Source: Krischvirus LF73P4
Length of the DNA stretch: 64,000 nt
Strand: one strand, 5' to 3'
Sequence record: OZ035795.1
Shown here: positions 1 through 64,000 of the stretch, piece by piece
How positions within the stretch are numbered: the stretch's first letter is position 1
Layout: the number at the start of each line of letters is the position of its first letter
Translations under genes and position numbers: made by a program
Notes under the pieces: model-generated
Seen by the model: only the letters and a program-made list of their open reading frames with translations
Database searches by the model: none
Told to the model about the DNA's origin: nothing

Positions 1-1
1 A

Positions 2-142
2 CAAGCTATCATCGATGATAATCGTGATGCGTATATCTACGCTATCGGAAAGTTACGTGATATCTACAAACAGCCACACACGCCAGAACTGCTTTCTGCT
101 ATGTGGATTAGTACACGGCAAACGGTATTAAGTATGCTGTAA
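2..142 (+). CDS. 3' end of unidentified upstream CDS (5' end outside window)
   Basis: Frame open from window edge to TAA at 140-142 (46 codons); hairpin terminator follows. Confidence 0.3.
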   Translation, partial: QAIIDDNRDAYIYAIGKLRDIYKQPHTPELLSAMWISTRQTVLSML

Positions 143-163
143 TGGCTTTATAAGGGAGACTCT

Positions 164-189
164 GAAAGGGGTTTCCCTTTTTATTTTTC
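164..189 (+). terminator. rho-independent terminator
   Basis: AAAGGG (165-170) / CCCTTT (175-180) hairpin followed by T-run 181-188. Confidence 0.5.
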
Positions 190-232
190 TGTGATATAGT
201 GAGAGCATCGAAAACGAAGAGAGGAAGAGACT

Positions 233-1258
233 ATGAAAATTTTGCTTTTAGGTGATCTGCATACTGGTATCGGTGGCGATGATCCGTGGGTGCATGAGTA
301 TATTCTTGATACCATCAAGAAAGCGGTTGAATACTCCAAAGAGCATAATATTAAGACATGGATTCAAACAGGGGATTGGTTTGATTGCCGAAAAGCAATT
401 ACCCATGAAACCATGAAATTTAACCGTACTAAGGTCATCCCGTTACTGGAAGAGGCTGATATTACTTGTTATATCACGGTCGGGAATCATGATATGTTTA
501 AACGAAACAAGATCCAGCCTAACGCACCGCGCGAAGTGTTAAGCCAGTATGATTGCATTAAGGTTATCGATAAACCGGAAACAGTTACCTTTGATGGTGT
601 ATCATTTGATCTGTTCCCGTGGTTTTGTGATGACAATAAATCAGAGGTTTTAGAGTTTATTCAAAACTCATTCAGCGAATATTGTGTAGGCCATTGGGAA
701 TTGTCCGGTTACTATTTCTATAAAGGGCTAAAATCCGAAGGTTATAGCTCGGACTTCCTCAAGAAATACCGTGAAGTGTTTTCGGGTCACTTTCATACTA
801 TCAGTGATGGCGGTAACGTAACGTATATTGGTACACCATACACACTAACGGCGGGTGACGAAAACGATCCGCGTGGTTTTTGGGTATTCGATACCGATAC
901 ACACAAAAAAGAGTTTATTCAGAATGACAAAACTTATCATGTGCGTATCACTTACCCGTCAGATGATAAAATCGATGTAGAACGCTTTAAAGGGCTTAGT
1001 GTGCGTCTTATCGCAACGGTCGCTGATAATGGATTAACTAAGTTAGAAAGCGCGTTAGAGGCCGTTGTACACAAGCTAAAAGTGGTCCATAAACTGGAGA
1101 GTAGCGCATCACAGGAAACAGGTGTTATTGAAGTTAAAAGCACTATTCAGATGGTCTATGAATATCTGGAAGAACAAAACCTAGAACCGGAAGAACTTGC
1201 GGCGGTCAAGCGTATTTCTGATGAACTTTTAGCCGAAGTAAATAACGCAAAAAGTTAG
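233..1258 (+). CDS. 47: recombination endonuclease subunit gp47 (Mre11/SbcD-like metallophosphoesterase)
   Basis: 341 aa; phosphoesterase motifs GDLH, GNHD, GHFH; lies upstream of gp46 as in T4. Confidence 0.9.
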   Translation: MKILLLGDLHTGIGGDDPWVHEYILDTIKKAVEYSKEHNIKTWIQTGDWFDCRKAITHETMKFNRTKVIPLLEEADITCYITVGNHDMFKRNKIQPNAPREVLSQYDCIKVIDKPETVTFDGVSFDLFPWFCDDNKSEVLEFIQNSFSEYCVGHWELSGYYFYKGLKSEGYSSDFLKKYREVFSGHFHTISDGGNVTYIGTPYTLTAGDENDPRGFWVFDTDTHKKEFIQNDKTYHVRITYPSDDKIDVERFKGLSVRLIATVADNGLTKLESALEAVVHKLKVVHKLESSASQETGVIEVKSTIQMVYEYLEEQNLEPEELAAVKRISDELLAEVNNAKS

Positions 1259-1287
1259 TTGACGCGGGGAGAAATCCCCGTTATACT
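1259..1287 (+). promoter_or_regulatory. sigma70-type early promoter candidate (TTGACG-17-TATACT) with CGGGGA/TCCCCG inverted repeat in spacer
   Basis: -35 at 1259-1264, -10 at 1282-1287; starts right after gp47 stop. Confidence 0.45.
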
Positions 1288-1312
1288 CTCTAAAAATTGA
1301 TTGGAGGTTGTT

Positions 1313-1564
1313 ATGATTACTAATGCACTGAAAGAAATCAACGAAGGTTTATCGAAATTCACTAAGATCCATGTATTTGAGGTTGTGCGAGATGGTCAGT
1401 ATATGCTATCATTTCGGTCTAACTATGGTTTGTGGACTCATGACGAAATCCCATTTGATCGTGAAAATATCACCAAAGAGGGGCTAACAAACATCGTATC
1501 TCGTAAGGTTGCTGATATTACCCAGAATGTTATTGCTCGTGGGTCTATGGGGTCTGTACGATGA
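1313..1564 (+). CDS. hypothetical protein
   Basis: ORF with GGAGG 5 nt upstream of ATG 1313. Confidence 0.5.
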   Translation: MITNALKEINEGLSKFTKIHVFEVVRDGQYMLSFRSNYGLWTHDEIPFDRENITKEGLTNIVSRKVADITQNVIARGSMGSVR

Positions 1565-1878
1565 AAACACTTGCACAAAAAGTAATGGAATTTAATGCCG
1601 CGTTGCCTATGTTTGCTCGACGCAAGGGGATCTCCGTTGATGTATGGTATTCCAAAGAGCATGAAGAAGTTCGGATGATGGTCGAAAAGCGACTCACCGA
1701 TACTACTGTTAAGTGTAAGATTCGCTCTATTCCTCGCGCGGAAATAGAATTTGATGAAAGCTATTACTTTACGCTACGTCATACACTGAAACAAGCAGTG
1801 GATGAACTTTTAGAAGACCTGAAACAATATGAAATTGAACGAGGAACATATTATGAATACGACTATGGTCGCGGCTGA
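1561..1878 (+). CDS. hypothetical protein
   Basis: 105-aa ORF overlapping neighbours by a few nt (coupled). Confidence 0.5.
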   Translation: MKTLAQKVMEFNAALPMFARRKGISVDVWYSKEHEEVRMMVEKRLTDTTVKCKIRSIPRAEIEFDESYYFTLRHTLKQAVDELLEDLKQYEIERGTYYEYDYGRG

Positions 1879-2425
1879 TCCTGATTCGATAGCAATGGAA
1901 TATTTTATTGAATTGGTGCACGCGTACACACTAAAACAATCATATTACAAGAATCCGATCTATGGTTATCTGAAAGCGCGTATTGCTAAAATGTGGGGTC
2001 AGCCAGTGGTTAAGCTGTGGTATGATGACGGCTACCGTCGTTACCTTAAAGTGATTCACCCACAAGAATTGATGGTGACTATGGGCATTGGCGACTTTGT
2101 AAAAGACAAAGTAGAATCCATTATTAAGAGTGTGGTTGGTGAATATAATCCGATTGTATATGGTGCTTTCGTCCAGTGGAAACAATCCAGCAAATATTAT
2201 TTTCCGAATACTCCATTGACGCTAACAGGTTGGATCTCTGTCATGCATAGTGGGGTATTCCTGGAAGCGTCAGAGACGATGTATAAAGGGTATATTCTCC
2301 CACATCGACTGGTGAAGTGTGATTATCGCTTGACTGTAGGTGAATTTCGCGATATTCTGGAACAACAAGCGGAAGACCTGCAAGGTGAAATTGAAGAATT
2401 TTTAGAGGAACATAAACTAAAATGA
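1853..2425 (+). CDS. hypothetical protein
   Basis: ORF; GAGGA 7 nt upstream of ATG 1853. Confidence 0.5.
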   Translation: MNTTMVAADPDSIAMEYFIELVHAYTLKQSYYKNPIYGYLKARIAKMWGQPVVKLWYDDGYRRYLKVIHPQELMVTMGIGDFVKDKVESIIKSVVGEYNPIVYGAFVQWKQSSKYYFPNTPLTLTGWISVMHSGVFLEASETMYKGYILPHRLVKCDYRLTVGEFRDILEQQAEDLQGEIEEFLEEHKLK

Positions 2426-2685
2426 TTCTATCGATGACCTACCTTAGACACAGGGTTATAGAAGGTCTTCGCGAATATCTGGCATTGAATAAAGGGATTT
2501 ATGTTGATCCCTTTATGACATATGATCCGGCGACACTGGATTATGTGATCATGTTGCCAGATCGCAGAGACACACTAGTTAAAGTGAAGGCGGCAAGTGT
2601 TTACAACATTGATGAAGATGTGTTAGCATTTAATATTATGGAATGTGTGATTGCGGAGTGGATTAATGGCAAAGTTAAATTTTAA
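2422..2685 (+). CDS. hypothetical protein
   Basis: 87-aa ORF, ATGA overlap with upstream ORF. Confidence 0.45.
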   Translation: MILSMTYLRHRVIEGLREYLALNKGIYVDPFMTYDPATLDYVIMLPDRRDTLVKVKAASVYNIDEDVLAFNIMECVIAEWINGKVKF

Positions 2686-4348
2686 AACCTTGCGCTATCA
2701 AAATATAATGAGCGTGGGTGCTGAACCTGTTGAGATTCAGCTAGACGGATTCAAAAAGACACTAATCACTGGTGTTAACGGTGCTGGTAAATCAACAATG
2801 ATCGAGGCGCTTTGCTTTGTGTTGTTCGGTAAACCGTTTCGTAGTATCAAGAAAGGCCAATTGATTAACAGCGTCAACAAAAAGAAACTGTTAGTCGAAG
2901 TCTGGTTTGAACTGGACGGGAAAGAGTTTTATATAAAACGTGGTCAAAAACCGGAAGTATTCGAAGTGCATCGCGACGGTCAAAAGATCGACGAGAGCGC
3001 AAGCACCAAAGACTTTCAGGAATATTTTGAAGGTATCATAGGCATGAACCTAGCCAGCTTCAAACAGATCGTTGTTTTAGGCACTGCTGGTTATGTTCCG
3101 TTTATGAGTCTTCCGGCAGCGGGTCGCCGTAAACTGGTCGAGGATTTGCTTGATATTGCTACGCTAGGCGAAATGGATAAACTGAATAAAGCGTATGTGC
3201 GCGAGATTACCCAGAATATCCAAATGCAGGAAATGAAAGCTAATCACGTTCAGCAACAAATCAACACTCATAAAAAGTACATAGAAGACGCTAGCAAGGC
3301 GAGTGCCGAGAATCTCCAGCGTTTACAGAATATGTATGATAAAGAGGTAGAATCGGCTAAAGCATTTAAAGCCGAAGAAACGCGCTTGACCGATGAGCTA
3401 TTGGCTGTTGTTATGCCGGAAGATCCTAGCGCGGTATTGGCTAAAATTAATACTGCTATCGCACAGATTGGTGCGCAGATCCAGAACTTTGACCGTGTTA
3501 TCCATATGCACGAGAAAGGCGGGATCTGTCCTACGTGCACACAACCGATCATTCAGGGTAATGATCAGACTGTACGCGAACAAAAAGCACAAGCGGAACA
3601 TAAACTGTTTCTGATTGACGAGAAACGCGTAGAATACGCCGAGAAAGCAAATTCTTTCCAGGCAGCACAAACTAAGGTCTTGGAAATTAAACGCGCTATA
3701 GAGTCACAGAGAGCGAATTTAACGGCATCTGTAGGTCGTGCTAAACAGATCCAGAAAGCAATGCAGGAATTGCAAAAAGAAAGGGTTGACAATTCCGAAG
3801 AACTTGCTAAACTGGAACACGAACTGGTAGAGATTACTAATGAAAAATCAAAGCTAGTTCTTGAAAAATATCACCGTGGATTTGTAACAGAAATGTTGAA
3901 GGATTCCGGTGTTAAGGCGTCTATCGTCAAGAAATATATTCCATATTTCAATGATCGGATTGCGTATTATCTTGATATTATGGAAGCGGATTATATCTTT
4001 ACGCTAGATGAAGAGTTTAACGAAACAATCAAATCACGGGGGCGTGAATCGTTTTCGTATACATCGTTCAGTCAAGGCGAAAAGGCACGTATTGACCTTG
4101 CGATGCTCTTTACATGGCGTGATGTTGCTGGTAAAGTATCTGGTACTAATATTTCTTTGTTGGTACTCGACGAAATTTATGATGGGGCTACGGACGTTCA
4201 GGGCGTAAAAGCACTTGATTCCATCATTGACAAGTTAGATGATAACGTGTATATTATCAGCCATCGTGACCATAACCCTGATGATTTTAGCCGTCATCTC
4301 AAGATGGTTAAACGTGGGCGATTCACTGAAATGAATGTTAACATTTGA
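2666..4348 (+). CDS. 46: recombination endonuclease subunit gp46 (Rad50/SbcC-like ATPase)
   Basis: 560 aa from ATG 2666 (GGAG upstream); Walker A GVNGAGKST; N-terminus resembles T4 gp46. Confidence 0.9.
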   Translation: MAKLNFKTLRYQNIMSVGAEPVEIQLDGFKKTLITGVNGAGKSTMIEALCFVLFGKPFRSIKKGQLINSVNKKKLLVEVWFELDGKEFYIKRGQKPEVFEVHRDGQKIDESASTKDFQEYFEGIIGMNLASFKQIVVLGTAGYVPFMSLPAAGRRKLVEDLLDIATLGEMDKLNKAYVREITQNIQMQEMKANHVQQQINTHKKYIEDASKASAENLQRLQNMYDKEVESAKAFKAEETRLTDELLAVVMPEDPSAVLAKINTAIAQIGAQIQNFDRVIHMHEKGGICPTCTQPIIQGNDQTVREQKAQAEHKLFLIDEKRVEYAEKANSFQAAQTKVLEIKRAIESQRANLTASVGRAKQIQKAMQELQKERVDNSEELAKLEHELVEITNEKSKLVLEKYHRGFVTEMLKDSGVKASIVKKYIPYFNDRIAYYLDIMEADYIFTLDEEFNETIKSRGRESFSYTSFSQGEKARIDLAMLFTWRDVAGKVSGTNISLLVLDEIYDGATDVQGVKALDSIIDKLDDNVYIISHRDHNPDDFSRHLKMVKRGRFTEMNVNI

Positions 4349-4565
4349 CAGAGTAACGCAGCCGGAGTTAGAATTGTATACCTTAATCAATCTATATTCC
4401 GGTGAAGAATATGTAGTTAGTATGGGGGACATGAAAAACAGCATATACAGCGATGCAGACATAACAAAAATGTTGTCTTGTCGTCATCATGAGTTTATGC
4501 TGGTCCCCAAATTTGATAAACTTGATTACCCTGATGCTGGGGTTGCAACAAACTTTAGAACGTGA
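4335..4565 (+). CDS. hypothetical protein (uncertain)
   Basis: 76-aa ORF overlapping gp46 stop; no strong RBS. Confidence 0.3.
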   Translation: MLTFDRVTQPELELYTLINLYSGEEYVVSMGDMKNSIYSDADITKMLSCRHHEFMLVPKFDKLDYPDAGVATNFRT

Positions 4566-4571
4566 TATACT
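4543..4571 (+). promoter_or_regulatory. promoter candidate TTGCAA-17-TATACT
   Basis: -35 at 4543-4548, -10 at 4566-4571, upstream of ATG 4596. Confidence 0.3.
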
Positions 4572-4595
4572 GATTTTATTTTGGAGATTAATATT

Positions 4596-4973
4596 ATGAC
4601 TACTTCCGCAAACCTGGCTAAAATTACTGTAGCAGACATTCAGAACAAGAAAACCAGCCTCGAATTTGACCGAGCAATGAACAAGATCCGTAAAGCGTGG
4701 GTACTGCAAATGCCGGAAAGCGAGAAAGCTAAAATGAAGGTTATCCCGCAGCAAGCACGCTTTGAACTGTACGCGCATATTGATGATATGGTGCAAAAAG
4801 AATGGATCGCTGCAATGCGCAAGTATTACGATGATTCAATTGCTAAAGGCGCTAAAACTATTCGAGGTAAAGATATTCTCGAAAAGGGTTATCAGATTGA
4901 CACTGATGAACTGCTGATTGAAGCCGCTAGCGTAGTAGTAACTCGTCTGATCGCAATTGCTGATGGGAAGTGA
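4596..4973 (+). CDS. hypothetical protein
   Basis: ORF with GGAG upstream of ATG 4596. Confidence 0.5.
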   Translation: MTTSANLAKITVADIQNKKTSLEFDRAMNKIRKAWVLQMPESEKAKMKVIPQQARFELYAHIDDMVQKEWIAAMRKYYDDSIAKGAKTIRGKDILEKGYQIDTDELLIEAASVVVTRLIAIADGK

Positions 4974-4977
4974 TAGA

Positions 4978-5355
4978 ATGAAACGTATGAGCTTAAAAGA
5001 ACAAATGCTATTCATCCTACAAAATAGTAAATTATGTCATATTCCGTTTGACTATATCAAAGATAATGATGTAATGAACTACCGTCACGGGATAGAGTGT
5101 ATTGAGTGGTATTTTGTCCTAGATAAATTTGTTGATGATGTGATTCGTCGTAAACTTGCGTTTGATGTTCGTGGTGATCTGGTATATCTCGACGGAAAAA
5201 AGACCGCAAAGAATCCTGTTACTGTCTATGCTCTGCAACAATACTTGACAGCTTACATTGGATTGAAGTATACTCACTCATCCGATAAGGAAGCCGAGAA
5301 AAAATTTATCGAAAGAATGCTAAAGATTCAAAATGAGCACGAAGTAAACCCGTAA
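4978..5355 (+). CDS. hypothetical protein (sits where T4 has rpbA, immediately upstream of gene 45)
   Basis: 125-aa ORF; position only, no motif recognised. Confidence 0.4.
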   Translation: MKRMSLKEQMLFILQNSKLCHIPFDYIKDNDVMNYRHGIECIEWYFVLDKFVDDVIRRKLAFDVRGDLVYLDGKKTAKNPVTVYALQQYLTAYIGLKYTHSSDKEAEKKFIERMLKIQNEHEVNP

Positions 5356-5385
5356 TTAATTGATTAACATGATAAAGGTGATTTG

Positions 5386-6072
5386 ATGAAACTGACTAAA
5401 GAAACCATTGCTACCCTGAAAAACTTTTCCGCTATTAACCCAGGTATCATCCTGAAAAAAGGAAACGTCCTAATCACCAAAAACATGACAAACGTTGTAT
5501 ATGGTGAAGCGACTCTGAATCAAGAACTGGAACACGAAATCGGGATCTATGATCTTAACTCTTTCCTGGGCATTCTGAATCTGGTGGGCGATGAAGCAGA
5601 TATTACGGTTGATAACCGCACCGGAAACATTCGTGTGTCTAATGATCGTCTGAAAATTAATTATCCTGGTGCTAGTGCTGCTGCTATCGTATCACCGAAA
5701 GGCCGAGTTACTCCACCTGCAAGCGATGTAGATTACGAACTGAGCAACGACGATCTGAAACAGCTTATGAAAATGAGCAATCAGCTTAAAGTGGATCGCC
5801 TTGAATTTCTACCGATTGATGGTCGTCTGATGATCAAAGGCTGGGAAGAGATTGACAAAAATAATCCTAATGAGATGTTTTGTCTTGATATGGGCGAATA
5901 TACCGGAACCGCAGACTTCCATTTCTTTATTCGTAAAGATAACATGAAACTGGTTGCTACTGACTTCGGCGATTACAAACTGAGCTTCACTCGCCGTAAG
6001 GCTGTATGGCTGGCAAGTGAAACCGTATCTTATATGATCGCGTGTGACCTTGACTCCAGCTACACCGACTAA
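5386..6072 (+). CDS. 45: sliding clamp gp45
   Basis: 228 aa, same length and clear similarity to T4 gp45 as recalled; followed by clamp loader genes. Confidence 0.9.
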   Translation: MKLTKETIATLKNFSAINPGIILKKGNVLITKNMTNVVYGEATLNQELEHEIGIYDLNSFLGILNLVGDEADITVDNRTGNIRVSNDRLKINYPGASAAAIVSPKGRVTPPASDVDYELSNDDLKQLMKMSNQLKVDRLEFLPIDGRLMIKGWEEIDKNNPNEMFCLDMGEYTGTADFHFFIRKDNMKLVATDFGDYKLSFTRRKAVWLASETVSYMIACDLDSSYTD

Positions 6073-6084
6073 TATAATGTTTGT

Positions 6085-6104
6085 GGGGAGTGTAAATACT
6101 CCCC
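6085..6104 (+). terminator. stem-loop GGGGAGT-GTAAAT-ACTCCCC followed by GTTTT (possible terminator or processing site)
   Basis: Perfect 7-bp inverted repeat just after gp45 stop. Confidence 0.35.
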
Positions 6105-6137
6105 GTTTTAATGATGTAATTTGTGAGAGGTGATTAT

Positions 6138-7112
6138 ATGCTGAGTGTTAATGAAAATGAGTTTCAGTGGGAACAGAAATACCGTCCGAAATCAATTTCT
6201 GAATGTATTCTGCCGGAAGCAGATAAAAAGATCTTCGCGCAGATTGTTAAGCAAGGCCGAATCCCTTCTATGATCCTGCATAGCCCATCGCCGGGTACTG
6301 GTAAAACAACCGTTGCTAAGGCGCTTTGCGAAGATGTGGGTGTTGATTATCTGTTTGTTAACGGCGCAGATTGTAAGATTGATTTTATCCGCGATGAGAT
6401 TACACGCTTTGCGCAGAGTGTATCACTCGATGAAGAAAAACGAGAAAAAGGCAAAGTTGTTATTATCGATGAGTATGACCGAGCGGGGTTGGCTGACGCT
6501 CAAAGACACTTGCGTAGTTTCTCTGAGGCATACTCAAACAACGTGACATTCATTATCACAGCAAACGATCTAGAAGGTATTATCCCAGCGTTACGATCTC
6601 GATTTGATCCCATCACGTTTGGATCTCCGACTAAAGATGATCAGCTTCGCATGATGAAAGAAATGATCGTCCGGTGTAAAGCAATTCTTGATAAAGAAGG
6701 TGTGCCAGTAGAAGAAATGCGCGTATTAGCGGAACTGGTTAAACAGAACTTCCCAGACTTCCGACGCGTAATGAAACTTTTGGACCGCTACGCTAAACAT
6801 GGTAAAATTGATGCTGGCGTATTGAGCATGGTTATCGAAAGTAGCAATACCGAAGTAACCGATGTGGTGGAAGCACTTAAAACTAAACAGTTTGCTAATG
6901 TGCGTAAACTTGCACCGCGATATACCAATACATACGCTCAATTTGTCAAGAAACTTTATAATGAGTTGTATACTCAAGTTAAGCCAGCTTCTATTATTCG
7001 TCTGACCGAGATTATCGGTGAAAATAATCAGATGTTTGCGCACGCGGCTGATAAAGAGATTCACATTGTCTTTTTGTTAATGCAATTAATGGTTGAATTG
7101 GAGTTCGTATAA
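6138..7112 (+). CDS. 44: clamp loader large subunit gp44 (AAA+ ATPase)
   Basis: Walker A SPGTGKTT; GAGAGG RBS before ATG 6138; synteny 45-44-62. Confidence 0.9.
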   Translation: MLSVNENEFQWEQKYRPKSISECILPEADKKIFAQIVKQGRIPSMILHSPSPGTGKTTVAKALCEDVGVDYLFVNGADCKIDFIRDEITRFAQSVSLDEEKREKGKVVIIDEYDRAGLADAQRHLRSFSEAYSNNVTFIITANDLEGIIPALRSRFDPITFGSPTKDDQLRMMKEMIVRCKAILDKEGVPVEEMRVLAELVKQNFPDFRRVMKLLDRYAKHGKIDAGVLSMVIESSNTEVTDVVEALKTKQFANVRKLAPRYTNTYAQFVKKLYNELYTQVKPASIIRLTEIIGENNQMFAHAADKEIHIVFLLMQLMVELEFV

Positions 7113-7690
7113 TGTTAGGTCAATTTTTCGGTGAAGATGATACACAATTAAACGAGCATGAAATTGCATGGCGCTCTCGTGATTGGGAAAAGGTGTCTGA
7201 ATTAGCTGACACATTCACCGAGAAAACCGACAATGCATTATTTGCTCTGATGGATCATATCACCTTAGATAAACAGCGCGTTAATGTTGGGAACAATTCT
7301 GCATATAACCAGAGATGGATTAATACCGCTCTTTCCCAGCACGCAGATTGCCTATATAGCGCGTATGTGATGAATTTAATCGGTCATGGCCTCCCAGATC
7401 AAATGCATTTTGATTATCTCTTACAGAGTATTTCTAAGGGGAAACGATACGGTAAATGGGCTAAACTAACAGAAGAATTGGACCAAAAATTGGTTTTAAT
7501 GGCAGTGGCGAAAGCATATTGTGTAAATATGGATGACGCCCGGTTTTATCTCGATTTGGCTAATGAAAAGGGATATATGGACAAGTTATTGAAGCACATT
7601 AAACCGTATGCGACCGATGAACTTTTGGCGGGTGTTACTAAGAATCAGACAGAAAGGAAACGACTTAAAAAGATTATAGAAAGGTGGTAA
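7112..7690 (+). CDS. 62: clamp loader small subunit gp62
   Basis: 192 aa, TAATG overlap with gp44, position between 44 and regA. Confidence 0.7.
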   Translation: MLGQFFGEDDTQLNEHEIAWRSRDWEKVSELADTFTEKTDNALFALMDHITLDKQRVNVGNNSAYNQRWINTALSQHADCLYSAYVMNLIGHGLPDQMHFDYLLQSISKGKRYGKWAKLTEELDQKLVLMAVAKAYCVNMDDARFYLDLANEKGYMDKLLKHIKPYATDELLAGVTKNQTERKRLKKIIERW

Positions 7691-7691
7691 A

Positions 7692-8054
7692 ATGATTGAA
7701 ATTAATTTGATTAGTCCTGAAAACTTCCTTAAAATTAAGGAGACTTTAACCCGCTGCGGCATTGCCAACAATCGAGACAAGACGCTGTATCAGTCTTGTC
7801 ATATTCTCCAGAAGAAAGGGCGCTATTACATCGTTCATTTCAAGGAGTTGTTGAAATTAGATGGTCGTAGTGTTAAAATGACGTGGGAAGATGAATTACG
7901 CCGTAATAACATTGCAAAACTTCTGGCGCAGTGGAATCTGTGTACCCTGATTGATAGTGATTTTGAAACTACCGAAGTTAATAATTTCCGTGTATTGTCT
8001 TTCAAACAGAAAGAAGAGTGGACGCTGATCGAGAAATATCAGATCGGACGATAA
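7692..8054 (+). CDS. regA: translational repressor RegA
   Basis: 120 aa; strong similarity to T4 RegA as recalled (e.g. LYQSCHILQKKG). Confidence 0.9.
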   Translation: MIEINLISPENFLKIKETLTRCGIANNRDKTLYQSCHILQKKGRYYIVHFKELLKLDGRSVKMTWEDELRRNNIAKLLAQWNLCTLIDSDFETTEVNNFRVLSFKQKEEWTLIEKYQIGR

Positions 8055-8075
8055 GATACTGATGGGATAGGGGTA

Positions 8076-8104
8076 TTGACAAACTAAGTCGATTCCCCTA
8101 TAAT
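8076..8104 (+). promoter_or_regulatory. sigma70-type promoter TTGACA-17-TATAAT upstream of gene 43
   Basis: -35 at 8076-8081, -10 at 8099-8104. Confidence 0.5.
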
Positions 8105-8136
8105 GAGTGTCTTTCGTAAGTGAAGGAGTTTATATT

Positions 8137-10815
8137 ATGTATTTTCTGTCATGTGAGCGAGTGGGTGATAAGATCTACGAGCGTTATATTGATGATGCTG
8201 GACAAGAACAAGAGCGTTACGTTGAATATACGCCAACTTTATTTCATCATGCCGCGCCCGGTATGGTTACGAATTATAAAGATATCTATGGCAAGCCTTG
8301 CATTGCTAAAAAATTCCCATCTATGAACGAGGCCAACAAATGGCGTAAAAAGATGGGAGAAATGGGGCAGGAGGCACTAGGGATGGATGATTTTATCATC
8401 TCCTATCTGTCCGATACATATAAAGGCGAGATTCGATATGACCGAAATAAAATCCGTGTAGCCTGGGTTGATATTGAGGTCACTGCACCGGAATTTCCTA
8501 AACCAGAAGAAGCGAAATATCCTATCGATGCTATTACGCATTATGATTCCGTACATGATCGTTTCTTTGTATTTGATTTGAAAGGAAAAAACGGTGAAAT
8601 CTGGGAAGCAAGCAAGTCTATTCTTCGACCTGATATTGTAGAGCGCGTTGTTTATAACGTCTATGACACAGAAGATGAATTGCTGTTAGAATACATCCGA
8701 TTCTTTGAGGAAAACCGACCCGTTGGTTTCACTGGCTGGAACACAGAAACATTCGATATTCCATATATCATTAAACGTATCAGTAATAAGTTCGGAAGTA
8801 GAACCGCTAACCGTCTAAGCCCATGCGGTAAGATTAAATCCCGAATCTCGCAGGATGATTTTGGCAACGAGCGTGAAGCATTTACGATCATGGGGATCGA
8901 AAGCCTTGATTATATTGACCTGTACAAGAAATTTAGCTTTACGACTCAACCAACATATGCATTAGATTATGTTGCTGAATATGAGACCGGAATCGGTAAG
9001 GTTGATTATGATGGTCCGTTAAAGAAATTGCGTGATGACAACCATCAACTTTACATCGATTATAACATCGGCGACGTTGATCGTGTGCTGGCGATTGATA
9101 AAAAGCGTGGATTTATCGATCTTGTGTATAGTCTATGTTTCTATGCAAAGATTAAATTTAACCATGTTTATAACCCGATGAAAGTATGGGATGCTATTAT
9201 CTTCGGATCTCTGAAAGCAGAGGGTAAAGTAGTACCGGAAAATAAGATACAGCCTAAGCAGACTTATCCTGGCGCATTCGTAAAAGAACCTGTACCGAAT
9301 GCTTACCGTTGGATGATGAGCTTTGACTTAACAAGTCTGTACCCATCTATTATTCGACAGGTTAATATTTCTCCTGAAACAATCGCTGGATCTTTTGATG
9401 CTGCACCGATGCACGAGTATATCAATAAAACTGCACCACGTCCGAGTGATGAGTATTCTTGCTCGCCTAACGGATGGATGTATAGAAAAGATATTCACGG
9501 TATCGTACCGATTGAGATTAAAAAGGTATTCGATCAGCGTAAGCAGTACAAAAACATGATGTTGGCATGTGATCGCAATGCTGAACTCTGTAAAGCGATT
9601 CTACACGATGAAAATCATGTTTATGGGGGAACCATTAGCTATAGCGTTGAAGTGCGTCACGACTTCGATGAAGCGTTTAAATCGATGCTTTCTGAATTGA
9701 GCAAAGATGCCTTAGAGAAATTGCTGGAAGAATGTAAAGACGAGTCGATCTTGTGCAATACAAACCAGCTTTCTCGAAAAGTTTTGATCAACTCCCTTTA
9801 TGGTGCGTTGGGGAATCCTAAATTCCGTTTTTATGATCTCCGTAACGCTAGTGCGATCACACTGTTCGGTCAGCTTGCAATTCAGTGGATTGAGCGTAAG
9901 ATTAACGAATACTTAAACGAGCTTTGCGGAACGACTGATTTTGCATATGTTCGTTATTGTGATACTGACTCCGTTTATGTGCTGGTTAACAATGTTATTG
10001 ATAAGGTTGGCGGGGAAGACCGTTTCGACGATACCGAAAAACTTGTTGACTTCCTTGATAATTTCGGTAAACATCGAATGGAACCTATTATCGACAAGGG
10101 ATATCGCGAGTTATGCGAGTACATGAACAACTATGAGCACTTGATGTTTATGGACCGTGAGGCAATTGCTGGTCCTCCGTTGAAATCTGCGGGTATCGGT
10201 GGATTCTGGACTGGTAAAAAGCGTTATGCTCTTAATGTTTGGGATATGGAAGGAACGCGCTTTGCTGAACCTAAGCTAAAAATCATGGGCTTGGAAACGC
10301 AACGTAGCTCCACCCCTAAAGCATGTCAGAAATCACTGAAAGAATGTATTCGCCGTATGTTGCAGGAAGGTGAAGAGTCATTGCAGGAATACTACGGTAT
10401 TTTTGAGCAAGAATTTAGAAAACTTGACTATCTTGATGTTGCTGCGGTATCATCTGCAAACAACCTACAGAAATACAGCGATTCAAACGGGTATCCGATT
10501 AAGGGTTGTCCGTATGCGGTTAAGAGTGTATTGTGTTATAATCGTAATGCTCGAAAATTCGGACTAGACCCGATTCGTGAGGGTGAGAAGGTTATGATTG
10601 TACCGCTTAAAGACCGAAATCCGTTTGGAGAAATCTGTTTTGGTTGGTTGTCTGGTACTCGTATTCCACCAGAAATTGAATCAGAGGTGTTGAAGTGGTT
10701 GGACTGGCCTTTGTTGTTTAATAAGACTTTCGTCAAACCACTGGAGAACATTACCACGGCTGCAAAGCTGCAATATGAAAAAGTTGCTTCACTGACTGAC
10801 CTGTTTGACATTTAA
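8137..10815 (+). CDS. 43: DNA polymerase gp43 (family B, with 3'-5' exonuclease)
   Basis: 892 aa from ATG 8137 (AAGGAG upstream); motifs DIEV, SLYPS, YCDTDS; collinear with T4 gp43. Confidence 0.95.
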   Translation: MYFLSCERVGDKIYERYIDDAGQEQERYVEYTPTLFHHAAPGMVTNYKDIYGKPCIAKKFPSMNEANKWRKKMGEMGQEALGMDDFIISYLSDTYKGEIRYDRNKIRVAWVDIEVTAPEFPKPEEAKYPIDAITHYDSVHDRFFVFDLKGKNGEIWEASKSILRPDIVERVVYNVYDTEDELLLEYIRFFEENRPVGFTGWNTETFDIPYIIKRISNKFGSRTANRLSPCGKIKSRISQDDFGNEREAFTIMGIESLDYIDLYKKFSFTTQPTYALDYVAEYETGIGKVDYDGPLKKLRDDNHQLYIDYNIGDVDRVLAIDKKRGFIDLVYSLCFYAKIKFNHVYNPMKVWDAIIFGSLKAEGKVVPENKIQPKQTYPGAFVKEPVPNAYRWMMSFDLTSLYPSIIRQVNISPETIAGSFDAAPMHEYINKTAPRPSDEYSCSPNGWMYRKDIHGIVPIEIKKVFDQRKQYKNMMLACDRNAELCKAILHDENHVYGGTISYSVEVRHDFDEAFKSMLSELSKDALEKLLEECKDESILCNTNQLSRKVLINSLYGALGNPKFRFYDLRNASAITLFGQLAIQWIERKINEYLNELCGTTDFAYVRYCDTDSVYVLVNNVIDKVGGEDRFDDTEKLVDFLDNFGKHRMEPIIDKGYRELCEYMNNYEHLMFMDREAIAGPPLKSAGIGGFWTGKKRYALNVWDMEGTRFAEPKLKIMGLETQRSSTPKACQKSLKECIRRMLQEGEESLQEYYGIFEQEFRKLDYLDVAAVSSANNLQKYSDSNGYPIKGCPYAVKSVLCYNRNARKFGLDPIREGEKVMIVPLKDRNPFGEICFGWLSGTRIPPEIESEVLKWLDWPLLFNKTFVKPLENITTAAKLQYEKVASLTDLFDI

Positions 10816-10832
10816 GATAAAGTGTGTATAAT
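10805..10832 (+). promoter_or_regulatory. sigma70-type promoter TTGACA-16-TATAAT overlapping end of gene 43
   Basis: -35 at 10805-10810, -10 at 10827-10832; GGCGGGT/ACCCGCC hairpin at 10833-10859 downstream. Confidence 0.45.
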
Positions 10833-10876
10833 GGCGGGTGTTGGGTGACGATACCCGCCAATGTGAGAAATATATT

Positions 10877-11065
10877 ATGAGAGACATTGAAAAGATTAAA
10901 CGTGAACGTGAGGAAGGCATAGAGCATTTCAAGAAAGTTCACGGAAATCACAGCAACGAAGTATTTGTGACGATCAATGTTGATGCGATGAAAAAGTTAA
11001 TTCAAGAGCACTACAAAGATCGAATAACAATGAAGCAATTAAAGTATTACGGATTAACTGAATAG
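10877..11065 (+). CDS. hypothetical protein
   Basis: 62-aa ORF between gene 43 and uvsX. Confidence 0.4.
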   Translation: MRDIEKIKREREEGIEHFKKVHGNHSNEVFVTINVDAMKKLIQEHYKDRITMKQLKYYGLTE

Positions 11066-11076
11066 AGGTATTAATA

Positions 11077-12147
11077 ATGTCTGTACTGGAAAAACTGAAA
11101 AAGAACTCTACCCTGAAAACTACTGCGGTACTGTCTAAATCCAGCTTCTTTAACGAAAAAACAAATACTCGCACTAAGATCCCGATGCTGAATATTGCGT
11201 TTTCAGGTGATCTTAAAAAGGGCTTTCAATCTGGTCTGATTTTCTTTGCTGGTCCGTCTAAGCACTTTAAATCAAACATGGGATTAACTTGTGTTAGTGC
11301 ATACATGAAACAGAATCCTGATGCGGCGTGTTTGTTCTTTGATTCTGAGTTCGGTATTACACCCGCTTATCTTGAATCTATGGGTGTAGATCCTGATCGC
11401 GTGGTGCATGTTCCAATCAAGAACATCGAAGAACTTAAATTTGAAATCATGAACCAGCTTGAGCAAATTACCCGTGAAGATAAAGTGATCATCTTTATTG
11501 ACTCAATCGGTAACTTAGCAAGTAAAAAAGAAGTTGAAGACGCGATTAATGAGAAATCCGCACAGGATATGACGCGAGCTAAAGCACTTAAAGGCTTGTT
11601 CCGTATGGTGACGCCATATCTGACTATGAATGATATCCCGTGCATCGCTATTAACCACACTTACGAAACGCAAGAAATGTTTAGTAAGACCGTTATGTCC
11701 GGCGGTACGGGCGCGATGTATTCAGCCAATGAAGTTTTCATTATTGGTCGTCGTCAGCAGAAAGAAGGAACCGAAATTACTGGTTATGATTTTATCCTGA
11801 ATGCGGAAAAATCACGAACCGTTAAAGAAAAATCTAAGTTCCCGATTAGCGTAACATTTAGCGGTGGTATCGATCCTTATTCCGGCTTGCTGGAATTGGC
11901 TGTAGAGTTAGGCTGGGTAGTGAAACCGTCAAACGGCTGGTATTCTCGTTCAATCCTAAATACCGAGACCGGAGAGATGGAAACCGAAGAACGCAAGTTC
12001 CGTGCTAAAGAAACCAATAGCATTGAGTTCTGGAAACCACTTCTGACAAACGATAAGTTTAACGAAGCAATCAACGATCATTATAAGCTGGGGCAAGTGA
12101 TCAGCGACGAAGCAGTTGACAAAGAAATCGAAGATATGTTAGCATAA
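11077..12147 (+). CDS. uvsX: RecA-like recombinase UvsX
   Basis: 356 aa; collinear similarity to T4 UvsX as recalled (e.g. KIPMLNIAFSG, IAINHTYETQEMFSKTVM). Confidence 0.9.
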   Translation: MSVLEKLKKNSTLKTTAVLSKSSFFNEKTNTRTKIPMLNIAFSGDLKKGFQSGLIFFAGPSKHFKSNMGLTCVSAYMKQNPDAACLFFDSEFGITPAYLESMGVDPDRVVHVPIKNIEELKFEIMNQLEQITREDKVIIFIDSIGNLASKKEVEDAINEKSAQDMTRAKALKGLFRMVTPYLTMNDIPCIAINHTYETQEMFSKTVMSGGTGAMYSANEVFIIGRRQQKEGTEITGYDFILNAEKSRTVKEKSKFPISVTFSGGIDPYSGLLELAVELGWVVKPSNGWYSRSILNTETGEMETEERKFRAKETNSIEFWKPLLTNDKFNEAINDHYKLGQVISDEAVDKEIEDMLA

Positions 12148-12158
12148 CAATGGTAGTA

Positions 12159-12181
12159 AAGGGGCTACGTGCCCCTTTTTC
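12159..12181 (+). terminator. rho-independent terminator
   Basis: AGGGGC-tacgt-GCCCCT hairpin followed by TTTTT. Confidence 0.55.
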
Positions 12182-12202
12182 ATATCTAGAGAGGATTATA
12201 TT

Positions 12203-12520
12203 ATGGATAAGAAACCAACAAGTTTAGAAGAAGCACACAGCTTGATTCAAGAAGCAATGAAGACAGTTATCCAGGAACTGATAATTGTTGATGAAGAGGG
12301 AGAACATCATATTGTCTATATTCATAATGTTGAATACGATCCAGACACTAAAGGTATTATGGTCGACTACTCCACGCCGTCAGATCGTGATGTGGTATAT
12401 CCACACGTCATTAAGGCGTTAACCGCGCAGATCAAAGAAGCAGAAGAAAAGTTGAAAAAAGAAACTTTCTGGTATAAACTCAAGACCTTTGTTATGCGTG
12501 TAGTTGGGGGCTATGTATGA
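12203..12520 (+). CDS. hypothetical protein (at position of T4 gene 40)
   Basis: 105-aa ORF between uvsX and gene 41; assignment by position only. Confidence 0.4.
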   Translation: MDKKPTSLEEAHSLIQEAMKTVIQELIIVDEEGEHHIVYIHNVEYDPDTKGIMVDYSTPSDRDVVYPHVIKALTAQIKEAEEKLKKETFWYKLKTFVMRVVGGYV

Positions 12521-13929
12521 TTAAAACTATCTTTTCACAGTTGATTTACAATGGCGCATTCTTTACGAATGTATGGCCTCACCTTAAAGCGGACTACTTC
12601 ACCGAAGACGAAGAAAAACTGATTTATAAGCTGATTAAAAAGCACGTAGACGAATATTCCAATATTCCTACGCCAACAGCATTACAGATTGCTTTAGACA
12701 AGGAGAGAGGCAATCAGACAACATATGAAGGGGCGAAAACTCTTCTTGATTCGCTTGAGAATACACCGGAAGACCTTGATTGGTTAATGAAGGAAACCGA
12801 AAAATTTATTCGTGACCGCGCTATGTATAATGCAATGTCACGGGCGCTAGAGATTCAGGCGAACGCACAACTACCAAAAGAGAAACAGAATAAGAAATTG
12901 CCTAGTGAGGGCGCTATTCCTGAAATTATGCAGGAAGCACTATCCATTACGTTTGATTCTGATGTAGGTCATGACTGGTTTAATGACTTTGAAAAACGAT
13001 TCTTGCTATATCAGACTAAGGCGAATAAGATCCCATTTAAGCTGCCGATGTTGAATAAAATCACGAAAGGAGGGGCGGAAAGAAAAACGCTAAATGTGTT
13101 GCTTGCTGGTGTAAACGTTGGTAAATCGCTTGGATTGTGTTCTCTTGCTGCGGATTATATGGAATGTGGTTATGATGTATTGTATATCTCAATGGAGATG
13201 GCAGAGCATGTCGTAGCCAAACGTATCGACGCAAACTTGCTTGACATTACATTAGATGAATTGGATAATGGTAATGTTTCTTTTGCGGAATATTCCGCAC
13301 GCATGAAGCGTGTTAAGAATAAGAAGATCGGGGATCGTCCGGTTGGAAAATTGATGATCAAGCAGTATCCGACTGGTGGCGCGAACTCCAATCACTTTGA
13401 GGCGTTAATGAATGAATTGCGACTCAAGAAACAGTTTAAACCTGATGTTGTGATTGTTGACTATCTTGGGATTTGCGCATCGTCTCGCTTGCGTGTATAC
13501 TCTGAAAATAGTTACACACTAGTTAAGGCGATTGCGGAAGAACTGCGAGGATTTTTTGTTAAGTGGGATGTTGTTGGTTGGACTGCGGCACAGACTACCC
13601 GCGCTGGTTGGGATGCTTCCGACCTTAACATGAGTGATACCGCTGAATCAGCAGGTCTTCCGGCTACAGCCGACTTTATGTTGGGTGTTATCGAAACCGA
13701 AGACCTGGCTAAAATGGGCGTCCAACTCATGAAGCAGATCAAGTCTCGTTACGGTGATAAGAACTATTATTCACGGTTTAACGTTGGTGTGAAGAAAGGC
13801 AATCAGCGTTGGTATGAAGTACCAAACCAGATCGCAGATCAGGAGAACGCACAAGTTAAACCACAAAGCGCACAGCAAGCCGAGAAACGCGAAAAACTCG
13901 ACGAGCTAGCAAATACCATGACTTTCTAA
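12517..13929 (+). CDS. 41: replicative DNA helicase gp41 (DnaB-like)
   Basis: 470 aa; Walker A GVNVGKS; collinear with T4 gp41 as recalled. Confidence 0.95.
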   Translation: MIKTIFSQLIYNGAFFTNVWPHLKADYFTEDEEKLIYKLIKKHVDEYSNIPTPTALQIALDKERGNQTTYEGAKTLLDSLENTPEDLDWLMKETEKFIRDRAMYNAMSRALEIQANAQLPKEKQNKKLPSEGAIPEIMQEALSITFDSDVGHDWFNDFEKRFLLYQTKANKIPFKLPMLNKITKGGAERKTLNVLLAGVNVGKSLGLCSLAADYMECGYDVLYISMEMAEHVVAKRIDANLLDITLDELDNGNVSFAEYSARMKRVKNKKIGDRPVGKLMIKQYPTGGANSNHFEALMNELRLKKQFKPDVVIVDYLGICASSRLRVYSENSYTLVKAIAEELRGFFVKWDVVGWTAAQTTRAGWDASDLNMSDTAESAGLPATADFMLGVIETEDLAKMGVQLMKQIKSRYGDKNYYSRFNVGVKKGNQRWYEVPNQIADQENAQVKPQSAQQAEKREKLDELANTMTF

Positions 13930-13935
13930 TAAAAT

Positions 13936-13951
13936 GCGCCCTACGGGGCGC
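13936..13951 (+). other. GC-rich stem-loop (GCGCCC-tac-GGGGCGC) without T-run
   Basis: Inverted repeat directly after gp41 stop. Confidence 0.3.
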
Positions 13952-13979
13952 TGGTGAATGATTTGATAGGAGATATAAC

Positions 13980-14615
13980 ATGATCGCTAATGCTTTACCG
14001 CCAAAATGGATCGTAAGTCGCTTTTATACTCTCAAGGAAGGTAACGCACCTGATGGTCGTCCGATCCGAGATCTGTTTCTGGAGATGACTACAGCCGAAG
14101 CACAGTTTTATAATGATCTGACAGACGATAAGCCATTTCTCGTAAATTCGGTGGACCTCGATGGCAATGTCACATCAATCATCACACATGGTGGGGGAGT
14201 GAAAAATATTACTTCTCTGCGTGATCACGGTTGGGAAATTGCTTGTGTATTTCCTGCGGATGTACGCGGATTCTTTGATGAGGTATCTGATATTAAAGTA
14301 AATGCACTGGAACCATATGACGAGATCCCACCACTGAAAGAAGAAAAAGAGTTGACACCGGAAGATGTAGATAGTACACTACACCCCGACCTATTTAAGA
14401 AGATTAGCGGTTTATGGACTGTTACCCTGTATCCAACCGCATTAGGTCTAGAATTGGGTATGCCAACTTATTCTGATATTGATAATTGGACTAAGCATAT
14501 TGATAAAGATGTTGAAAAACAGCGAAATAATGCTAAAATGCAACTTAAAGAGAAACGCAAAGATCTTGAACGACAACTGAAAGAAACAAAACGTTTGCTT
14601 TCTACATTCGCTTGA
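13980..14615 (+). CDS. hypothetical protein
   Basis: 211-aa ORF, lysine-rich C-terminus. Confidence 0.5.
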   Translation: MIANALPPKWIVSRFYTLKEGNAPDGRPIRDLFLEMTTAEAQFYNDLTDDKPFLVNSVDLDGNVTSIITHGGGVKNITSLRDHGWEIACVFPADVRGFFDEVSDIKVNALEPYDEIPPLKEEKELTPEDVDSTLHPDLFKKISGLWTVTLYPTALGLELGMPTYSDIDNWTKHIDKDVEKQRNNAKMQLKEKRKDLERQLKETKRLLSTFA

Positions 14616-14645
14616 TCTATAATGAAACTCTAAGGAGACTATATT

Positions 14646-15023
14646 ATGAAAAATATGATTACGCCGGAAGATGTAGCATTCAAAACCGCATTCAACGGAG
14701 ATATTCTTATTTTTATCGACGGTAAACACGCCGGAATGATTGAACAGGAAGGTCGCTGGGGTGTTGCTGAACTATATAACGTGGCGGGTGTAGAAGGTCA
14801 TAAAACAGCACTTGTTTTCTTGTCGGATAAAGATCAAATGCGTCGAAAAATTGCTGCGCTCTATAATGAAGCAGTATATTTCTACGAACCGTTTCATCGT
14901 ATTAAAACGATCTCCCGCGTGACTCGAAAAGATGTTAATGCTTGTGTTATCAAGATTGTAGAGAATCAGGATAAACTGACGAAAGACCAGATTGTTGACT
15001 TACTGAAAGAGATTATTCTATGA
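14646..15023 (+). CDS. hypothetical protein
   Basis: 125-aa ORF with AAGGAG upstream. Confidence 0.5.
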   Translation: MKNMITPEDVAFKTAFNGDILIFIDGKHAGMIEQEGRWGVAELYNVAGVEGHKTALVFLSDKDQMRRKIAALYNEAVYFYEPFHRIKTISRVTRKDVNACVIKIVENQDKLTKDQIVDLLKEIIL

Positions 15024-15196
15024 TTGGATTTAAACAGTTTGTTGAAGAAAATAAACTCAAAGAAGATATGACCGCTGGCGATGCTGGCGGCAATCCTGAG
15101 AAGATCGCAGCAGGTGAAACGAGCGGATCTATTACCAATCGTGGACCTAGTGTAGCGGGTAAAGAAAAACGCAAAAAGGAGAAAGACGGTGCTTAG
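15020..15196 (+). CDS. hypothetical small protein (58 aa)
   Basis: ATGA overlap with upstream stop; below ORF-track size cut-off. Confidence 0.3.
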   Translation: MIGFKQFVEENKLKEDMTAGDAGGNPEKIAAGETSGSITNRGPSVAGKEKRKKEKDGA

Positions 15197-15347
15197 TATC
15201 ATCATGTTTATCGTTGGCTTGCTGTCCGCTATTATCGGTGTTGTTATTTTCGGATTATCTGGACACAAAACAAAAACAGAAAAGTTATCCGAGATCACAA
15301 TGTATGTTGGTGTAGTTCTCATTCTGTTGTCGGTGGCGCTTAAATGA
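15189..15347 (+). CDS. small hydrophobic protein, two predicted membrane helices (GTG start)
   Basis: AAGGAG 7 nt upstream of GTG 15189; hydrophobic stretches; stop overlaps next ATG. Confidence 0.35.
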   Translation: MLSIIMFIVGLLSAIIGVVIFGLSGHKTKTEKLSEITMYVGVVLILLSVALK

Positions 15348-15547
15348 TTACGATGAAATGTCTTAAAAGCACATATGCACTTTTTGAAGCCGGAAAAGAA
15401 TATGAATTTACAGAACTTGACCCGGTAGGCCGTTTTCGTGTATTCTCTTACACATCGCCAGATGGTAGTGTCTACAAATTTGGATTAGATGAGAACGGAG
15501 AGAATGAAAATGAAAGTGTAGGAACTTTCATGAAATTTGAGCTATAA
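15344..15547 (+). CDS. hypothetical protein
   Basis: 67-aa ORF. Confidence 0.4.
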   Translation: MITMKCLKSTYALFEAGKEYEFTELDPVGRFRVFSYTSPDGSVYKFGLDENGENENESVGTFMKFEL

Positions 15548-15556
15548 GAGGTTATT

Positions 15557-16585
15557 ATGATTTACTACGCAGATTATGAAATAGCGGAAAAAGCCATATA
15601 CGGCGAACGAAATTTTAAACGGTTGCATACTAGCTCATTTACGCTGGTCTGTAGTTGTCCGATCTGCGGTGACTCAAAGAAAAATCATACTCAAGCGCGA
15701 TTCCGTATCTATACCTATAAGGATAGTTTGCGTTGTGGTTGTTTCAACTGTAACTACAATCAGCCGTTAGGTGAATTTCTCAAACAGTATAAACCGGACC
15801 TATTCAGGGAATGGCTTATGGAGAGACGGAAGGAACAAGGCGACCACAAGAACACCACGTTCAAGCCACTGAAAAAGGTAGAAAAGCCGGAGATTAAGAA
15901 AGTGCAAACATTGCCTTTCTGCGAGAGATTAGATACTCTTCCGGCTAATCATCCTATAATAAAGTATGTCAGTGATCGTTGCATCCCTCACGATAAATGG
16001 GATCTTCTGTATTTCACGAGAGAATGGCAAAAGGTAGCAAATCACATTAAGGCTGATACTTTCAAGAACCCACAACCTGAACCGCGTTTAGTGATTCCTA
16101 TCTTTAACCGCGAGAACAAGATAGAATCCATTCAGGGGCGAGCATTGAGAAAGGATTACGGAAAGACCAAATATATGACGATTAAAACTCATGAGTTAGC
16201 GAGTAAGGTCTATGGTCTTGAACGCGCCGATCCGAGTAAGCCAGTGTATTTCTTAGAAGGTCCGATCGATTCATTGTTTATTGATAACGGGTGTGCAATT
16301 ACTGGCGGTACTTTGGGATTAGATGAAATACCTTTCCCAGACCAGCGAGTGTTTGTACTTGATGCGGAACCACGGTCTGCCGATACAATGCACCGACTGG
16401 AAAAGTTTATCAATGCAGGGGAAAAGATTGTATTGTGGGACCGTTGCCCGTGGCATTCTAAAGACGTTAACGCCATGATTCAGGACGAGGGCGCTACACG
16501 CGACCAGATCATGGAATATATCAAAGAGAACACCGTACAAGGTCTGATGGCTAAAATGCGGTTTATGAAATATTGTAAATTTTAA
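15557..16585 (+). CDS. 61: DNA primase gp61
   Basis: 342 aa; zinc ribbon CPICGDS...CFNC; strong similarity to T4 gp61 as recalled. Confidence 0.9.
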   Translation: MIYYADYEIAEKAIYGERNFKRLHTSSFTLVCSCPICGDSKKNHTQARFRIYTYKDSLRCGCFNCNYNQPLGEFLKQYKPDLFREWLMERRKEQGDHKNTTFKPLKKVEKPEIKKVQTLPFCERLDTLPANHPIIKYVSDRCIPHDKWDLLYFTREWQKVANHIKADTFKNPQPEPRLVIPIFNRENKIESIQGRALRKDYGKTKYMTIKTHELASKVYGLERADPSKPVYFLEGPIDSLFIDNGCAITGGTLGLDEIPFPDQRVFVLDAEPRSADTMHRLEKFINAGEKIVLWDRCPWHSKDVNAMIQDEGATRDQIMEYIKENTVQGLMAKMRFMKYCKF

Positions 16586-16599
16586 TTAATGAGGTGAAT

Positions 16600-17118
16600 A
16601 TGTCAGAATTTAATTCTTGTGCTGGTCTGGTTAACGAAAAAGATATTAACGCGGCTATCGCCGCATATCATCACGCTATTGCAGAAGGTAAAGATCCGTT
16701 TCAGGTGATGCTCGAAATGCAAACTGGTTTGCAGGTTGCATTATCCGAAAAATTTGATTGGGTCCCAAATCCAACTAAGCTAGAGACTTGCGGTGAAATG
16801 CTGGATTGGATGCAACGGATGGATGACGCTATCGCAGACGAAACACGAGAGCTTTACACATCGCTGGGTGGAATGTCCAATGGTAAAGATGCAAGTGCAA
16901 TCTGGAAAATGTGGAAAAAGAACCACGGAGAAGCGCGAGCGCGTAAATTCTCTGAACTGTCACCGGAAGATCAGCTTGAAGTGAAATTTGAATTTGTGGA
17001 CGCGATCCACTTCATTCTGTCAAAGATGATCCCGCTGGGTATTGACGCTCAAGAACTCTTTATTCTGTACTATCTGAAAAATGCTGAAAACTTCGCCCGT
17101 CAAGAACGCGGCTACTAA
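16600..17118 (+). CDS. hypothetical protein; possible all-alpha NTP pyrophosphatase (MazG/gp56-like)
   Basis: 172 aa; acidic ExxE / ExxD helices; product call tentative. Confidence 0.35.
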   Translation: MSEFNSCAGLVNEKDINAAIAAYHHAIAEGKDPFQVMLEMQTGLQVALSEKFDWVPNPTKLETCGEMLDWMQRMDDAIADETRELYTSLGGMSNGKDASAIWKMWKKNHGEARARKFSELSPEDQLEVKFEFVDAIHFILSKMIPLGIDAQELFILYYLKNAENFARQERGY

Positions 17119-17125
17119 AAATTAG

Positions 17126-17154
17126 TTGACACTAATCTATAATGGTTTTATTAT
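17126..17154 (+). promoter_or_regulatory. promoter candidate TTGACA-17-TATTAT
   Basis: -35 at 17126-17131, -10 at 17149-17154; abuts terminator hairpin. Confidence 0.35.
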
Positions 17155-17184
17155 GCCTCCCGTCGAAAGATTGGAGGCTTTTTT
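17155..17184 (+). terminator. rho-independent terminator whose 3' arm contains the SD of the next gene
   Basis: GCCTCC (17155-17160) / GGAGGC (17173-17178) hairpin + TTTTTT; ATG at 17188. Confidence 0.55.
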
Positions 17185-17187
17185 ATT

Positions 17188-17691
17188 ATGCAATTTACAC
17201 CAGAAGAACTTAACATCATTGATGAAGTGATGAACTCTAAAGAAAATATCGATATGTCGATCCTTAATGGATTGATCGAAAAGACTGAGCGGTTAGTGCA
17301 TCATGAAGCCTTGTATCGCGGTGTGAGCAAAAGAGAAGGCCGTAAGCTGGATACCTTAATTGTAGGTGATTCTTTCGTTGTAGAGCGTCCTATGAGCTTT
17401 ACGCCACTGAAATCAACAGCAGAGGACTTTGCAACCGATGTTTATGCAACAGGAAAGATTATTGCAATAAAACCTACCAAGCCTTGCATGAATTATTACG
17501 AACATGCTATTGACCGAGTGGTGTCTAAAGAGTATGACAATCCGACTACTCGACTGTCTTTGTATGCTATGTTGGCAGATGAGCGCGAGTGCATATACAA
17601 GACAGGGACGACCATGATCCTTGATGAGATCGAGGAAGTTTACGCGTGTAATGGCGAGCTGATAGAGATTTACAAATTTTCTTTAATTTAA
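17188..17691 (+). CDS. hypothetical protein (possible Mod-like ADP-ribosyltransferase)
   Basis: 167 aa; YRG, ST and ERE elements in the order of R-S-E ADP-ribosyltransferases; weak. Confidence 0.5.
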   Translation: MQFTPEELNIIDEVMNSKENIDMSILNGLIEKTERLVHHEALYRGVSKREGRKLDTLIVGDSFVVERPMSFTPLKSTAEDFATDVYATGKIIAIKPTKPCMNYYEHAIDRVVSKEYDNPTTRLSLYAMLADERECIYKTGTTMILDEIEEVYACNGELIEIYKFSLI

Positions 17692-17694
17692 GTG

Positions 17695-17723
17695 TTGACA
17701 GCACAAACCAGATAGACAATAAT
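17695..17723 (+). promoter_or_regulatory. promoter candidate TTGACA-17-AATAAT
   Basis: -35 at 17695-17700. Confidence 0.35.
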
Positions 17724-17752
17724 ACACACATACCAACTAAGGAGAATCAATT

Positions 17753-18508
17753 ATGAAACTGTTTGCTTTTAAATCTAACGAAGAATTGGCGCTGGTTGTT
17801 TTCCGGCTGAACTCTATCATGGCTGGTGCTTCACGTCGCAACAAAGACTTCTCTATGAGCTTAGTCACTGTGCGTAACATTTACCGACAGACTCATTGCG
17901 CCTATTCCGGTGAGGCTTTCGGTGAAGGTGATGATGGACTCTCCTTAGAGCGCATTGATTGCAATCTAGGATATGTTGATGGCAATGTAATTCCGGTTAA
18001 ACTGAAATACAATTCTTTCCGTGGCAATCACACTATCGAATCTCTTAAAGAGATCCAGGAACTAGGAACTAACGGTAAACTTTCTGATGATGAAATTGCC
18101 CTACGTGCGAAGTACATCGAGTGGATCGAACTTAACGAGAATCGCATCAAAAATCAGGAACTGGCAATCGAAGAAAAGAAATTAGCAATCGAGCGCCACA
18201 AAAAGCACAACGAACCTGAGAAAGCAGAGGCAGTCGAGCGAGCTATTAAAAATACTCTCTTCCGTATGGAAGAACGTTATCAGAAAATTGCAGATCTCAA
18301 GCAAGCCCTTAGCGAAATCAACAAGAAAGAAGAAAAACTTAAGGCTATTGCAAACAATACCGAAGTCGTGCTAAAATATACCAGCGTTTTGATTGAATCT
18401 CTTTCTAAGTATGAGAACTTAACGCCAGCACAAAAAGAACGCGTGAAATACGGGCTTCCGATTGATGCGTCGTGGATTGAATTGATGAAAGCGAAGGTAG
18501 GTTTATAA
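17753..18508 (+). CDS. hypothetical protein with coiled-coil C-terminal half
   Basis: 251 aa; AAGGAG upstream. Confidence 0.55.
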   Translation: MKLFAFKSNEELALVVFRLNSIMAGASRRNKDFSMSLVTVRNIYRQTHCAYSGEAFGEGDDGLSLERIDCNLGYVDGNVIPVKLKYNSFRGNHTIESLKEIQELGTNGKLSDDEIALRAKYIEWIELNENRIKNQELAIEEKKLAIERHKKHNEPEKAEAVERAIKNTLFRMEERYQKIADLKQALSEINKKEEKLKAIANNTEVVLKYTSVLIESLSKYENLTPAQKERVKYGLPIDASWIELMKAKVGL

Positions 18509-18822
18509 TGCATGTATTTGCTGTATGTTATCGTGATAAAGACGGATTCTTTCAATACTCAGTGGACGCGAAGGGTCGCGTCCTAACTTGCGAAACACAT
18601 GATGCTGCGTTAGCGTCAATGTGTGATCAGATAGATTATTGTGAGAGTCTATTGGCAGGTGAACCGAAATACAAGGTTGTACCTAAACGAAAATTTGGCA
18701 TAATCCGGTCTTCTGAAATTGTTCGGGATGGTATCGAATATAAAATTCCTGAATATGAAAAAGAACGGGTACGGCGAGAACTCAATACTATCTGTGTTCG
18801 CAAGGTGAGGATTTTAGGATAA
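18508..18822 (+). CDS. hypothetical protein
   Basis: 104-aa ORF coupled to neighbours. Confidence 0.5.
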   Translation: MHVFAVCYRDKDGFFQYSVDAKGRVLTCETHDAALASMCDQIDYCESLLAGEPKYKVVPKRKFGIIRSSEIVRDGIEYKIPEYEKERVRRELNTICVRKVRILG

Positions 18823-20213
18823 TGAGCAGAGTATTAACTTTCGATATGTTAACAGACGGGCAAAAACATGCTTTTGATGTTCTAATGAAACGCATTGAAC
18901 AAAAGAAGCATACAACTGTCCGTGGTGCGGCGGGTACTGGTAAAACCGCAATGATGAAATTCATTGTTCAGGAAATGGTCCGCCGTGGTGTAACTGGTGT
19001 GGTTTTGGCAACGCCTACCCACCAGGCTAAAAAAGTTTTGAGTAAAGCGGTAGGTCGTCAAGCATTTACTTTACATGCACTACTGCGACTAAACCCGACC
19101 AACTATGAAGATACTCAAGTATTTGAGCAAAAAGATACTCCTAAGCTAGATGATGTTCAGATCATCATTGTTGATGAAGCGAGTATGGTCGATAAGAAAC
19201 TATTTGATATTCTCATGAAGAGTATCAACGGTCGAATTGTTGTTATTGCAGTTGGCGATCCGCACCAGTTACGACCAGTTGATCCGAGCGGTGCAACGTC
19301 GATCTCTCCTTTCTTCACGGATGAAAATTTTCAAAACGTGGAGTTGACAGAAATTAAACGATCTAATGCACCGATCATTGATGTGGCGACCGCTGTCCGT
19401 AATGGTAAATGGGTATTCGAAAAGCAGTGCGGCAACGAGGGTGTATTCCATAGCTCAACTCTGCCGGAGTTTATGAAGCATTATTTCGAAACCGTTAAAA
19501 CGCCGGAAGACCTGCTAGAAAACCGTATTCTGGCCTACACTAACAAGAGCGTCGAAAAACTCAATGAAATTGTGCGTAAGCGCGTTTATAACACCGATGA
19601 ACCAGTGATTGTAGATGAAATTCTGGTTACTCAGGAACCATTGATCGAATATCTGCGAGATGAACGCGGGAAGAAGATTCCCAATGTTATTTTTAACAAT
19701 GGTGAGATGATCCGAGTTAAAGAGGTCATCCCGCGCGAATTTACATTACGTTGCACGGGGGTAGATCCGCAACCAGTTTTAGGCTATACTCTGAAAGTGG
19801 AAAGCGTCGATGATGACGAAGACAAAGAAATCCTAAATCAGAAAGTCGGTTTAGATGCAGTCGGAATCACTACAGATAAACCAGATTTAGTAGAAATCAA
19901 CATTCTGACAGAACAACGTCAGAAGAACATTTTCTCTATCTATCTGAATACGGTCGCCGGACAATATCGCGAAATGAAGAAAGAGAATCCAAAATTTAAA
20001 CCAGATTGGGATTCCTTCTGGACGATGAAGCGTATGTTCTTGAATGTAAAAGCATTACCAGCTTGCACCATTCATAAGTCACAAGGGATCAGCGTAGACC
20101 GCGTGTTCCTGTATACTCCTTGCATGTGTACAGACAATGTTGACTTTGAATTGGCAATGCAGTTATTATATGTGGGTGTTACCCGTGCGCGGTATCGAGT
20201 AGACTATATTTGA
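18822..20213 (+). CDS. dda: DNA helicase Dda (SF1B)
   Basis: 463 aa; Walker A GAAGTGKT; collinear similarity to T4 Dda as recalled. Confidence 0.9.
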   Translation: MSRVLTFDMLTDGQKHAFDVLMKRIEQKKHTTVRGAAGTGKTAMMKFIVQEMVRRGVTGVVLATPTHQAKKVLSKAVGRQAFTLHALLRLNPTNYEDTQVFEQKDTPKLDDVQIIIVDEASMVDKKLFDILMKSINGRIVVIAVGDPHQLRPVDPSGATSISPFFTDENFQNVELTEIKRSNAPIIDVATAVRNGKWVFEKQCGNEGVFHSSTLPEFMKHYFETVKTPEDLLENRILAYTNKSVEKLNEIVRKRVYNTDEPVIVDEILVTQEPLIEYLRDERGKKIPNVIFNNGEMIRVKEVIPREFTLRCTGVDPQPVLGYTLKVESVDDDEDKEILNQKVGLDAVGITTDKPDLVEINILTEQRQKNIFSIYLNTVAGQYREMKKENPKFKPDWDSFWTMKRMFLNVKALPACTIHKSQGISVDRVFLYTPCMCTDNVDFELAMQLLYVGVTRARYRVDYI

Positions 20214-20223
20214 GGAAATTATT

Positions 20224-20391
20224 ATGATTATGCGAAGTATCCCAGAATTTAATGATGTGACGGTAAGCCGTCACAATGGAACTGTTACCATGTGCTTTAG
20301 ATGGGGTCTATACGGCTGGAACGTGTCCGGCGATAGTGAAGCTGCATGTATCAATAAAATGATCGAGCATTTCACTAAGCGAGGGTTTTGA
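20224..20391 (+). CDS. hypothetical small protein (55 aa)
   Basis: GAGGA upstream of ATG 20224. Confidence 0.35.
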   Translation: MIMRSIPEFNDVTVSRHNGTVTMCFRWGLYGWNVSGDSEAACINKMIEHFTKRGF

Positions 20392-20392
20392 T

Positions 20393-20635
20393 ATGGTTGT
20401 TATTAATAATGTGGCTAATGTAATACATCTACAATCAATTGTCGCGTGGAACCGTCAAAAGATTCATTGTGACTATGCACAACATGTAATGAATTTTAAC
20501 AACAAAGTACGCGCATACATGGCAACGGAACGACTGTTAACCGATAATTACGGTAACGGGATTATTGATTGTAGCGGTTTCATTCTGGATAAAAACGATC
20601 TGGAGTTGTTCCGGCATATCGCGGAGGATATTTAA
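20393..20635 (+). CDS. hypothetical protein
   Basis: 80-aa ORF. Confidence 0.4.
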   Translation: MVVINNVANVIHLQSIVAWNRQKIHCDYAQHVMNFNNKVRAYMATERLLTDNYGNGIIDCSGFILDKNDLELFRHIAEDI

Positions 20636-20636
20636 A

Positions 20637-21305
20637 ATGCTTCCAGTGGATTTAATGATTGACTTTGAAAGTTTAGGTTATCCGCCCGATGGGGCGGTTA
20701 TCAATATGGCGGCAATCGGATTTAAAGAAGATCCGCACAATCCACCTACATTTAAAGAACTGGTCGACAATTCCTTTCTGGTAAAATTTGATATTCCTTC
20801 CCAGAAAGGTGTAAGGGTGTTTGATCATGGTGTGGTTGAATGGTGGAAGAATACCGCCTCAGAAGGTATGAGAAAGCAATTAATCACAAATGGTACGGAA
20901 GTATCAACTAAAGAAGGTTTAGCGCGTTTTAACGCATTCTGTGAAGCCGTAGGGGTAGATCCGGTTAAATCCGTAATGTGGTCACGCGGTAATGCGTTTG
21001 ATATTCCGTTACTAGTTGATATGATCCGCCGTGCACACAATACACGAGAGACGTTCAGCCTTGAACCTGTGCGATTCTGGAATATCCGAGATGTTCGCAC
21101 CGCCATTGAGCGTACATTGATGCATCGCGGGATGTGTGAGTGTCCGTTACCAATGGGTACGCTAGATGGTTTTATCGCACATGATGCAATTCATGATTGC
21201 GCTCGCGATATTCTTATGCTAATCTATGCACAACGTTATGCTATGGGTCTGGAAGACCTACCAGAAAATCCAGATCCAAATTCAGTTAAGAAACAAAGGG
21301 GATAA
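20637..21305 (+). CDS. dexA: exonuclease A DexA (3'-5' exonuclease)
   Basis: 222 aa from ATG 20637 (GGAGGA upstream); collinear similarity to T4 DexA as recalled. Confidence 0.85.
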   Translation: MLPVDLMIDFESLGYPPDGAVINMAAIGFKEDPHNPPTFKELVDNSFLVKFDIPSQKGVRVFDHGVVEWWKNTASEGMRKQLITNGTEVSTKEGLARFNAFCEAVGVDPVKSVMWSRGNAFDIPLLVDMIRRAHNTRETFSLEPVRFWNIRDVRTAIERTLMHRGMCECPLPMGTLDGFIAHDAIHDCARDILMLIYAQRYAMGLEDLPENPDPNSVKKQRG

Positions 21306-21306
21306 T

Positions 21307-21480
21307 ATGCCATTATACGATTATTCTTGTGAAGAACACGGTCAATTTCAGAAAATCCGCAAAATTTCCGAGCGTGAAAAGGCAGAATGCCCTGAATGCG
21401 GTAAAGAATGCAAACAGGGATTGACTGCCCCGCGCGGGATTAATGGCGGGTACTATGATAAAAATGTGCGCGTGTCATGA
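21307..21480 (+). CDS. small zinc-ribbon protein
   Basis: 57 aa with CxxH...CPECG cysteine pairs; AAGGGG upstream. Confidence 0.45.
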   Translation: MPLYDYSCEEHGQFQKIRKISEREKAECPECGKECKQGLTAPRGINGGYYDKNVRVS

Positions 21481-21578
21481 GTCATATACTTGACAATCAC
21501 TCAATTTTAATATGATTGTTGCAGCCGTCTTTGTGGCGGTTGCAGTAAGTTATGGTTATGTTATGAAGAGGTTTAATA

Positions 21579-23402
21579 ATGAGTGAGTTTCGCATTTTAT
21601 CTGATCGTGAGCATGTCCTTAAGCGTGCAGGAATGTATATAGGATCAACAACTTACGAAGAACATCAACGTTTCCTGTTCGGTAAATGGACAAAAATTTC
21701 ATATGTTCCTGGACTGGTGAAAATCATTGATGAGATCATCGACAACTCTGTAGACGAGGCGATTCGCACTAATTTTGAATTTGCCAATGTGATTAGCGTC
21801 GATATCCAAAACAATATTGTTACGGTAACAGACAACGGTCGCGGTATTCCTCAACATATGGTTACTACCCCAGAGGGCACGCAGATTCCGCAACCTGTAG
21901 CCGCATGGACACGAACAAAAGCAGGGTCTAACTTTGATGATACCAATCGATTAACGCAAGGGATGAACGGTGTAGGGTCGTCGTTGTCAAATTTCTTTAG
22001 CGATTGGTTTACTGGTGTGACCTGTGACGGCGAAACAGAAATGACCGTTCAATGTACAAACGGTGCTGAAAATATCACATGGTCATCGAAACCATCAAAA
22101 TTGAAGGGAACAAAGGTTACATTTTGCCCAGACTTCGACCACTTCGAAGGTTATATGATGGACAACTCTGTTTTAGATATTGTTCATGATCGTCTGCAAT
22201 CATTGAGCGTAATATTTCCTAAGATCACGTTTAAGTTTAATGGTAAACGTATTGTTAGTAAGTTCAAGGATTATGCTAAACTATACAATGATGATCCGTT
22301 TGTCATTGAAGATAAAAACTTTTCACTTGCCCTAGTTCCTGCGGTCGAGGGAGAAGGTTTTAAATCAGTATCCTTTGCTAATGGTCTGTTTACCAAAAAC
22401 GGGGGAACACACGTAGACTACGTGACAGATGATCTTTGTGAAGAGATTGTAAAACGAATCAAGAAAGAATATAAGGTTGATGTTACTAAAGCTGCGGTTA
22501 AATCTGGATTGACCTGTATTCTTATTGTTCGTGAATTGCCTAACCTTCGTTTTGATTCACAGACAAAAGAACGATTGACTAATCCAACTGGTGATATCAA
22601 GCGTCATATTGATCTTGATTTTAAAAAGCTGGCTAAAGTCATTGCGAAGAAAGAAAACATTATCATGCCTATTATTGCTGTAGTCCTGGCACGCAAAGAG
22701 GCAGCAGATAAAGCGGCAGCGACTAAGGCAGCAAAGGCAGCGAAACGGGCTAAGGTAGCAAAACACGTTAAAGCTAACCTTATTGGAACTGACGCAGAAA
22801 CTACCCTGTTTTTGACGGAAGGTGATTCCGCGATCAACTATCTGATCTCTGTACGTGATCAAGATTTACATGGCGGTTTCCCGTTGCGAGGCAAAACTCT
22901 TACAACGTGGGAACAACCGGAGGCAAAGATCGTTAAGAACGCCGAAATTTTTAACATCATGGCGATCACTGGCTTGCAATTTGGTGTTGATGCATTGGAA
23001 GTTATGCAATACAAAAATATTGCGATTATGACAGACGCTGATACTGACGGGATCGGGTCTATTAAACCTAGTCTGATCTCTTTCTTTGCTCGTTGGCCTG
23101 AATTGTTCGAAGATGGACGAATCCGGTTTATCAAAACACCTATTATCATTGCGGAACCAAAGAAAGGTGATGATGTTCGATGGTATTATGACCTAGAAGA
23201 TTTTGAGAACGACCGAGATAATATCAAAGGTTACAACATTCGATATATCAAAGGTTTAGCATCGCTCACAGAATCAGACTATCATCGCGTGATCAACGAT
23301 CCTGTCATGGAGATCATCACGTTACCGGAAAACTATAAAGAGCTATTCGATTTGCTCTATAGTGAAGATTCAGACATGAGGAAGGCATGGATGGCGTCAT
23401 AA
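21579..23402 (+). CDS. 39: DNA topoisomerase II large subunit gp39 (unsplit; includes the part T4 encodes as gene 60)
   Basis: 607 aa; GyrB-like ATPase N-terminus; length matches unsplit T2/T6-type gp39. Confidence 0.9.
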   Translation: MSEFRILSDREHVLKRAGMYIGSTTYEEHQRFLFGKWTKISYVPGLVKIIDEIIDNSVDEAIRTNFEFANVISVDIQNNIVTVTDNGRGIPQHMVTTPEGTQIPQPVAAWTRTKAGSNFDDTNRLTQGMNGVGSSLSNFFSDWFTGVTCDGETEMTVQCTNGAENITWSSKPSKLKGTKVTFCPDFDHFEGYMMDNSVLDIVHDRLQSLSVIFPKITFKFNGKRIVSKFKDYAKLYNDDPFVIEDKNFSLALVPAVEGEGFKSVSFANGLFTKNGGTHVDYVTDDLCEEIVKRIKKEYKVDVTKAAVKSGLTCILIVRELPNLRFDSQTKERLTNPTGDIKRHIDLDFKKLAKVIAKKENIIMPIIAVVLARKEAADKAAATKAAKAAKRAKVAKHVKANLIGTDAETTLFLTEGDSAINYLISVRDQDLHGGFPLRGKTLTTWEQPEAKIVKNAEIFNIMAITGLQFGVDALEVMQYKNIAIMTDADTDGIGSIKPSLISFFARWPELFEDGRIRFIKTPIIIAEPKKGDDVRWYYDLEDFENDRDNIKGYNIRYIKGLASLTESDYHRVINDPVMEIITLPENYKELFDLLYSEDSDMRKAWMAS

Positions 23403-23403
23403 T

Positions 23404-23967
23404 ATGAAAAGTGCGAAATTTTGGAATACTGAAATTCAAGAGGAATTAAAACGAAGATTTGGACACACGGAAGGTGTTCTATATCACAAAACAAATAGTC
23501 CGTCTTTTAATGGTCTGCCAGAGGGATATTTCTACCAAGTCGGTGATAAAGTAAAAACAAAAAAGTTAAATTACGGTCATTTGGCAATAGATGTTTACAA
23601 TAAGGTTAAAAAGAGAACATCTACATATCTTGTACATAGAATTGTCTGGTTTCTTGAATATGGAACACAGGTTAAGGTAATAGACCACATAGACGGGAAT
23701 CCAGAAAACAACAATCCACCAAATTTACGGGAGGCAACACAACAACAAAACATGTACAATAAAAAGAAAATGGACGGGTGCACGAGCATATATAATGGTG
23801 TTACTCATCGCAAAGGATCTAGCAAAAGACCGTGGCAAGCACAAATAAGGATAAACGGATACAGAAAATACATAGGATCGTTTGCTACTCAGGAGGAAGC
23901 CGCTAGAGCATATGATGAATATGCAAAAATTCATCATGGGGAGTTTGCATCTTTAAATTTTAGTTGA
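23404..23967 (+). CDS. HNH homing endonuclease with AP2-type DNA-binding domain
   Basis: HRIVW...IDHIDGNPENN...NLR HNH motif and YRKYIGSFATQEEAARAYDEYA AP2-like segment. Confidence 0.8.
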   Translation: MKSAKFWNTEIQEELKRRFGHTEGVLYHKTNSPSFNGLPEGYFYQVGDKVKTKKLNYGHLAIDVYNKVKKRTSTYLVHRIVWFLEYGTQVKVIDHIDGNPENNNPPNLREATQQQNMYNKKKMDGCTSIYNGVTHRKGSSKRPWQAQIRINGYRKYIGSFATQEEAARAYDEYAKIHHGEFASLNFS

Positions 23968-23991
23968 CACACAAGGGAGATTCTCTATAAT
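23964..23991 (+). promoter_or_regulatory. sigma70-type promoter TTGACA-16-TATAAT with GGGAGA/TCTCCC inverted repeat
   Basis: -35 at 23964-23969, -10 at 23986-23991; T-run 24003-24011. Confidence 0.45.
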
Positions 23992-24025
23992 GGGAGTCTC
24001 CCTTTTCTTTTATGAGGATTTAACG

Positions 24026-24325
24026 ATGAGCAAAAAGAATAACATGATGATGAGTATGGCAAAGTTCATGGAAGCAGACCTGATCAAAAATACAGTACAG
24101 CATGAACGCCAGCGAGAAGCCGCAGTGATTGCAGAACAAGGTTTTCAGGTTATCCGCAATCCACCTAAAGATACGATTAAATCGAAATACAGAGACGATC
24201 TGAAAGACCATGAAGTACGGGAACTGGTTAATGATCTGCGTGACATTGCCATCAAATATCATGGTTATCAGTGCTTACGAGAACTGATCGCAGAGCGAGT
24301 AATGGATGCCCTGAAAAAAGATTAA
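24026..24325 (+). CDS. hypothetical protein
   Basis: 99 aa; GAGGA upstream. Confidence 0.45.
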   Translation: MSKKNNMMMSMAKFMEADLIKNTVQHERQREAAVIAEQGFQVIRNPPKDTIKSKYRDDLKDHEVRELVNDLRDIAIKYHGYQCLRELIAERVMDALKKD

Positions 24326-24332
24326 AAATCTG

Positions 24333-24361
24333 TTGACGCTGGATCGGGGATATATCATAAT
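24333..24361 (+). promoter_or_regulatory. promoter candidate TTGACG-17-CATAAT flanked by GGGGA/TCCCC
   Basis: -35 at 24333-24338, -10 at 24356-24361. Confidence 0.4.
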
Positions 24362-24391
24362 GTCCCCATCGAAAACAAAAGGTTGACTTAT

Positions 24392-24586
24392 ATGAAACCG
24401 TTTAAGAATGAAGAAACTCAAAAATTTTGTGAAAAAATTGCAGAAATCTACTTGACAGGGGAAAAGGAAAAAGCTAATATTATGTTCAAAGAGTCGGTTT
24501 CTATGATGAAAGTAGCACGCTGGGAACTGATCGCAATGCAAGACCAAATTCGTTATCTAGTAACAAAGGAGAATCAAAATGCGTAA
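24392..24586 (+). CDS. hypothetical protein
   Basis: 64-aa ORF. Confidence 0.4.
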   Translation: MKPFKNEETQKFCEKIAEIYLTGEKEKANIMFKESVSMMKVARWELIAMQDQIRYLVTKENQNA

Positions 24587-24773
24587 CCATTACATCGAAC
24601 TGGCAAGCCGTAAAGTTTCAGACCTGAAAGGCGTAATTGCTTACTATGAAGAAGTCCTGAAAAACGAAATTGCGGAGTGGGAACGTAAAGAATACAGCAA
24701 GTGCTTAGAGAAAAGCCGCGCTGAACTGGTTGACGCAGAAGCCCATCTGCAATGGGTGATTGAAAATGTATAA
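24579..24773 (+). CDS. hypothetical protein
   Basis: 64-aa ORF coupled to upstream ORF. Confidence 0.4.
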   Translation: MRNHYIELASRKVSDLKGVIAYYEEVLKNEIAEWERKEYSKCLEKSRAELVDAEAHLQWVIENV

Positions 24774-24783
24774 GGAGTAGAAA

Positions 24784-25041
24784 ATGAGTCGAAGTTTTGA
24801 TTTTCTGATCGCCAAGTGTCATCGAGAAAAGAAATCGATGGACCTGTTTATGAAATGTTTGAGGTATGAATATGCACACCTTCGTAAACACAAAATTGAT
24901 CCGCAAGTTTCCTACGAAAACATCAAGAAATATGCGAAAGAAGTGATTGACAACGATTGCACCGTGACATATAATGCGTTTATTGATTTATGGGCGTGGG
25001 ATGTAATCTACGCAGAGATGGACAAAGAAGATTTTAATTAA
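24784..25041 (+). CDS. hypothetical protein
   Basis: 85-aa ORF. Confidence 0.45.
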   Translation: MSRSFDFLIAKCHREKKSMDLFMKCLRYEYAHLRKHKIDPQVSYENIKKYAKEVIDNDCTVTYNAFIDLWAWDVIYAEMDKEDFN

Positions 25042-25055
25042 GTGAGGATTATATT

Positions 25056-27164
25056 ATGAAAATGCATATCGATAATGAAGAAGTATTTGGCAGTGACCTG
25101 AGCGGTGCGGTTGATTTTTCACTGAAAGCAAGTAGCAAGGCTTTTATGGTGCTTTCTAAGAACACTTATCAATATTGTGAGCGTGCTTGCGTCCGTGAGT
25201 ATTCGTGCAATGCTACCGACACTCACAAAGAAGCCGGAACCTTAGATCGTCCGTTTGATATTCATTTACCGACTGCAATCGAACCGTATTTTTCTGTGCG
25301 TGATTATGGTACGGGTATTCCGTCTAAGAAAGAATTAGAACAACTGTTTACGGTTTACTTTGAATCAACAAAAGACCAGACTAATGATTATATCGGATCT
25401 TTTGGTTTAGGTGCGAAGTCTGCTTATAGCTATACTGACACCTTTACAATCGTAAACTACTACAATGGTCGCGCTTATGGCTTTACTGCATTTGTGCAAA
25501 ACTCTATGCCGAAAATGGTGCAGATTTTCGACGAACCGACCTATGAAGACAACGGTCTGAAAATCACTATTCCGGTGAAAGAAAAAGACATTCAGACATG
25601 GCATCGAGAAGCACAATTTGTACTTCGTCATTTTGGGGAACACAAACCTAATATCAATGCAATCGAAATTAATTATTTCCCTAGCTTTGATAATTATTAT
25701 GTTTGCAATGGGCGTGATAACGATTCCTATGTAGTATATGCAATCATGGGTAAGATCCAGTATCCGATCCCGTATGAATATGTTCGCGGAACATGGTTAG
25801 AAGCTGTAAACCGCCAGCACCAGACCATTTACATTAATTTTGATTTGGGTGATCTGGACCTGATGCCATCGCGCGAAGAAGTTCACTTGTCAATCGAGAC
25901 TAAAGCGAACATCGAAAAACGTATTGCAGAAATCAATGAAATGATGTTGGAAAAGGTTAAAGAAAAGATCGCCAACATTAAAACAGAGCGTAAACTTGCG
26001 CAATTTATGAGCGAGTATTCATCGACTCAACGCAATATTATTAGCAAGATGGGTAAGATCGGGCAGTGGGATGATCCGGTAGCAATCTATAATAAGTTTG
26101 TGAATGCGGGTAAAGATTCGCCTAGTGACGTAGAAGGTCAGGTGTATACTCTGTATCGTACTCGTCACACAATCAGTAAATTGCGCCCTGCTTTCGTTAG
26201 CAGTCAATACAACATTACGCATTTTGTATGGATGCATAAAGAAGATATTCTGTGTGTAATTGATGATACCGATAAACCGAAACTGCGTGCACTGACTCTT
26301 AACGGCATGGTCCAGGAATACGGAATCAATAAAAAGGTACTGGTGTTCCGTCAGCGCAACGAAAAACATATGGAGACTTTCGAGTACATCAAACAGTATT
26401 ATGATGAATCTGAAATGACCGTGATTAAGGTATCAGAGGCCGATGATCTGCGTGCTAAAGCAGTTAAACCGGAAAAGACCGAGCGTACACAACGTGAAGC
26501 GACTCCCAAGCTGCCTAACGTGTATATCATGGAAAAGATTGGTGACAGTTGGCATAAAACCAGCCATCACATGAAAGCGGCAGAGATTCGCGAGTTATCA
26601 GGCTTGCACATGTTCCGCGTAGGTGATGCATTCGAAAGCCGTAGTCGTAAATCGATCTATAGTGAAAATACATTACACACGGCGCTTGACTACTTCGGGG
26701 TAACAAAGTATATTATTACTCGAAACGAGACACAAAAATATCTCGTTGACGAACAATTGGAATGTGCGCTAGAATTTGTTCGCGGTAAGCTGGCTGGTCT
26801 GGCTAAGAAGGTTAAGACCAATCATCTGGGGTATGGCGAATATCTGGGTGTGATCACTATGTTGTTTCATGACGATGAACTAGAACGCTGTGTTCCAGAA
26901 TTTATTGACAGACTGTACGGTCGTCATTATAATAAAGAGGTTTCCAAGTTACTCCTTCGTACTCGTTGGATTATGGACGAAGAAACTAAAAAGATCTGTG
27001 ATGAAAAATTCACGGCAGCAAACGAACGAATTAAAGCAGTTTGTGCGAAGTTTAAAGAGAATAGCCCGTTACTGTATGATATTGTAGATAACTGGTATCG
27101 TATTCTGCATAACGACAAACGCGCACAAGACTTTATGAAACTGGTTAAGAATGTTAAATTTTAA
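25056..27164 (+). CDS. rIIA: rIIA lysis-inhibition/membrane integrity protein
   Basis: 702 aa; GHKL-like boxes (REYSCNATD, RDYGTGI, GSFGLGAKSA); adjacent to rIIB. Confidence 0.8.
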   Translation: MKMHIDNEEVFGSDLSGAVDFSLKASSKAFMVLSKNTYQYCERACVREYSCNATDTHKEAGTLDRPFDIHLPTAIEPYFSVRDYGTGIPSKKELEQLFTVYFESTKDQTNDYIGSFGLGAKSAYSYTDTFTIVNYYNGRAYGFTAFVQNSMPKMVQIFDEPTYEDNGLKITIPVKEKDIQTWHREAQFVLRHFGEHKPNINAIEINYFPSFDNYYVCNGRDNDSYVVYAIMGKIQYPIPYEYVRGTWLEAVNRQHQTIYINFDLGDLDLMPSREEVHLSIETKANIEKRIAEINEMMLEKVKEKIANIKTERKLAQFMSEYSSTQRNIISKMGKIGQWDDPVAIYNKFVNAGKDSPSDVEGQVYTLYRTRHTISKLRPAFVSSQYNITHFVWMHKEDILCVIDDTDKPKLRALTLNGMVQEYGINKKVLVFRQRNEKHMETFEYIKQYYDESEMTVIKVSEADDLRAKAVKPEKTERTQREATPKLPNVYIMEKIGDSWHKTSHHMKAAEIRELSGLHMFRVGDAFESRSRKSIYSENTLHTALDYFGVTKYIITRNETQKYLVDEQLECALEFVRGKLAGLAKKVKTNHLGYGEYLGVITMLFHDDELERCVPEFIDRLYGRHYNKEVSKLLLRTRWIMDEETKKICDEKFTAANERIKAVCAKFKENSPLLYDIVDNWYRILHNDKRAQDFMKLVKNVKF

Positions 27165-27175
27165 GAGGTGATATT

Positions 27176-27307
27176 ATGACTAAACTGACCGCTATCCAGA
27201 AAGAAACCATCCGTAAACAATACGCTCGCGGCTTGACTAAAGGCGAACTGGCACGAATCTATAATGTATCAGACCGCACAATCCGCAAGGTTGTAGAAGC
27301 AAAATAA
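27176..27307 (+). CDS. small helix-turn-helix protein (43 aa), resembles an rIIB N-terminal module
   Basis: AAGAGGTGA RBS; GLTKGELARIYNVSDRTIRKVV HTH-like segment. Confidence 0.45.
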   Translation: MTKLTAIQKETIRKQYARGLTKGELARIYNVSDRTIRKVVEAK

Positions 27308-27319
27308 TTCTGGTATAAT
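27291..27319 (+). promoter_or_regulatory. promoter candidate with extended -10 (TGgTATAAT) and weak -35 TTGTAG
   Basis: -10 at 27314-27319; GGGCG/CGCCC hairpin 27330-27347 in the leader. Confidence 0.4.
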
Positions 27320-27369
27320 GATGTGAATCGGGCGGCGATAGTCGCCCAACTAATAGAGGAATGAATACT

Positions 27370-28362
27370 ATGACTAAAGCAAAAATCACCGTCTCTGACC
27401 GTAACGTTCAATGCCTGGATTCTGCGAAACAAATCAAACTGGCTAAACAGTGGGGCGAAGGTAAGTTTACTACCCGCGAAGCACTTGCGGCAGCATTTGG
27501 TGTATCTCGTCGCACTGCCTCCCGTGTATTACTGATTCAGAAAGACGCAGTAGCGGAAGGTCGCAAGGCACTAGAAAAACGTAAAGCACGCCGTAAAACC
27601 AGTAAAGGAAAAGGCGGTGAACGCGCAAAAAAGCCCGTGACTACTTCCTCAAAAATCGTAGCCATAGCCTCAACTAAGTTTATTACTATTACATGTGGTG
27701 ACATTGTTTATACTGCTGATCCATCACATGTTAACTTTAATGAAGCACTGGAAGCGATTAAACATAATGATTTCATCAAAGCTATTACGCTGATTGACAT
27801 TAAGAAAGCGGTTGAAGTATATTATCACGGCGCTTTCCGTATCGAAAATGGTATTGTGTATTATCATAATATTGTTCTTGATAATAATCTGACTCGTCGA
27901 GTTGTGGAGTCGATTAAAGAGAATAAGCCATATACGCACTATCTGAACTTCTTTGAGAAGTGCAAGAAAAACCCTAGCCGTAAGGCCGTAGATCGTCTAT
28001 TTGACTTCTTAGAGCACAACGACATTGAGATCGTGGAAGATGGTTGTTTCTATGCATGGAAACGTGTTGATGTTGATTATAAAGATTTCTTTACGCATAC
28101 GTTTGATAATAGCCCAGGTCGCACGGTTAAAATGAAGCGTAAAGACGTGGACCCAGATGATGATCGCACTTGCTCTAATGGCCTCCACGTTGCAGCGAAA
28201 CACTATATTCCGCACTATGGCGGTGGACGAGGCCGAATCATTAAATGTAAAGTTGATCCGCGTCACGTTGTAAGTATCCCGAAAGATTATGCGAATGCCA
28301 AAATGCGCTGTCATCGTTACTATGTGGTTGAAGATGTAACCGAAGGTTTTAGCCATTACTAA
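27370..28362 (+). CDS. rIIB: rIIB protein
   Basis: 330 aa from ATG 27370; conserved C-terminal core matching T4 rIIB as recalled (KAVDRLFDFL...YVVEDVTEGF). Confidence 0.85.
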   Translation: MTKAKITVSDRNVQCLDSAKQIKLAKQWGEGKFTTREALAAAFGVSRRTASRVLLIQKDAVAEGRKALEKRKARRKTSKGKGGERAKKPVTTSSKIVAIASTKFITITCGDIVYTADPSHVNFNEALEAIKHNDFIKAITLIDIKKAVEVYYHGAFRIENGIVYYHNIVLDNNLTRRVVESIKENKPYTHYLNFFEKCKKNPSRKAVDRLFDFLEHNDIEIVEDGCFYAWKRVDVDYKDFFTHTFDNSPGRTVKMKRKDVDPDDDRTCSNGLHVAAKHYIPHYGGGRGRIIKCKVDPRHVVSIPKDYANAKMRCHRYYVVEDVTEGFSHY

Positions 28363-28376
28363 CAGAGGAATTAATT

Positions 28377-28703
28377 ATGGTTGATATGAAAGTTACTTGC
28401 GAAAGTGCACATGTTGAAGTTGAAAGTAGCCAATATTCATTGCGTCCGTCCGGTCGTGTTACTGTGACTATGGATGATGTTGATTTGGTTAATAATGTTA
28501 GTGTTGAAGATATCGTTAATGAGTATGATCATAGCGAACTGCTAGACGCAATTCCTGAACATGTTGTTATCCAGCACGTAGTAAGCAATAATGATCCATC
28601 GACTTTCATTAAAGAATATGGCGCTGATGAAATGCTCGATGAAATTGGCGAAAAGATTGTTATTGCATGGCTTGAAAACAACGGTTATACTGTAGAACAA
28701 TAA
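28377..28703 (+). CDS. highly acidic small protein (candidate DNA mimic)
   Basis: 108 aa with 23 D/E versus 5 K/R by my count. Confidence 0.5.
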   Translation: MVDMKVTCESAHVEVESSQYSLRPSGRVTVTMDDVDLVNNVSVEDIVNEYDHSELLDAIPEHVVIQHVVSNNDPSTFIKEYGADEMLDEIGEKIVIAWLENNGYTVEQ

Positions 28704-28710
28704 TCAACAT

Positions 28711-28734
28711 AGGCCGCTTTGCGCGGCCTTTCTT
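28711..28734 (+). terminator. rho-independent terminator
   Basis: AGGCCGC-tttgc-GCGGCCT hairpin followed by TTCTT. Confidence 0.5.
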
Positions 28735-28748
28735 AGAGGGAATACATT

Positions 28749-29042
28749 ATGACAGTCACGGTTATTACCAAATACGACGACGAAAATGTGATTTACGGTG
28801 ATGTGGTTGTTGTTCACGGTCGTAGCATGAAAGTTACTGGCAATTGTAAAGATGGTGCTATTATTTGCGGTGAATTGGTGAGAACAGTCAATCCTATCAC
28901 CGACGAACAAAAGCGAGTCATTATCAGAAAACTTAAAGACAGTGGATATTGTAACGTCGTGGTGATTCAAGAAAAAATTGAAGTAGGCCAATTATACACA
29001 AATCAGAAAACAATTCCGGTATCAATGGTTAAAGGCGGTTAA
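28749..29042 (+). CDS. hypothetical protein
   Basis: 97-aa ORF. Confidence 0.45.
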   Translation: MTVTVITKYDDENVIYGDVVVVHGRSMKVTGNCKDGAIICGELVRTVNPITDEQKRVIIRKLKDSGYCNVVVIQEKIEVGQLYTNQKTIPVSMVKGG

Positions 29043-29044
29043 TA

Positions 29045-29407
29045 ATGCTAGGTCATTCTAAAATAGAAGATTGCTCATTCAGAGCAATGAAAGATGATTT
29101 TTCGGTCCTGTACGCGTCTATCCGAGAGTTGTTTGTAGATTTTAAGCAATTCAGAGAATACAAAGGAGTTAAGATGCGGGAGTGGGTATTCTGGCCTTTC
29201 TATATCATTACTCTGTTTTCTATGGTATTTTGTTTTGTCGGGATCACTATCGCTAGTTTTGTCACTTGCGTTTTCCTGATTATCAGGTGTATCATGTTTG
29301 CTTTGATTGCTGCCCCGTTTATTGTGTCAATCCTTCCGTTAAAATGGCTATTGGATTGGGCTGATAAATCTGATAAAGTAAAGAATGTGATTTGTAAGCG
29401 TGTATGA
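29045..29407 (+). CDS. hypothetical membrane protein
   Basis: 120 aa with long hydrophobic segments. Confidence 0.5.
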   Translation: MLGHSKIEDCSFRAMKDDFSVLYASIRELFVDFKQFREYKGVKMREWVFWPFYIITLFSMVFCFVGITIASFVTCVFLIIRCIMFALIAAPFIVSILPLKWLLDWADKSDKVKNVICKRV

Positions 29408-29414
29408 GGTGAAG

Positions 29415-30761
29415 ATGAATAAATCAGTTACTTACCGCAGCCTTGAAAGCATTGTACATAATGAAGCTAAGGAATATGCGATCTATTCTGCCGAGGAACG
29501 CGGGATTCCTCAATTAGTAGATGGGCTTAAACCAGTGCAACGCTTTGTTATGGAATGTGCTTTGCAAAAGAGTAAAGGCGACCGTAAGAAATTCCGTAAG
29601 ATGGCAGATATTGGATCTGGTGTTGCTGAGTTGGGTTATCACCACGGGGAAACTAATGCCGTAGAAGCCGGATCACTCATGGCGAATACATGGAGCAATA
29701 ATACTCCACTGCTTGACGGTCAAGGTAACTTCGGATCTCGTTTAGTCCAGAAAGCAGGTGCAGCACGTTATATCTTTGCTCGTGTGCATGAAAACTTCTT
29801 TAAAATCTATAAAGATATGAATTGCGCACCTAAGCACGAAGATCTGGAACACATCCCGCCAGCGTTCTACTTGCCAGTTGTGCCAATGGTATTGGCTAAT
29901 GGTATTAGTGGTATTGCTACAGGGTATAAAACTGACATTTTACCGCATTCACTGGAAAGCCTCATTGAATGCACAGAGCTAGCACTTGCCGGAAAACTGG
30001 ATAAAGAACCTAGTGTTCAATTCCCGAAATTCACGGGTAAAGTTATCCCGCGAGATGATCGCGATGGTGTGATTCTTGAGGGTACATATGAACTAAACGG
30101 CAAGACTAAACTGACAATATCAGAAGTTCCTTATAAGTTCGACCGTGAAGAATATGTAGCGGTACTGGATGCACTGGAAGAAAAAGATCTGATTGTATCG
30201 TATAATGACCGTTGCTCTAAGGACGGATTCAGATTTGAAGTAACACTGAAACGCGATTATTTCAAAAGCGAAGATGAATCCGCTCGACATGAGCAAATCA
30301 TGAAGGATTTTAAACTAACGCAGTTAGTAGCCCAGAATATCGTAGTGGTTAATGAACGTGGTTTAGTAGAAGTATTCGAGAAAGCGAGCGATCTGATCCG
30401 TCGATTCGTCGAAATCCGATTAGGGTATGTTGATAAACGCATTGAATTGATGCAAGCGGAAACGCTGGAAGCATACAATTATGCAATGGCTAAAGCCGAA
30501 TTTATCGATCGCGTAATTAAGGGCGAAATCGAGCTACAGGGCAAGAAAAAGGCCGAGGTAATGCAATCCATCAATGGACATGAAAAACTGCGTCCATACG
30601 CCGATAAGCTAGTTTCTATGCCATTGTATAGCGTTACTCAAGAAGAGTATGATCGACTGGTCAAAGATGCCAATAAACATCATAGTGAATATGAGTATTG
30701 GACAAAGACGACAGCAATGAAGGAATATAAGAAAGATCTTAAAGAACTTAAGAAGGGTTGA
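29415..30761 (+). CDS. 52: DNA topoisomerase II medium subunit gp52 (GyrA-like)
   Basis: 448 aa from ATG 29415; conserved blocks (GLKPVQRF, GYHHGE, LLDGQGNFGSR) as in T4 gp52. Confidence 0.9.
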   Translation: MNKSVTYRSLESIVHNEAKEYAIYSAEERGIPQLVDGLKPVQRFVMECALQKSKGDRKKFRKMADIGSGVAELGYHHGETNAVEAGSLMANTWSNNTPLLDGQGNFGSRLVQKAGAARYIFARVHENFFKIYKDMNCAPKHEDLEHIPPAFYLPVVPMVLANGISGIATGYKTDILPHSLESLIECTELALAGKLDKEPSVQFPKFTGKVIPRDDRDGVILEGTYELNGKTKLTISEVPYKFDREEYVAVLDALEEKDLIVSYNDRCSKDGFRFEVTLKRDYFKSEDESARHEQIMKDFKLTQLVAQNIVVVNERGLVEVFEKASDLIRRFVEIRLGYVDKRIELMQAETLEAYNYAMAKAEFIDRVIKGEIELQGKKKAEVMQSINGHEKLRPYADKLVSMPLYSVTQEEYDRLVKDANKHHSEYEYWTKTTAMKEYKKDLKELKKG

Positions 30762-30967
30762 TTATGAAAGAATATCCAGAAGGCGGTTATATTGCATTTG
30801 TGTACAACAATAAAAAGATTGTGCCAATGGTCGTTGAGACTATGGAAGAAGCCAACCGGATCACTATTGAATCTCTGAATAAGTTAGCAGAGATAACAAA
30901 CACACCAGAACACAGAGCAACGATAGACTATTTGATGAAAGAATTTTTGGAGGGAAAGTATGACTGA
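30758..30967 (+). CDS. hypothetical protein
   Basis: 69-aa ORF. Confidence 0.45.
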   Translation: MIMKEYPEGGYIAFVYNNKKIVPMVVETMEEANRITIESLNKLAEITNTPEHRATIDYLMKEFLEGKYD

Positions 30968-31352
30968 ACGACGCATCACTTCAAATGGTTTGGGTACTCA
31001 TCATGCCTGGATGGTTAATCCAGACAAAAATCCTTATAAACTTTACGATACAACGATTAAACCGTGGAATAATGACGTATGGAAATCATCACCATCAATT
31101 AATCCGATGACTGATCCGAGACCGATTAGCCCAATGGCGGACCCAGTACAGATCAAGCCGTTGCCTTACCAGATAACGACGAATAGCATAGCCAACAAAC
31201 AAGAAAATGATATTGATATGATCTACGAGATGATTAAACTTTGGCGTGATGTTTATCTGGGTGTTCTATGCAACACAGATAAAAGTGCACATGCGGCAGC
31301 GGTGCTGGCATCTCATGCAGTAGACGAAGCCAAAAAGAAATTTAGTAAGTAA
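30960..31352 (+). CDS. hypothetical protein
   Basis: 130-aa ORF. Confidence 0.5.
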   Translation: MTERRITSNGLGTHHAWMVNPDKNPYKLYDTTIKPWNNDVWKSSPSINPMTDPRPISPMADPVQIKPLPYQITTNSIANKQENDIDMIYEMIKLWRDVYLGVLCNTDKSAHAAAVLASHAVDEAKKKFSK

Positions 31353-31361
31353 CTGACTATT

Positions 31362-31388
31362 AAGCCGATCCTTGTGGTCGGCTTTTTT
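31362..31388 (+). terminator. rho-independent terminator
   Basis: AAGCCGATC / GGTCGGCTT hairpin followed by TTTTTT. Confidence 0.55.
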
Positions 31389-31402
31389 ATTTGAAAAGTT
31401 GT

Positions 31403-31431
31403 TTGACTTCCATAATCCAGCATTGCATAAT
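31403..31431 (+). promoter_or_regulatory. sigma70-type promoter TTGACT-17-CATAAT
   Basis: -35 at 31403-31408, -10 at 31426-31431. Confidence 0.45.
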
Positions 31432-31462
31432 ACACACAGTGAAACAAAAAGGAGATTCAAAA

Positions 31463-31669
31463 ATGAAAGTACGTTGCATTGAAACAGATCACATCAATTA
31501 TAGCTTTAGTGTTGGGTGTGATTATGATGTTGATGTATTCACGGACAATAGCGGAAACACATTTGATGTAGTTCATGGTGACTATATTTGGTTTTACTTT
31601 GACAAACAACAACTTACTGCAACCAAACGAAACGGTGATCCGGTAGCAAAATTTGAAATAATCGAATAA
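31463..31669 (+). CDS. hypothetical protein
   Basis: 68 aa; GGAG 8 nt upstream of ATG 31463. Confidence 0.45.
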   Translation: MKVRCIETDHINYSFSVGCDYDVDVFTDNSGNTFDVVHGDYIWFYFDKQQLTATKRNGDPVAKFEIIE

Positions 31670-31675
31670 AGTCTA

Positions 31676-31710
31676 TTGACACCAGAACAAGGGAGTAGTA
31701 ACATACTCCC
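31676..31710 (+). promoter_or_regulatory. repeated promoter + stem-loop cassette, copy 1 (TTGACA-17-TAACAT; GGGAGTA/TACTCCC)
   Basis: -35 at 31676-31681, -10 at 31699-31704, inverted repeat 31691-31710. Confidence 0.5.
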
Positions 31711-31735
31711 ATACCAAACAAAAGGAGAATCAAAG

Positions 31736-32008
31736 ATGAACAACGAAAACAGCAAGGTGTTAGCAATTGCCGATAAAGTAGGTTACTGGAAATGCTGGGA
31801 TGATATGGAGAAATTAGGCGGTCGCTATCTCGATAACTTAGAGTTGCATTATTGCCAAGCGCGTAATGCAGAAGTTGCGGGAGTAGCAATCGAAGATATT
31901 CCGTCTAAAGTCTTCGGATTCTCTAAAGATGATACTCTAGAATATGTTTTCAAGGCTGTTATGGATCAAGCATGGGAAGACGCAGAGACACGCGCTCTTG
32001 ATTGGTGA
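31736..32008 (+). CDS. hypothetical protein
   Basis: 90 aa; AGGAG upstream. Confidence 0.45.
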   Translation: MNNENSKVLAIADKVGYWKCWDDMEKLGGRYLDNLELHYCQARNAEVAGVAIEDIPSKVFGFSKDDTLEYVFKAVMDQAWEDAETRALDW

Positions 32009-32012
32009 TAAT

Positions 32013-32183
32013 ATGAACTGGTATAAAATTTGGAAAAATCAGGTGGAGGCTTATCTAGGGTATAAGCCCACCGACGAAGAATTACTTGAAGCAATGTACG
32101 AAGACGGAATAAATCCGAAAGTAGCCGCGCAAGAATACGCGGAATGGATGAAGGTCGAAGATAACATAAAGGGGAAACTATGA
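32013..32183 (+). CDS. hypothetical protein
   Basis: 56-aa ORF. Confidence 0.35.
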   Translation: MNWYKIWKNQVEAYLGYKPTDEELLEAMYEDGINPKVAAQEYAEWMKVEDNIKGKL

Positions 32184-32380
32184 AGAAAATGATTGCAATT
32201 GCTTTGCTGGCTAGTGCATGTACTGTAAATGCTAATACCGCAGCGATGGTCGCGGCTGTAACTGCCGCAAATGCTTCCGTTATGGCATCGCAAGAGGCAG
32301 CACGCCAGCAAGCACAACAAGAAGCCCAGCGAAAAGCGCATGAGGCGACGAAAAAATTTCACGAAAATAACAAAAATTAG
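32180..32380 (+). CDS. small exported protein (signal peptide; possible lipoprotein)
   Basis: MKKMIAIALLASAC N-terminus; Ala/Gln-rich helical remainder. Confidence 0.45.
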   Translation: MKKMIAIALLASACTVNANTAAMVAAVTAANASVMASQEAARQQAQQEAQRKAHEATKKFHENNKN

Positions 32381-32415
32381 TTGACTCCAAAGGTCATCGG
32401 TAGTATTATACTCCC
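32381..32415 (+). promoter_or_regulatory. repeated promoter + stem-loop cassette, degenerate copy 2 (TTGACT-17-TATTAT)
   Basis: -35 at 32381-32386, -10 at 32404-32409, imperfect repeat ending TACTCCC 32409-32415. Confidence 0.45.
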
Positions 32416-32442
32416 ATACCGAAACGAACTGGAGGAATTAAA

Positions 32443-32685
32443 ATGGTTAAAGTTAATGTTATCGAAGTTGCACTGTATGACGCTGGTATCTTCCTGAATG
32501 AAAAAGAAGCTGCCGTTCTCGATGAACTGAAAACTGTTTTTGTTCCTGTAGTAGAAGACGTAGAAGCAATCAAAATCGCTTCTCGTAAACTGTCCCGCGA
32601 AGCATTCGATATGATTGATCCGGTTTTCAAAGTTATGCACGAATGCGCGGTTATGATGACCGAAGAAGAAGCGAAAAATTTCTAA
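32443..32685 (+). CDS. hypothetical protein
   Basis: 80-aa ORF; GGAGGA upstream. Confidence 0.45.
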   Translation: MVKVNVIEVALYDAGIFLNEKEAAVLDELKTVFVPVVEDVEAIKIASRKLSREAFDMIDPVFKVMHECAVMMTEEEAKNF

Positions 32686-32692
32686 AAACTAG

Positions 32693-32727
32693 TTGACGTA
32701 AAGATAAGGGAGTAGTAACATACTCCC
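32693..32727 (+). promoter_or_regulatory. repeated promoter + stem-loop cassette, copy 3 (TTGACG-17-TAACAT)
   Basis: -35 at 32693-32698, -10 at 32716-32721, inverted repeat 32708-32727. Confidence 0.5.
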
Positions 32728-32750
32728 ATACCAAACGAAAGGAGAATCAC

Positions 32751-32963
32751 ATGAAATCTATCGAGCAAGTAGTAACAGAGTTTATGAGCTACGAAGGAAA
32801 CCGCATCTTTGGACGTTCTCAAGTTCGCGAGATCGTAGAAGAAGTTGCGGGAGAGTTTGCGGAATCTGGTCACGTTATCACGCAAGAACGTAAAGAAGAA
32901 GCAGTAAGCCAGATCATGGCTATGCAGAAAATGCGTATTAATGCACGAGCGGGTAAAAATTAA
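32751..32963 (+). CDS. hypothetical protein
   Basis: 70-aa ORF; GGAG upstream. Confidence 0.45.
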   Translation: MKSIEQVVTEFMSYEGNRIFGRSQVREIVEEVAGEFAESGHVITQERKEEAVSQIMAMQKMRINARAGKN

Positions 32964-32973
32964 AAAATAGTTG

Positions 32974-33008
32974 TTGACACAGGATTAAGGGAGTAGTAAG
33001 ATACTCCC
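32974..33008 (+). promoter_or_regulatory. repeated promoter + stem-loop cassette, copy 4 (TTGACA-17-TAAGAT)
   Basis: -35 at 32974-32979, -10 at 32997-33002, inverted repeat 32989-33008. Confidence 0.5.
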
Positions 33009-33036
33009 ATCAAGACAAAACATTGAGGAATATATT

Positions 33037-33795
33037 ATGAAAAACATTATCGCTGCTATCGTTCTTTCCGCTACTGCTTTCGGTGCTAATGCTGCGTCCT
33101 TTGATTGCGCTAAAGCTACTACCAAATCAGAGAAGTTTATTTGTGCTAATGAGTCTATCTCCGCACTGGACTCTAAACTTCATGAAGTGTATGTTAAGGC
33201 TGTTAAGATTGATCCGTCTCTGAAACAAGAGCAACGAAACTGGAATAAAACTGTTCGTGATACAATGATCAATATCGGGCAGATTCAGCCACTGGAGGCT
33301 GTATACAACGCTCAAATCCAAAACTTGATGAATGTATTACCTAAAGAAGAAACCGCGTCAGAAAGCGATTCAGAGACTTCTGCGAAGGTTGAAGAAGAAC
33401 AACCGAAACAGGAAGCAAAAGTGGTAGAAGAACCGAAGGTCGAAACTTTTACCTATCAATGCACCGTTCGTTATGAGTGGAGTATGAAAGATGGAATTTC
33501 CACAAAAATTAAAGAAGCGCCACTGTATGCCAAATATGGAAATCAACCAGGAGATCTTAAAGTAACCATTAAAAATGGGAAGATGGTTGATTTTGTATAC
33601 ATTGATGAATACAACGTACACAAAGCAAACGTACAAGAAACCGTTATGACTAAAGGCGGGTTTTATAAGAATGTTGGCAAGAAAGATCTATATGAATACT
33701 CCGTTTTCGAACCAAACGACGGAACTATTCGATTCGAAAAACGTCATCCTACATTCGGTGGCGCAATTGATGTAGATCAATACGTTTGCAAGTAA
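33037..33795 (+). CDS. exported protein with DUF1311/LprI-like N-terminal domain
   Basis: Signal peptide ending ANA; FDCAKATT..EKFIC..ESISALDSKL..Y motif; acidic/lysine linker. Confidence 0.55.
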   Translation: MKNIIAAIVLSATAFGANAASFDCAKATTKSEKFICANESISALDSKLHEVYVKAVKIDPSLKQEQRNWNKTVRDTMINIGQIQPLEAVYNAQIQNLMNVLPKEETASESDSETSAKVEEEQPKQEAKVVEEPKVETFTYQCTVRYEWSMKDGISTKIKEAPLYAKYGNQPGDLKVTIKNGKMVDFVYIDEYNVHKANVQETVMTKGGFYKNVGKKDLYEYSVFEPNDGTIRFEKRHPTFGGAIDVDQYVCK

Positions 33796-33806
33796 GAGGT
33801 TAAATT

Positions 33807-34094
33807 ATGAAATTCAATAACATGAAGATCACAAAAGATTGGTGGGATGCGATGCGAGATACTCCAGAAACCAAATTGAATGAGACCACAACAACAATAC
33901 AAGTTGATTACGAAGATCCGAAAGACATATACAGAGAGATTTTAATCAGAGATCTTATAAAAGCTGGAAACTATCAAACACCAGATGGCCTTATTGACAT
34001 GATGGTTAAAGGTCTGTATAGTGGTAAAAATACAGATATTTTACCGTGGTACGAGGGATATTTTAAAACATATCGTGACCACAACCGAAAATAA
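33807..34094 (+). CDS. hypothetical protein
   Basis: 95-aa ORF. Confidence 0.45.
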   Translation: MKFNNMKITKDWWDAMRDTPETKLNETTTTIQVDYEDPKDIYREILIRDLIKAGNYQTPDGLIDMMVKGLYSGKNTDILPWYEGYFKTYRDHNRK

Positions 34095-34117
34095 TTTGTT
34101 GACGTGAGGATTATATT

Positions 34118-34309
34118 ATGGTAATTTTTAATCGTGATGGTATTATAGTTCGACAGCATCCATTCCTTGAATACTATCAGGTTGAACAATGGGGATATGG
34201 AGATTGCAACCGCTCATACGGTCAAAGCTGGGGATACCGTACAGTTTTTGAATCAACTAATATTGACAAAGTACGACAGAAAGTTTTAGAACTTCTTAAC
34301 GATAAGTGA
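34118..34309 (+). CDS. hypothetical protein
   Basis: 63-aa ORF; GAGGA upstream. Confidence 0.4.
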   Translation: MVIFNRDGIIVRQHPFLEYYQVEQWGYGDCNRSYGQSWGYRTVFESTNIDKVRQKVLELLNDK

Positions 34310-34319
34310 GGATTACATC

Positions 34320-34688
34320 ATGGAAATTCAAAACAATTACGAAAAATGTGTTATTATCAATGATTTGCAACGTCAATTGCATCATTACGAAACCGATTAT
34401 AAAACAGCAACCAAAACCGGAAAGTTGAAAGTGTGGGAAGTATGGTATAACCGAAACTATCTGGGAAGTATCCACAAACTTGATCGCAGTGATGTTTATA
34501 CAATGCATGTAGGCGCTTGTGGTGAATCGGATGTAGCATCTAATTTCATGGAAGCACTTGCATTCTATGTAGAATATCTGGTAGACTATATCGAGTTGGA
34601 AGAGGAAGTGGTAGAATTGCTTCCTCCACCGGAAGAAGCGCCGGAAGCAACGATCCTGAAAGCATTAAAGAAAATCTTTGTTAAGTGA
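34320..34688 (+). CDS. hypothetical protein
   Basis: 122-aa ORF. Confidence 0.45.
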   Translation: MEIQNNYEKCVIINDLQRQLHHYETDYKTATKTGKLKVWEVWYNRNYLGSIHKLDRSDVYTMHVGACGESDVASNFMEALAFYVEYLVDYIELEEEVVELLPPPEEAPEATILKALKKIFVK

Positions 34689-34696
34689 GGTGAACT

Positions 34697-35029
34697 ATGA
34701 AAAATGTACTGATTGTGTGGGAACTGATTCCAGAAACTACTGAATTATACATGGTACAGGTTGATAATAAAGAATTTGAAATTCTGAAACGCGTCAACTG
34801 CAAATATATTAACATTGATGACATGACCCCAGAAATGGACTATGTAAACTATGCTCTCATGCAGCCTAGTTGGATTATGGATGAAACCAAAGCAGACGCC
34901 GAATCGCTGGGTGTACCGGAAGAAGTATTAGCGAAATGGCATCAATTCAAAGTTGAAATAAAAGAGGGCGAACCGTTTATTCCTAGCGGTATGATCGATG
35001 CGGTGATCGTAACAGGTTTTCATCTGTAA
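34697..35029 (+). CDS. hypothetical protein
   Basis: 110-aa ORF. Confidence 0.45.
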   Translation: MKNVLIVWELIPETTELYMVQVDNKEFEILKRVNCKYINIDDMTPEMDYVNYALMQPSWIMDETKADAESLGVPEEVLAKWHQFKVEIKEGEPFIPSGMIDAVIVTGFHL

Positions 35030-35041
35030 GGAGATTATACA

Positions 35042-35374
35042 ATGTTTAACTATGACAAATATGAATCATGGAAAGCGACCGAATTGAAAGAGGCAGCGCG
35101 GTTAATCACACCGCGTCTTTATCCGGTGTTGTTTAGCGCCGATAAAGTAACAAGGGAAGTAAACGAGGCGCTATCGGTTTTAGGCTATCTGATCGATAAA
35201 GTAGAGAAAACATCGGTATTCACAAATAGCGTAGAATATACCCGGTATCGAGTGTTTTTAGATTCCTTGCTCGTTGTCATTAAAGCACTAAATGATCATA
35301 ACTACACCATGAACATGACGAAAATAATCGACGAAGCAAGAATTATGACAGAGAATATTTTCGGTAAATTTTGA
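35042..35374 (+). CDS. hypothetical protein (paralog of 35489-35812)
   Basis: 110 aa; C-terminus ...DEARIMTENIFGKF matches neighbour's ...NDARKLAENVYGKF. Confidence 0.5.
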   Translation: MFNYDKYESWKATELKEAARLITPRLYPVLFSADKVTREVNEALSVLGYLIDKVEKTSVFTNSVEYTRYRVFLDSLLVVIKALNDHNYTMNMTKIIDEARIMTENIFGKF

Positions 35375-35488
35375 TTATGAAAGATGATGAATCATTGAAA
35401 ATTGCACTGGTTATGCTATTACAAGGTATAGAATTAGCAAACCACGAAAAAATGTTGACACAACAGCGTGAAATTATGAGAGGTGATT

Positions 35489-35812
35489 ATGATCGAGTTT
35501 GAAATTGACAACTTTCACGAAAAAGCAGAAGACTTAACCAAAATTTTGATTAGTCGAGGTGCATATAATACGAAAGATATTATAAAAGAAGTTAATGTAG
35601 CGATGGACGCGATCCAAAAGGAATTTAAACATATTTCAGCGATTGGAGAAAATGGTCATCTTGAAGATGTTGAGCTGGTAGCACTGCGACGCTATTACTT
35701 CTTTGTTGATTGCATCATTGATCTAGCTAAAAATTATAGTCATTACATGAAAGATATTGTAAACGATGCACGTAAGTTGGCAGAGAATGTTTACGGGAAG
35801 TTTCCAGAATGA
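35489..35812 (+). CDS. hypothetical protein (paralog of 35042-35374)
   Basis: 107 aa; GAGG upstream of ATG 35489. Confidence 0.5.
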   Translation: MIEFEIDNFHEKAEDLTKILISRGAYNTKDIIKEVNVAMDAIQKEFKHISAIGENGHLEDVELVALRRYYFFVDCIIDLAKNYSHYMKDIVNDARKLAENVYGKFPE

Positions 35813-36057
35813 AATTAGAACAAGCGATTGTATACTTTGAGATGGGCTATGATATTGCTCGTGTAGAGTGGGAAGATGGTGATTTTGTCCGATTGATTGA
35901 TCTTCCAGAAACAGCTATTGCACTGGTCAAAGTAGAAAACGGCATACAACGAAATTACGCGTTTTCTGACGAAGACAAACAAGCCGATGACTGGTACGCT
36001 ACATGTTTTCATCATACAGCGTCAAAATGCGATTCAGGCGCGTCTATGCGTCAATAA
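35809..36057 (+). CDS. hypothetical protein
   Basis: 82-aa ORF. Confidence 0.45.
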   Translation: MKLEQAIVYFEMGYDIARVEWEDGDFVRLIDLPETAIALVKVENGIQRNYAFSDEDKQADDWYATCFHHTASKCDSGASMRQ

Positions 36058-36069
36058 ATGCGTCAATAA
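36046..36069 (+). repeat. perfect 12-bp tandem duplication ATGCGTCAATAA x2
   Basis: Read directly; duplicates last three codons plus stop of ORF 35809-36057. Confidence 0.8.
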
Positions 36070-36103
36070 AAAAGAAGGGGAGGCCGAAAGGCTTCCCCTT
36101 TAA
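36068..36103. terminator. bidirectional terminator between convergent early block and holin t
   Basis: AAGGGGAGGCC-gaaa-GGCTTCCCCTT hairpin flanked by A-run (5') and T-rich (3'). Confidence 0.6.
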
Positions 36104-36104
36104 G

Positions 36105-36761
36105 TTATCTAATCCTTCCGAGGATTCTGGCAGATTGATTGCAAAGAGTATCTAAATTCTCAATGTCAATATCCGGTTTATTCTTCCATGCAATGGAGAT
36201 ACTACCAGAATAGACATTATCGAGATTGAATATAGGGCAAGAATACATAAACCCTATATCGATACTCTCTAATTTCTTTTCTCTTGATGGAATATACTGG
36301 AAATCTTTATCGGTAAAATATGATTTACCTAAAAGATGCCTACGATATTCTTCACTCGTTTTATTGATAGGGAATCCGCCTAAATTTTTTTCATCGATTG
36401 TATGCGGTAACTTTCCTTCATATGCCACCAAATCAACAAAATAGTTTAGGTTTTTCGGACGAAAACTAAAAACAGCAGAAAAATCGGCATCAGCCGACAC
36501 ATGAACTATCTGTAACTGCTCCTGTGCTGCATTATCAAAATTGCGGTCTTTCTCTACCTGGAGAACGTGAGCATAAGTCTCATAACGAGTCTCTTTATAA
36601 AGCGCAAATAACTCGTTTTTACTATAAACGACAAATGCTAATATAGACAACACGACGGCAGCAAAAACACGAAGTACGAGCAACTCCGTGCTTTTAGTTG
36701 TGAAAATAGCGCGCAGGACATTTGAGATAGCAAAGTCTTTCCCTTTTTCAGAAACTTGCAT
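36105..36761 (-). CDS. t: holin T (lysis protein t)
   Basis: 218 aa, same length and strong similarity to T4 holin as recalled (LQIVHVSADADFSAVFSFRPKNLNYFVD...). Confidence 0.9.
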   Translation of the reverse strand: MQVSEKGKDFAISNVLRAIFTTKSTELLVLRVFAAVVLSILAFVVYSKNELFALYKETRYETYAHVLQVEKDRNFDNAAQEQLQIVHVSADADFSAVFSFRPKNLNYFVDLVAYEGKLPHTIDEKNLGGFPINKTSEEYRRHLLGKSYFTDKDFQYIPSREKKLESIDIGFMYSCPIFNLDNVYSGSISIAWKNKPDIDIENLDTLCNQSARILGRIR

Positions 36762-36794
36762 ATAATGCCCTAAGATAACTATGACAGTGTACTC

Positions 36795-37034
36795 TTATTT
36801 AGGTAGTTGACTATCACTATTTTTATTTTGCTCGTTGCTATCTTCTGACTGATCTTTATTAAACTCCTTATAAAGTTCTTCCACAAAACGATCATCAATT
36901 GGCGTATTGGTATAAGCCGCAAGACGACGAGCGCAATAGAAGAAAATTTTAGTGAGCATCTTTTCACTAATTAACTTTGACAATAGTTTCATTCCGAAAT
37001 TAGACAAAGCACCAATGACGATATTATAGACCAT
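36795..37034 (-). CDS. hypothetical protein between adhesin and holin
   Basis: 79 aa; AAGGAG 8 nt upstream of ATG; hydrophobic N-terminus, acidic tail. Confidence 0.5.
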   Translation of the reverse strand: MVYNIVIGALSNFGMKLLSKLISEKMLTKIFFYCARRLAAYTNTPIDDRFVEELYKEFNKDQSEDSNEQNKNSDSQLPK

Positions 37035-37097
37035 AGCCGTTTCTCCTTAGTAGTTCCCTTCCGTGGGAGTTTTCCTTAATTCTTTTTATAATTGCGT

Positions 37098-37880
37098 CTA
37101 AACAGCCGGTCCGTAAATAGCTCCGCGATTTTGCCACGTTGGAGAAGACCCTATAACAGCATATCCAGAATCGCCGCCATTATATTCAGATCCTTGACCA
37201 CGAATATTACATCTACCTCCTGCGGCGCCTACCTCACCACCGCTTCCACCATTATAGATACCGTTCACGGACCCCGAACCGGGCGCATAAAGAGTACCAG
37301 CAGTTGCGCCTGATTGCATATCAATAGATCCGCCCGGCGCACCAAACGGACGCCCACCGCCACCGCCAAAGGTTAATCTCATTTGTGAAAAAGGAGAATA
37401 ATACCCGCCACCGCCACCGCCACCGCCACCTGCAATAGCTCCACCATTATTAATTCTTAGTCTCCCACCAATATCATTTTGAATACAATGCCCCCCGGCT
37501 GATCCAGGACCATTGCTACCGCCATTCCCGCCACGACCATACATCGTTACGCCATGTATATTCAACTGAACATATTCATTCGGTGTATCTCCGTACATAA
37601 AGAATAAAGGAACATCTTTAGAATATGATACTAAATCTCCAGTGATATTAAACACTATAGGTGTACTACCTGCTTCAAAGCATCTATCACGGAACCACTG
37701 ACCGTTGAAGTTATGGTCTGCACCAAGTGTATGAATAATTTCTCGCGAGCGACCTGCAAATTGACTCATCCAGCAAGGAACACCCAATCTTAATTGACCA
37801 GCCGCTTGACTCATCCATCGTTGTCCTGTTTCATTTGCGGCTGAACTTCCAATCCAACCAGGAACACCAACTACTGCCAT
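37098..37880 (-). CDS. 38: long tail fibre tip adhesin gp38 (T2-type, glycine-rich motifs)
   Basis: 260 aa; conserved N-terminal domain then poly-Gly runs separated by variable segments. Confidence 0.9.
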
Positions 37881-37893
37881 AATTTATACTCCA

Positions 37894-37912
37894 AAGGGGG
37901 CAACGCCCCCTT
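37894..37912 (-). other. tight stem-loop AAGGGGGC-aac-GCCCCCTT between gene 37 and gene 38
   Basis: Perfect 8-bp inverted repeat with 3-nt loop. Confidence 0.4.
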
Positions 37913-37916
37913 GTTG

Positions 37917-40697
37917 TTAGAATTTAAAATATTTACTAATTTTGCGAGCAATTTTAGTAAAGAAAGGAGTTTTCAATTCTTTAATTTCTTCACTCATTTC
38001 CTGAATAGCCTTAATTAAAAGAGCATTCACTGCCGAGTTAGAAATTGTCAGAACATCAGATCCATCAACTTCAACTTTAGATACAGCTTCCGGCAATTCT
38101 TTTTCAAGATCCTGAGCAATAATACCAGCTTCACGTTTAATCACACTACGATCTTTAATAGACTTAACTTTATCGTAAGTATAAACTTTCAGACGGCATA
38201 CTTTTTCAAGTGCTCCGTTTTCTAACTCTTCTTTATTAATCTTAAGACGGGAGTCAGAACGAATATACACATCGCTAAAGCTACCATTTCCTGGTGTATA
38301 AAAGAACCCATCATGATGGAATTCAAACACAGCTTGTGGGTGTCCAGCATCAGGAGAAGCCTCCGTGGATCCGACACGAATGATTGCTTGCCCCCACTGT
38401 GATGGAATACGACGCATACCAAAGTCAACAGCGGTGCTATATCCTTGATTGGTTATAACGCTTCTTGCTTTAAGAATAGGATAATAACTATCTTGACCAA
38501 CATAACCATGATCAACGAATAATGGAGCTTCTACTCGCCATTGGTTGCCCCAATCACCTGGTTGTCTGGCAACCCAACTTGCACCATTGATATACATACG
38601 ATCGCGGTTAACGTTAACCATTAAGGTATTTTGCGGGTTTAAAGATATCTCGCCAGAATTTGTAATATAAATTGCAGAATTACTAGCATAACTAAAAAAC
38701 CCTAATCCGTTATCAGCGCCTCCTTTCCCTATATACCAATTATTATTACCATCACAACTACCCAACAAATAAACCGAATCTCCAGATGACGGAGCATTCA
38801 AAACTATTGCGTCCGAACCACGATTAACAGTTATTTTATCGGAAGATTCTATTTGACCAAAGAATTTAGTTTTAATTGCACCAGTCGCTAAAGTACGTTC
38901 AGTGGAAAAATGAGCGCCTTTGCTATCTTCTAACTGAATAATGTTATCACGAGCGTTATTGCTATCACCCCAATGGTTAAATTTAAAATAATCTCGTGAT
39001 CCTAAACGTCCGGCGTCAAAAGTCATCAAGCCTTTCATGTTAATATCACCACCAAAAAATGCGGTGAGAGAATCACGTTTTAATTTTAAAACGTTAGCAC
39101 CACTAGTACCACCCAAAGTAACATCACCAGTTCTTAATTCATAACGGAAAGGTCTATTTGTATTAAAGTTTCCATCTTGATCATTTTCGTCGGTGGAAAG
39201 AATATAAAGACTCTCTCCATCATTACGTAAAAATGCACCAAATTTTCCGCCATACATACGGAATGCATTCAACGAGCGGAATTTAACTTCTGTTTTAAAT
39301 GTGGTAGTGTTATTAAGGTTAACAGTAGAGTTAAAGTTAACTGCGCCATTAAAATCTTGTTTAGCAGTCCAAGTATGTGATCCGTCTTCAAGAACAACAC
39401 GGCGAACTGTACAAGTTCTATTTCCCGGATTACCAGCAACACGAACGACAAAATAACGGTAGTTTGTCTGGGATACAGTACCACGCCAAACCTGAACAGT
39501 ACGCCCTGTGCCAGTGTGTTCGCTAGGACCGACAGAAAACATAACCAAGTTTCCGTCAATCGCACCCCAATCCATATTTGCTGGCATGTTCTTTATTTTG
39601 TTCAAAGGAACACTAAACATACTACCAGGGACAAAATCAAAGGTTTGCCAGTCTAGCTCCGCTAATTGAGATTTAACACCACCCATACCCAGAGTGATCG
39701 GCATAGAATAGGACGTATATACTTCGTACCAATTTCCCCAGATGTTATTTGTCATCGCACGTTCAAACACGCGAGATCGCGTAGTTGCACCCGTTCCTGC
39801 GGTAGTGAAACGTTGGAAAATAGCGGCACCGGAAGCACGCTGTTTAACCTCAAGCAATCCGGTCATCTCAACCGGAACACCTTCTGCAACTGGACGGTTA
39901 ATAACGGCATCAGTCCCTAAAATGTTATACAAGCCAGGAGAACGAAAATTATTAAGATCCCCGTCATAGAATGTGTTTGGAGTAACCATACCTACTTGTT
40001 GCCACGGTCCCCAATTCGGAGCTTCTGGATCCCATGCACCAGCAAGACAACGAACATATACAACACCCATTCGGGTAGTATAACGTTGCGTGCGAGAATA
40101 GTTACCACCTTCATAAATTTCTAAAAGACCTTGCGCGAGACCACCTTCTTCTGGGTAATTTCGAGAAAATGATGCAATGGAACTTAAACTATTTCGCCAT
40201 AACCCAAAATGAGAAGCATCACCTAAAGTATTCAAGTCTAGTGTAGTTGATAGTGGACGTGTGCCAGTTTGAATATTGCGCCACGGACCCCATGGACCAT
40301 CTACGCCATTCCATTTAGCAGACAAAGAACGGATATAAACGTTACCAGACCGAACAGTATAACGCTGAGTGCCAGCAAATTGACCAGCCACAAATACTTC
40401 TAATACACCTACAGCATTCTCTTCTGGGAATTTATTTGCTGGCTGCGCATTTGTTGAAGTTGATTTAGACCAAACGCCAGTAAATTTACCAGTAGGTCCA
40501 TAATTATCTAAATTTGCATCAGATGGCAACTCACCGCGAAAGTGTCCCAAAGTAATTACATTATTGCTGTCATCTTTTGTATATAGTTCTCGATCCGCTA
40601 GGTTAATAGCAAGTTCACCCGGAGTTAGAATATTCGCATCCGGCTTGCGACCTGCCGTACTTGTTCTTTTAAATTGGATTCTCTGTAAATCTGCCAT
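37917..40697 (-). CDS. 37: long tail fibre distal subunit gp37, with C-terminal intramolecular-chaperone-like segment
   Basis: 926 aa; N-terminus QRIQFKRTSTAG...GELAINL like T4 gp37; SDSRLK motif about 113 aa from C-terminus. Confidence 0.9.
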   Translation of the reverse strand: MADLQRIQFKRTSTAGRKPDANILTPGELAINLADRELYTKDDSNNVITLGHFRGELPSDANLDNYGPTGKFTGVWSKSTSTNAQPANKFPEENAVGVLEVFVAGQFAGTQRYTVRSGNVYIRSLSAKWNGVDGPWGPWRNIQTGTRPLSTTLDLNTLGDASHFGLWRNSLSSIASFSRNYPEEGGLAQGLLEIYEGGNYSRTQRYTTRMGVVYVRCLAGAWDPEAPNWGPWQQVGMVTPNTFYDGDLNNFRSPGLYNILGTDAVINRPVAEGVPVEMTGLLEVKQRASGAAIFQRFTTAGTGATTRSRVFERAMTNNIWGNWYEVYTSYSMPITLGMGGVKSQLAELDWQTFDFVPGSMFSVPLNKIKNMPANMDWGAIDGNLVMFSVGPSEHTGTGRTVQVWRGTVSQTNYRYFVVRVAGNPGNRTCTVRRVVLEDGSHTWTAKQDFNGAVNFNSTVNLNNTTTFKTEVKFRSLNAFRMYGGKFGAFLRNDGESLYILSTDENDQDGNFNTNRPFRYELRTGDVTLGGTSGANVLKLKRDSLTAFFGGDINMKGLMTFDAGRLGSRDYFKFNHWGDSNNARDNIIQLEDSKGAHFSTERTLATGAIKTKFFGQIESSDKITVNRGSDAIVLNAPSSGDSVYLLGSCDGNNNWYIGKGGADNGLGFFSYASNSAIYITNSGEISLNPQNTLMVNVNRDRMYINGASWVARQPGDWGNQWRVEAPLFVDHGYVGQDSYYPILKARSVITNQGYSTAVDFGMRRIPSQWGQAIIRVGSTEASPDAGHPQAVFEFHHDGFFYTPGNGSFSDVYIRSDSRLKINKEELENGALEKVCRLKVYTYDKVKSIKDRSVIKREAGIIAQDLEKELPEAVSKVEVDGSDVLTISNSAVNALLIKAIQEMSEEIKELKTPFFTKIARKISKYFKF

Positions 40698-40741
40698 TTT
40701 ATAAAATCCTTAACGGTTGTTAGAATAATATTATTTAGAAA

Positions 40742-40760
40742 AGCGGGGATTATCCCCGCT
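40742..40760 (-). terminator. stem-loop AGCGGGGA-tta-TCCCCGCT, partial terminator/attenuator between gp36-like gene and gene 37
   Basis: 8-bp perfect inverted repeat; short U-run follows on - strand. Confidence 0.4.
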
Positions 40761-40764
40761 AGAA

Positions 40765-42255
40765 TTAGAAAGTACCAAAATCAATTACCGCATTAAGCGG
40801 AACAGCGCCAACATCATCAGGAGTTGGTTTGTGTCCTTCGTGGTATAATTCAAATGTATCGGTGTCCTGAGTATTGTTGCGTGATTTAACGAAAATAATT
40901 TTAGAATCATGTGTGATGCCTAGTTTCTCGTGCGCTTTAATATCACTAACACGATGAATCATTGCTGTGCCATCTAAGCTATTAAGTCCAGCGTAGCAAT
41001 TATCACCATTATAGTTAGCTTTTGCGGTACGAACGCCGTTTGCAGCGGGAACTGTCAAAGCACCTCTCATGGTATCGCCAGTCACATTAACATAGCGAGC
41101 ATCAGCCAATTTACGGTGATCTACATAGTTCCATGCGGTCCATGATTCATTAGAACAAGAACGCCAGCACATCGGATGATCAATAGATTCAGGATAGTAT
41201 ACCTGAACAATTCGACGAGTACCGACCGCATCTTCTGGGCGATATACCATCAAAACGCCGTTATAATAGCTATCAGACGGTTTATTAGTACCTGATCCAG
41301 CATTTTCCACACGATAGATACCGCGATTAATAAGAGTGTTCCAATCAACGTTTCCAATGATTGTTGGATTTGCTACCATTGATTTTTTCTCAAAGTAGCT
41401 CAAACGAACCAATTCATTAGGACCAGCAGGATCGTTTGTCGCCAACATTCTAGGCGCTTGCAAGTTACCTTCCATAATATCACCAGCACGTTTAACCTGT
41501 GCATCATTGGTGACATTACCTAGTCCAACATCGGCTTTAGTCGGTTTATTGTTGGTGTGGTAGAATCTACCTGCCTTGCCATTAACAGAAATTGTCGGCT
41601 CGTTTTTGCTACTGAATGCCAAAGTATCAAGACTATTTCCAAAATAAATGGCATTAGAATCGAAAGCAATGAAACCACGATCCCGCGCAAGTATTTTCGA
41701 ATTAACATCAAGTTTAAATGTAGCCGTGTTTAAATTATACGTTCCCGTGAGAGTATCACCGCGACGAGACACCAAATCCAAATCATTGTTTGTCGGCTTA
41801 TTAACAGGACTATAGACGCGTTGACCAGTGTCTTTAATGGTTGTCCCTTCGATGGTCCCTTTAGTTTTAAAATCACCTGTGGTAGTGTCAATATAAGCCA
41901 TGATAACATCATCACGAGCATTAACAAAACCAATAGATTTCCACGAATGCAAACCCCAACTTACACCATCAAAGTTAGCCGCATCGCTCTTTCCTTTAAA
42001 GATCCCGTTCTTTTTGGTTTCTCCACCGGATGCGCTACCTACGCTTAAACCTTCCTCAAAATGGACCAGTTTCTGAAATGTACCACCCTCAGATGCACTA
42101 ACAGCATCAAAATCGGCAGCCGAAGGTTTATCAAAAGCGGTATAGATTTTATGACCTTTATAGAAAAGCTGATCACCCGCTGGCTGGATCGTCAAGTTTC
42201 CTTGCGTCCAAATGGGAGATCCGCCTACAGTAGATCCATGTTTCAAATCTGCCAT
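40765..42255 (-). CDS. 36: long tail fibre hinge/connector protein, gp36-like (enlarged)
   Basis: 496 aa; N-terminus MADLKHGSTVGGSPIWTQGN...PAGD resembles T4 gp36; directly upstream of gene 37. Confidence 0.6.
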   Translation of the reverse strand: MADLKHGSTVGGSPIWTQGNLTIQPAGDQLFYKGHKIYTAFDKPSAADFDAVSASEGGTFQKLVHFEEGLSVGSASGGETKKNGIFKGKSDAANFDGVSWGLHSWKSIGFVNARDDVIMAYIDTTTGDFKTKGTIEGTTIKDTGQRVYSPVNKPTNNDLDLVSRRGDTLTGTYNLNTATFKLDVNSKILARDRGFIAFDSNAIYFGNSLDTLAFSSKNEPTISVNGKAGRFYHTNNKPTKADVGLGNVTNDAQVKRAGDIMEGNLQAPRMLATNDPAGPNELVRLSYFEKKSMVANPTIIGNVDWNTLINRGIYRVENAGSGTNKPSDSYYNGVLMVYRPEDAVGTRRIVQVYYPESIDHPMCWRSCSNESWTAWNYVDHRKLADARYVNVTGDTMRGALTVPAANGVRTAKANYNGDNCYAGLNSLDGTAMIHRVSDIKAHEKLGITHDSKIIFVKSRNNTQDTDTFELYHEGHKPTPDDVGAVPLNAVIDFGTF

Positions 42256-42288
42256 AAAGTAACCTCAAAAATTAGTTATAGTTCCGAG

Positions 42289-42296
42289 TATTTATA
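42289..42296 (-). promoter_or_regulatory. T4-type late promoter box TATAAATA
   Basis: Exact TATAAATA on - strand, 33 nt upstream of gp36-like ATG. Confidence 0.55.
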
Positions 42297-42465
42297 GAAT
42301 GTTAACAAAATATCGCTTCGCGACGTGCCGTAGGCACTGACTACTTTTTAACCGAAACAAATTTTCTATTATTCTAAAGATCTTTCTTCGTTTTGGTTAT
42401 GTTTTAACCAATAACTATATTTTTATACAGTAATAAATAAAACGGGTACTATACGAGGACTTCTT

Positions 42466-42720
42466 ATGACAGAAGACATTTTGTTAAAACTCTATGATCG
42501 TCTGGATAACGAATTAGCAACATTGCGGGGTGAAGTTCTCTATTTGTCTAAATGCAATACAGATCTGCTTAAGCAGATTGCAGAAAGGGATGATCAAATA
42601 AAATCCCTTTCAGGTGCATTACGTGATCGCGACAAGGCATTAGAGATTTTACAGCGTGTTACCAATAAGGAAGAATTAAAAGACTTCTTACATGGTTATG
42701 CTCATGCCATCGATCTATAA
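42466..42720 (+). CDS. hypothetical coiled-coil protein
   Basis: 84 aa; GAGGA 6 nt upstream of ATG. Confidence 0.45.
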   Translation: MTEDILLKLYDRLDNELATLRGEVLYLSKCNTDLLKQIAERDDQIKSLSGALRDRDKALEILQRVTNKEELKDFLHGYAHAIDL

Positions 42721-42746
42721 TAAAAAAGCCCGTCAATGACGGGCTT
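42721..42746 (-). terminator. rho-independent terminator ending the gene 4 - gene 2 transcript
   Basis: AAGCCCGTC-aat-GACGGGCTT hairpin; on - strand followed by TTTTTTA. Confidence 0.6.
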
Positions 42747-42750
42747 AATG

Positions 42751-43572
42751 TTATGCATCCTTCCAAACTTTCCTTGCGTCGTATTTCTTGCCTTTTGACA
42801 TAAACTGATATGTAGGCATATAGATAATATTGCTCCAGTCTTTCGGGCTAATCTCAACAAGTTTTGTTTTAATGTGTCCCGGTAGATATGCTTTGATCAT
42901 GTGATCACTTCCACGCATACCTTTTACATCGCTCCATTTGATTTTTAAGCGTGTTTTATTGCTCAAGGTAGGAGTAGATGCATATTGCTTTAAAAGTGCC
43001 TCTAAAAACTGCTGACGGGCTTTAGGCGTTACATAGTGTAAGTTAAGACCCAGCATTACAGTATTACCCGCCTTTGTCTTAGAATCACCCAGACAAATGA
43101 TCAGCGGGAAAACATCCCAATATGGTAAAGTGTCTTTATACTTCGCATCATACATAAAGGTATAGATTCGCCCTACTTGCGGTTTTACAATCTGGTGTCC
43201 CTTTATTCCCGCTTTTATTGTTTTAGTAAACCACTCCTGTGATTTTTCTTTAGGACGACTCTTTGATACAGCACGCATAGACGCACGAAAATCATTAATC
43301 ATCATCATTGCGCGTTGCTGCTTATTGAGACCCTTTGCACCTTTCCCTTTTAGTTTTTCAACTTCTATTGCTGTTTTAATTTCGCTGGCATAACGAGACA
43401 TACTTTTAGTGAAAGTCGCATAGGCTATTCCCTTAGAATCTGCAAATGCTTTAGCTGTCATGCCTTTGGCTTTTGCTTTCGCAAATTCTACACCCAATTC
43501 GACCCACTGTTTAGACTTTCTTTTTTGGGGAGACGGCTTTTCGTCTTCTGTGATTATTTCAAATACGCTCAT
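42751..43572 (-). CDS. 2: DNA end protector protein gp2
   Basis: 273 aa, basic; size and position next to gene 4 as in T4. Confidence 0.65.
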   Translation of the reverse strand: MSVFEIITEDEKPSPQKRKSKQWVELGVEFAKAKAKGMTAKAFADSKGIAYATFTKSMSRYASEIKTAIEVEKLKGKGAKGLNKQQRAMMMINDFRASMRAVSKSRPKEKSQEWFTKTIKAGIKGHQIVKPQVGRIYTFMYDAKYKDTLPYWDVFPLIICLGDSKTKAGNTVMLGLNLHYVTPKARQQFLEALLKQYASTPTLSNKTRLKIKWSDVKGMRGSDHMIKAYLPGHIKTKLVEISPKDWSNIIYMPTYQFMSKGKKYDARKVWKDA

Positions 43573-43583
43573 AATATTATCCT

Positions 43584-44057
43584 CTATTTGTTAAGCCCTT
43601 TAAAGCCAAACACTTTCTTTAATGCATGTTCGGTGATGATCTTAAACTCCATGTTATGCTTTTGGCATAATTTCACGGCAGCTAACCATTTTTCAGTATT
43701 TTTTGTGTATGTCCATACTTCATGCATATATCGTTGCTTTGTCTTCGCGGTCATTCTTTTTGGCTTTTCCGGTGGCCTTGTCTCTTTAGCTGGTTTAACT
43801 TCCCATAAATGCTCCTTGCCATCATCAAACTTAACGTAAAAATCCATAAAGTATCTGTGTCTTTTTCCGTCTGTTGATGACTCATAAGGAATTACTACGG
43901 TCTCAGATCCCCATTTTGCAACTCTAGGATTGCGGTCTAGCCACTGCATGATCCATCTTTCCCAGCTTGAACGGTATGTGATCTTACGTATATCCCCTTT
44001 ATACTTTTCCTTATTCTCAGGAACATACTTGCCCTTATAAGTGTTAGATCCTCCCAT
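43584..44057 (-). CDS. 4: head completion protein gp4
   Basis: 157 aa; divergent from gene 53 as in T4. Confidence 0.65.
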   Translation of the reverse strand: MGGSNTYKGKYVPENKEKYKGDIRKITYRSSWERWIMQWLDRNPRVAKWGSETVVIPYESSTDGKRHRYFMDFYVKFDDGKEHLWEVKPAKETRPPEKPKRMTAKTKQRYMHEVWTYTKNTEKWLAAVKLCQKHNMEFKIITEHALKKVFGFKGLNK

Positions 44058-44072
44058 TTTAGCACCCTTTAT

Positions 44073-44080
44073 TATAAATA
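44073..44080 (+). promoter_or_regulatory. T4-type late promoter box TATAAATA for gene 53 operon
   Basis: Exact TATAAATA, 32 nt upstream of ATG 44113. Confidence 0.6.
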
Positions 44081-44088
44081 CATAATAC

Positions 44089-44096
44089 TATTTATC
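44089..44096 (-). promoter_or_regulatory. possible late promoter variant GATAAATA for gene 4
   Basis: 7/8 match on - strand, 31 nt upstream of gp4 ATG. Confidence 0.3.
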
Positions 44097-44112
44097 AATT
44101 GAGGGTGCTAAA

Positions 44113-44667
44113 ATGCTCTTTTCTTTCTTCCCTGCCATTGAATACAATGGCAAGATGATTACTGACATTGTGCGCAATTACCGCGCATATTTCAACGCAA
44201 TAATTTCTGATTATAACATACAAACATATTACATTCAAGGTAGTCCACGACCGGAACAAGTTGCATATGAAGTATACGGAAACCAGCAACTTTATTGGAT
44301 CTTGCTGATGCTTAATGACGTATACGATCCGTTTCATGACTGGATCACTGATCAAGAGACAGCATATGAATCAGCCGAACAGCGATATGCAAATGTAGGA
44401 GGAAATCAAGTATTATACCACGTTGATATTGACGGAAACAAGTATTGGAATCTTACCGAATATCCGAAAGGATCAAGCAATTGGTATGATAAAGGGGATA
44501 TTCATCACCGTTATTTGCAGTTTCAGGGTGCATTATCGGCAGTAGACACACTGGAAGATGCGATCCTCCGTAATGAGGAACGACGCAAGATCAAGATCAT
44601 AGATCCTACACAAATTAAACAATTTATTAACGCATTCATTCGAGAAATGGAAAAGGCTGATGTGTAA
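44113..44667 (+). CDS. 53: baseplate wedge protein gp53
   Basis: 184 aa; first gene of late operon, upstream of gp5. Confidence 0.7.
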   Translation: MLFSFFPAIEYNGKMITDIVRNYRAYFNAIISDYNIQTYYIQGSPRPEQVAYEVYGNQQLYWILLMLNDVYDPFHDWITDQETAYESAEQRYANVGGNQVLYHVDIDGNKYWNLTEYPKGSSNWYDKGDIHHRYLQFQGALSAVDTLEDAILRNEERRKIKIIDPTQIKQFINAFIREMEKADV

Positions 44668-44678
44668 GGTGATTAATT

Positions 44679-46478
44679 ATGCTAATGTTTAATAACTCCG
44701 TTAAATGGTTTACCGGAATTGTAGAAAACAGGGAAGATCCATTAATGTTAGGCCGAGTTCAGGTTAGGATTCATGGTATACATCCCTCGCTATCCGCACA
44801 CGGTGACATTCAAGGTCTTCCAACCGAAGATCTACTATGGATTACGCCAGTACAAGATATTACAAGCGCGGCGATCTCCGGTATAGGTCAAAGCCCTACT
44901 GGTATTGTTGAAGGTTCAATGGTATTTGGTTTGGCTTTAGATGAACGTTATTTAAACTGCGTTATTCTTGGTACTATTGCCGGACAATATACAGAGAAAC
45001 CACTCACTACAGAAGGTTTTTGCGACCCTTCTGGTGCATATCCTCGTTATATTGGTAATGATGTTAATATTCTTGCTCGTGGCGGTATTAACCCAGAAAC
45101 CGGGCAAACAACAAAACCTGATAGTGTCTATATTCGAGATGAAAACACTGGAGTTGCAGTAAATCCAGACGACGAGCCATTAGATCAAATTCCGGTTGAT
45201 GATAATCCTGATTTTACAATAGAAAAAATGCTGCGTGGCGATGAGGGGTATCGCGAGAAATGGTATCTTGATTCAGAAGGATATCCGACAATAGGCATCG
45301 GGCATCTGATCATTTATAAGAAAACCAGTGATCTTGGTATTATCAATAATGAACTTTCTAAGCTGGTAGGGCGTGAAGTTACAAACGGAAGACTTACTGC
45401 CGAAGAAGTTAGTAAAGTATTTGCTGACGATATAGAAAAGACTCGTCGTGATATGCGCAAACATCCACGAATTGCACCTGTCTATAATAAATGTAATGCC
45501 TCACGTCGTATGGCATTAGAAAATATGGCGTTTCAAATGGGTGTTGGTGGATTGGGTAAATTTAAGAATAGTCTTGCTGCGATGTTAGCGGAAGAATGGA
45601 AACAAGCCTATGATGGATTACGTCAATCTGTATGGGCTAACCAAACTCCAGGACGATCCAGCCGTGTTTCTAAAATTATTTTAACTGGTAACTTAGAATC
45701 ATATGGCGTAATTGCTCCAAAGAAAGAGGAATCAATTTCGGATGATCCGCGAGCACGTTTAAGAAATGCCCGTATTGCTGCCTATAAGACGCAGAGAGCA
45801 GAAGAAGACCCAGAAGCACCGTTTACCCCACAAGACACACGAATCATGTTTAAAGAGCCTAAGAGTTCGTATTCTGCAAGGTATCCTTATAACCATGTGT
45901 ACGAGTCAGAGAGCGGTCATATTATCGAGATTGATGATACTCCTTCTCATGAGCGATATCATCGTAAACATCCTTCTGGTACATTTGAAGAAACCAGACC
46001 GGACGGAACGAGGGTAGAAAAGATTGAAGGTGATGACTATTTGATCGTTAAGCAAGGCCGCAAAGTCAACGTTAAAGGCAATCTGCAAGTTGTTGTTGAA
46101 GGTGACGCGCAAGTTTATTATATGGGTAATGTAATGCAAACCGTTGATGGTAACGTCACGGAATTTATTCGTGGCAATGTTAATCAGACCGTTGAGGGTA
46201 CAGCTAATATGCATGTTGTAGGTGATGTTACCGCACAGCTTGACGCTAATTTGACGGCTAACGTCAAGGGTAATGCTGAATTAATGATCGAGGGTAACAC
46301 TACCGAAACAATTAAAGGTAACTATGATTTAACCGTTGAGGGTAATTTTAATATGACCGTCAATGGCACTAAATCAGATCAGGTTAATGGTGACTGGTCC
46401 CGTAATTGTGGTGCAAGCGTTAAAGATATTGCATCTGGTACAGTTAAAATTGATGGTAGCCGTATTGATCTTGGGTGA
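44679..46478 (+). CDS. 5: baseplate hub / tail lysozyme gp5
   Basis: 599 aa; lysozyme motif EGYPTIGIGHL; C-terminal VxGxxxxT beta-helix repeats. Confidence 0.9.
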   Translation: MLMFNNSVKWFTGIVENREDPLMLGRVQVRIHGIHPSLSAHGDIQGLPTEDLLWITPVQDITSAAISGIGQSPTGIVEGSMVFGLALDERYLNCVILGTIAGQYTEKPLTTEGFCDPSGAYPRYIGNDVNILARGGINPETGQTTKPDSVYIRDENTGVAVNPDDEPLDQIPVDDNPDFTIEKMLRGDEGYREKWYLDSEGYPTIGIGHLIIYKKTSDLGIINNELSKLVGREVTNGRLTAEEVSKVFADDIEKTRRDMRKHPRIAPVYNKCNASRRMALENMAFQMGVGGLGKFKNSLAAMLAEEWKQAYDGLRQSVWANQTPGRSSRVSKIILTGNLESYGVIAPKKEESISDDPRARLRNARIAAYKTQRAEEDPEAPFTPQDTRIMFKEPKSSYSARYPYNHVYESESGHIIEIDDTPSHERYHRKHPSGTFEETRPDGTRVEKIEGDDYLIVKQGRKVNVKGNLQVVVEGDAQVYYMGNVMQTVDGNVTEFIRGNVNQTVEGTANMHVVGDVTAQLDANLTANVKGNAELMIEGNTTETIKGNYDLTVEGNFNMTVNGTKSDQVNGDWSRNCGASVKDIASGTVKIDGSRIDLG

Positions 46479-46486
46479 GGTAACTA

Positions 46487-47053
46487 ATGGTTGAAATTCT
46501 TCCGATGAGTTCAAAATTGGAGGATATCAGCGAGCGAGAAATCTTTGAGGTGGTGTTCTCTTATAAAGCAACGCCACCGGATGCAAATACCACATACACG
46601 ATTAAAGAGTTTAAGATCAGCGAGTATCGCCCTAATAAGGGCGTTACCGTTGAAGAAACTAAAATATCTGGTGAGTATCGGGATAGTTTTTCGCTTGGCG
46701 CGGATTCTCTTAAATATATAACGAAAGATAGAATTAAAAAATCTGCCGGAAGTTTTGATGATTTACCAGATCCAACTACCGCAGATCTATATTATTTTAA
46801 CGCTCCTACACGTCTACAGGAGGTTTATACTTATAAAGTAACCCTAACCTATATCCAATCTGTTTCAGAGTCTTCTGGTGGTTCTGATGAAGGAAATAGT
46901 GGTGGTTCCAATAGCCGAGAGGGTGCTGGTGAAACTAATCCGCCTCCGGTAGTAACCGAGCACACAATAGAGAAAGTTTATACTCAAACCGTTTTTGGAA
47001 ATTGGGATGTGTGGGCGCAGCAACTAAGAGATTATGTACATAGGGGTGTTTAA
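46487..47053 (+). CDS. hypothetical protein (position of T4 5.1)
   Basis: 188-aa ORF between gp5 and PAAR protein. Confidence 0.5.
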
Positions 47054-47346
47054 TGGCTGGATTATCCTACGATAAAGCTAAAACTACAGGGCACGGAAAC
47101 TACCCACCTACGGTAATTAATGCAACTCAATCTAAGGTATTTGTTGAGGGTATCCCTGTATTAGTCGAAGGAGACCCAATTACACCACATACAAAAACAA
47201 CAAAGCCTTATGATACACACGGGGGAACTACGGTCGCCAGTACCCCGAAAGTATTTGTTACCGGAAAGAAAGCAATTCAAATGGCAGATCGTATTAGCTG
47301 TGGCGATACCGTCGCTATGGCATCACCGAAGGTATTCATAAAATGA
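47053..47346 (+). CDS. 5.4: PAAR-type spike tip protein gp5.4
   Basis: 97 aa, same size and position as T4 gp5.4. Confidence 0.7.
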
Positions 47347-49247
47347 CAAAGCAAAAGATTACACAAATTCCTGATATTTTTAATGCTGCTACGTTTGATG
47401 AAATTAAAAGCGCATTAACAGACTGGATGAGAAACCAGGAAGAATTTAAAGATTTTGATTTTAATGGTGCTGGCATTAACGTATTGATGGACTTGCTCGC
47501 ATATAACACTCTGTATATTCAGCAATTCGCTAACGCCGCGCTATATGAATCTTTTATCAGAACGGCAATTAAGCGTAGTTCAGTTGTTCAAGCCGCGCAA
47601 GATTTAGGATATTTGCCAGCAAGTAAAACTAGTGCATCGACCACAATTATGTTGCACGTATCACATCCGCGAAATCCGGCAAGTATTCGAATCCCACGAG
47701 GAACTAAATTTATTGCAAGTGTGGATCGCCAGACTTCTTACCCATTTGTTACTACAGAGGACGTCGTAAGCGTTTTAGGTTCAAATGGTTTATATACGCC
47801 TATGCTTAAAGTCGCACAAGGTCGTATTGTTCGTACAGAAATGTTATTTGATCCGAAGAAACAAATTCTGATCCGTGATCCTGATATTGACCGCGCTCAG
47901 GTTAAGTTGTGGGTAGATGGTGCTGAATGGAAAGACTGGACGCGAGAAAGTATTGTTAATGCAACTGGCGCTAGTAATATTTTCTATATGCGTGAAACCG
48001 TAGACGGACATACTGAAATTTTCTTTGGTGAGGGTGAATCAACTTTATCTGCCGCTGGCGGTGCACTGGAAGCAAATTATATTGGTGGACTTAAGCCGTC
48101 AACTGGTGCTAATATTGTTATCGAATATATCAGCACTAAAGGCGCGGAAGCAAACGGTTCAGTTAATTTCACATACGCGGATACATTGGCATCAATTTCT
48201 ATTGTTAAAATTATTGAGAATCCGACAAATGATCGTGATTATGTCGGTGCAGATGGTGGTGGTGATCCTGAATCAATCGAACGTATCCGTGAACTTGCTC
48301 CGGTAATGCGTGAATCTCAGCGTCGTTGTGTGACTGCTTCCGACTATGAGGCTTTTGTGTCTAGCCGTTTTGGTAGTATTGTTCAGGCGGTACAATGTTT
48401 CACCGACCGAGAAAAACCGGGTTATGCTTTTGTTGCTGTTAAGCCTAAATCTGGCTTGCGCTTGACAACCGTTCAAAAAGAAGATATGCGGGATTATCTG
48501 GCAAAATATAACCTTGCCCCTATCACGCCGAGCATCATTGACCCTAACTATCTGTATATTAAACAGAATATTAAAGTTTCCTATTCAATCAACGACTTGT
48601 CAGAATCAGAGCAGTGGTTGCGCGGTGCGGTTATTGATCAGATTGATGCATATTATACCGACGAAGTGGAAATTTTTAACCAGACATTTAGTAAGTCTAA
48701 AATGCTTGCTCGTATTGACAAAGCTGATGTATCTGTGATAGGTTCTAGTGCAGAAATCGAGATGGTGCGAGAGATCGACAACTTCTATAAAGCACCGATG
48801 GCGGGAATCAAGTTTTTAAACCAGTATAAGAGCGGAATCAAGTCTAGTTCATTCAACTTCGAAAAGGACGACAAGCAATATCCGATCCATTATGTAAGTA
48901 CAGAAATGAACAAAGAATCCGGTTTAGCTAAATTGCTGGTTGGACCTTTCCCTGTTGATTCTACAATCGCTTTACCGCACTATTCCGGCACTGATTTTGA
49001 TAAAGAGATTATCGACGGTGCGGACCTATACTTTGAGGTTGGAGAGGTTCAGCATTATGAAGACCTTATTTCATGGGATCTGGGTAAACTGAATATCAAT
49101 AGCGATCGCTTTACTGGTTCATATATTGAGTTGACAGCTAAACCGATTGCTGATAACATTTTTACTAAAGACGGTTCTTTGATCGTGTTTGAAAACGATC
49201 TCCGTCCTCAGTACACAACTATTAGTCTGGAGGCAATTGCTCAATGA
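47343..49247 (+). CDS. 6: baseplate wedge protein gp6
   Basis: 634 aa; size and order match T4. Confidence 0.8.
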
Positions 49248-52200
49248 TTAAAGCGCCTAGTGTAACTAGCTTGACAATAGAAAAATTGTCTGCTAATCAG
49301 GCGTATATCACATGGGATGACGTAGGCGAAAACTTCTTTTATTTTGTGGAGTTAGCCGAAACCAGAACACGAGACGGGGAGATCATCCCCGTCGATGAGT
49401 TAAGCTGGGTAAACCTGGGATATACTGCCGACCAAAACTGGTTTGAGGATAAAAACCTTTTTCCAGAATATTATTACAAGTTTCGTGTAGCAGTAGCCGC
49501 AGAAGGATTTGAACAAAGTAAATGGGTTGAAACAGAAGAGTTTCAGACATTTAAAACAAACGCATATAATTTTTCTATGATGCGAGAGTTCAACCTTGCA
49601 AACGAGTTTATAAAGGAAAAATTTACATACGATAATCGAGAGTATGTCAAGTTTAATACTGACCTGATTCAAGCATCATTAATGAAGGAAGATTTTGTCT
49701 TTAGTCCTGAATATGCAAACATGACAAATATCTCAAACTACATTGTAGTGGATGAGAACTTTCATGAAATACAGGATCACATAGAAAAAGTTTGTACTGA
49801 TATAAACCGCACTATGTTAGCGGAAATGAACGGTGTTTTGTACCTTTTCGAACGGTTCCAGCCGATCGTGAAAGTGTCAAATGATAAAGGCCAATCATGG
49901 AAAGCATACAAGGCTTTTAATGACCGTGTAGGGAATCCGGTTTCCCGTACATGCGTTTATCAGTCTAAAACCACTACTTACGTTTTAGGATATGACCGAA
50001 TCTTTTACGGACGACAAGCGAGCGATACTCGATGGAGCGCGGACGATGTTCGATTTAGTGATGATACGATCACTTTTGCAAAGGTCGGTGACGAAAACGA
50101 TTTAGGCTTTGACGTTGAGGTCTTTGGTGTATTTTCCAGATTAACAGGTGATACCACAAAATACGCCGAAGCTATGGCGTGTAGTGATGACTATTTGTGG
50201 GTTGGTGCTAAAGATGTTATTCGCAGGATTCGTCTTAAGAATACTCCTGTTGATACCGTACAGGGTTCGCCTACGTTTGGAGAAAAAATATTCGATCCTG
50301 ATGTTATCCGAGTAACAGGAAATGATAAAGCTGTCATTCAGAAAATGGATGTGATCGACGGTAAATTGCTTGTATTTGTTACGGGTGAAGTTAAACAGCG
50401 TTATCAAGATCCAACTAAACCAGAAAACGTTGTTCCGTCAGATGATGCGGGTGTATACTTAATAGGGAGTGATGGTCTGTCTTTTCAGAGAGTATTTGGC
50501 AACACTCCGCAGGAAAGGGAATATATTCAGCATGGGTTCAGTAATATGTCAACCAATGGTGATGAGGTGTTCATAAGCCATTATAATCATCACTTCGAAA
50601 GCATTTTACCTGATCCAGAAACTGCCGAGAAATATGAATTGGGCGAAGCTGTAAAATATTCTCAGGAGCCAACTTATCTAACTGATAAGAAAATACATCA
50701 AACTACTTTCAGAGCAAGTTATGATGATTTGCGTATTTGGGAGTTAGGACCGCAAGCGTATTATAACGAGGCTGATTATACATGGATGCGTCGAAACGGT
50801 GTCCGTGTGTGGATCACAAATGATAATCGCCCGTTGGTTGTTTATCCAGAAGTTGTCTATACGCAGGAAGTTGATACTTCCGGCATTCTTGATAAAAACA
50901 GAATTAACCGTGAAGTTTATGATAAAGGGACCGTGACCTGTTATCTTAACAATGTTAAATTTGAAGGATTCAAACAATATGCATCCGGTGTAATGTTCCA
51001 TAAAAACACGGGAGAGATCATAGGATTCTATCAATTTAACTATCGCGTTCGTGATCAGGTTGGTGTATATTGGAAACCTACAAATGTAGCATTTGTTGCT
51101 GAATTGCAAAATCAGGTTCGAGAGGTTCCCTGGGTTCCGGTTCACTACGATCGAGAACAAGACCCAGATTTGCGACCTTTACTGAATAAGATGACACCGG
51201 ATAGCTTTTTACTTGAGAACGAAAATTTCAGAAAATTCTCTGAATATTATCTGCAATTCTTAAGTGATGGTTCTGGAACATATTATAATAAACTAAAAAA
51301 TCTGATTAAAAACAAATATCCACGCGAGCAAGATGCATATGAGTATCTTTGGTCAGAGATGAACAAACGAAACATCTATGCAGATAAAAACAAGCGAGAT
51401 GCGGTCGTAAGATTCTTTGAATCCCGCAAATCAGATTTTTATTCCACTAAGGGCGTGGAGGCTTCTTATAAGTTCTTGTTTAAGTTACTTTATAATGAAG
51501 ATGTGGAAATTGAGGTTGAATCACAAGCCGGACTAGAGTATGATATTGTTGTTAGTTCAACGAACATTGACGAGGATATCGTAGGTCGCACGATTTATAC
51601 CCCGACCGGACGGGCTAACGTGACTTATCTTGAAAGGGAATATGAAGGTGGACGTCTACGCTGGCGAGTAACCATTCATAACCTGATCGGGCGGTTCGAA
51701 GAAGGTCAAGTGATCAAATCAGAGAAAACAGCGTTTGAAGGGATGATCCTTGTTGGTGTACGTGGTAAAGAGTTGCTGAGTAGTTCAATCGACTATATCA
51801 ACCGATCACGAAGCCAATACACCATGAAGATTAAAAGTGCATTGCCAGTTTCGCGCTATGCAAATGATGTAATGCGATTCGTTCATCCTGTCGGCTTTGG
51901 GTTTATCGGTGTTACCCTGCTTACGATGTTCATTAACAGCGGGTTGAGCATGAAGCACACCGAGACTATAATTCAATCTCTGAAAAATTATAAGTTTGAC
52001 AGCGGATTGCCTAGCGTGTATCCTGATCGGGTGGCAGACCTTGATGTTGATGGAAATATTAAGATTGACCCACTAACAGGGAAACCATTATACTTAACGT
52101 CACCGACAATTGGCGAAGAGTTCCCTGTTCCTCCTGAATATGATCAGGAGAACAGCGAATTGTTCCACGGACTTAAAGCAAGCGAACGAAGATTTGCAAT

Positions 52201-52330
52201 GAGTCCACTGTTTGACCAGTCGGCGGTAACATTCTCTATGTTCCGTGAACTTGTAGATAAAAGGTTGAAGGATAATATAGGGAATCCACGCGATCCGAAG
52301 AATCCGACACAGAGGAAAATTAATGGCTAA
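49244..52330 (+). CDS. 7: baseplate wedge initiator gp7
   Basis: 1028 aa; size and order match T4. Confidence 0.8.
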   Translation: MIKAPSVTSLTIEKLSANQAYITWDDVGENFFYFVELAETRTRDGEIIPVDELSWVNLGYTADQNWFEDKNLFPEYYYKFRVAVAAEGFEQSKWVETEEFQTFKTNAYNFSMMREFNLANEFIKEKFTYDNREYVKFNTDLIQASLMKEDFVFSPEYANMTNISNYIVVDENFHEIQDHIEKVCTDINRTMLAEMNGVLYLFERFQPIVKVSNDKGQSWKAYKAFNDRVGNPVSRTCVYQSKTTTYVLGYDRIFYGRQASDTRWSADDVRFSDDTITFAKVGDENDLGFDVEVFGVFSRLTGDTTKYAEAMACSDDYLWVGAKDVIRRIRLKNTPVDTVQGSPTFGEKIFDPDVIRVTGNDKAVIQKMDVIDGKLLVFVTGEVKQRYQDPTKPENVVPSDDAGVYLIGSDGLSFQRVFGNTPQEREYIQHGFSNMSTNGDEVFISHYNHHFESILPDPETAEKYELGEAVKYSQEPTYLTDKKIHQTTFRASYDDLRIWELGPQAYYNEADYTWMRRNGVRVWITNDNRPLVVYPEVVYTQEVDTSGILDKNRINREVYDKGTVTCYLNNVKFEGFKQYASGVMFHKNTGEIIGFYQFNYRVRDQVGVYWKPTNVAFVAELQNQVREVPWVPVHYDREQDPDLRPLLNKMTPDSFLLENENFRKFSEYYLQFLSDGSGTYYNKLKNLIKNKYPREQDAYEYLWSEMNKRNIYADKNKRDAVVRFFESRKSDFYSTKGVEASYKFLFKLLYNEDVEIEVESQAGLEYDIVVSSTNIDEDIVGRTIYTPTGRANVTYLEREYEGGRLRWRVTIHNLIGRFEEGQVIKSEKTAFEGMILVGVRGKELLSSSIDYINRSRSQYTMKIKSALPVSRYANDVMRFVHPVGFGFIGVTLLTMFINSGLSMKHTETIIQSLKNYKFDSGLPSVYPDRVADLDVDGNIKIDPLTGKPLYLTSPTIGEEFPVPPEYDQENSELFHGLKASERRFAMSPLFDQSAVTFSMFRELVDKRLKDNIGNPRDPKNPTQRKING

Positions 52331-53318
52331 TGAAAATAGTGTGATCTATCGCTCAATCATTACTAGCAAATTCAGAACAGAAAAACTTCTGAACTTCTAT
52401 AATTCTGTAGGCGATGGAGCAAATCAAATTACAATTTATGGAACGTTTGGACGTTCGGAGCCGTGGTCAGAAAACGAAAAAGAGGTGGGCTTTGCCCCAC
52501 CTTATCCGACCGATTCAACGGCTGGTGTTGTTGACATGTGGACCCATATGATGGGGGCGGTTAAGATTAACAAATCACTTCTTGATGCGGTTATCCCTCG
52601 TAAAGATTGGGGTGATACCGGACAGGATAACCCGCGCACGTTCTTTATCAATGACATTGTTGTCGTAAACTCAGCACCATATAACCGTACAGATGTTGGT
52701 AGCGGCTGGATGGTTTACCGTGTAACTGATGTTCCTGATCGCGGTTACTGCTCGATTTCAAGCATTGACGCTAAAGTAGAGTGTTTGAAGTTGGGCGGAA
52801 AGTGGACACCTACCCATGAATCAATTGCGCCACCTGTAGGAAAGGGCGATTCTATTGATATGGGTGATGGGTATCGTTGGGAATATCTGTACACAATTCC
52901 GCCTGATGCGGCGATCAACCGTTGCACCAATGAACATATTGTTGTACCGTTCCCCGATGAACTGCGACAAGATCCGGCGCGTTGGGGCTATGACAATGTG
53001 ATCACCTGGTATAATGACTATAATCTGCTTTATCGGCTGAAAGTAGTAACTTTGCGTTTTCAGGCTTATATGGACTCTGCGCAATTCCCAACTACCGCGT
53101 TAGTGGGTAATACTGGTTTCCGTCAGTTAAGCATTATCCTTAACCCATTGGAAAAGAAAGCACGCCCTAGCGATCCAGACGTTAAAGCGGTTAAATATAA
53201 GTACCGACCGCAAGACTTAGAGCCACACTCAGGAGAAATGATCTACATGGAAAACCGACAACCTATCGTTCGGTCATTAGATCAAACAGAACTTGTTTCT
53301 GTATTGTTTGAGTTCTAA
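52323..53318 (+). CDS. 8: baseplate wedge protein gp8
   Basis: 331 aa; size and order match T4. Confidence 0.8.
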   Translation: MANENSVIYRSIITSKFRTEKLLNFYNSVGDGANQITIYGTFGRSEPWSENEKEVGFAPPYPTDSTAGVVDMWTHMMGAVKINKSLLDAVIPRKDWGDTGQDNPRTFFINDIVVVNSAPYNRTDVGSGWMVYRVTDVPDRGYCSISSIDAKVECLKLGGKWTPTHESIAPPVGKGDSIDMGDGYRWEYLYTIPPDAAINRCTNEHIVVPFPDELRQDPARWGYDNVITWYNDYNLLYRLKVVTLRFQAYMDSAQFPTTALVGNTGFRQLSIILNPLEKKARPSDPDVKAVKYKYRPQDLEPHSGEMIYMENRQPIVRSLDQTELVSVLFEF

Positions 53319-53331
53319 GTGTATGATTTTA

Positions 53332-53366
53332 AAAGCCAATTCGAGAGAGTTGGCTTTTTCCATTTT
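53332..53366 (+). terminator. rho-independent terminator after gene 8
   Basis: AAAGCCAA / TTGGCTTT hairpin followed by TTTTT. Confidence 0.55.
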
Positions 53367-53371
53367 TGGTG

Positions 53372-53399
53372 TTGACAATATTATTTGGTAAGGTATAAT
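53372..53399 (+). promoter_or_regulatory. near-consensus sigma70-type promoter TTGACA-16-TATAAT
   Basis: -35 at 53372-53377, -10 at 53394-53399, 30 nt upstream of ATG 53429. Confidence 0.55.
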
Positions 53400-53428
53400 G
53401 CTCACATCTAAACAACGGAGGATAAATT

Positions 53429-53686
53429 ATGGCACGTCGTAAATTTACAGATAATTGTGAAGCAATTCAGGTATCCCCTTGCGGTTGGTATGTGATCGCG
53501 AACGGTGAAAAGATCGGAGAGATCATCGATCATACTCATTCATCACTAGCCGATTACACCGATGAACTATGGGAGGGTATCAACTTCATGAATGACACTA
53601 AACGATTCAAGACTATCGACGAAGCTATCTATTTTGTGTATAATCCAACTTTCGGTATGTGGGGAACTAGAAAATGGCACGCGTAA
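53429..53686 (+). CDS. hypothetical protein (cassette gene 1)
   Basis: 85 aa; GGAGGA 6 nt upstream. Confidence 0.5.
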   Translation: MARRKFTDNCEAIQVSPCGWYVIANGEKIGEIIDHTHSSLADYTDELWEGINFMNDTKRFKTIDEAIYFVYNPTFGMWGTRKWHA

Positions 53687-54003
53687 ATATTAAACTGCAT
53701 TATACAATGGGTAAACCAAAACATCCAATGCATAAAGTGTTTTGGGGCTTGCATCTTCAAGAAAAATGGCATGATAACTATTGGTTTTGTGACCATGATA
53801 AGAAGTGGCATTCTCAAGATGAAGTTAATGCGATGATGGAACATGGTATAAAATTTAATTACTCTAATTATGACCATAGCATTACTTGTATTCGAAAATT
53901 GAAACGGTTTATTCGAAAGAATCCGCAATTTAAAAACTTTGTGTTCTTTATGTCTCATGTTTATTTGGGGCATAGCGTTACCGTAACAGCAAAGGTTAAA
54001 TAA
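53674..54003 (+). CDS. hypothetical His/Trp-rich protein (cassette gene 2)
   Basis: 109 aa; start overlaps upstream ORF. Confidence 0.5.
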   Translation: MARVNIKLHYTMGKPKHPMHKVFWGLHLQEKWHDNYWFCDHDKKWHSQDEVNAMMEHGIKFNYSNYDHSITCIRKLKRFIRKNPQFKNFVFFMSHVYLGHSVTVTAKVK

Positions 54004-54842
54004 TGGCACGACTTTCTAAACAAGAGCAAAAATTACACGATCGGGCGATGGAGCTAATCAATTCAGATCGCCCATTGACCTATGAAGAAAAAGAATTTTG
54101 CTATAACAACTATCATGGCGATGGGCTAGGTGGTTCCGGTGCATTCTTTACCCCAGAAGGGCTTGCCTGGGATTTTACCATTGATGCACACTGCACCGGA
54201 AAAGTATTGGACCTTTGTGCTGGGATCGGTCGTTTATCTTTTTGTATGTTGCATCGCTGTAAGCCAGAAAAGATCGTATGCGTCGAACTCAATCCAGAAT
54301 TTGCGAGGATTGGCAAGCGACTATTACCGGAGGCAGAATGGATCACCAGCGATGTATTCGAATTTGAGTCAAACGAGAAATTCGATGTTGTAATTAGCAA
54401 TCCACCTTTCGGGAAAATCAATACAACCGACACAAAGGATGTATTTGAGTACACTGGCGGCGAATTTGAATTTAAGGTTATGACATTAGGCCAGAAGTTT
54501 GCCGATGTAGGTTATTTTATTGTTCCTACTGGTTCCGCTGGTTTTGCCTATTCCGGTAGACCTTATTATGATGGATCAGTGAAGTCTAATAAATATCTAA
54601 AATGGAGCAAACAAACTGGTTTGGTGACTTATGCCGGATGTGGGATCGATACATCAATCTATCGCGATGAATGGCACAGTACCAACGTTTTAACAGAAGT
54701 GGTTGAGGTTCGGTATTACGAGAAAGAAGCCGTAGAAGCGCCTAAATCGCGTCCTAACGAACAAATAGAAGAAAGTAAGGAGATTACCTTACCGGAACAA
54801 GAAACAGCGTCTGGGACGCTCTCAGACTTGTTTGACATTTAA
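54003..54842 (+). CDS. gamma-class N6-adenine-type DNA methyltransferase (cassette gene 3)
   Basis: 279 aa; motif X GAFFTPEGLA, motif I VLDLCAGIGRL, motif IV VISNPPFG. Confidence 0.75.
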   Translation: MARLSKQEQKLHDRAMELINSDRPLTYEEKEFCYNNYHGDGLGGSGAFFTPEGLAWDFTIDAHCTGKVLDLCAGIGRLSFCMLHRCKPEKIVCVELNPEFARIGKRLLPEAEWITSDVFEFESNEKFDVVISNPPFGKINTTDTKDVFEYTGGEFEFKVMTLGQKFADVGYFIVPTGSAGFAYSGRPYYDGSVKSNKYLKWSKQTGLVTYAGCGIDTSIYRDEWHSTNVLTEVVEVRYYEKEAVEAPKSRPNEQIEESKEITLPEQETASGTLSDLFDI

Positions 54843-54846
54843 TTAT

Positions 54847-54872
54847 AAGCCGTCCTCCTGGGCGGCTTTTTT
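54847..54872 (+). terminator. rho-independent terminator after methyltransferase
   Basis: AAGCCG...CGGCTT hairpin followed by TTTTTT. Confidence 0.6.
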
Positions 54873-54882
54873 GTATGTATTT

Positions 54883-54890
54883 TATAAATA
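54883..54890 (+). promoter_or_regulatory. T4-type late promoter box TATAAATA for gene 9
   Basis: Exact TATAAATA, 27 nt upstream of ATG 54918. Confidence 0.6.
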
Positions 54891-54917
54891 ATACATCATA
54901 ACATGAGGAATTAAACA

Positions 54918-55772
54918 ATGGCACAAGTTCCAAAGAAAAGAATAGACACAGGTACGGTCGGCAATCCATCGACTGGCGATATCTTATATGATGGCGGTAA
55001 TAAAATTAACGATAACTTTGATTCAATATATGACGCATTTGCTGATCAACGTCTAAAAGAGATTGATCATGGTGCTGGTCGAATGGTTATTCATGCCACG
55101 GGATACTATCAGAAACACCCACGACAAAGCTATGCAGGATCGGCGGTAGAGATTGGTAGCTTACATGATATTGACACAACTCAAGGCGCATTAATAGCAA
55201 TTCTTCCTAAAGCTAAAGTTGGTGAGGGTGTTGTGTTCATAAATAGTAACGGTAGCTTTTCGGCAACAACACCACTAAACATTAGAACTCAAGCAGGAGA
55301 TTCTATTAGCGGGTATTCCGGTGACGCGGTAATAACTCAACCTTTCTCAAAAGTCACCGTCTGGTGTACTGCCGTCGAAGGTAGTAGAGTTACCTGGCGG
55401 CTGGGCATCGAAAGTATGTTTACCGACACAACCACACCACTAGATAGGACAGTTAATGTAACTGGAGTTGCAACCAACGTTGCTATTGCAGCAAAAACAG
55501 AATATGTATCAATTAAACTATTAACAACCGCTAGCAATACGACGGGTTCAAAAATGCGCTCAAGCGAAACTCTATTGATGATTGATGCCAGAGCCGGAAA
55601 AGTTTACGCGACAGAATATGCGGTTTTACAGAAAACAGAAGACGAATTATACACGGTTCGTTATTTCATTGGTTCCGGCGATAAAGTATATGCAGAGTAT
55701 AAGGCTACTGGCGAAAATATTCGTTTAGCAGTTAAAGCCACAGACACTATTAAAATCGGGGTTGCTACATGA
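54918..55772 (+). CDS. 9: baseplate wedge / long tail fibre socket protein gp9
   Basis: 284 aa; size and order match T4. Confidence 0.8.
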   Translation: MAQVPKKRIDTGTVGNPSTGDILYDGGNKINDNFDSIYDAFADQRLKEIDHGAGRMVIHATGYYQKHPRQSYAGSAVEIGSLHDIDTTQGALIAILPKAKVGEGVVFINSNGSFSATTPLNIRTQAGDSISGYSGDAVITQPFSKVTVWCTAVEGSRVTWRLGIESMFTDTTTPLDRTVNVTGVATNVAIAAKTEYVSIKLLTTASNTTGSKMRSSETLLMIDARAGKVYATEYAVLQKTEDELYTVRYFIGSGDKVYAEYKATGENIRLAVKATDTIKIGVAT

Positions 55773-57571
55773 AACAATTAATTAATATCGGTAACGTTGT
55801 AGATGACGGTACTGGTGATTATCTAAGAAAAGGCGGTCAAAAGATCAACGACAACTTTTCTGAACTTTATACTAAGCTGGGGGACGGCGATACCCCCCAC
55901 GCATCCGGTGCATGGAAAACGCATACAGCGCCATTATTAAAGCCTAATTTTGGTGATGCGTGGGCTATCAATACAACAAACAACGCGGTGTCGGTAGAGC
56001 TTCCTAAAGGTGGAGTTGGTGATTATAACAAGACAATTAAACTTCGTGATGTTTGGCGCTCGTGGGCGTCTCATAACGTAACACTTAAGCCAGCACAAGG
56101 CGATACAATTAAAGGATCACCAATTGACCGAGAATTGTATAAAGATTTTATGGATGTTGAACTGGTTTATTGTGCGCCTGGGCGCTGGGAATATATCGAA
56201 AACAAGCGAGTTGACACGATCACCACGTCTGACCTAAGCACAGTAGCTAAGGAAGTTTATATTGCCACAGAAGGGCAAACAGATTTCCCTAATGTATTTG
56301 GTTCTAACACATATAACACTCGAAATGTTGAAGTATATTATCGAGGAAACCTTTTATATTATGGTAAGTCTTTTAGTAATGACTCTAACTACGGTTCAAT
56401 TGGTGAGGATGGATCACTTGTTGAACTTGATGGCAAAAGCATAAAACTTCGTTTTCCTTGTTCGGCTGGGGACACCGTTCAAATTATTACATACATGGAC
56501 GGAATTGCATCATTCCGATCTAGTTATATCACACACACAATTAGAGTGTATGATACCGGAATGACAGCACTAGAAACTATTCCGGGTGAAGTGTGGGTAG
56601 GTGATTTATCGACGAAAAAAGAATTTACCAATGCTGATTTGGGAGTTAGTAAACGTGATATAATTAACCCAAATTCATTTGAGTTATTAATAAATGGTAC
56701 TCAAATGATTAAAGCTGGTGATGCTGATCTTCCTTCGTTTGTCTGTGAAGGTGCTGACGGAGAAACCGAAGAGAGTTGCGCACTTGCTGGCGGTCAGTGG
56801 GTACAGTCTGGAGAAGATTATTCACTGGTATTTGATGAGAATAGCATTGTAACAGGGATTAAATTAGCTAAAGCGTTGGACAATAGAGATACTATAACAA
56901 TTCGTTGGTTTAATAACGATATCGGAACTCTATTAGAATGGGATGGTGTCGGCGGAATTAAAGAAAAAGCAGACAAGATTTATCTCAATAACGAAGACGA
57001 AGTTAATTTAACAAAACAAATTGAATATACAGACTTCCAGAATCCTAGTCAGAAAAACACTCGTCCGGCAGAAGAGTATTCAGGTCGAATTATGGATATA
57101 TATTCACTGTTTGATATTTTTCATCCGGTCGGCACGATATACGAAAACGCACATAACCCAGCTAACCCAGCGACCTATATGGGGTTTGGTATCTGGGTTC
57201 GGTATGCGGAAGGAGAATTTCTTGCTGGTTGGTCTTCCGATGCCAGCGACCAGAATTTTGCATTAAACAATAACGATCTTGATATTCATGGACAACCTAC
57301 ACACACCGCTGGTGGTACTGGTGGTGAAGTTGCCTATCAAATCAAGAAAGATATGATTCCTGAATTACAATCCAGCGATCGTGTTTTGGTGAAAGACGAT
57401 ACAGGGTCAATTATCATTGGTGGCTGTCAAGTTGATCCTGATGCGGCAGGTCCAGCGTTTACGAAATATAGAGAGGATATCGTAAAAGTTAATTCTGGAA
57501 ATGCTGATCCATCAATGATGGGTATTCTTCCTCCATATCGCACCGTTCATCGCTGGTTAAGGGTAGGTTAA
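55769..57571 (+). CDS. 10: baseplate wedge / tail pin protein gp10
   Basis: 600 aa; size and order match T4. Confidence 0.8.
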   Translation: MKQLINIGNVVDDGTGDYLRKGGQKINDNFSELYTKLGDGDTPHASGAWKTHTAPLLKPNFGDAWAINTTNNAVSVELPKGGVGDYNKTIKLRDVWRSWASHNVTLKPAQGDTIKGSPIDRELYKDFMDVELVYCAPGRWEYIENKRVDTITTSDLSTVAKEVYIATEGQTDFPNVFGSNTYNTRNVEVYYRGNLLYYGKSFSNDSNYGSIGEDGSLVELDGKSIKLRFPCSAGDTVQIITYMDGIASFRSSYITHTIRVYDTGMTALETIPGEVWVGDLSTKKEFTNADLGVSKRDIINPNSFELLINGTQMIKAGDADLPSFVCEGADGETEESCALAGGQWVQSGEDYSLVFDENSIVTGIKLAKALDNRDTITIRWFNNDIGTLLEWDGVGGIKEKADKIYLNNEDEVNLTKQIEYTDFQNPSQKNTRPAEEYSGRIMDIYSLFDIFHPVGTIYENAHNPANPATYMGFGIWVRYAEGEFLAGWSSDASDQNFALNNNDLDIHGQPTHTAGGTGGEVAYQIKKDMIPELQSSDRVLVKDDTGSIIIGGCQVDPDAAGPAFTKYREDIVKVNSGNADPSMMGILPPYRTVHRWLRVG

Positions 57572-57572
57572 T

Positions 57573-58217
57573 ATGATTTCTAAAACACGTTCTAAAGCAA
57601 GCGTATTTTCTAGCGACGCAGCATTCATTTCATACGATCCGGGGTCGAAAGACCCCATTATTGGTGACATTCGCCCAATTGGTGGATTAAACGTAGACCA
57701 ATCTCGCAAAGGTTCTTTTATTAACAACGTACAATCAGCCATTGATGATTTGTATAGCATTTCTATGCTTAATGTCGGTGATGTATTGGTAACTACAAAT
57801 TCAACTCCACCGGAAGCGGCGGGACAAATAGAAACTCTTTCTTTCACTGGAACGGTAACAAATAAACACGATCCAGCCGCGACAAAAGTTGTAATTGAAG
57901 TTTTGGGTTATCCATTTGTTGTTAATGTTGGAACATCGAATGTTGCATTATGCGAAATGGTCACAACAAAATTTACTGAATTGAAAGACAAAAGTATCTT
58001 ATTCTCTAGAGTTGAGAGGAAAGGTACTGGCAACGATAAAATAGAGATTCAGTATATTGATTCAAATGCACACGAAGCAACGGTCGTAGAAAAATATGGT
58101 ATTAGCGTTCGTGGGGAAATAAATTCCCCTGCTCGTTATGGTTATGGTGCATGGTCCAGAATGGGAACGGAAGAAAAATTTGGTTCAACACTATTTTATT
58201 TTAAGCGTATTGCGTAA
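57573..58217 (+). CDS. 11: baseplate wedge / tail pin protein gp11
   Basis: 214 aa; size and order match T4. Confidence 0.8.
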   Translation: MISKTRSKASVFSSDAAFISYDPGSKDPIIGDIRPIGGLNVDQSRKGSFINNVQSAIDDLYSISMLNVGDVLVTTNSTPPEAAGQIETLSFTGTVTNKHDPAATKVVIEVLGYPFVVNVGTSNVALCEMVTTKFTELKDKSILFSRVERKGTGNDKIEIQYIDSNAHEATVVEKYGISVRGEINSPARYGYGAWSRMGTEEKFGSTLFYFKRIA

Positions 58218-58227
58218 GGTGTAAATT

Positions 58228-59631
58228 ATGAATAACACTATTAATCACGTAAAAGACGATGCACAGTATGTTAAGTTTGACCCTACCGGAAATTGGCCTA
58301 GCAATATAAAAAACGTACAAGCGGCATTAGCCGCTATTCAGGGGTTTGCTATTGCAGGTCTTCCAACGGCAACCGAAGAAACAGCGGGTATTGCTGAAAT
58401 TGCTACTCAAAAAGAAGTAGATGATGGGTTGGATGGAACTAAAATTGTTACCCCAAAAACATTGGCTGTTAAGCTGTCAAGACCGGACGCAACAAAACTT
58501 GTCAAAGGGATCACTCGCTATGCTAATAACGATGAAGCTATGGGCGATACTCCAAATATTGCAATTGGTCCTGATACATTAACCCATGTATTCGAGAAGA
58601 AGAAGGCAACGGAAACCGTACAGGGTACAATTAAAATCTGTTCTATGGATGCGGCAAAAATCGGTAGTGATGACACTATGGCGGTTACGCCTAAAAAGAT
58701 GCACGCTGCTATTGCTCAGATTGTTCCTGGATTGATCCCAGAGCAAAATACCGCTTCCGAATCCCGTGAGGGTCTAGTTAGGCTGGCAACAAGCCAACAA
58801 ACGCTTGCTGGTACTATCAGAGAAGGATTTGCCGTTAGCCCATATGCATTTTCCAACGCAAGAGCCAATGAAAATCAGGCGGGTACTGTTAAAATTGCGT
58901 CATCCCAACAAATGATTGACGGTAATGACAACACAGTAGTAGTATCAGCACAAAAATTTGCGAACACTAAAGCAACCACTGGACAATTCGGTGTTGTTAA
59001 GCTAACAGATAATCCCGGTTCCGGTGAAGCAAATGCTGCGTTATCTGCAAATGCTCGTGTATTGCCTCTAAGCGGTGGTGTCGTTACTGGTGATGTGTAT
59101 CGTCATAGTGGAGGTGACGGAAACCAGTTTACCACTAAAAACGAAATGGATGCATGGTGTATGCCAATTGGTGCAATTATTCTAACTGCATTCAACAGCA
59201 ATGATCATGGCGCATTTAAAATTTGTAACGGGCAATGGTTGAATAAACACCAATATCCTACGCTATTTGCTCGCATCGGATTTACATATGGTGGTGACGG
59301 TGGAGATCATTTCGCTGTTCCAGATATGCGCGGTCTTGTTGCTCGTGGGTGCGATTGGGGAAGAGGTTTAGACCCAGGTCGTGGATTTGGTACTTATCAA
59401 GACGACACCATGCAACATATGACAGGTAACTTCCCTGTAGCTAACCGTTGGCGCGGTTGGACTGGTGGTGCATTTGCCATCACAGGTGGTCAATGGAGCA
59501 CGAACTATAAAAACGGTGGTGGTGATGATTGGGGTAGTATTGTTAACTTTGACAGCGCAAGACAGGTTAGAACGTCTGGCGAAACTCGCGTTAAAAGCCT
59601 TGCATTAAACTACGTTATAAGGGTACAATAA
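58228..59631 (+). CDS. 12: short tail fibre gp12
   Basis: 467 aa; N-terminus YVKFDPTG and C-terminal AVPDMRGLVARG resemble T4 gp12. Confidence 0.85.
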   Translation: MNNTINHVKDDAQYVKFDPTGNWPSNIKNVQAALAAIQGFAIAGLPTATEETAGIAEIATQKEVDDGLDGTKIVTPKTLAVKLSRPDATKLVKGITRYANNDEAMGDTPNIAIGPDTLTHVFEKKKATETVQGTIKICSMDAAKIGSDDTMAVTPKKMHAAIAQIVPGLIPEQNTASESREGLVRLATSQQTLAGTIREGFAVSPYAFSNARANENQAGTVKIASSQQMIDGNDNTVVVSAQKFANTKATTGQFGVVKLTDNPGSGEANAALSANARVLPLSGGVVTGDVYRHSGGDGNQFTTKNEMDAWCMPIGAIILTAFNSNDHGAFKICNGQWLNKHQYPTLFARIGFTYGGDGGDHFAVPDMRGLVARGCDWGRGLDPGRGFGTYQDDTMQHMTGNFPVANRWRGWTGGAFAITGGQWSTNYKNGGGDDWGSIVNFDSARQVRTSGETRVKSLALNYVIRVQ

Positions 59632-61400
59632 TGATCGAACAATTAAACATTCGAAAGATCCCTAACGTCGATGGTGTCCCTGGAGAGGGACAACATTCTA
59701 TTAGCTGGATTAAAAATGGTGAATGTCTAAGCGCAGCAACCACAGAAACAGGACACGAGGGGACGCTTAACCGCGCCCCTTATGCGATTCAAGAAAATAT
59801 TGTTCGTTTGGATGAAAATTCTAAGACAACGGTAACAAAAGTTAACGAAGTTGTTACAGCAGTTAATGATATTAAAACTACTTTAGGCGCGGTTGCTGAT
59901 GGTAGTATTATTGATATTGTCAATCAAACTATTGCAAAGGTTGAGTCTGTAGAAGAAAATTTAGGAGAAACTTCAAGGACATTACAAACCACAGTAGATG
60001 AACTGGCGGAGACAGGAAAGAAAATTGGTGTTCGTCCGGCAGCAGATCCGAGTACACGAACAATATATGATGATATTTCTTTCATCAAACAAGAATTGGG
60101 CGCTTTCCCTAACTTCAATATCAACGGTTATCCAGATCCAGGTAGTTCCGGTTCCGGTATCAAATATAGAGTTATCCAGAATACGGAAGCATTAAACAAC
60201 CACGGTCAGCGAATCCGCCAACTAGAAAACGACTGGCAAGATTCTGACGTTGGAGAGCTAACAGAACAAGTTAACAAAATGCGAAGCGAGCTAGGAGACA
60301 CATCACTAGCAACACAGGACAATGTTTATCTTCGTCTTCGCACAAACACTCGCAATATCGCTAGTATATCAAACGAAGTTCAGGAAGTAAAGAAAGCGAT
60401 TCTATTTGAATCAATTCCCGATATCGGGACTAAAGTAACTAAGCTACAATCTGATTATACACAGCTTAATGATGAAGTCAACGGCTTTGACGCTGGTATC
60501 CGTCCTCGTTTAACTCTTCTGGAAAATAAGATCGGCAATCCTCAAGCCGCTGGAAGTATTGATTATCGATTGACCAATCAAGAACTGGAATTTGTAGATC
60601 TTAAATCTATTGTCGGTGTCAGTGGTGCTGATGGCCTACGTGGTGAGGTTGCACGAATCTCTAACACAGTTGGTACTGACAGTGAGCGTCATACTATCGC
60701 AGGTCGTCTAAAAATTGTAGAAAACACACAGGGACGACTAGAAGCTAGCGTACAGGATATCGAGCAAATGATCGGCGATCGAGATTCCGGTCTAACCGCC
60801 GGGGTTATTAAGCTGTCAAGCGACATGTACGGCAATCCAGAAGGAAGCACGCAGCTTGAACAAGATGGGATCGTGAAAACTGTTAAGGCATTGAGCACAT
60901 CAAATGCAAGCAAGGTAACAGACGTTCCTGATGATGGTTTCCATTATCTACGTAAGCACGGGGAATGGGTTCAGGTCGCATGGGCGGCTGGTGCATTTAA
61001 AAACACCGCTCAGATTGATATTACTCTCGACGGACAAGATCAATACAAAGGAATCCCGCTAAACGATATGACCGAAGAAGTTCCTGCGCGTGGAATGGTT
61101 AAGAGCGAATCTCTTGTTACGGTTAACGACAAAGGCTTATTCCGTTGTGTTTTCCGTTGTTCTGTAAATGCGGCACATAACGCTACTTTCGTAGTCGGTA
61201 TTGCTAAAAATGGTCAGATTGTACATGAGGTACGAAATGGTCATTATGGAACTGATGATTTAATTAGCTATTCTACCAGTGCTTTCCTAAATATTGAAAA
61301 GGGCGACCGGATCGATATTCGCATTAAGGGCGTATCCGAAGAAGCATTAGCGCAACAGCTACAAATTAAAGAGTTCCTCTTTGGAATTTCTCCGGTATAA
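59631..61400 (+). CDS. wac: fibritin (whisker) Wac with extra C-terminal domain
   Basis: 589 aa; N-terminus like T4 fibritin (EGQHSISWIKNGE); internal foldon-like PDDGFHYLRKHGEWV. Confidence 0.8.
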   Translation: MIEQLNIRKIPNVDGVPGEGQHSISWIKNGECLSAATTETGHEGTLNRAPYAIQENIVRLDENSKTTVTKVNEVVTAVNDIKTTLGAVADGSIIDIVNQTIAKVESVEENLGETSRTLQTTVDELAETGKKIGVRPAADPSTRTIYDDISFIKQELGAFPNFNINGYPDPGSSGSGIKYRVIQNTEALNNHGQRIRQLENDWQDSDVGELTEQVNKMRSELGDTSLATQDNVYLRLRTNTRNIASISNEVQEVKKAILFESIPDIGTKVTKLQSDYTQLNDEVNGFDAGIRPRLTLLENKIGNPQAAGSIDYRLTNQELEFVDLKSIVGVSGADGLRGEVARISNTVGTDSERHTIAGRLKIVENTQGRLEASVQDIEQMIGDRDSGLTAGVIKLSSDMYGNPEGSTQLEQDGIVKTVKALSTSNASKVTDVPDDGFHYLRKHGEWVQVAWAAGAFKNTAQIDITLDGQDQYKGIPLNDMTEEVPARGMVKSESLVTVNDKGLFRCVFRCSVNAAHNATFVVGIAKNGQIVHEVRNGHYGTDDLISYSTSAFLNIEKGDRIDIRIKGVSEEALAQQLQIKEFLFGISPV

Positions 61401-61407
61401 GAAATTA

Positions 61408-61428
61408 AAGGGGCGTTAAGCCCCTTTT
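61408..61428 (+). terminator. rho-independent terminator after wac
   Basis: AAGGGGC-gttaa-GCCCCTT hairpin followed by TTTT. Confidence 0.5.
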
Positions 61429-61446
61429 CCGTTTATAGGTGATATT

Positions 61447-62379
61447 ATGTCAGGATATGTAACCAATAACCCAAGAGAATTAAAAGACGCTATTCTGCGT
61501 CGTTTAGGCGCACCAGTAATTAACGTAGAAGTCACAGAAGACCAGATTTACGATTGTATTCAGAGAGCACTAGAACTCTATGGGGAATATCATTTCGATG
61601 GTGTGAATAAAGGATATAAAGTATTTCGTGTTAGTGCAGAGCAAGCGCAACACGGGGTATTTGATTTAAGCGATTCTGGAGTATTCGCAGTAACTAAAAT
61701 AATTCGAACAAACGTAGGTAGCGCGGCTACGATGGATGGCACTGCCGTTTATCCGTGGTTTACTGACTTTCTGTTGGGTTTAGCGGGTGTAAATGGCGGT
61801 TTAGGATCTGGCTGTAGTAAATTTTATGGTCCAAATGCAATGGGTGGTGATCTAGGATATTTCGAACAGCTTATGAGCTATCGAGCCACTATGCAAAATA
61901 TGCTTAATCCACTGCCAGACTATTGGTATAATAGCGCAAACGGACAACTTAAGATTACAGGAAACTTCCGAGAAGGTGATCTCATTGTTGTTGAATTATA
62001 TGTTAAAAGCTATGTAGACGTTCCTGATATGATCGGCGCGGTTGCTGGTTATGCTCATGCAGGAGGATGTTCTACCGCTGGTGGGATTAGTGCCGTTTAT
62101 GATAACCCAACCGCAGGATTGAGCGGTATTGTTGCTGGTATGGGACCGATCCGTGATAACAAGCAGGGCGCATATAATAACCGTTGGGTTAAAGACATGG
62201 CAACCGCTTTCACTAAGGAGGTGTGGGGGTCCATCATGGCTAAACATCAAGGTCTGCAATTACCCGGCGGTGTCACTGTTGATGGTATACGAATCATTGA
62301 AGAAGCACGCGCCGACATTGAGAAATTGCGACAAGAACTAGAATTATTAGATCCTCCGTTCGGCATCCTCATGATTTGA
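61447..62379 (+). CDS. 13: neck protein gp13
   Basis: 310 aa; size and order match T4. Confidence 0.8.
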
Positions 62380-62384
62380 TTTAT

Positions 62385-62402
62385 TGGGGGAGTATTCCCC
62401 CA
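62385..62402 (+). other. stem-loop TGGGGGA-gtat-TCCCCCA between genes 13 and 14
   Basis: 7-bp perfect inverted repeat followed by TTT and the gene 14 SD. Confidence 0.4.
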
Positions 62403-62415
62403 TTTGGAGTAACAT

Positions 62416-63156
62416 ATGTTTAACAACACTCTTTTTGCTCGCCTTGAATCGCAAAAGGATTATGAGAATACACGACAAACAGAGATTCTTAATCCTTATG
62501 TGAACTTTCACAAATATACAAATACTCAGACGTTAGCCGACGTTATGGTCGCCGAAGCTATTCAGATGCGAGGTGTAGAATTATATTACATCCCTCGTGA
62601 ATTTGTCAAACCAGATATGATCTTTGGTGAGGATGTTCAAAGCAAATTTACTAAAGCATGGAAATTTGCGGCTTATGTTAACTCATTTGATGGGTATGAA
62701 GGAGCGGGTAATTTCTTCTCTAGTTTCGGGTATCAAGCTAATGATGAACTAACTTTTACGGTTAACCCCAACCTATTCAAGCATCAAGTAGATGATCAAG
62801 AGCCAAAATCAGGTGACTTAATTTATATTCCAATGAGTAATGATCTCTTTGAAATTAATTACGTCGAGCCATATCAGCCGTTTTTTCAGGCTGGCAAAAA
62901 TGCCATGCGTAAAATTATTGCAGAGAAATTCGTGTATAGCGGTGAGGAATTGCGACCAGAATTACAACGCAATGAGGGAATTAATGTTGATGAGTTTGCG
63001 GATCTGGATCTTGCACCGATCACTAATCTGGACGGGTTAACAGATATCAACTTAGATCAGTACAAAGAAGATAAGCAATTCAGAAGCGAAGGACAAGATT
63101 TTATTGATCCGTTTGATCCTATTAATGGCAAGGGTTCACCTTTCGCCGATTTTTGA
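62416..63156 (+). CDS. 14: neck protein gp14
   Basis: 246 aa; size and order match T4. Confidence 0.8.
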
Positions 63157-63182
63157 TAAATACTCATAAACAAGGGGGTCAA

Positions 63183-64000
63183 ATGTTCGGTTGGCACTAT
63201 AATTCGTCAATTAGAAGGTATATTGTATTGCTGGGTAATTTATTCTCCGGCGTACAAATTAAAAGGGTGCGTAGTGACGGTGAGCGTTTTATTAAAGTTC
63301 CTATCACCTACGCAAAGAAAGAAAAATTCATGATGAGTCTGGACAAATATAACAATATCTTAAGCGAGGAAGACGTAGCAAAGGTAGAAACTATTTTACC
63401 TCGTATGTGTCTTTCTTTGATTGATATGACATACGCCCAGAACTTTAAAACCAATATTGCAAATAAGACAGTACCAAAATATACAGCGGATGGAATCAGG
63501 AGCGTAACACAATATAATCCTGTACCATATAAGTTTACTTTCGAGTTAGGGATTTATACGCGTAACGAAGATGATATGTTTCAGATAATTGAACAGATTC
63601 TTCCTTACTTCCAGCCTCATTTTAACTGTAAGATTAAAGAACTACACGGTAATGATGTATGGATTGATCGAGATATTCAGGTCACAATTAGTTCTATTAC
63701 TCCAGATGAACAGGTAGGCGAAGATAAGTTTTCTCGTCGTCGTCTTGAGTGGACCATTATGTTTGAGTTCATCGGGTTTATCTATCCTCCAGCTACCGAC
63801 GTTAAGGGGGAAATCAGAACGATTTATCTTGATTTTCATGCTAATTCTCGTGAATTAAATCCTAGCGGTAATTTTGAATCAGTGGACCATGAAGTTGTTA
63901 AACGTGACGTCGAGCAAGAAGAATGGGATGGAACTGTCAAAGAATCATATTCTAGTGATATTCCAATACCAGTTGCACCGACTCCACCGGGTCCACGTAT
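63183..64000 (+). CDS. 15: tail sheath stabiliser/completion protein gp15 (3' end outside window)
   Basis: Collinear similarity to T4 gp15 as recalled (ETILPR, ILPYFQPHFN, PPGPR); runs to window edge. Confidence 0.85.
   Translation, partial: MFGWHYNSSIRRYIVLLGNLFSGVQIKRVRSDGERFIKVPITYAKKEKFMMSLDKYNNILSEEDVAKVETILPRMCLSLIDMTYAQNFKTNIANKTVPKYTADGIRSVTQYNPVPYKFTFELGIYTRNEDDMFQIIEQILPYFQPHFNCKIKELHGNDVWIDRDIQVTISSITPDEQVGEDKFSRRRLEWTIMFEFIGFIYPPATDVKGEIRTIYLDFHANSRELNPSGNFESVDHEVVKRDVEQEEWDGTVKESYSSDIPIPVAPTPPGPR

Follow-up and report, generated by a model that had tools for sequence, protein, structure and literature searches.

The window, by which we mean the whole 64,000-nucleotide stretch of DNA that was analysed, belongs to a T-even-type myovirus whose backbone is Krischvirus (RB49-like). 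Its distal tail-fibre genes lie on the minus strand, where they run in the order fibre protein at the gp36 position (496 residues, positions 40765 to 42255), gene 37 (37917 to 40697), gene 38 (37098 to 37880), an open reading frame of 79 residues (36795 to 37034) and holin t (36105 to 36761). Gene 37 is an open reading frame of 926 codons and a stop codon that encodes gp37, the distal subunit of the long tail fibre. Gene 38, which starts 37 nt past the gp37 stop, encodes a T6-type tail-fibre adhesin of 260 residues with glycine-rich motifs. A consensus scan around the gp37-gp38 junction found neither a terminator nor a promoter. The closest nucleotide match to positions 37000 to 40800 is Escherichia phage vB-Eco-KMB43 (93.5% identity, full coverage), whose record is classified as Straboviridae; Krischvirus.

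Two Pfam domains are recognised in gp37, Gp34_trimer and Peptidase_S74. Judged by its sequence, gp37 is of the T6 type from about residue 64 onwards and RB49-like in its N-terminal ~50 residues, with 68% identity to RB49 gp37 over the first 50 residues. Identity to T6 gp37 is 77% overall, rising to approximately 97% over the last ~215 residues (712 to 926), and is 96% over the last 130. Unlike T6 gp37, the window protein has an RB49-like N-terminus and is without some 68 residues that are present in T6.

The peptidase S74 domain, of the intramolecular chaperone type and recognised by Pfam, profile and fold alike, occupies residues 814 to 926 (37920 to 38258, minus strand) and extends to the gp37 stop codon, that is, to the extreme C-terminus. 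A chaperone-like segment of about 113 residues had been placed here by a sequence-only reading of this DNA, and both its coordinates and its count are exact, S814 to F926 being 113 residues. The same reading had claimed an S-D-x-R-x-K motif at the start of the segment. Residues 811 to 833 read YIRSDSRLKINKEELENGALEKV, and the motif is present in them as S814-D-S-R-L-K819 (38241 to 38258, minus strand), in which S814 (codon 38256 to 38258) is the predicted scissile residue and nucleophile, K819 (codon 38241 to 38243) the predicted general base, and the bond between R813 and S814 the predicted site of cleavage. The five residues immediately upstream, D809-V-Y-I-R813 (38259 to 38273, minus strand), would then form the C-terminus of mature gp37.

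The bare motif is no evidence by itself: at the amino-acid frequencies of the window's six-frame translation, chance alone would produce 1.3 copies, and one was found. The domain, by comparison, is matched well above threshold. The Pfam family PF13884 (Peptidase_S74, 'chaperone of endosialidase') aligns with gp37 residues 814 to 872 with an E-value of 1.3e-11 and a score of 45.0 bits, the gathering cutoff being 22, and the match spans positions 1 to 57 of the 58 in the profile. A hidden Markov model built from homologues found the domain as a single copy among the six translated frames of the window, the next segment scoring only E = 0.7. At the same C-terminal position the family also matches gp37 of T2 (56.5 bits), T6 (39.6), S16 (44.9) and RB49 (45.0).

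A query profile was made from the segment and 15 homologues (16 sequences in all, hence shallow), and was also supplied to AlphaFold. Against the sequences in the PDB this profile retrieved S16 gp37 (6F45_A, E = 2.1e-13), a putative tail fibre (8JOV, E = 1.9e-7), the ICA domain of MyRF (7DC3, E = 1.2e-5) and, at E = 0.028, the intramolecular chaperone (IMC) of the GA-1 neck appendage (3GUD), which aligned from its residue 1 with the sequence SDERHK. The K1F (3GW6) and T5 (4UW8) chaperones were not retrieved from the PDB at E ≤ 1 with so shallow a profile. Similarity to chaperone domains, which the sequence-only reading had looked to for support, is thus present in both the Pfam (1.3e-11) and the 6F45_A (2.1e-13) comparisons. 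A word-indexed protein search returned only 24 matches, mostly partial and from close relatives, which is why the profile was shallow. Over the last 117 residues of gp37, more than 60 deposited phages show 95-99% identity, among them fPS-90 and the classical phages Ox2 and M1 (deposited as X05675 and X05676; 96-97% identity), and a homologue occurs in 1,552 phage records.

Structure prediction gave the same assignment. An AlphaFold2 model of a single chain comprising gp37 residues 790 to 926 has a mean pLDDT of 79, with values of 87-93 over most of the domain. The modelled fold is H-E-E-H-E-E, comprising four strands and two short helices, followed by a long C-terminal helix, residues 887 to 923 (37929 to 38039, minus strand; DSSP helix 98 to 134 of the 137-residue model). 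The earlier description of a helical segment after the motif is therefore roughly right as to the long helix, but omits the short helices and four strands that come before it. When the PDB was searched with Foldseek, the first 11 ranks all went to IMC or ICA domains (7DC3, 3GUD, 3GW6 and 4UW8), and matches beyond rank 11 had E-values above 0.7. The top structural match was the MyRF ICA domain (TM-score 0.67, E = 9e-6); it alone reached this TM-score, those to the phage chaperone structures being modest (0.44-0.48), with Foldseek probabilities of 0.91-1.00 for the K1F, GA-1 and T5 structures. The T5 chaperone has a coiled-coil core (PMC4690869), and in the solved homologues the counterpart of the predicted long gp37 helix makes up the central trimeric coiled coil.

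The K1F endosialidase, GA-1 and T5 pb1 domains (PF13884, MEROPS S74) resemble that of gp37 in their C-terminal position on a trimeric fibre or spike, in having the same Ser and Lys, and in the succession of an alpha/beta region and a long helix. They differ from it in sequence (14-16% identity), and none of these proteins has an adhesin partner of the gp38 type; K1F and T5 in addition have the beta-hairpin 'tentacles', long insertions of which the window gp37 has none. The MyRF ICA domain (7DC3) is a eukaryotic homologue in an unrelated context. MyRF is a membrane-bound transcription factor of eukaryotes, from which cleavage frees the N-terminal part for import into the nucleus.

In an alignment with K1F (S911/K916), T5 (S1264/K1269), S16, T2 and T6, the columns of S814 and K819 are invariant, as is a 'G..(A/V)Q' motif that reads GIIAQ in the window gp37. 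With a Pfam match above cutoff, the catalytic Ser and Lys aligned and the fold matched, the claim that this segment is an intramolecular chaperone domain stands. The catalytic Ser is preceded by Arg in the window gp37, by Ser in S16 and by Thr in both T5 and K1F. An Arg/Asp 'folding sensor' further upstream (R1250 and D1239 in T5), contributed by a neighbouring chain, completes the active site in T5 and K1F. This sensor could not be mapped on gp37, as T5 and gp37 cannot be aligned in the region upstream. For the T5 protein, the S1264A substitution blocks autoproteolysis, the T1263-S1264 bond is the one cut, and K1269 has been proposed to activate the Ser (PMC4690869). Together with the fibres of S16, the K1F-type tailspikes and that of phi29, the T5 fibres are among the standard examples of C-terminal chaperones that are removed by autoproteolysis (PMC7289586).

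Closer relatives bear on the position of the cut (^). The window junction reads DVYIR^SDSRLKI, and the DVYIR before the predicted site is kept in T6 and RB49. T6, Ox2, M1 and the Yersinia phages fPS-2, -65 and -90 share the junction, DVYIR^SD(S/G)RLKI, and the type of gp38 downstream of it, and differ from the window in backbone, which here is Krischvirus (RB49-like) and not Tequatrovirus. For the fPS phages cleavage was predicted in 2021 at DVYIR^SDGRLKI, in alignment with the S16 site (PMC7917993). The account of S16 in the same source has the last 113 residues of gp37, the IMC, cut off autocatalytically at DLNVS^SDRRIKK once the protein has trimerised; counted from the 749-residue coding sequence with the cut at S637/S638, the fragment is 112 residues long, against the 113 published.

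S16 gp37, known from its complex with gp38 (6F45, Dunne et al. 2018), shares with the window protein a C-terminal S74 domain of some 112-113 residues, the Ser-x4-Lys dyad and a like Pfam score, and is likewise followed by a gp38 that has tryptophans near its N-terminus as well as glycine-rich motifs. The two chaperone domains are, however, only about 27% identical, the junctions differ (DLNVS^SDRRIK in S16, DVYIR^SDSRLK here) and the fibre shafts ahead of the junction are unrelated. That T2 gp37 is processed proteolytically as the fibre forms was shown experimentally by Drexler, Riede & Henning 1986 (cited in PMC3157838). T2 gp37 resembles the window protein in its 'VYIR^SD.RLK' junction, its S74 domain and the gp38 that comes next, and differs in a chaperone domain that is shorter, 44% identical and without the T6-type C-terminal tail. 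By sequence count about 99 residues follow the Ser in T2 gp37, of which some 120 residues are reportedly removed. From the identity of the domain to those of T6, Ox2 and M1, together with the experiments on T2 and S16, we infer that gp37 would be cleaved in this phage also.

The downstream protein is an adhesin of the T2/T6 type. It matches the Pfam families GP38 (PF05268) at 4.4e-71 and Gp38_N (PF21721, the N-terminal attachment domain) at 6.3e-20, and among PDB sequences 9V85 at 7e-77 and S16 gp38 (6F45_D) at 3e-47. Over the N-terminal 60 residues it shares 92% identity with T6 gp38, and when the window is compared with T6, T2 and S16 its tryptophans W9, W22 and W37 do not vary. The suggestion that a gp38 adhesin attaches to this fibre is thus borne out to the extent that a gp38 of T6 type lies directly downstream and retains W9, W22 and W37. 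In the S16 complex, the distal end of gp37 has pockets which the conserved tryptophans at the gp38 N-terminus enter as prongs, and autocleavage of the chaperone is what exposes the docking surface, according to PMC7917993. By analogy, the DVYIR tip strand of the window gp37 is expected to provide the docking face for gp38.

The explanation that we favour, and in which we have high confidence, is that gp37 residues 814 to 926 are an intramolecular chaperone of the S74 family that is cleaved off, freeing the tip of the fibre for docking of gp38. This proposal takes over from the homologues the role of the domain as a chaperone, its cleavage with the precise bond that is cut, and the docking of gp38 after cleavage, and the events would run as follows. 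Three nascent gp37 chains would associate through their C-terminal domains, the long helices forming a coiled coil, and this association would nucleate folding of the trimeric fibre tip and set its register, starting from the C-terminal end. Once the tip has folded, the hydroxyl group of S814, activated by K819, would attack the R813-S814 bond in every chain, and the trimer of 113-residue chaperones would dissociate. This would lay bare a new C-terminal face that ends in DVYIR, and the N-terminal domain of gp38 would dock there through its conserved tryptophans, such that the finished fibre would bear one gp38 as its receptor-binding tip.

Alternatively, the S74-like domain might remain uncleaved and be retained as a structural cap at the C-terminus, with gp38 bound to it or beside it. 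Such a cap would fit with the presence of Arg before the Ser, where structurally characterised members have Ser or Thr, and the co-variation of gp37 C-terminal with gp38 N-terminal subtypes, noted in older work (PMC3157838), would also fit with direct binding to the C-terminal domain. Both catalytic residues are nevertheless conserved, and the DVYIR tip strand is conserved along with the domain. Moreover T2 gp37, with the same VYIR^SD junction, is known to be processed (PMC3157838), and the docking surface for S16 gp38 is described in PMC7917993 as appearing only when the chaperone is removed. We therefore consider retention of the domain quite improbable.

A further reading accepts the cleavage and takes the domain as a folding chaperone only, with exposure of the gp38 site uncoupled from it and gp38 attaching elsewhere or independently. 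T5, K1F and GA-1 indeed use the same domain with no partner of the gp38 type. This reading is at odds with the invariance of the docking tryptophans in the window gp38 and with the S16 complex, where, as described in PMC7917993, the gp38 tryptophans enter pockets at the distal end that are created by the cleavage itself, and it appears to us very improbable. Finally, the likelihood that S-D-x-R-x-K arose by chance and marks no domain, as the count of one copy against 1.3 expected would by itself allow, is virtually nil, this being refuted by the Pfam (1.3e-11) and PDB profile (2e-13) matches, the fold match and the homologues in 1,552 phage records.

The favoured reading, cleavage of the chaperone followed by docking of gp38 on the freed tip, is already known in its essentials from the processing of T2 gp37 (1986), the S16 structure (2018) and the junction prediction for the fPS phages (2021). 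No new question arises from it, since publications on near-identical proteins already cover mechanism, structure and cleavage junction. It would have practical consequences nonetheless. In annotation, mature gp37 should probably end at R813, and residues 814 to 926 would be expected to be missing from virion proteomes. In fibre engineering, any swap of receptor-binding modules would have to take along the gp37 tip together with the chaperone domain and gp38.

At its end the chaperone domain of T6 type carries a basic/aromatic tail of 17 residues that follows a proline, TPFFTKIARKISKYFKF (gp37 residues 910 to 926). In the alignment this tail is absent from the chaperone domains of T2 and RB49, and the S16 domain has a different end. 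It seems to us extremely unlikely that the 113-residue trimer, once cleaved off and released, owes a second function to this tail, such as membrane association, the recruitment of gp38 or gp57A, or the timing of fibre assembly; were it so, the released fragment would be more than a disposable folding aid.

The fibre-tip region of the window (37098..40535) is mosaic with respect to its own flanks, as seen in comparison with the corresponding RB49 locus (8718..12629 in the coordinates of that locus). The surrounding backbone is that of a Krischvirus, whereas gp37, the distal long-tail-fibre subunit, is T6-type from approximately residue 64 onwards, as is the gp38 adhesin. Nucleotide identity with T6 is approximately 85% over 37128..40535, and residues 1-50 of gp37 are still RB49-like (68% identity). 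Gene order in RB49 runs from gp37 through a 79-aa ORF to the holin with no intervening gp38, whereas in the window a T6-type gp38 is inserted between gp37 and this shared ORF (36795..37034, minus strand, between gp38 and holin t). The ORF product is 96% identical to RB49p252, a hypothetical protein that overlaps the annotated 'Dc5'; its N-terminus is hydrophobic, its C-terminus is acidic and rich in Ser and Asn, and a Pfam search with it returned no matches.

The T6-type chaperone domain of gp37 ends, after a proline, in a basic and aromatic tail, TPFFTKIARKISKYFKF (residues 910-926; 37920..37970, minus strand). This tail is lacking from the chaperone domains of T2 and RB49, and that of S16 has a different ending. 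In the AlphaFold monomer model of residues 790-926, pLDDT falls to 65-70 over the tail.

A GC-rich hairpin, GGGGGC-GUU-GCCCCC (37893..37911, minus strand), lies in the gap that separates the gp37 stop (37917) from the gp38 ATG (37880); its folding energy is -17.2 kcal/mol (z = -2.1). It was not scored as a terminator in a consensus scan. Directly 3' of it are a Shine-Dalgarno-like UUUGGAG and UAUAAAUU, the latter similar to the T4 late-promoter box, TATAAATA. The hairpin may act on the gp37 transcript, either attenuating or stabilising it, or it may modulate the translation of gp38.

At the gp36 position the window encodes a protein of 496 aa (40765..42255, minus strand), compared with approximately 220 aa for gp36 of T2 and S16 (660-666-nt coding sequences). 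Its match to Phage_T4_gp36, at 22.4 bits, falls short of the cutoff of 26, and the same 1491-nt gene is carried by both RB49 and the Krischvirus vB-Eco-KMB43.

A 252-aa protein (33037..33795, plus strand), annotated only as hypothetical in KMB43, has an apparent signal peptide and matches the Pfam LprI (lysozyme inhibitor) domain (E 1.4e-5; 25.8 bits, cutoff 22), after which comes an acidic, Lys/Glu-rich linker.

What the first reader, a model, noticed from the sequence alone, without database searches (positions are those of the whole stretch)
40765..42255. gp36-like connector is more than twice the T4 size
The ORF upstream of gene 37 has a gp36-like N-terminus (MADLKHGSTVGGSPIWTQGN...) but is 496 aa; T4 gp36 is about 220 aa as I recall. 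Since gene 35 is absent from this locus, the protein may combine gp35 and gp36 functions or carry an extra domain, which would alter long tail fibre geometry.
Basis: partly seen in the sequence, partly recalled or inferred. Interest (0 to 1): 0.4.

Follow-up and report, generated by a model that had tools for sequence, protein, structure and literature searches.

The report
Ordinary RB49-type gp36 tail-fibre protein
The 496-residue protein is the normal gp36 tail-fibre connector of RB49-like (Krischvirus) coliphages: it is longer than T4's because it carries extra fibre-shaft and knob modules, not a fused gp35, and gene 35 is missing nearby only because the window crosses an inversion-type junction at a 110-bp repeat.

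Summary
The ORF is real: 40765-42255 on the minus strand, 496 aa, against 221 aa for T4 gp36. It is not unusual for its group. It is 100% identical to a protein of Escherichia phage vB-Eco-KMB43 and about 90% identical to RB49 gp36, which is also 496 aa and has been annotated as gene 36 since 2003. Relatives down to 51% identity are all 492-508 aa.

Residues 1-180 are homologous to T4 gp36. The rest is extra fibre modules (repeated NKP/GDTMTG shaft motifs and a knob-like domain at residues 296-380), followed by a conserved C-terminal DFG tail. There is no similarity to gp35 of T4 or RB49, so the fusion idea is refuted.

gp36 plus mature gp37 is only about 5% longer than in T4, so a large change in fibre geometry is unlikely.

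Gene 35 is indeed absent from the window, but every relative has 34-35 directly upstream of 36. The window instead joins gene 36 to the ORF130w/gp2 region across a 110-bp repeat. That repeat is present as an inverted pair in RB49 and KMB43. This is either a real ~87-kb inversion or an assembly mis-join, and I could not tell which. No public sequence I searched shares the junction.

Verdict: the finding as stated is ordinary and already known. The junction is a modest side observation.

The parts
40765..42255 (-). gene 36: 496-aa Krischvirus-type gp36, the small distal subunit / distal connector of the long tail fibre
   Evidence: ORF. 100% identical to KMB43 WQN06566 and 89.7% to RB49 gp36 AAQ15493, both 496 aa. 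Matches phrog_16472 over 1-496 of 496, 1090 bits.
41716..42255 (-). residues 1-180: region homologous to T4 gp36 residues 1-191. By homology this is the end that joins the knee (gp35/gp34).
   Evidence: BLASTP 38% identity, E 5e-31. Pfam Phage_T4_gp36 matches residues 62-140 at 22.4 bits, below the gathering score of 26. The first ~50 residues are shared with many distal-fibre proteins.
41461..41859 (-). residues 133-265: additional shaft module with the motifs VYSPVNKPTNNDL...GDTLTG and FYHTNNKPTKADVGLGNVTNDAQVKRAGDIMEG
   Evidence: Aligns to residues 26-181 of an E. coli prophage tail fibre, P0107 (E 5e-14). Motif count is 4 NKP-type and 3 GDxMxG against 1 and 1 in T4 gp36.
41374..41505 (-). 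residues 251-294: second copy of the segment that forms the C-terminal part of T4 gp36 (T4 residues 172-215)
   Evidence: BLASTP E 8e-6. tblastn gives the same coordinates.
41116..41370 (-). residues 296-380: beta-rich globular 'knob'-like domain that T4 gp36 lacks
40768..41115 (-). residues 381-496: further shaft (KLADARYVNVTGDTMRGAL repeat motif, LYHEGHKPTPDDVG) and the conserved C-terminal tail AVPLNAVIDFGTF, inferred to join gp37
   Evidence: The motif recurs 10-20 times in giant fibre proteins. The C-terminal residues 484-495 are invariant in the family and resemble the T4 gp36 end ...DSVQDFGYY. The gp37 N-terminal 55 residues are 58% identical to T4 gp37.
42289..42296 (-). T4-type late promoter consensus TATAAATA, 33 nt upstream of the gene 36 start codon, between the repeat and the gene
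   Evidence: One of only 3 exact matches in the window. All three lie just upstream of late genes: 36, 53 and 9. T4 gene 36 is transcribed from its own late promoter (PMC3004832).
42302..42411 (.). 110-bp repeat at the junction. In RB49 and KMB43 it is present as an inverted pair (35/36 spacer and 3/ORF130w spacer). This is where the window switches from the 36-37-38-t block to the ORF130w-gp2-gp4-gp53 block.
   Evidence: Both BLAST blocks overlap here. The two RB49 copies are 94% identical. The window copy equals the KMB43 35/36 copy at all diagnostic sites, then continues into the ORF130w flank. The Logan contig of run ERR12949693 ends inside it.
37917..40697 (-). [quoted passage not shown]
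   Evidence: Pfam and PHROG matches. The N-terminal 55 aa are conserved with T4 gp37 and the N-terminal 50 aa with RB49 gp37.
37098..37880 (-). gene 38: 260-aa glycine-rich adhesin of the T2/T6/S16 type
   Evidence: Pfam GP38 at 4.4e-71 and Gp38_N.
42466..42720 (+). homologue of RB49 ORF130w (84 aa). In all relatives it diverges from gene 3, here it diverges from gene 36.

Best explanation
This is the standard gene 36 product of RB49-like phages (genus Krischvirus, Straboviridae). [quoted passage not shown]

Shown by sequence comparison:
- The first ~180 residues are homologous to T4 gp36.
- The extreme C-terminus (…IDFGTF) is conserved.
- The N-terminus of the downstream gp37 is conserved with T4.

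Inferred from the T4 model: the protein is a trimer. Its N-terminal end binds the gp35 knee-cap and gp34, and its C-terminal end is extended by gp37. gp37 is then capped by the gp38 adhesin after its chaperone domain is cleaved off.

The extra ~275 residues are not gp35. They are further copies of ordinary fibre building blocks (two more 'Y-x-x-N-K-P…G-D-T-M-T-G' shaft repeats and one knob-like beta domain). These blocks are shuffled among many phage and prophage tail fibres.

The mature gp37 is about 200 residues shorter than in T4, so the distal half-fibre as a whole has about the same chain length. In effect the gp36/gp37 boundary sits further along the fibre.

Gene 35 is not lost. It is absent from the window because the sequence crosses an inversion-type junction in a 110-bp repeat 47 bp upstream of the gene 36 start. 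Gene 36 keeps its own late promoter, so expression of 36-37-38 does not depend on what lies upstream.
For: Identity and length:
- 100% identical to the KMB43 protein and 89.7% to RB49 gp36, both 496 aa.
- phrog_16472 matched over 1-496 of 496 positions.
- Family members at 51-91% identity are 492-508 aa.
- 71 phage records cover at least 80% of it.

Homology to T4 gp36:
- 38% identity over residues 1-180, E 5e-31. The T4 C-terminal segment re-aligns at residues 251-294.

Not gp35:
- E at least 0.13 against gp35 of T4 and RB49.
- Relatives carry a separate gp35 plus a 496-aa gp36.

Modular nature of the extra part:
- Motif counts.
- Residues 133-265 align to a prophage fibre.
- The C-terminal 211 aa have 367 HMMER relatives, all checked carriers being tail-fibre proteins. 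One is a 902-aa full-length member of phrog_1425, 'hinge connector … distal connector'.

Interfaces:
- The C-terminal tail is invariant.
- gp37 residues 1-55 are 58% identical to T4.

Length budget:
- 496 + ~813 here against 221 + 1026 in T4.
- RB49 morphology is described as T4-like (PMC9569957).

Promoter: and PMC3004832.

Junction.
Against: - The Pfam Phage_T4_gp36 match is below the gathering score (22.4 against 26 bits).
- There is no NCBIfam hit and no PDB sequence hit.
- The AF2 models are poor overall (pLDDT 45 and 57). The knob assignment therefore rests on moderate scores.
- I found no experimental data (virion proteomics, EM or genetics) for a Krischvirus gp36.
- Trimer state, binding partners and the 'same overall length' argument are inferences from T4.
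- For this particular phage the presence of gene 35 elsewhere could not be shown, because only 64 kb are available.
Confidence: 0.85

Rival explanations
1. gp35-gp36 fusion: the long protein replaces the monomeric knee-cap gp35 as well as gp36, which would explain why gene 35 is missing.
For: Gene 35 is absent from the 64-kb window. The protein has ~275 residues more than T4 gp36.
Against: There is no detectable similarity to T4 or RB49 gp35. RB49, KMB43 and others have the same 496-aa gp36 AND a separate 379-aa gp35 immediately upstream. The extra part is made of fibre shaft and knob modules found in many trimeric fibres. The absence of gene 35 is explained by the junction at 42302-42411.
Confidence: 0.02
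2. The extra knob (residues 296-380) has a function of its own. It could be a docking site for the fibritin whiskers that hold retracted fibres, or a secondary glycan or receptor contact. In that case it would be more than passive fibre length.
For: The best fold matches include receptor-binding domains of staphylococcal phages and pyocin fibres. In T4 the fibritin N-terminus is thought to bind near the gp36/gp37 junction (PMC3004832). The knob is conserved down to 51% identity.
Against: Similar knobs occur along T4 gp34 and pyocin fibres as structural beads. There is no sequence-level carbohydrate-binding family hit. In RB49-like phages receptor recognition maps to gp38 (PMC9569957). Model quality is modest.
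Confidence: 0.12
3. Sub-question, why gene 35 is not next to gene 36. Reading A: the phage really carries an ~87-kb inversion. It would have arisen by homologous recombination between the two inverted 110-bp repeats that sit upstream of genes 36 and 3. Genes 34-35 would then lie next to gene 3, outside the window.
For: - The inverted pair exists in RB49 and KMB43 and is the only long inverted repeat in RB49.
- The two RB49 copies share a private variant, so the copies do exchange sequence.
- The switch falls inside the last ~45 identical bp of the repeat.
- The diagnostic 'C' at 42366 and the ORF130w flank at 42412 are only 47 nt apart. Any assembler using reads or k-mers longer than that would need real reads to link them.
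- Both breakpoints are intergenic and each downstream gene keeps its promoter. The isomer should therefore be viable.
Against: - The junction is contiguous in none of the 385 matching phage records.
- 0 of 20 independent contigs with the same gp2 or gp5 show it.
- There are 0 hits in IMG/VR, JGI metagenome contigs or GTDB genomes.
- The reciprocal junction is outside the window.
- The short-read graph of the same run breaks in the repeat.
Confidence: 0.45
4. Sub-question, reading B: the junction is an assembly or scaffolding mis-join across the inverted repeat. The real genome would then have the canonical order 34-35-36-37-38.
For: - The arrangement is unique among all public relatives.
- An inversion between inverted repeats is the classic product of a collapsed or mis-threaded repeat.
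- The Logan contig, identical to window 32707-42361, stops inside the repeat exactly where 31-mers become shared with a KMB43-like second copy.
Against: The two copies differ at several sites. Exact shared runs are only about 34-46 bp, which normal read lengths and k-mers resolve. The window copy is a clean 35/36-type copy joined to the other flank, as a true crossover would give.
Confidence: 0.5

Closest known systems
RB49 gp36 (AAQ15493; 'hinge connector of long tail fiber distal connector') and its Krischvirus orthologues (Phi1, JSE, KMB43; PHROG 16472)
   Same: Same length (496 aa). 90-100% identical. Same position upstream of gene 37. Same late-promoter spacer.
   Different: Nothing in the protein. 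In the window the upstream neighbours are ORF130w and gp2 instead of genes 35 and 34.
T4 gp36 (NP_049862, 221 aa), the trimeric upper 'shin' of the distal half-fibre
   Same: Homologous N-terminal ~180 residues (38% identity). A similar C-terminal DFG-aromatic tail. Placed upstream of gene 37 with its own late promoter.
   Different: 2.2 times longer. Two extra NKP/GDTMTG shaft repeats and a knob domain are inserted between the T4-like part and the C-terminal tail. The Pfam match is below threshold. The short ~215-237-aa form is the common one, full-length in 1242 of 1406 matching phage records.
Long gp36 orthologues of PHROG 1425 (profile 912 positions; e.g. P0133, 902 aa)
   Same: Same N-terminus and the same knob and shaft modules. 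P0133 matches phrog_16472 over positions 1-463 and phrog_1425 end to end.
   Different: About 400 residues longer still. This shows that gp36 length varies by modules across T4-like phages (~215, ~500, ~900 aa).
Knob domains of R-type pyocin fibres (PDB 6cu2/6cl6), T4 gp34 C-terminal region (5nxh/4uxg) and staphylococcal phage receptor-binding proteins (5efv, 9euf, 5m9f)
   Different: 9-15% sequence identity. The query model is only moderately confident. No family-level sequence match.
Repeat-mediated module rearrangements in T4-related phages (PeSL cassettes of RB49/phi1, PMC2839356; Campylobacter phage CP21 modules, PMC4546147)
   Same: Short repeated intergenic sequences act as substrates for homologous recombination that reshuffles gene blocks.
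   Different: PeSLs are direct repeats in early regions and give deletions, insertions or circles. Here a single inverted pair upstream of two late genes would give an ~87-kb inversion. I found no report of this for Krischvirus. I did not read the CP21 paper beyond its abstract.

Membership tests
Krischvirus-type gp36 (PHROG 16472) | Full-length match to the family profile and about 496 aa | tested here: met
   Residues 1-496 match profile positions 1-496 of 496 at 1090 bits. 100% identical to the KMB43 protein and 89.7% to RB49 gp36. Relatives are 492-508 aa.
Krischvirus-type gp36 (PHROG 16472) | Gene lies between gene 35 and gene 37 of the long-tail-fibre cluster | tested here: inconclusive
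   Gene 37 is directly downstream. Gene 35 is not upstream in the window although it is in RB49 and KMB43. The cause is the junction at 42302-42411.
T4 gp36 family (Pfam PF03903 Phage_T4_gp36) | Score at or above Pfam's gathering threshold | tested here: not met
   22.4 bits against a cut-off of 26, covering residues 62-140 only. Several close relatives carry a precomputed PF03903 hit.
T4 gp36 family (Pfam PF03903 Phage_T4_gp36) | Pairwise homology to T4 gp36 over most of the T4 protein | tested here: met
   T4 residues 1-191 align to query residues 1-180 (38% identity, E 5e-31). T4 residues 172-215 align to query 251-294, E 8e-6.
T4 gp36 family (Pfam PF03903 Phage_T4_gp36) | Size of about 220 aa | tested here: not met
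   496 aa against 221 aa.
T4 gp36 family (Pfam PF03903 Phage_T4_gp36) | Homotrimer in the virion that binds the gp37 N-terminus and then gp35 | not testable with these tools
   There is only indirect support: a conserved C-terminal tail and a conserved gp37 N-terminus. The T4 assembly order is taken from PMC3004832.
gp35 (knee-cap, proximal connector) | Sequence similarity to gp35 in any part of the protein | tested here: not met
   Best E 0.81 against T4 gp35 and 0.13 against RB49 gp35.
Fibre 'knob' domain (pyocin / gp34 type) | Fold similarity of residues ~296-380 to solved knob domains | tested here: inconclusive
Inversion by recombination between inverted repeats | The repeat is present in inverted orientation at both breakpoints of the canonical genome | tested here: met
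   RB49 62775-62882 against 150109-150000, 94% identity. The KMB43 copies are at L002 11845-11954 and L023 5320-5427.
Inversion by recombination between inverted repeats | The switch of flanks occurs inside the repeat | tested here: met
   The window copy equals the 35/36-type copy through 42366. The flank changes after 42411.
Inversion by recombination between inverted repeats | Reciprocal junction (gene 3 | repeat | gene 35) and read-level support | not testable with these tools
   The second breakpoint would lie ~87 kb away, outside the window. The Logan contig ends in the repeat.

The most novel reading that the evidence does not exclude
The junction is real. This Krischvirus would then carry an ~87-kb inversion of the central part of its genome, from ORF130w and gp2 through the structural and many replication genes to genes 34-35. 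The inversion would have been made by crossover within a 110-bp element that sits, in the same orientation relative to the gene, upstream of the late genes 3 and 36. It would split the long-tail-fibre cluster into 34-35 and 36-37-38. That would show the distal half-fibre genes form an autonomous late unit. It would also be the first large inversion reported in this otherwise strictly colinear phage genus, and populations might hold both isomers.
Probability: 0.4. Interest if true: 0.45.

Novelty: already known. Interest (0 to 1): 0.15.

Why it matters
For gp36 itself it matters little. The 496-aa form has been in GenBank as RB49 gene 36 since 2003 and is typical of the genus. The useful point is a reminder that T4 is not representative. 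gp36 length varies by whole fibre modules across T4-like phages (about 215, 500 and 900 aa), while the two ends that make the joints stay conserved. This is relevant for engineering chimeric fibres.

The junction matters more in practice. If it is an assembly artefact, the source genome needs correcting. If it is real, it is a rare large inversion in a T4-like core genome, and it identifies a small conserved element upstream of genes 3 and 36 whose function is unknown.

Tried and rejected
- NCBIfam scan of gp36, gp37, T4 gp36 and RB49 gp35 gave no hits.
- PDB sequence search with gp36 gave no hits at E up to 1.
- Pfam on the isolated extra segments gave nothing even at E up to 10.
- The word-index homologue search with the C-terminal 211 aa returned only 2 fragments and was uninformative. 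I replaced it with the exhaustive HMMER search.
- The full-length AF2 model had pLDDT 45, so I did not interpret global matches.
- BLASTP of gp36 against T4 gp37, T4 gp34 and the window's own gp37 found no significant similarity beyond short fibre motifs. The extra part is therefore not simply a piece of T4-type gp37 or gp34.
- Rfam on 42100-42800 found nothing near threshold in the repeat. The sigma-70 scan found no promoter in the repeat, only a weak terminator-like hairpin on the minus strand. RNA folding z-scores were -1.8 and -2.8.
- The junction-spanning pattern gave 0 matches in viral contigs, metagenome contigs and genome contigs. IMG/VR holds only 2 contigs with the right-hand anchor, so that negative is weak.
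- I tried to find the same run's contig on the other side of the junction through gp2 and gp5. This failed because those proteins are identical in hundreds of assemblies.
- A literature search for the run accession and for Krischvirus inversions found nothing relevant.
- Desplats 2002 (PMC135041) and Hyman & van Raaij 2018 (PMC5899708) are not held.
Full report
OBSERVATION

The ORF is real. It runs from 42255 down to 40765 on the minus strand and encodes 496 aa beginning MADLKHGSTVGGSPIWTQGN. Downstream on the same strand are:
- a 926-aa gp37 with a C-terminal Peptidase_S74 chaperone domain,
- a 260-aa glycine-rich gp38 adhesin,
- a 79-aa ORF,
- the holin t.

tblastn of gp35, gp34 and gp3 of RB49 and T4 against the whole window finds no gp35 and no gp3. 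gp34 hits only the related repeats of the short tail fibre gp12. Gene 35 is therefore indeed absent from these 64 kb.

WHAT THE PROTEIN IS

The protein is 100% identical to a 'tail fiber protein' of Escherichia phage vB-Eco-KMB43. It is 89.7% identical to gp36 of RB49, the type phage of genus Krischvirus, where the gene is annotated '36: hinge connector of long tail fiber distal connector' and is also 496 aa.
- It matches PHROG 16472 from the first to the last profile position.
- 71 phage records cover at least 80% of it.
- In the 5.8-billion-protein collection its full-length relatives, down to 51% identity, are 492-508 aa long.

The difference from T4 is nevertheless real and genus-specific. 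The short T4-type gp36 (about 215-237 aa) is recovered full-length in 1242 of 1406 matching phage records from many genera. Krischviruses align only to T4 residues 1-184.

DOMAIN ANATOMY

- Residues 1-180 align to T4 gp36 residues 1-191 (38% identity, E 5e-31).
- The C-terminal segment of T4 gp36 (residues 172-215) aligns a second time to residues 251-294.
- The protein holds four '[FY]xxxNKPxxxD' motifs and three 'GDxMxG' motifs. T4 gp36 has one of each.
- Residues 133-265 align to the N-terminal shaft of an E. coli prophage tail fibre.
- Both proteins end in a similar tail, …NAVIDFGTF here and …DSVQDFGYY in T4. This tail is invariant within the family.
- The first 55 residues of the downstream gp37 are 58% identical to T4 gp37.

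The two ends that make the joints are therefore conserved, and the extra ~275 residues sit between them.

An exhaustive HMMER search with the last 211 residues finds 367 relatives:
- The knob plus shaft is embedded inside 400-1400-aa proteins.
- The 'KLADxRYVxxxGDTMxGxL' motif is repeated 10-20 times in giant proteins.
- All ten carriers I checked are tail-fibre proteins.
- One, P0133 (902 aa), is a full-length member of PHROG 1425, 'hinge connector of long tail fiber protein distal connector'.

gp36 length therefore varies by whole modules across T4-like phages.

THE gp35 FUSION IDEA

BLASTP of the 496-aa protein against T4 gp35 and RB49 gp35 gives nothing (best E 0.81 and 0.13). RB49 and KMB43 have both a separate 379-aa gp35 and the 496-aa gp36. 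The fusion hypothesis is refuted.

The extra part is also not a transplanted piece of T4-type gp37 or gp34, nor of the window's own gp37.

GEOMETRY

The Peptidase_S74 domain of gp37 starts at residue 814. RB49-type gp37 is known to lose this domain and then bind gp38 (PMC9569957). So gp36 plus mature gp37 is about 496 + 813 = 1309 residues per chain, against 221 + 1026 = 1247 in T4. That is about 5% more.

RB49 virions are described as very similar to T4. My inference is that the gp36/gp37 boundary sits further along a distal half-fibre of roughly normal length, with perhaps one extra bead near the knee. This is inference, not measurement.

HOW IT MOST LIKELY WORKS

This follows the T4 model (PMC3004832), so every step below is inferred.
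1. A gp36 trimer binds the N-terminal region of trimeric gp37 through its C-terminal tail.
2. Monomeric gp35 then binds gp36.
3. The half-fibre joins gp34.

A perfect T4-type late promoter, TATAAATA, lies 33 nt upstream of the start codon. It is one of only three in the window, and each lies upstream of a late gene. This matches T4, where gene 36 has its own late promoter.

WHY GENE 35 IS MISSING

BLAST against a reassembled RB49 genome shows the following:
- Window 1-42411 is colinear with RB49 27166→1 and 164018→150000, in reverse orientation.
- Window 42302-64000 matches RB49 62775→84460, in forward orientation.
- The two blocks overlap by 110 bp (42302-42411).

RB49 itself holds this 110-bp sequence twice, in inverted orientation and 94% identical. 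One copy is in the gene 35/36 spacer and the other in the gene 3/ORF130w spacer. It is the only long inverted repeat in that genome. In both places the element lies upstream of a late gene (36 or 3) in the same orientation relative to that gene.

The window's copy is identical to the 35/36 copy of KMB43 at every diagnostic site. It then continues into the ORF130w flank, so the switch lies in the last ~45 bp that the copies share. The result is an inversion-type junction: gene 36 now diverges from ORF130w and gp2, and genes 35-34 would be next to gene 3, about 87 kb away and outside the window.

IS THE JUNCTION REAL?

Against:
- None of 385 matching phage records holds the junction contiguously.
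- 20 of 20 independent contigs with the identical gp2 or gp5, many of them reference-free metagenome assemblies, have the canonical gp2-ORF130w-gp3-gp1 order.
- A junction-spanning pattern whose two anchors are conserved in canonical genomes has no match in IMG/VR, JGI metagenome contigs or GTDB genomes. IMG/VR holds only two relevant contigs.
- A Logan contig of run ERR12949693 is 100% identical to window 32707-42361 and ends inside the repeat. It ends exactly where 31-mers would become shared with a second copy carrying the G variant seen in KMB43's gene 3 copy. The reads therefore contain a second copy, and the short-read graph is ambiguous there.

For:
- The copies differ at several sites. 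The diagnostic C at 42366 is only 47 nt from the foreign flank, so ordinary reads should phase them.
- RB49's two copies share a private variant, which is evidence that the copies recombine.
- Both breakpoints are intergenic and each downstream gene keeps its promoter, so the isomer should be viable.

I rate a real inversion at about 0.45 and a mis-join at about 0.5. Either way, gene 35 has not been lost or absorbed into gp36.

COMPARISON WITH WHAT IS KNOWN, AND NOVELTY

The protein is a member of the Krischvirus gp36 family. It is a longer, modular homologue of T4 gp36, and it fails Pfam's gathering score for PF03903. I found no paper that discusses the larger size, and no proteomic or structural data for it. 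The gene has been annotated as gene 36 in public records since RB49 (AY343333), and Trojet et al. (PMC3157838) drew the RB49 fibre locus. The finding as stated is therefore already known.

The junction is new relative to all public sequences I searched, but it may be an artefact. Repeat-mediated shuffling is known in RB49/phi1 (PeSL direct repeats, PMC2839356). A search for reports of Krischvirus inversions found nothing relevant.

VERDICT

- Observation: confirmed.
- Interpretation: partly supported. There is an extra domain, but no gp35 fusion and probably little change in geometry.
- Interest: low (0.15).
- Most novel surviving reading: a genuine ~87-kb inversion, with probability about 0.4 and interest if true of about 0.45.

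Noticed in passing
window 42302-42411 (and RB49 62775-62882 / 150000-150109; KMB43 L002 11845-11954 / L023 5320-5427): A 110-bp element occurs exactly twice per Krischvirus genome, inverted, each time upstream of a late gene (3 and 36) in the same orientation relative to that gene. The window switches genome blocks inside it (inversion-type junction). RB49's two copies share a private A variant, which indicates concerted evolution. Its function is unknown. It has a weak terminator-like hairpin on the gene-36 strand and no Rfam match.
   Followed up: yes
window 37098-40697: The gp37/gp38 receptor module differs from RB49. gp37 is 926 aa and only 37-52% identical to RB49 gp37 beyond the first 50 residues. 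The gp38 adhesin gene lies directly after gene 37 (T2/T6/S16 arrangement, as in KMB43), whereas RB49's g38 is displaced to ~45.4 kb. This looks like a host-range module swap within the genus.
   Followed up: partly
window 35809-36057 (+): An 82-aa ORF next to the holin gene matches Pfam Tad2-like (Thoeris anti-defence 2-like domain) at 27.9 bits, above the gathering score of 25. It is a possible anti-Thoeris sponge protein conserved in RB49 (ORF253c).
   Followed up: partly
window 31690-31732 and 32707-32749: A 43-bp direct repeat (97.7% identical) lies in the early-gene region. The other end of the Logan contig L009 stops exactly at it. This is reminiscent of the PeSL promoter/stem-loop cassettes described for RB49/phi1.
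   Followed up: no
window ~232-236: Relative to RB49, the segment RB49 26366-26930 (ORF040c, a putative HNH endonuclease next to gene 47) is absent. This is a typical homing-endonuclease presence/absence polymorphism.
   Followed up: no
window 42289-42296 (-), 44073-44080 (+), 54883-54890 (+): The exact T4 late-promoter consensus TATAAATA occurs only three times in 64 kb, which is not more than chance. Each copy sits just upstream of a late gene start (gene 36, gene 53, gene 9).
   Followed up: partly
window 43584-44057 (-): The head-completion protein gp4 matches the Pfam TnsA-like endonuclease N-terminal domain (4e-21). This is a known fold relationship, with no sign of a transposon.
   Followed up: no

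Follow-up and report, generated by a model that had tools for sequence, protein, structure and literature searches.

Why are genes 8 and 9 of a T4-type phage, both of which encode parts of the baseplate, parted here by a unit that carries its own promoter, and what might the proteins made from that unit do? We addressed these questions in a stretch of 64,000 nucleotides (the window) from a Krischvirus, that is, an RB49-like coliphage of the RB49/phi1/JSE kind. Gene 8, which encodes a baseplate wedge subunit (52323..53318, + strand; Pfam PF09215, Phage-Gp8, E 7e-143; PHROG 977), lies on the left of the unit and gene 9, which encodes the baseplate wedge/tail-fibre connector (54918..55772, + strand; PF07880, T4_gp9_10_N, E 6e-41; PHROG 967), on its right; the methyltransferase encoded in the cassette has only ORFans and baseplate genes for neighbours here. 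Genes 8 and 9 are separated by a mere 9-63 bp in RB14 (Tequatrovirus), leB (Pseudotevenvirus), IME13 (Tulanevirus) and Klebsiella phage Lychee_ER51, and because the two genes are thus adjacent in four other T4-type lineages the cassette is a lineage-specific insertion. The initial annotation had proposed such an insertion, and all of the elements it listed (two terminators, a promoter, three open reading frames and a late box) are present and conserved. The cassette is not, however, a newly seen oddity: every one of the 58 public Krischvirus genomes carries it, its open reading frames were earlier annotated in RB49 as RB49ORF140w-143w, the GenBank record of GEC-3S already marks its promoter and terminators, and its regulatory region is of a published type. 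The cassette itself is therefore already known and is ordinary for Krischvirus.

All features of the cassette lie on the + strand. An intrinsic terminator at 53331..53366, with a 12-bp stem, a GAGA loop and a T-run, forms a hairpin (53331-53358; -17.3 kcal/mol, z -5.1 against shuffles) whose stem is invariant in 10 genomes, and is followed by a sigma70 consensus early promoter, TTGACA-16-TATAAT (53372..53399), which matches the consensus at 12 of 12 positions and is the sole site of that quality in 51-57 kb. Among the 9-10 Krischvirus genomes compared the -10 element is invariant, the -35 element is kept in 9 of 10, and substitutions cluster in the spacer of the promoter and in the loops of the hairpins, with the stems and the late box invariant. 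A Shine-Dalgarno sequence, GGAGG (53417..53421), also invariant among the Krischvirus genomes compared, precedes ORF85 (53429..53686), which overlaps ORF109 (53674..54003) by 13 nt; ORF109 in turn overlaps ORF279 (54003-54842), the gene for a 279-aa methyltransferase, through a TAATG. The start context ATGGCACG that had been reported for all three genes occurs exactly three times in the window, at the three cassette start codons. A second intrinsic terminator (54847..54874; hairpin 54847-54868, -15.9 kcal/mol, z -4.7) has invariant stems and a variable loop in the Krischvirus genomes compared, and beyond it lies an invariant T4-type late promoter, TATAAATA (54883..54890), directly upstream of gene 9. 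There are 3 copies of TATAAATA in the 64 kb, as against 6.1 expected, and each of the 3 is correctly oriented and lies directly upstream of a late gene. The arrangement bears out the proposal that the cassette is autonomous. The first hairpin would stop late transcripts arriving from genes 6-8, the consensus promoter would drive expression of the three genes, which are coupled in translation, at an early stage of infection, the second terminator would close this early unit, and the late promoter would restart transcription for gene 9. An antisense 126-aa open reading frame at 53629-54009 was set aside as spurious and without support, and a search of Rfam found no RNA family in the cassette region.

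The hairpin and the strong sigma70 promoter that follows it are of the type published as PeSL, the promoter-early stem-loop regulatory cassette of RB49 and phi1 (Arbiol, Comeau, Kutateladze, Adamia and Krisch 2010; PMC2839356), with the first terminator as the stem-loop half and the promoter as the other half, and with an activity that is predicted here. As in a PeSL, a consensus sigma70 -35/-10 pair, conserved across 10 genomes, has an adjacent stable stem-loop (14 nt upstream of the -35 element), and the pair occupies an intergenic position directly before ORFans in the same phage genus (gp8 stop at 53318, ORF85 start at 53429). Other PeSLs were found to have both promoter and terminator activity in vivo by means of lacZ fusions; in one subclass the stem-loop lies upstream of the -35 in an AT-rich region, a few PeSLs sit inside virion modules beside genes of unknown function, and the stem-loops block spill-over between early and late expression (PMC2839356). 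Recombination mediated by PeSLs has been documented for RB49 and phi1, and the variable cargo behind the cassette promoter fits the modular-shuffling model proposed for PeSLs (Arbiol et al. 2010; Comeau et al. 2014). Nevertheless, neither this locus nor the methyltransferase appears in the main text of the PeSL paper (PMC2839356), there is a single PeSL here with a plain terminator and a late promoter at the 3' end rather than a PeSL-flanked unit, and, unlike shuffled cargo, the methyltransferase is stable across lineages. Early timing is predicted from the type of promoter. The initial annotation held that finding the same three genes at this junction in all relatives, with late-only transcription, would speak against its reading of the cassette. 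The genes are indeed present in all close relatives, but the early promoter is conserved as well, and that reading is therefore not refuted.

The cassette is a mosaic, and its one constant member is the methyltransferase. The layout recurs, with other hairpin sequences and promoters, in three diverged lineages (L034/35, L039 and L040), and the late box TATAAATA was also found in L034, L039 and L040. In two metagenomic relatives (L034/35 and L040) the methyltransferase stands alone in the slot between genes 8 and 9, and in L039 it is accompanied by an unrelated 154-aa ORFan, ORF154. ORF85 (PHROG 16603) is confined to Krischvirus and a few rV5-like phages, at about 69% identity, and ORF109 (PHROG 12630) is a His/Trp-rich ORFan with a hypervariable N-terminal region of about 65 aa, an invariant C-terminus, two alleles within the genus (72-74% aa) and a poor AF2 model (pLDDT 55). 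Together they make up a 0.6-kb module common to the unrelated rV5-like phages (Vequintavirus), with its left edge at the GGAGG of 53417-53421, where homology to FV3 begins, and its right edge at the ORF109 stop codon. That the two proteins carry no recognised motif, as had been noted, is borne out by searches of Pfam, NCBIfam, PADLOC and large protein collections (a word index of 5.8 billion proteins and an exhaustive HMMER search of 1.8 billion representatives), which gave no functional match; ORF85 matched nothing in Pfam, NCBIfam or PADLOC, and outside Krischvirus and Vequintavirus the only homologue of either small protein was one 27%-identical protein (E 3e-4). Because this separate module is found without the methyltransferase, ORF85 and ORF109 are not obligate partners of it, which disfavours the suggestion in the initial annotation that they are partners of the methylase and likewise its view of the three genes as one unit. 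They form instead an ORFan module that was acquired separately, evolves fast and occupies the promoter-proximal cargo slot. ORF85 and ORF109 are plausibly host-interaction or anti-defence proteins, and the variable slot makes ORF85, ORF109 and ORF154 candidates for anti-defence gene screens.

The 279-aa protein is most likely a gamma-class amino-methyltransferase that modifies the N6 position of adenine in DNA, in agreement with its first identification as a DNA methyltransferase. Its catalytic core (aa 1-243; 54003..54731, + strand) contains motif X (GAFFTP, aa 46-51), motif I (LCAGIG, aa 71-76) and motif IV (NPPF, aa 133-136); in an alignment of 37 sequences LCAGIG and NPPF are invariant, motif I precedes motif IV, and GAFFTP is invariant or nearly so. 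A motif X (xFFTP/FYTP) that lies N-terminal to motif I typically marks the gamma-class enzymes that act on DNA, and the order X, I, IV is that of M.TaqI, the Eco57I family and the type I subunit HsdM. In Pfam the protein scores 28.2 bits against Eco57I (cut-off 25.3) and 16.7 bits against N6_Mtase, under the cut-off of 20.4, and its strongest match, MTS at 38.6 bits, is not specific for DNA enzymes. No NCBIfam model reached its cut-off, the best being PrmC and RsmC below threshold, and in PADLOC the protein matched the DNA methyltransferase of MADS (5e-17) together with type II methyltransferases, the mad2 and type II alignments beginning at aa 35-46. The catalytic domain of the structural model superposes on M.TaqI (at 3.0-3.5 A) and on HsdM, and sequence similarity to characterised enzymes is marginal (best E in the PDB 4e-4). 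Unlike M.TaqI, Eco57I and HsdM, however, the enzyme has a core of only about 240 aa, in which no TaqI- or HsdS-like target-recognition domain is visible; the model has no more than a helical hairpin at the N-terminus (aa 6-36) and, towards the C-terminus, a small sub-domain (aa ~176-240).

We found no restriction gene adjacent to the methyltransferase in the prophages or phages examined, and because no cognate restriction endonuclease adjoins it we regard the enzyme as an orphan. Among the T4-type genera the family is present in Krischvirus, Pseudotevenvirus and Slopekvirus. Krischvirus and Pseudotevenvirus are tabulated as lacking hydroxymethylcytosine (hmC) (PMC12115623), and there is no evidence of hmC in the Slopekvirus phages KP15 and KP27. 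Conversely, the hmC-containing Tequatrovirus and Mosigvirus are not represented among the methyltransferase matches listed, although the same genera give hundreds of gp9 matches, and the organism counts of the methyltransferase matches leave little room for either. According to one description the virion DNA of RB49 is unmodified, and DraI, HpaII and NheI all cut it (PMC4041780); therefore any methylation would be limited to particular sites and would not be a cytosine modification at DraI, HpaII or NheI sites. We also considered whether the cassette is the source of the cytosine modification of Krischvirus SAP that is absent from TB34 (PMC13390438), and rejected this link because SAP and TB34 both carry the cassette at the same identity and because the chemistry of NPPF enzymes is directed to exocyclic amines. 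RB49p189 (238 aa), the second protein annotated as a DNA methyltransferase, is unrelated and is not a paralogue.

The core of the methyltransferase is followed by a disordered acidic/Pro-rich linker (aa 244-270; 54732..54812, + strand; pLDDT <50) that varies in sequence and length between lineages, and then by the C-terminal peptide SGTLSDLFDI (54813..54839, + strand), a putative epitope for binding of the gp45 sliding clamp. What is new here is the close match of this peptide to the end of gp43, the DNA polymerase, which suggests that the methyltransferase may bind gp45. The last 8 codons of gene 43 (SLTDLFDI; 10789..10812, + strand) specify the reference clamp-binding epitope of the same genome, and when the end of the methyltransferase, GTLSDLFDI, is set against that of gp43, ASLTDLFDI, the final 5 residues agree exactly and each of the final 8 is either identical or conservatively replaced. 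The BLOSUM62 score of this comparison is 32, against a background of -7.3 +/- 7.1 for the ends of 589 open reading frames, among which the methyltransferase ranks at the top apart from gp43 and is followed by ligase (19) and gp33 (12). Variable columns number 5 of 30 in the linker, 11 of 240 in the core and 0 of 9 in the tail. The ligands of gp45 are the closely similar C-termini, hydrophobic and acidic in character, of gp43, gp55 and gp33, which are freely interchangeable, and the clamp epitope of gp55 sits on a divergent unstructured linker (PMC2988020). In RB49, gp55 ends PSLDQFYEIEN and gp33 ends TNTLDI. Like these ligands, the methyltransferase ends, at its very C-terminus, in a short peptide that is hydrophobic and acidic and, like gp55, has it preceded by a divergent flexible linker; the proposed docking partner is encoded by gene 45 of the same genome (5383..6072, + strand; from the open reading frame list, with a C-terminus identical to that of annotated RB49 gp45). 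It differs from gp43, gp33 and gp55 in that the carrier is a methyltransferase and not a polymerase or a transcription factor, and in that its binding is putative. The initial annotation did not mention this C-terminus, which is the most informative feature.

Elsewhere in the family, methyltransferases of relatives end TLDFVDFSEI (with the T4-like LDF motif), SLSMFDI or TLTDLFDI. In Matisse the methyltransferase ends SDLFTFTIE and gp43 ends SLNDLFGDW, and in RB16 the two tails are alike only in general type, so that co-variation of the methyltransferase and gp43 tails across genera is partial: it is strong in Krischvirus, comes down to the DLF that both proteins have in Matisse, and is loose in RB16. 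The homologue of a lambdoid phage ends QQLDLFGEAA, in which QLDLF is of the beta-clamp type, and phages of this type typically use the host beta clamp. There are 12 or fewer residues after the core in 83 of the 120 closest family members, and the tail is missing from all of the prophage copies sampled and from the homologues of CC2, phiM12 and GAP32.

Two alternatives concern the methyltransferase itself. It might be an RNA or protein methyltransferase that serves the takeover of host translation, for instance by m6A/m2G modification of rRNA (RsmC, RsmD or METTL5) or by glutamine methylation of release factors (PrmC), with a C-terminal tail irrelevant to its function. We consider this unlikely, though the chance is appreciable: in fold searches the N6-adenine RNA enzymes PH1948 and METTL5 rank as high as DNA enzymes, but matches to RNA and protein enzymes are either below threshold or confined to a shared Rossmann core of about 170 aa, whereas DNA enzymes align over 208-239 aa. 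The invariant GAFFTP and the PADLOC matches also favour DNA as the substrate, and there would be no rationale for an RNA or protein enzyme to carry, at the end of a flexible linker, a clamp peptide of the polymerase type that is conserved. The position of the gene argues in the same direction, since in RB16 and Matisse it is part of the replication cluster, with gene 41 on one side and gene 61 on the other, and in the lambdoid phage it directly follows O and P; in bacteria its neighbours are prophage-end or chromosomal genes. The other alternative accepts the tail and denies its function, the DLFDI ending being a scar of PeSL recombination at the DNA level that was copied from a junction of the gene 43 type and does not bind gp45. 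Gene 43 and the methyltransferase gene do end in the same 14 nt (TGTTTGACATTTAA), which include the -35 hexamer TTGACA; as the PeSL promoter that follows gene 43 (10805-10832) begins inside the last gene 43 codons and has this hexamer as its -35 box, part of the tail identity could be a legacy of the recombination documented for PeSLs in these phages. We nonetheless judge the scar reading decidedly unlikely. The residues that precede the shared stretch are similar (S-L-T and T-L-S) but are encoded by different codons, no -10 element follows the TTGACA of the methyltransferase gene, and diverged lineages, RB16 and Matisse (ending LFTFTIE) among them, keep a clamp-type tail with other codons and without TTGACA. 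Moreover, the tail is invariant and the adjoining linker variable, no other open reading frame in about 200 kb ends in a DLFDI-like sequence, and the homologues without a tail are those in elements without gp45.

The remaining alternatives concern the cassette as a whole. Tight translational coupling, the identical start contexts and co-occurrence in all 58 Krischvirus records would fit a single system in which ORF85, ORF109 or both supply the methyltransferase with a subunit for specificity, regulation or inhibition. This we hold to be very unlikely, given that the methyltransferase occurs in the slot by itself or with an unrelated ORFan, that Vequintavirus has ORF85 and ORF109 without it (and in most cases ORF109 alone), that the module shared with Vequintavirus stops exactly at the ORF109 stop codon, and that neither ORF85 nor ORF109 neighbours the roughly 1700 homologues of the methyltransferase that prophages and other phages carry. 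It could also be argued that the cassette is not early, the sigma70-like site being weak or silent in vivo and expression arising by read-through or late transcription, and promoter-like sites in general show no excess in the region (16 as against 16.7 expected). Sites that match the consensus at 12 of 12 positions, however, number 7 in the window where 0.10 would be expected by chance, an enrichment of about 70-fold. Conservation tracks the hexamers and not the spacer, a strong terminator lies directly upstream, no TATAAATA precedes the cassette, and PeSL promoters of the same type gave very high lacZ expression (PMC2839356); we regard a cassette that is not early as extremely improbable.

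On balance, we think it probable that the cassette is an autonomous early unit that provides an early, replisome-tethered orphan DNA methyltransferase, with a role that is probably anti-restriction; its binding, substrate and specificity are inferred. The methyltransferase would be made together with the replisome proteins, its flexible acidic linker would present the gp43-like peptide to gp45, and the enzyme, docked on clamps at or behind the phage forks, would methylate newly made phage DNA. Krischvirus DNA has ordinary cytosine, and methylation would therefore protect it from host restriction. A broader proposal, which we put forward tentatively and with rather less confidence, is that the family has repeatedly gained C-terminal peptides matched to the clamp of its carrier (gp43-like in T4-type phages with gp45, of the QLDLF beta-clamp type in the lambdoid phage), and that the Krischvirus slot also takes ORFans that are swapped in and may have anti-defence functions. 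If this is so, clamp-matched tails would be a viral counterpart of DNMT1-PCNA, giving methylation that is coupled to replication and possibly processive, and only DNA passing through the phage replisome would be marked. The clamp tail of the methyltransferase, if real, would by itself explain how Krischvirus, Pseudotevenvirus and Slopekvirus, T4-type phages whose cytosine is ordinary, could methylate their own DNA with efficiency and selectivity while it is replicated very fast. The methyltransferase would then join the polymerase and the late-transcription factors as a new client of the gp45 'tool-belt', and would compete with them for sites on the clamp.

The cassette methyltransferase is, like T4 Dam, an orphan encoded by a phage. 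We know of no clamp-type tail in T4 Dam or in type II enzymes, and found no report in the literature that a sliding clamp recruits any DNA methyltransferase of phages or bacteria. In DNMT1 a DNA methyltransferase carries a short motif for interaction with the clamp PCNA, and methylation follows the fork (PMC9690074). The likeness to the cassette enzyme, a clamp-type motif on a DNA methyltransferase, is one of function only, for DNMT1 is a C5-cytosine enzyme that uses a PIP box and PCNA in epigenetic inheritance, whereas the NPPF amino-methyltransferase has another motif and another clamp, and the purpose of its methylation would be the evasion of defence. The cassette had also been described as moron-like. 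The architectural part of this comparison holds: as in the morons of lambdoid phages, a unit of promoter, genes and terminator lies between genes that are adjacent in related phages, and methyltransferase homologues are found at prophage ends, which are classic moron positions. Expression from a prophage for the benefit of a lysogen does not apply, because Krischvirus are virulent T4-type phages (we saw no lysogeny module within the window), and, unlike morons, the cassette is fixed in a whole genus with predicted early expression in the lytic cycle.

We note that the arrangement of the window is not collinear with that of phage KMB43, with a junction at about 42,302. Lastly, in the Klebsiella phages KP15 and KP27, whose restriction resistance lacks an explanation, our analysis identifies an overlooked third methyltransferase.

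The stretch belongs to Krischvirus (the group of RB49, phi1 and JSE), with vB-Eco-KMB43 as its top match at 99.9%, and carries a three-gene cassette between baseplate genes 8 and 9. Every element that the initial annotation listed for 53.3-54.9 kb was found in the sequence. Reading along the plus strand, gene 8 ends at 53318 and is followed by a hairpin terminator with a 12-bp stem and a T-run (53331-53366; -17.3 kcal/mol, z -5.1), a perfect-consensus σ70 promoter, TTGACA-16-TATAAT (53372-53399), a GGAGG ribosome-binding site (53417-53421), ORF85 of 85 aa (53429-53686), ORF109 of 109 aa (53674-54003), which overlaps the ORFs on both sides of it, a 279-aa methyltransferase (54003-54842), a second hairpin (54847-54868; -15.9 kcal/mol, z -4.7), the late box TATAAATA (54883-54890) and gene 9, which starts at 54918. 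Seven perfect σ70 consensus sites are seen in the whole window against 0.10 expected; the late box TATAAATA is rarer than expected (3 copies versus 6.1), and each copy immediately precedes a late gene (36, 53 or 9). The octamer ATGGCACG also occurs three times in the 64 kb, at the start codons of the three cassette genes (53429, 53674 and 54003; MAR...), where it might act in translation initiation or in microhomology-mediated insertion. We note that the homologues in the rV5-like Vequintavirus FV3 start ATGTCAC and ATGGCAC and that the methyltransferase family mostly opens MAR or MAK; given these similar starts, the shared octamer is partly inherited. An antisense ORF of 126 aa across ORF109 (53629-54009, minus strand) is unsupported by homology and probably not a real gene.

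The cassette is already known and belongs to a familiar class, that of PeSL-driven accessory islands. Its whole region is present in 58 of 58 public relatives, 57 of which cover at least 80% of the query. RB49 carries it as ORF140w-143w, where a frameshift divides ORF85, and both terminators as well as the promoter with its -35 and -10 are already marked in the GEC-3S RefSeq record. The proteins fall into PHROG families 16603 (ORF85), 12630 (ORF109) and 3820 ('DNA methyltransferase'), and RB49ORF143w was given as a Pfam methyltransferase match by Nolan et al. 2006. PeSLs (promoter-early stem-loops), in which a stem-loop adjoins a strong σ70 promoter, were defined in RB49 and phi1 by Arbiol et al., who demonstrated promoter and terminator activity for copies other than that of the cassette, found a few PeSLs inside virion modules adjoining genes of unknown function, and proposed modular shuffling via PeSLs; the gene 8-9 locus is absent from the main text of that paper (PMC2839356). 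In the RB49 record AY343333 (L002 2629-2875) ORF85 is broken into 140w and 141w, and it is intact in all other genomes examined; the frameshift either comes from an error in sequencing or marks a pseudogene peculiar to that strain.

The initial annotation gives genes 8 and 9 as adjacent in T4 and takes the cassette as an insertion, and indeed no more than 9-63 bp separate the two genes in RB14 (Tequatrovirus), leB (Pseudotevenvirus), IME13 (Tulanevirus, with the closest gp9 outside Krischvirus) and the Klebsiella phage Lychee_ER51. Within Krischvirus the promoter -10 is invariant, the -35 is kept in nine of ten genomes, and base changes in the promoter region are concentrated in the spacer; the stems of both hairpins are invariant, with changes in the loops, and the interval from the methyltransferase to gene 9, including TATAAATA, is invariant except at two positions in the loop of the second hairpin. 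To judge from this pattern of substitution, the regulatory elements of the cassette behave as functional ones. Three diverged metagenomic lineages (L034/L035, L039 and L040), whose methyltransferases are 63-70% identical to that of the window, have the same order in other sequences: hairpin, σ70-like promoter, methyltransferase, hairpin, TATAAATA, gene 9. The promoter is perfect in L034, has an extended -10 in L039 and is weaker in L040.

What lies next to the promoter differs between lineages. The methyltransferase is the sole gene between genes 8 and 9 in L034/L035 and L040, and L039, a Krischvirus-like contig, has ahead of it an unrelated 154-aa ORFan (3673-4137) that has no PHROG match and is coupled to it via TAATG, which marks the promoter-proximal position as a variable cargo site. 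ORF85 and ORF109 are confined to Krischvirus and rV5-like Vequintavirus phages; in FV3 they are neighbours within a row of small hypothetical ORFs, and vequintaviruses mostly carry ORF109 without ORF85. Homology to FV3 begins at the Shine-Dalgarno sequence and stops exactly at the ORF109 stop codon. Save for one 27%-identical match (E 3e-4), neither protein has other relatives in searches of 5.8 billion proteins and of 1.8 billion cluster representatives, neither matches Pfam, NCBIfam or PADLOC, and the structure model of ORF109 was unusable. ORF109 exists as two Krischvirus alleles of 72-74% amino acid identity, whose divergence is limited to the N-terminal ~65 residues, the C-terminal third being identical. 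Over the ~200 nt encoding its N-terminal half (53700-53900) the window has 62-77% nucleotide identity to JSE and phi1, with flanks of at least 94-99%, and a third allele class of this hypervariable patch occurs in Vequintavirus. Such variation is the pattern that would be expected of an arms-race protein. By their mosaic distribution and variability, ORF85 and ORF109 form an independently mobile, fast-evolving ORFan module in the promoter-proximal slot. The interpretation in the initial annotation is thus supported in part: the reading of the locus as an accessory island stands, and of the two roles that it offers for the small proteins, that of partners of the methylase is disfavoured: they are separable from it and not obligate, since the methyltransferase is found elsewhere alone or with an unrelated ORFan, and ORF85 and ORF109 are found without it in Vequintavirus.

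About 1730 homologues of the methyltransferase were found. The nearest outside the genus (54-61% identity) are from Citrobacter, Enterobacter, Klebsiella, Salmonella and Pantoea, where they occupy the outer margin of prophages or islands, in neighbourhoods free of restriction genes; remoter ones (43-50%) are from Pseudotevenvirus (RB16, RB43), Slopekvirus (KP15, Matisse) and Aeromonas, Sinorhizobium and jumbo phages, and RB16 and Matisse have it within the replication cluster, in the genes 41-61 interval. The motifs GAFFTP, LCAGIG and NPPF are invariant across the family and follow one another in this order, the Pfam threshold is passed for Eco57I and not for N6_Mtase, PADLOC ranks the MADS DNA methyltransferase (5e-17) and type II DNA methyltransferases highest, and no separate target-recognition domain is evident. 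The motifs, these matches and the lack of a restriction neighbour point to an orphan gamma-class amino-methyltransferase, probably an N6-adenine enzyme acting on DNA. We found no experimental work on the family in the literature, and studies of KP15 and KP27 overlooked their own member of it.

T4-type copies of the enzyme have an extra C-terminal segment that is missing from prophage copies. In the window, an acidic/proline linker of ~27 residues with predicted disorder leads to the ending TLSDLFDI*, and the tail peptide ETASGTLSDLFDI is a putative ligand of the sliding clamp, gp45. The window's own DNA polymerase, gp43, ends SLTDLFDI*, as RB49 gp43 does, and the RB49 late-transcription factors gp55 and gp33 end PSLDQFYEIEN* and TNTLDI*. 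[quoted passage not shown] When the C-terminal eight residues of each of 589 Krischvirus ORFs, drawn from ~200 kb, were scored against the gp43 end, gp43 scored 39, the methyltransferase 32, DNA ligase 19 and gp33 12, on a background of -7.3 ± 7.1. Variable positions across nine Krischvirus genomes number 0 of 9 in the tail, 5 of 30 in the linker and 11 of 240 in the core. The enzymes of the diverged lineages end TLDFVDFSEI* (a T4 LDF-type motif), SLSMFDI* and TLTDLFDI*; that of Matisse ends SDLFTFTIE* (gp43, SLNDLFGDW*) and that of RB16 NLFTFTIE* (gp43, SLNTLFGDDW*), and there is no tail in the homologues of Aeromonas CC2, phiM12, GAP32 or the prophages sampled. In a metagenomic lambdoid phage (L036 10001-10768) the homologue lies directly after O and P and before NinB, and ends ...EEQQLDLFGEAA (QQLDLFGEAA). 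Lambdoid phages replicate via host Pol III and the β clamp, and this tail resembles QL[S/D]LF, the consensus β-clamp-binding motif. As far as we could establish, a clamp-tailed methyltransferase is an undescribed variant, and it constitutes a readily testable hypothesis. The runner-up to the methyltransferase, RB49 DNA ligase (gene 30, L018 40127-41623), ends ...NTVKEVFDV*, which suggests that it is possibly a further gp45 client in Krischvirus. Two further annotated Krischvirus methyltransferases lie outside the window, a Dam-like alpha-group enzyme (L013 19657-20472, KMB43 40677-41492) and RB49p189 (238 aa; L018 31891-32607, RB49 115890-116606); neither has a clamp-type tail in the ORF-end scan, and RB49p189, considered as a relative of the cassette enzyme, is unrelated to it by BLASTP.

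The ending shared with gene 43 could be a recombination scar rather than a clamp epitope, as the final 14 nt of the two genes are identical and include TTGACA, which after gene 43 is the -35 of a PeSL. Similar residues just before the shared stretch are, however, encoded by different codons, and clamp-type tails occur in other lineages without any TTGACA; moreover, the tail is more constrained than the linker, and no other ORF in the genome has an end of such type, all of which speaks against a scar. We note that PeSLs with perfect σ70 promoters bracket gene 43 (8076-8104 and 10805-10832), matching the description of RB49 and phi1 by Arbiol et al. (PMC2839356), and that the downstream -35 lies within the clamp-tail codons of the polymerase (..CTG TTT GAC ATT TAA), such that promoter element and protein motif overlap.

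In the mechanism that we propose, host RNA polymerase would read the cassette from its PeSL promoter early in infection, the flanking hairpins would shield it from the late baseplate operon, and the methyltransferase would build up alongside replisome proteins. Its C-terminal peptide would then dock on gp45 where the clamp has been loaded onto phage DNA, and the docked enzyme would modify the nascent duplex, probably at adenine N6, a methylation that may guard cytosine-containing phage DNA from restriction. Clamp binding, substrate, recognition sequence and biological role are all things that we infer. The mechanism is consistent with an hmC-lacking distribution, with the replication-gene neighbourhood in other phages and with the digestibility of RB49 DNA. 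Methyltransferase-bearing Krischvirus and Pseudotevenvirus are tabulated without hmC (PMC12115623), there is no evidence of hmC in the methyltransferase-bearing Slopekvirus phages KP15 and KP27, and RB49 DNA is cut by cytosine-sensitive enzymes (PMC4041780); among the methyltransferase matches listed, and by their counts per organism, there is little or no room for Tequatrovirus and Mosigvirus, against hundreds of gp9 matches. The cytosines of Krischvirus SAP are reported to be fully modified and the DNA of its 99.96%-identical sibling TB34 to be canonical (PMC13390438); as both phages carry the cassette, it does not explain this difference.

Elsewhere in the window, near 42,302 (~42,255-42,470), the start of the tail-fibre gene 36 (minus strand) is joined directly to the small ORF upstream of gene 2. 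The two sides of this junction lie apart in 58 of 58 relatives, and 1-42.3 kb (genes 47...43...rIIA, rIIB...t, 38, 37, 36) runs in the opposite orientation to that in RB49-type records; the junction reflects either an ~80 kb inversion or an assembly or concatenation artefact. Lastly, the centre of gene 9 (55000-55600) has 80-87% nucleotide identity to JSE, phi1 and SSG23 where neighbouring sequence has 94-100%, which indicates that this part of the tail-fibre connector is a candidate for recombination or diversification.
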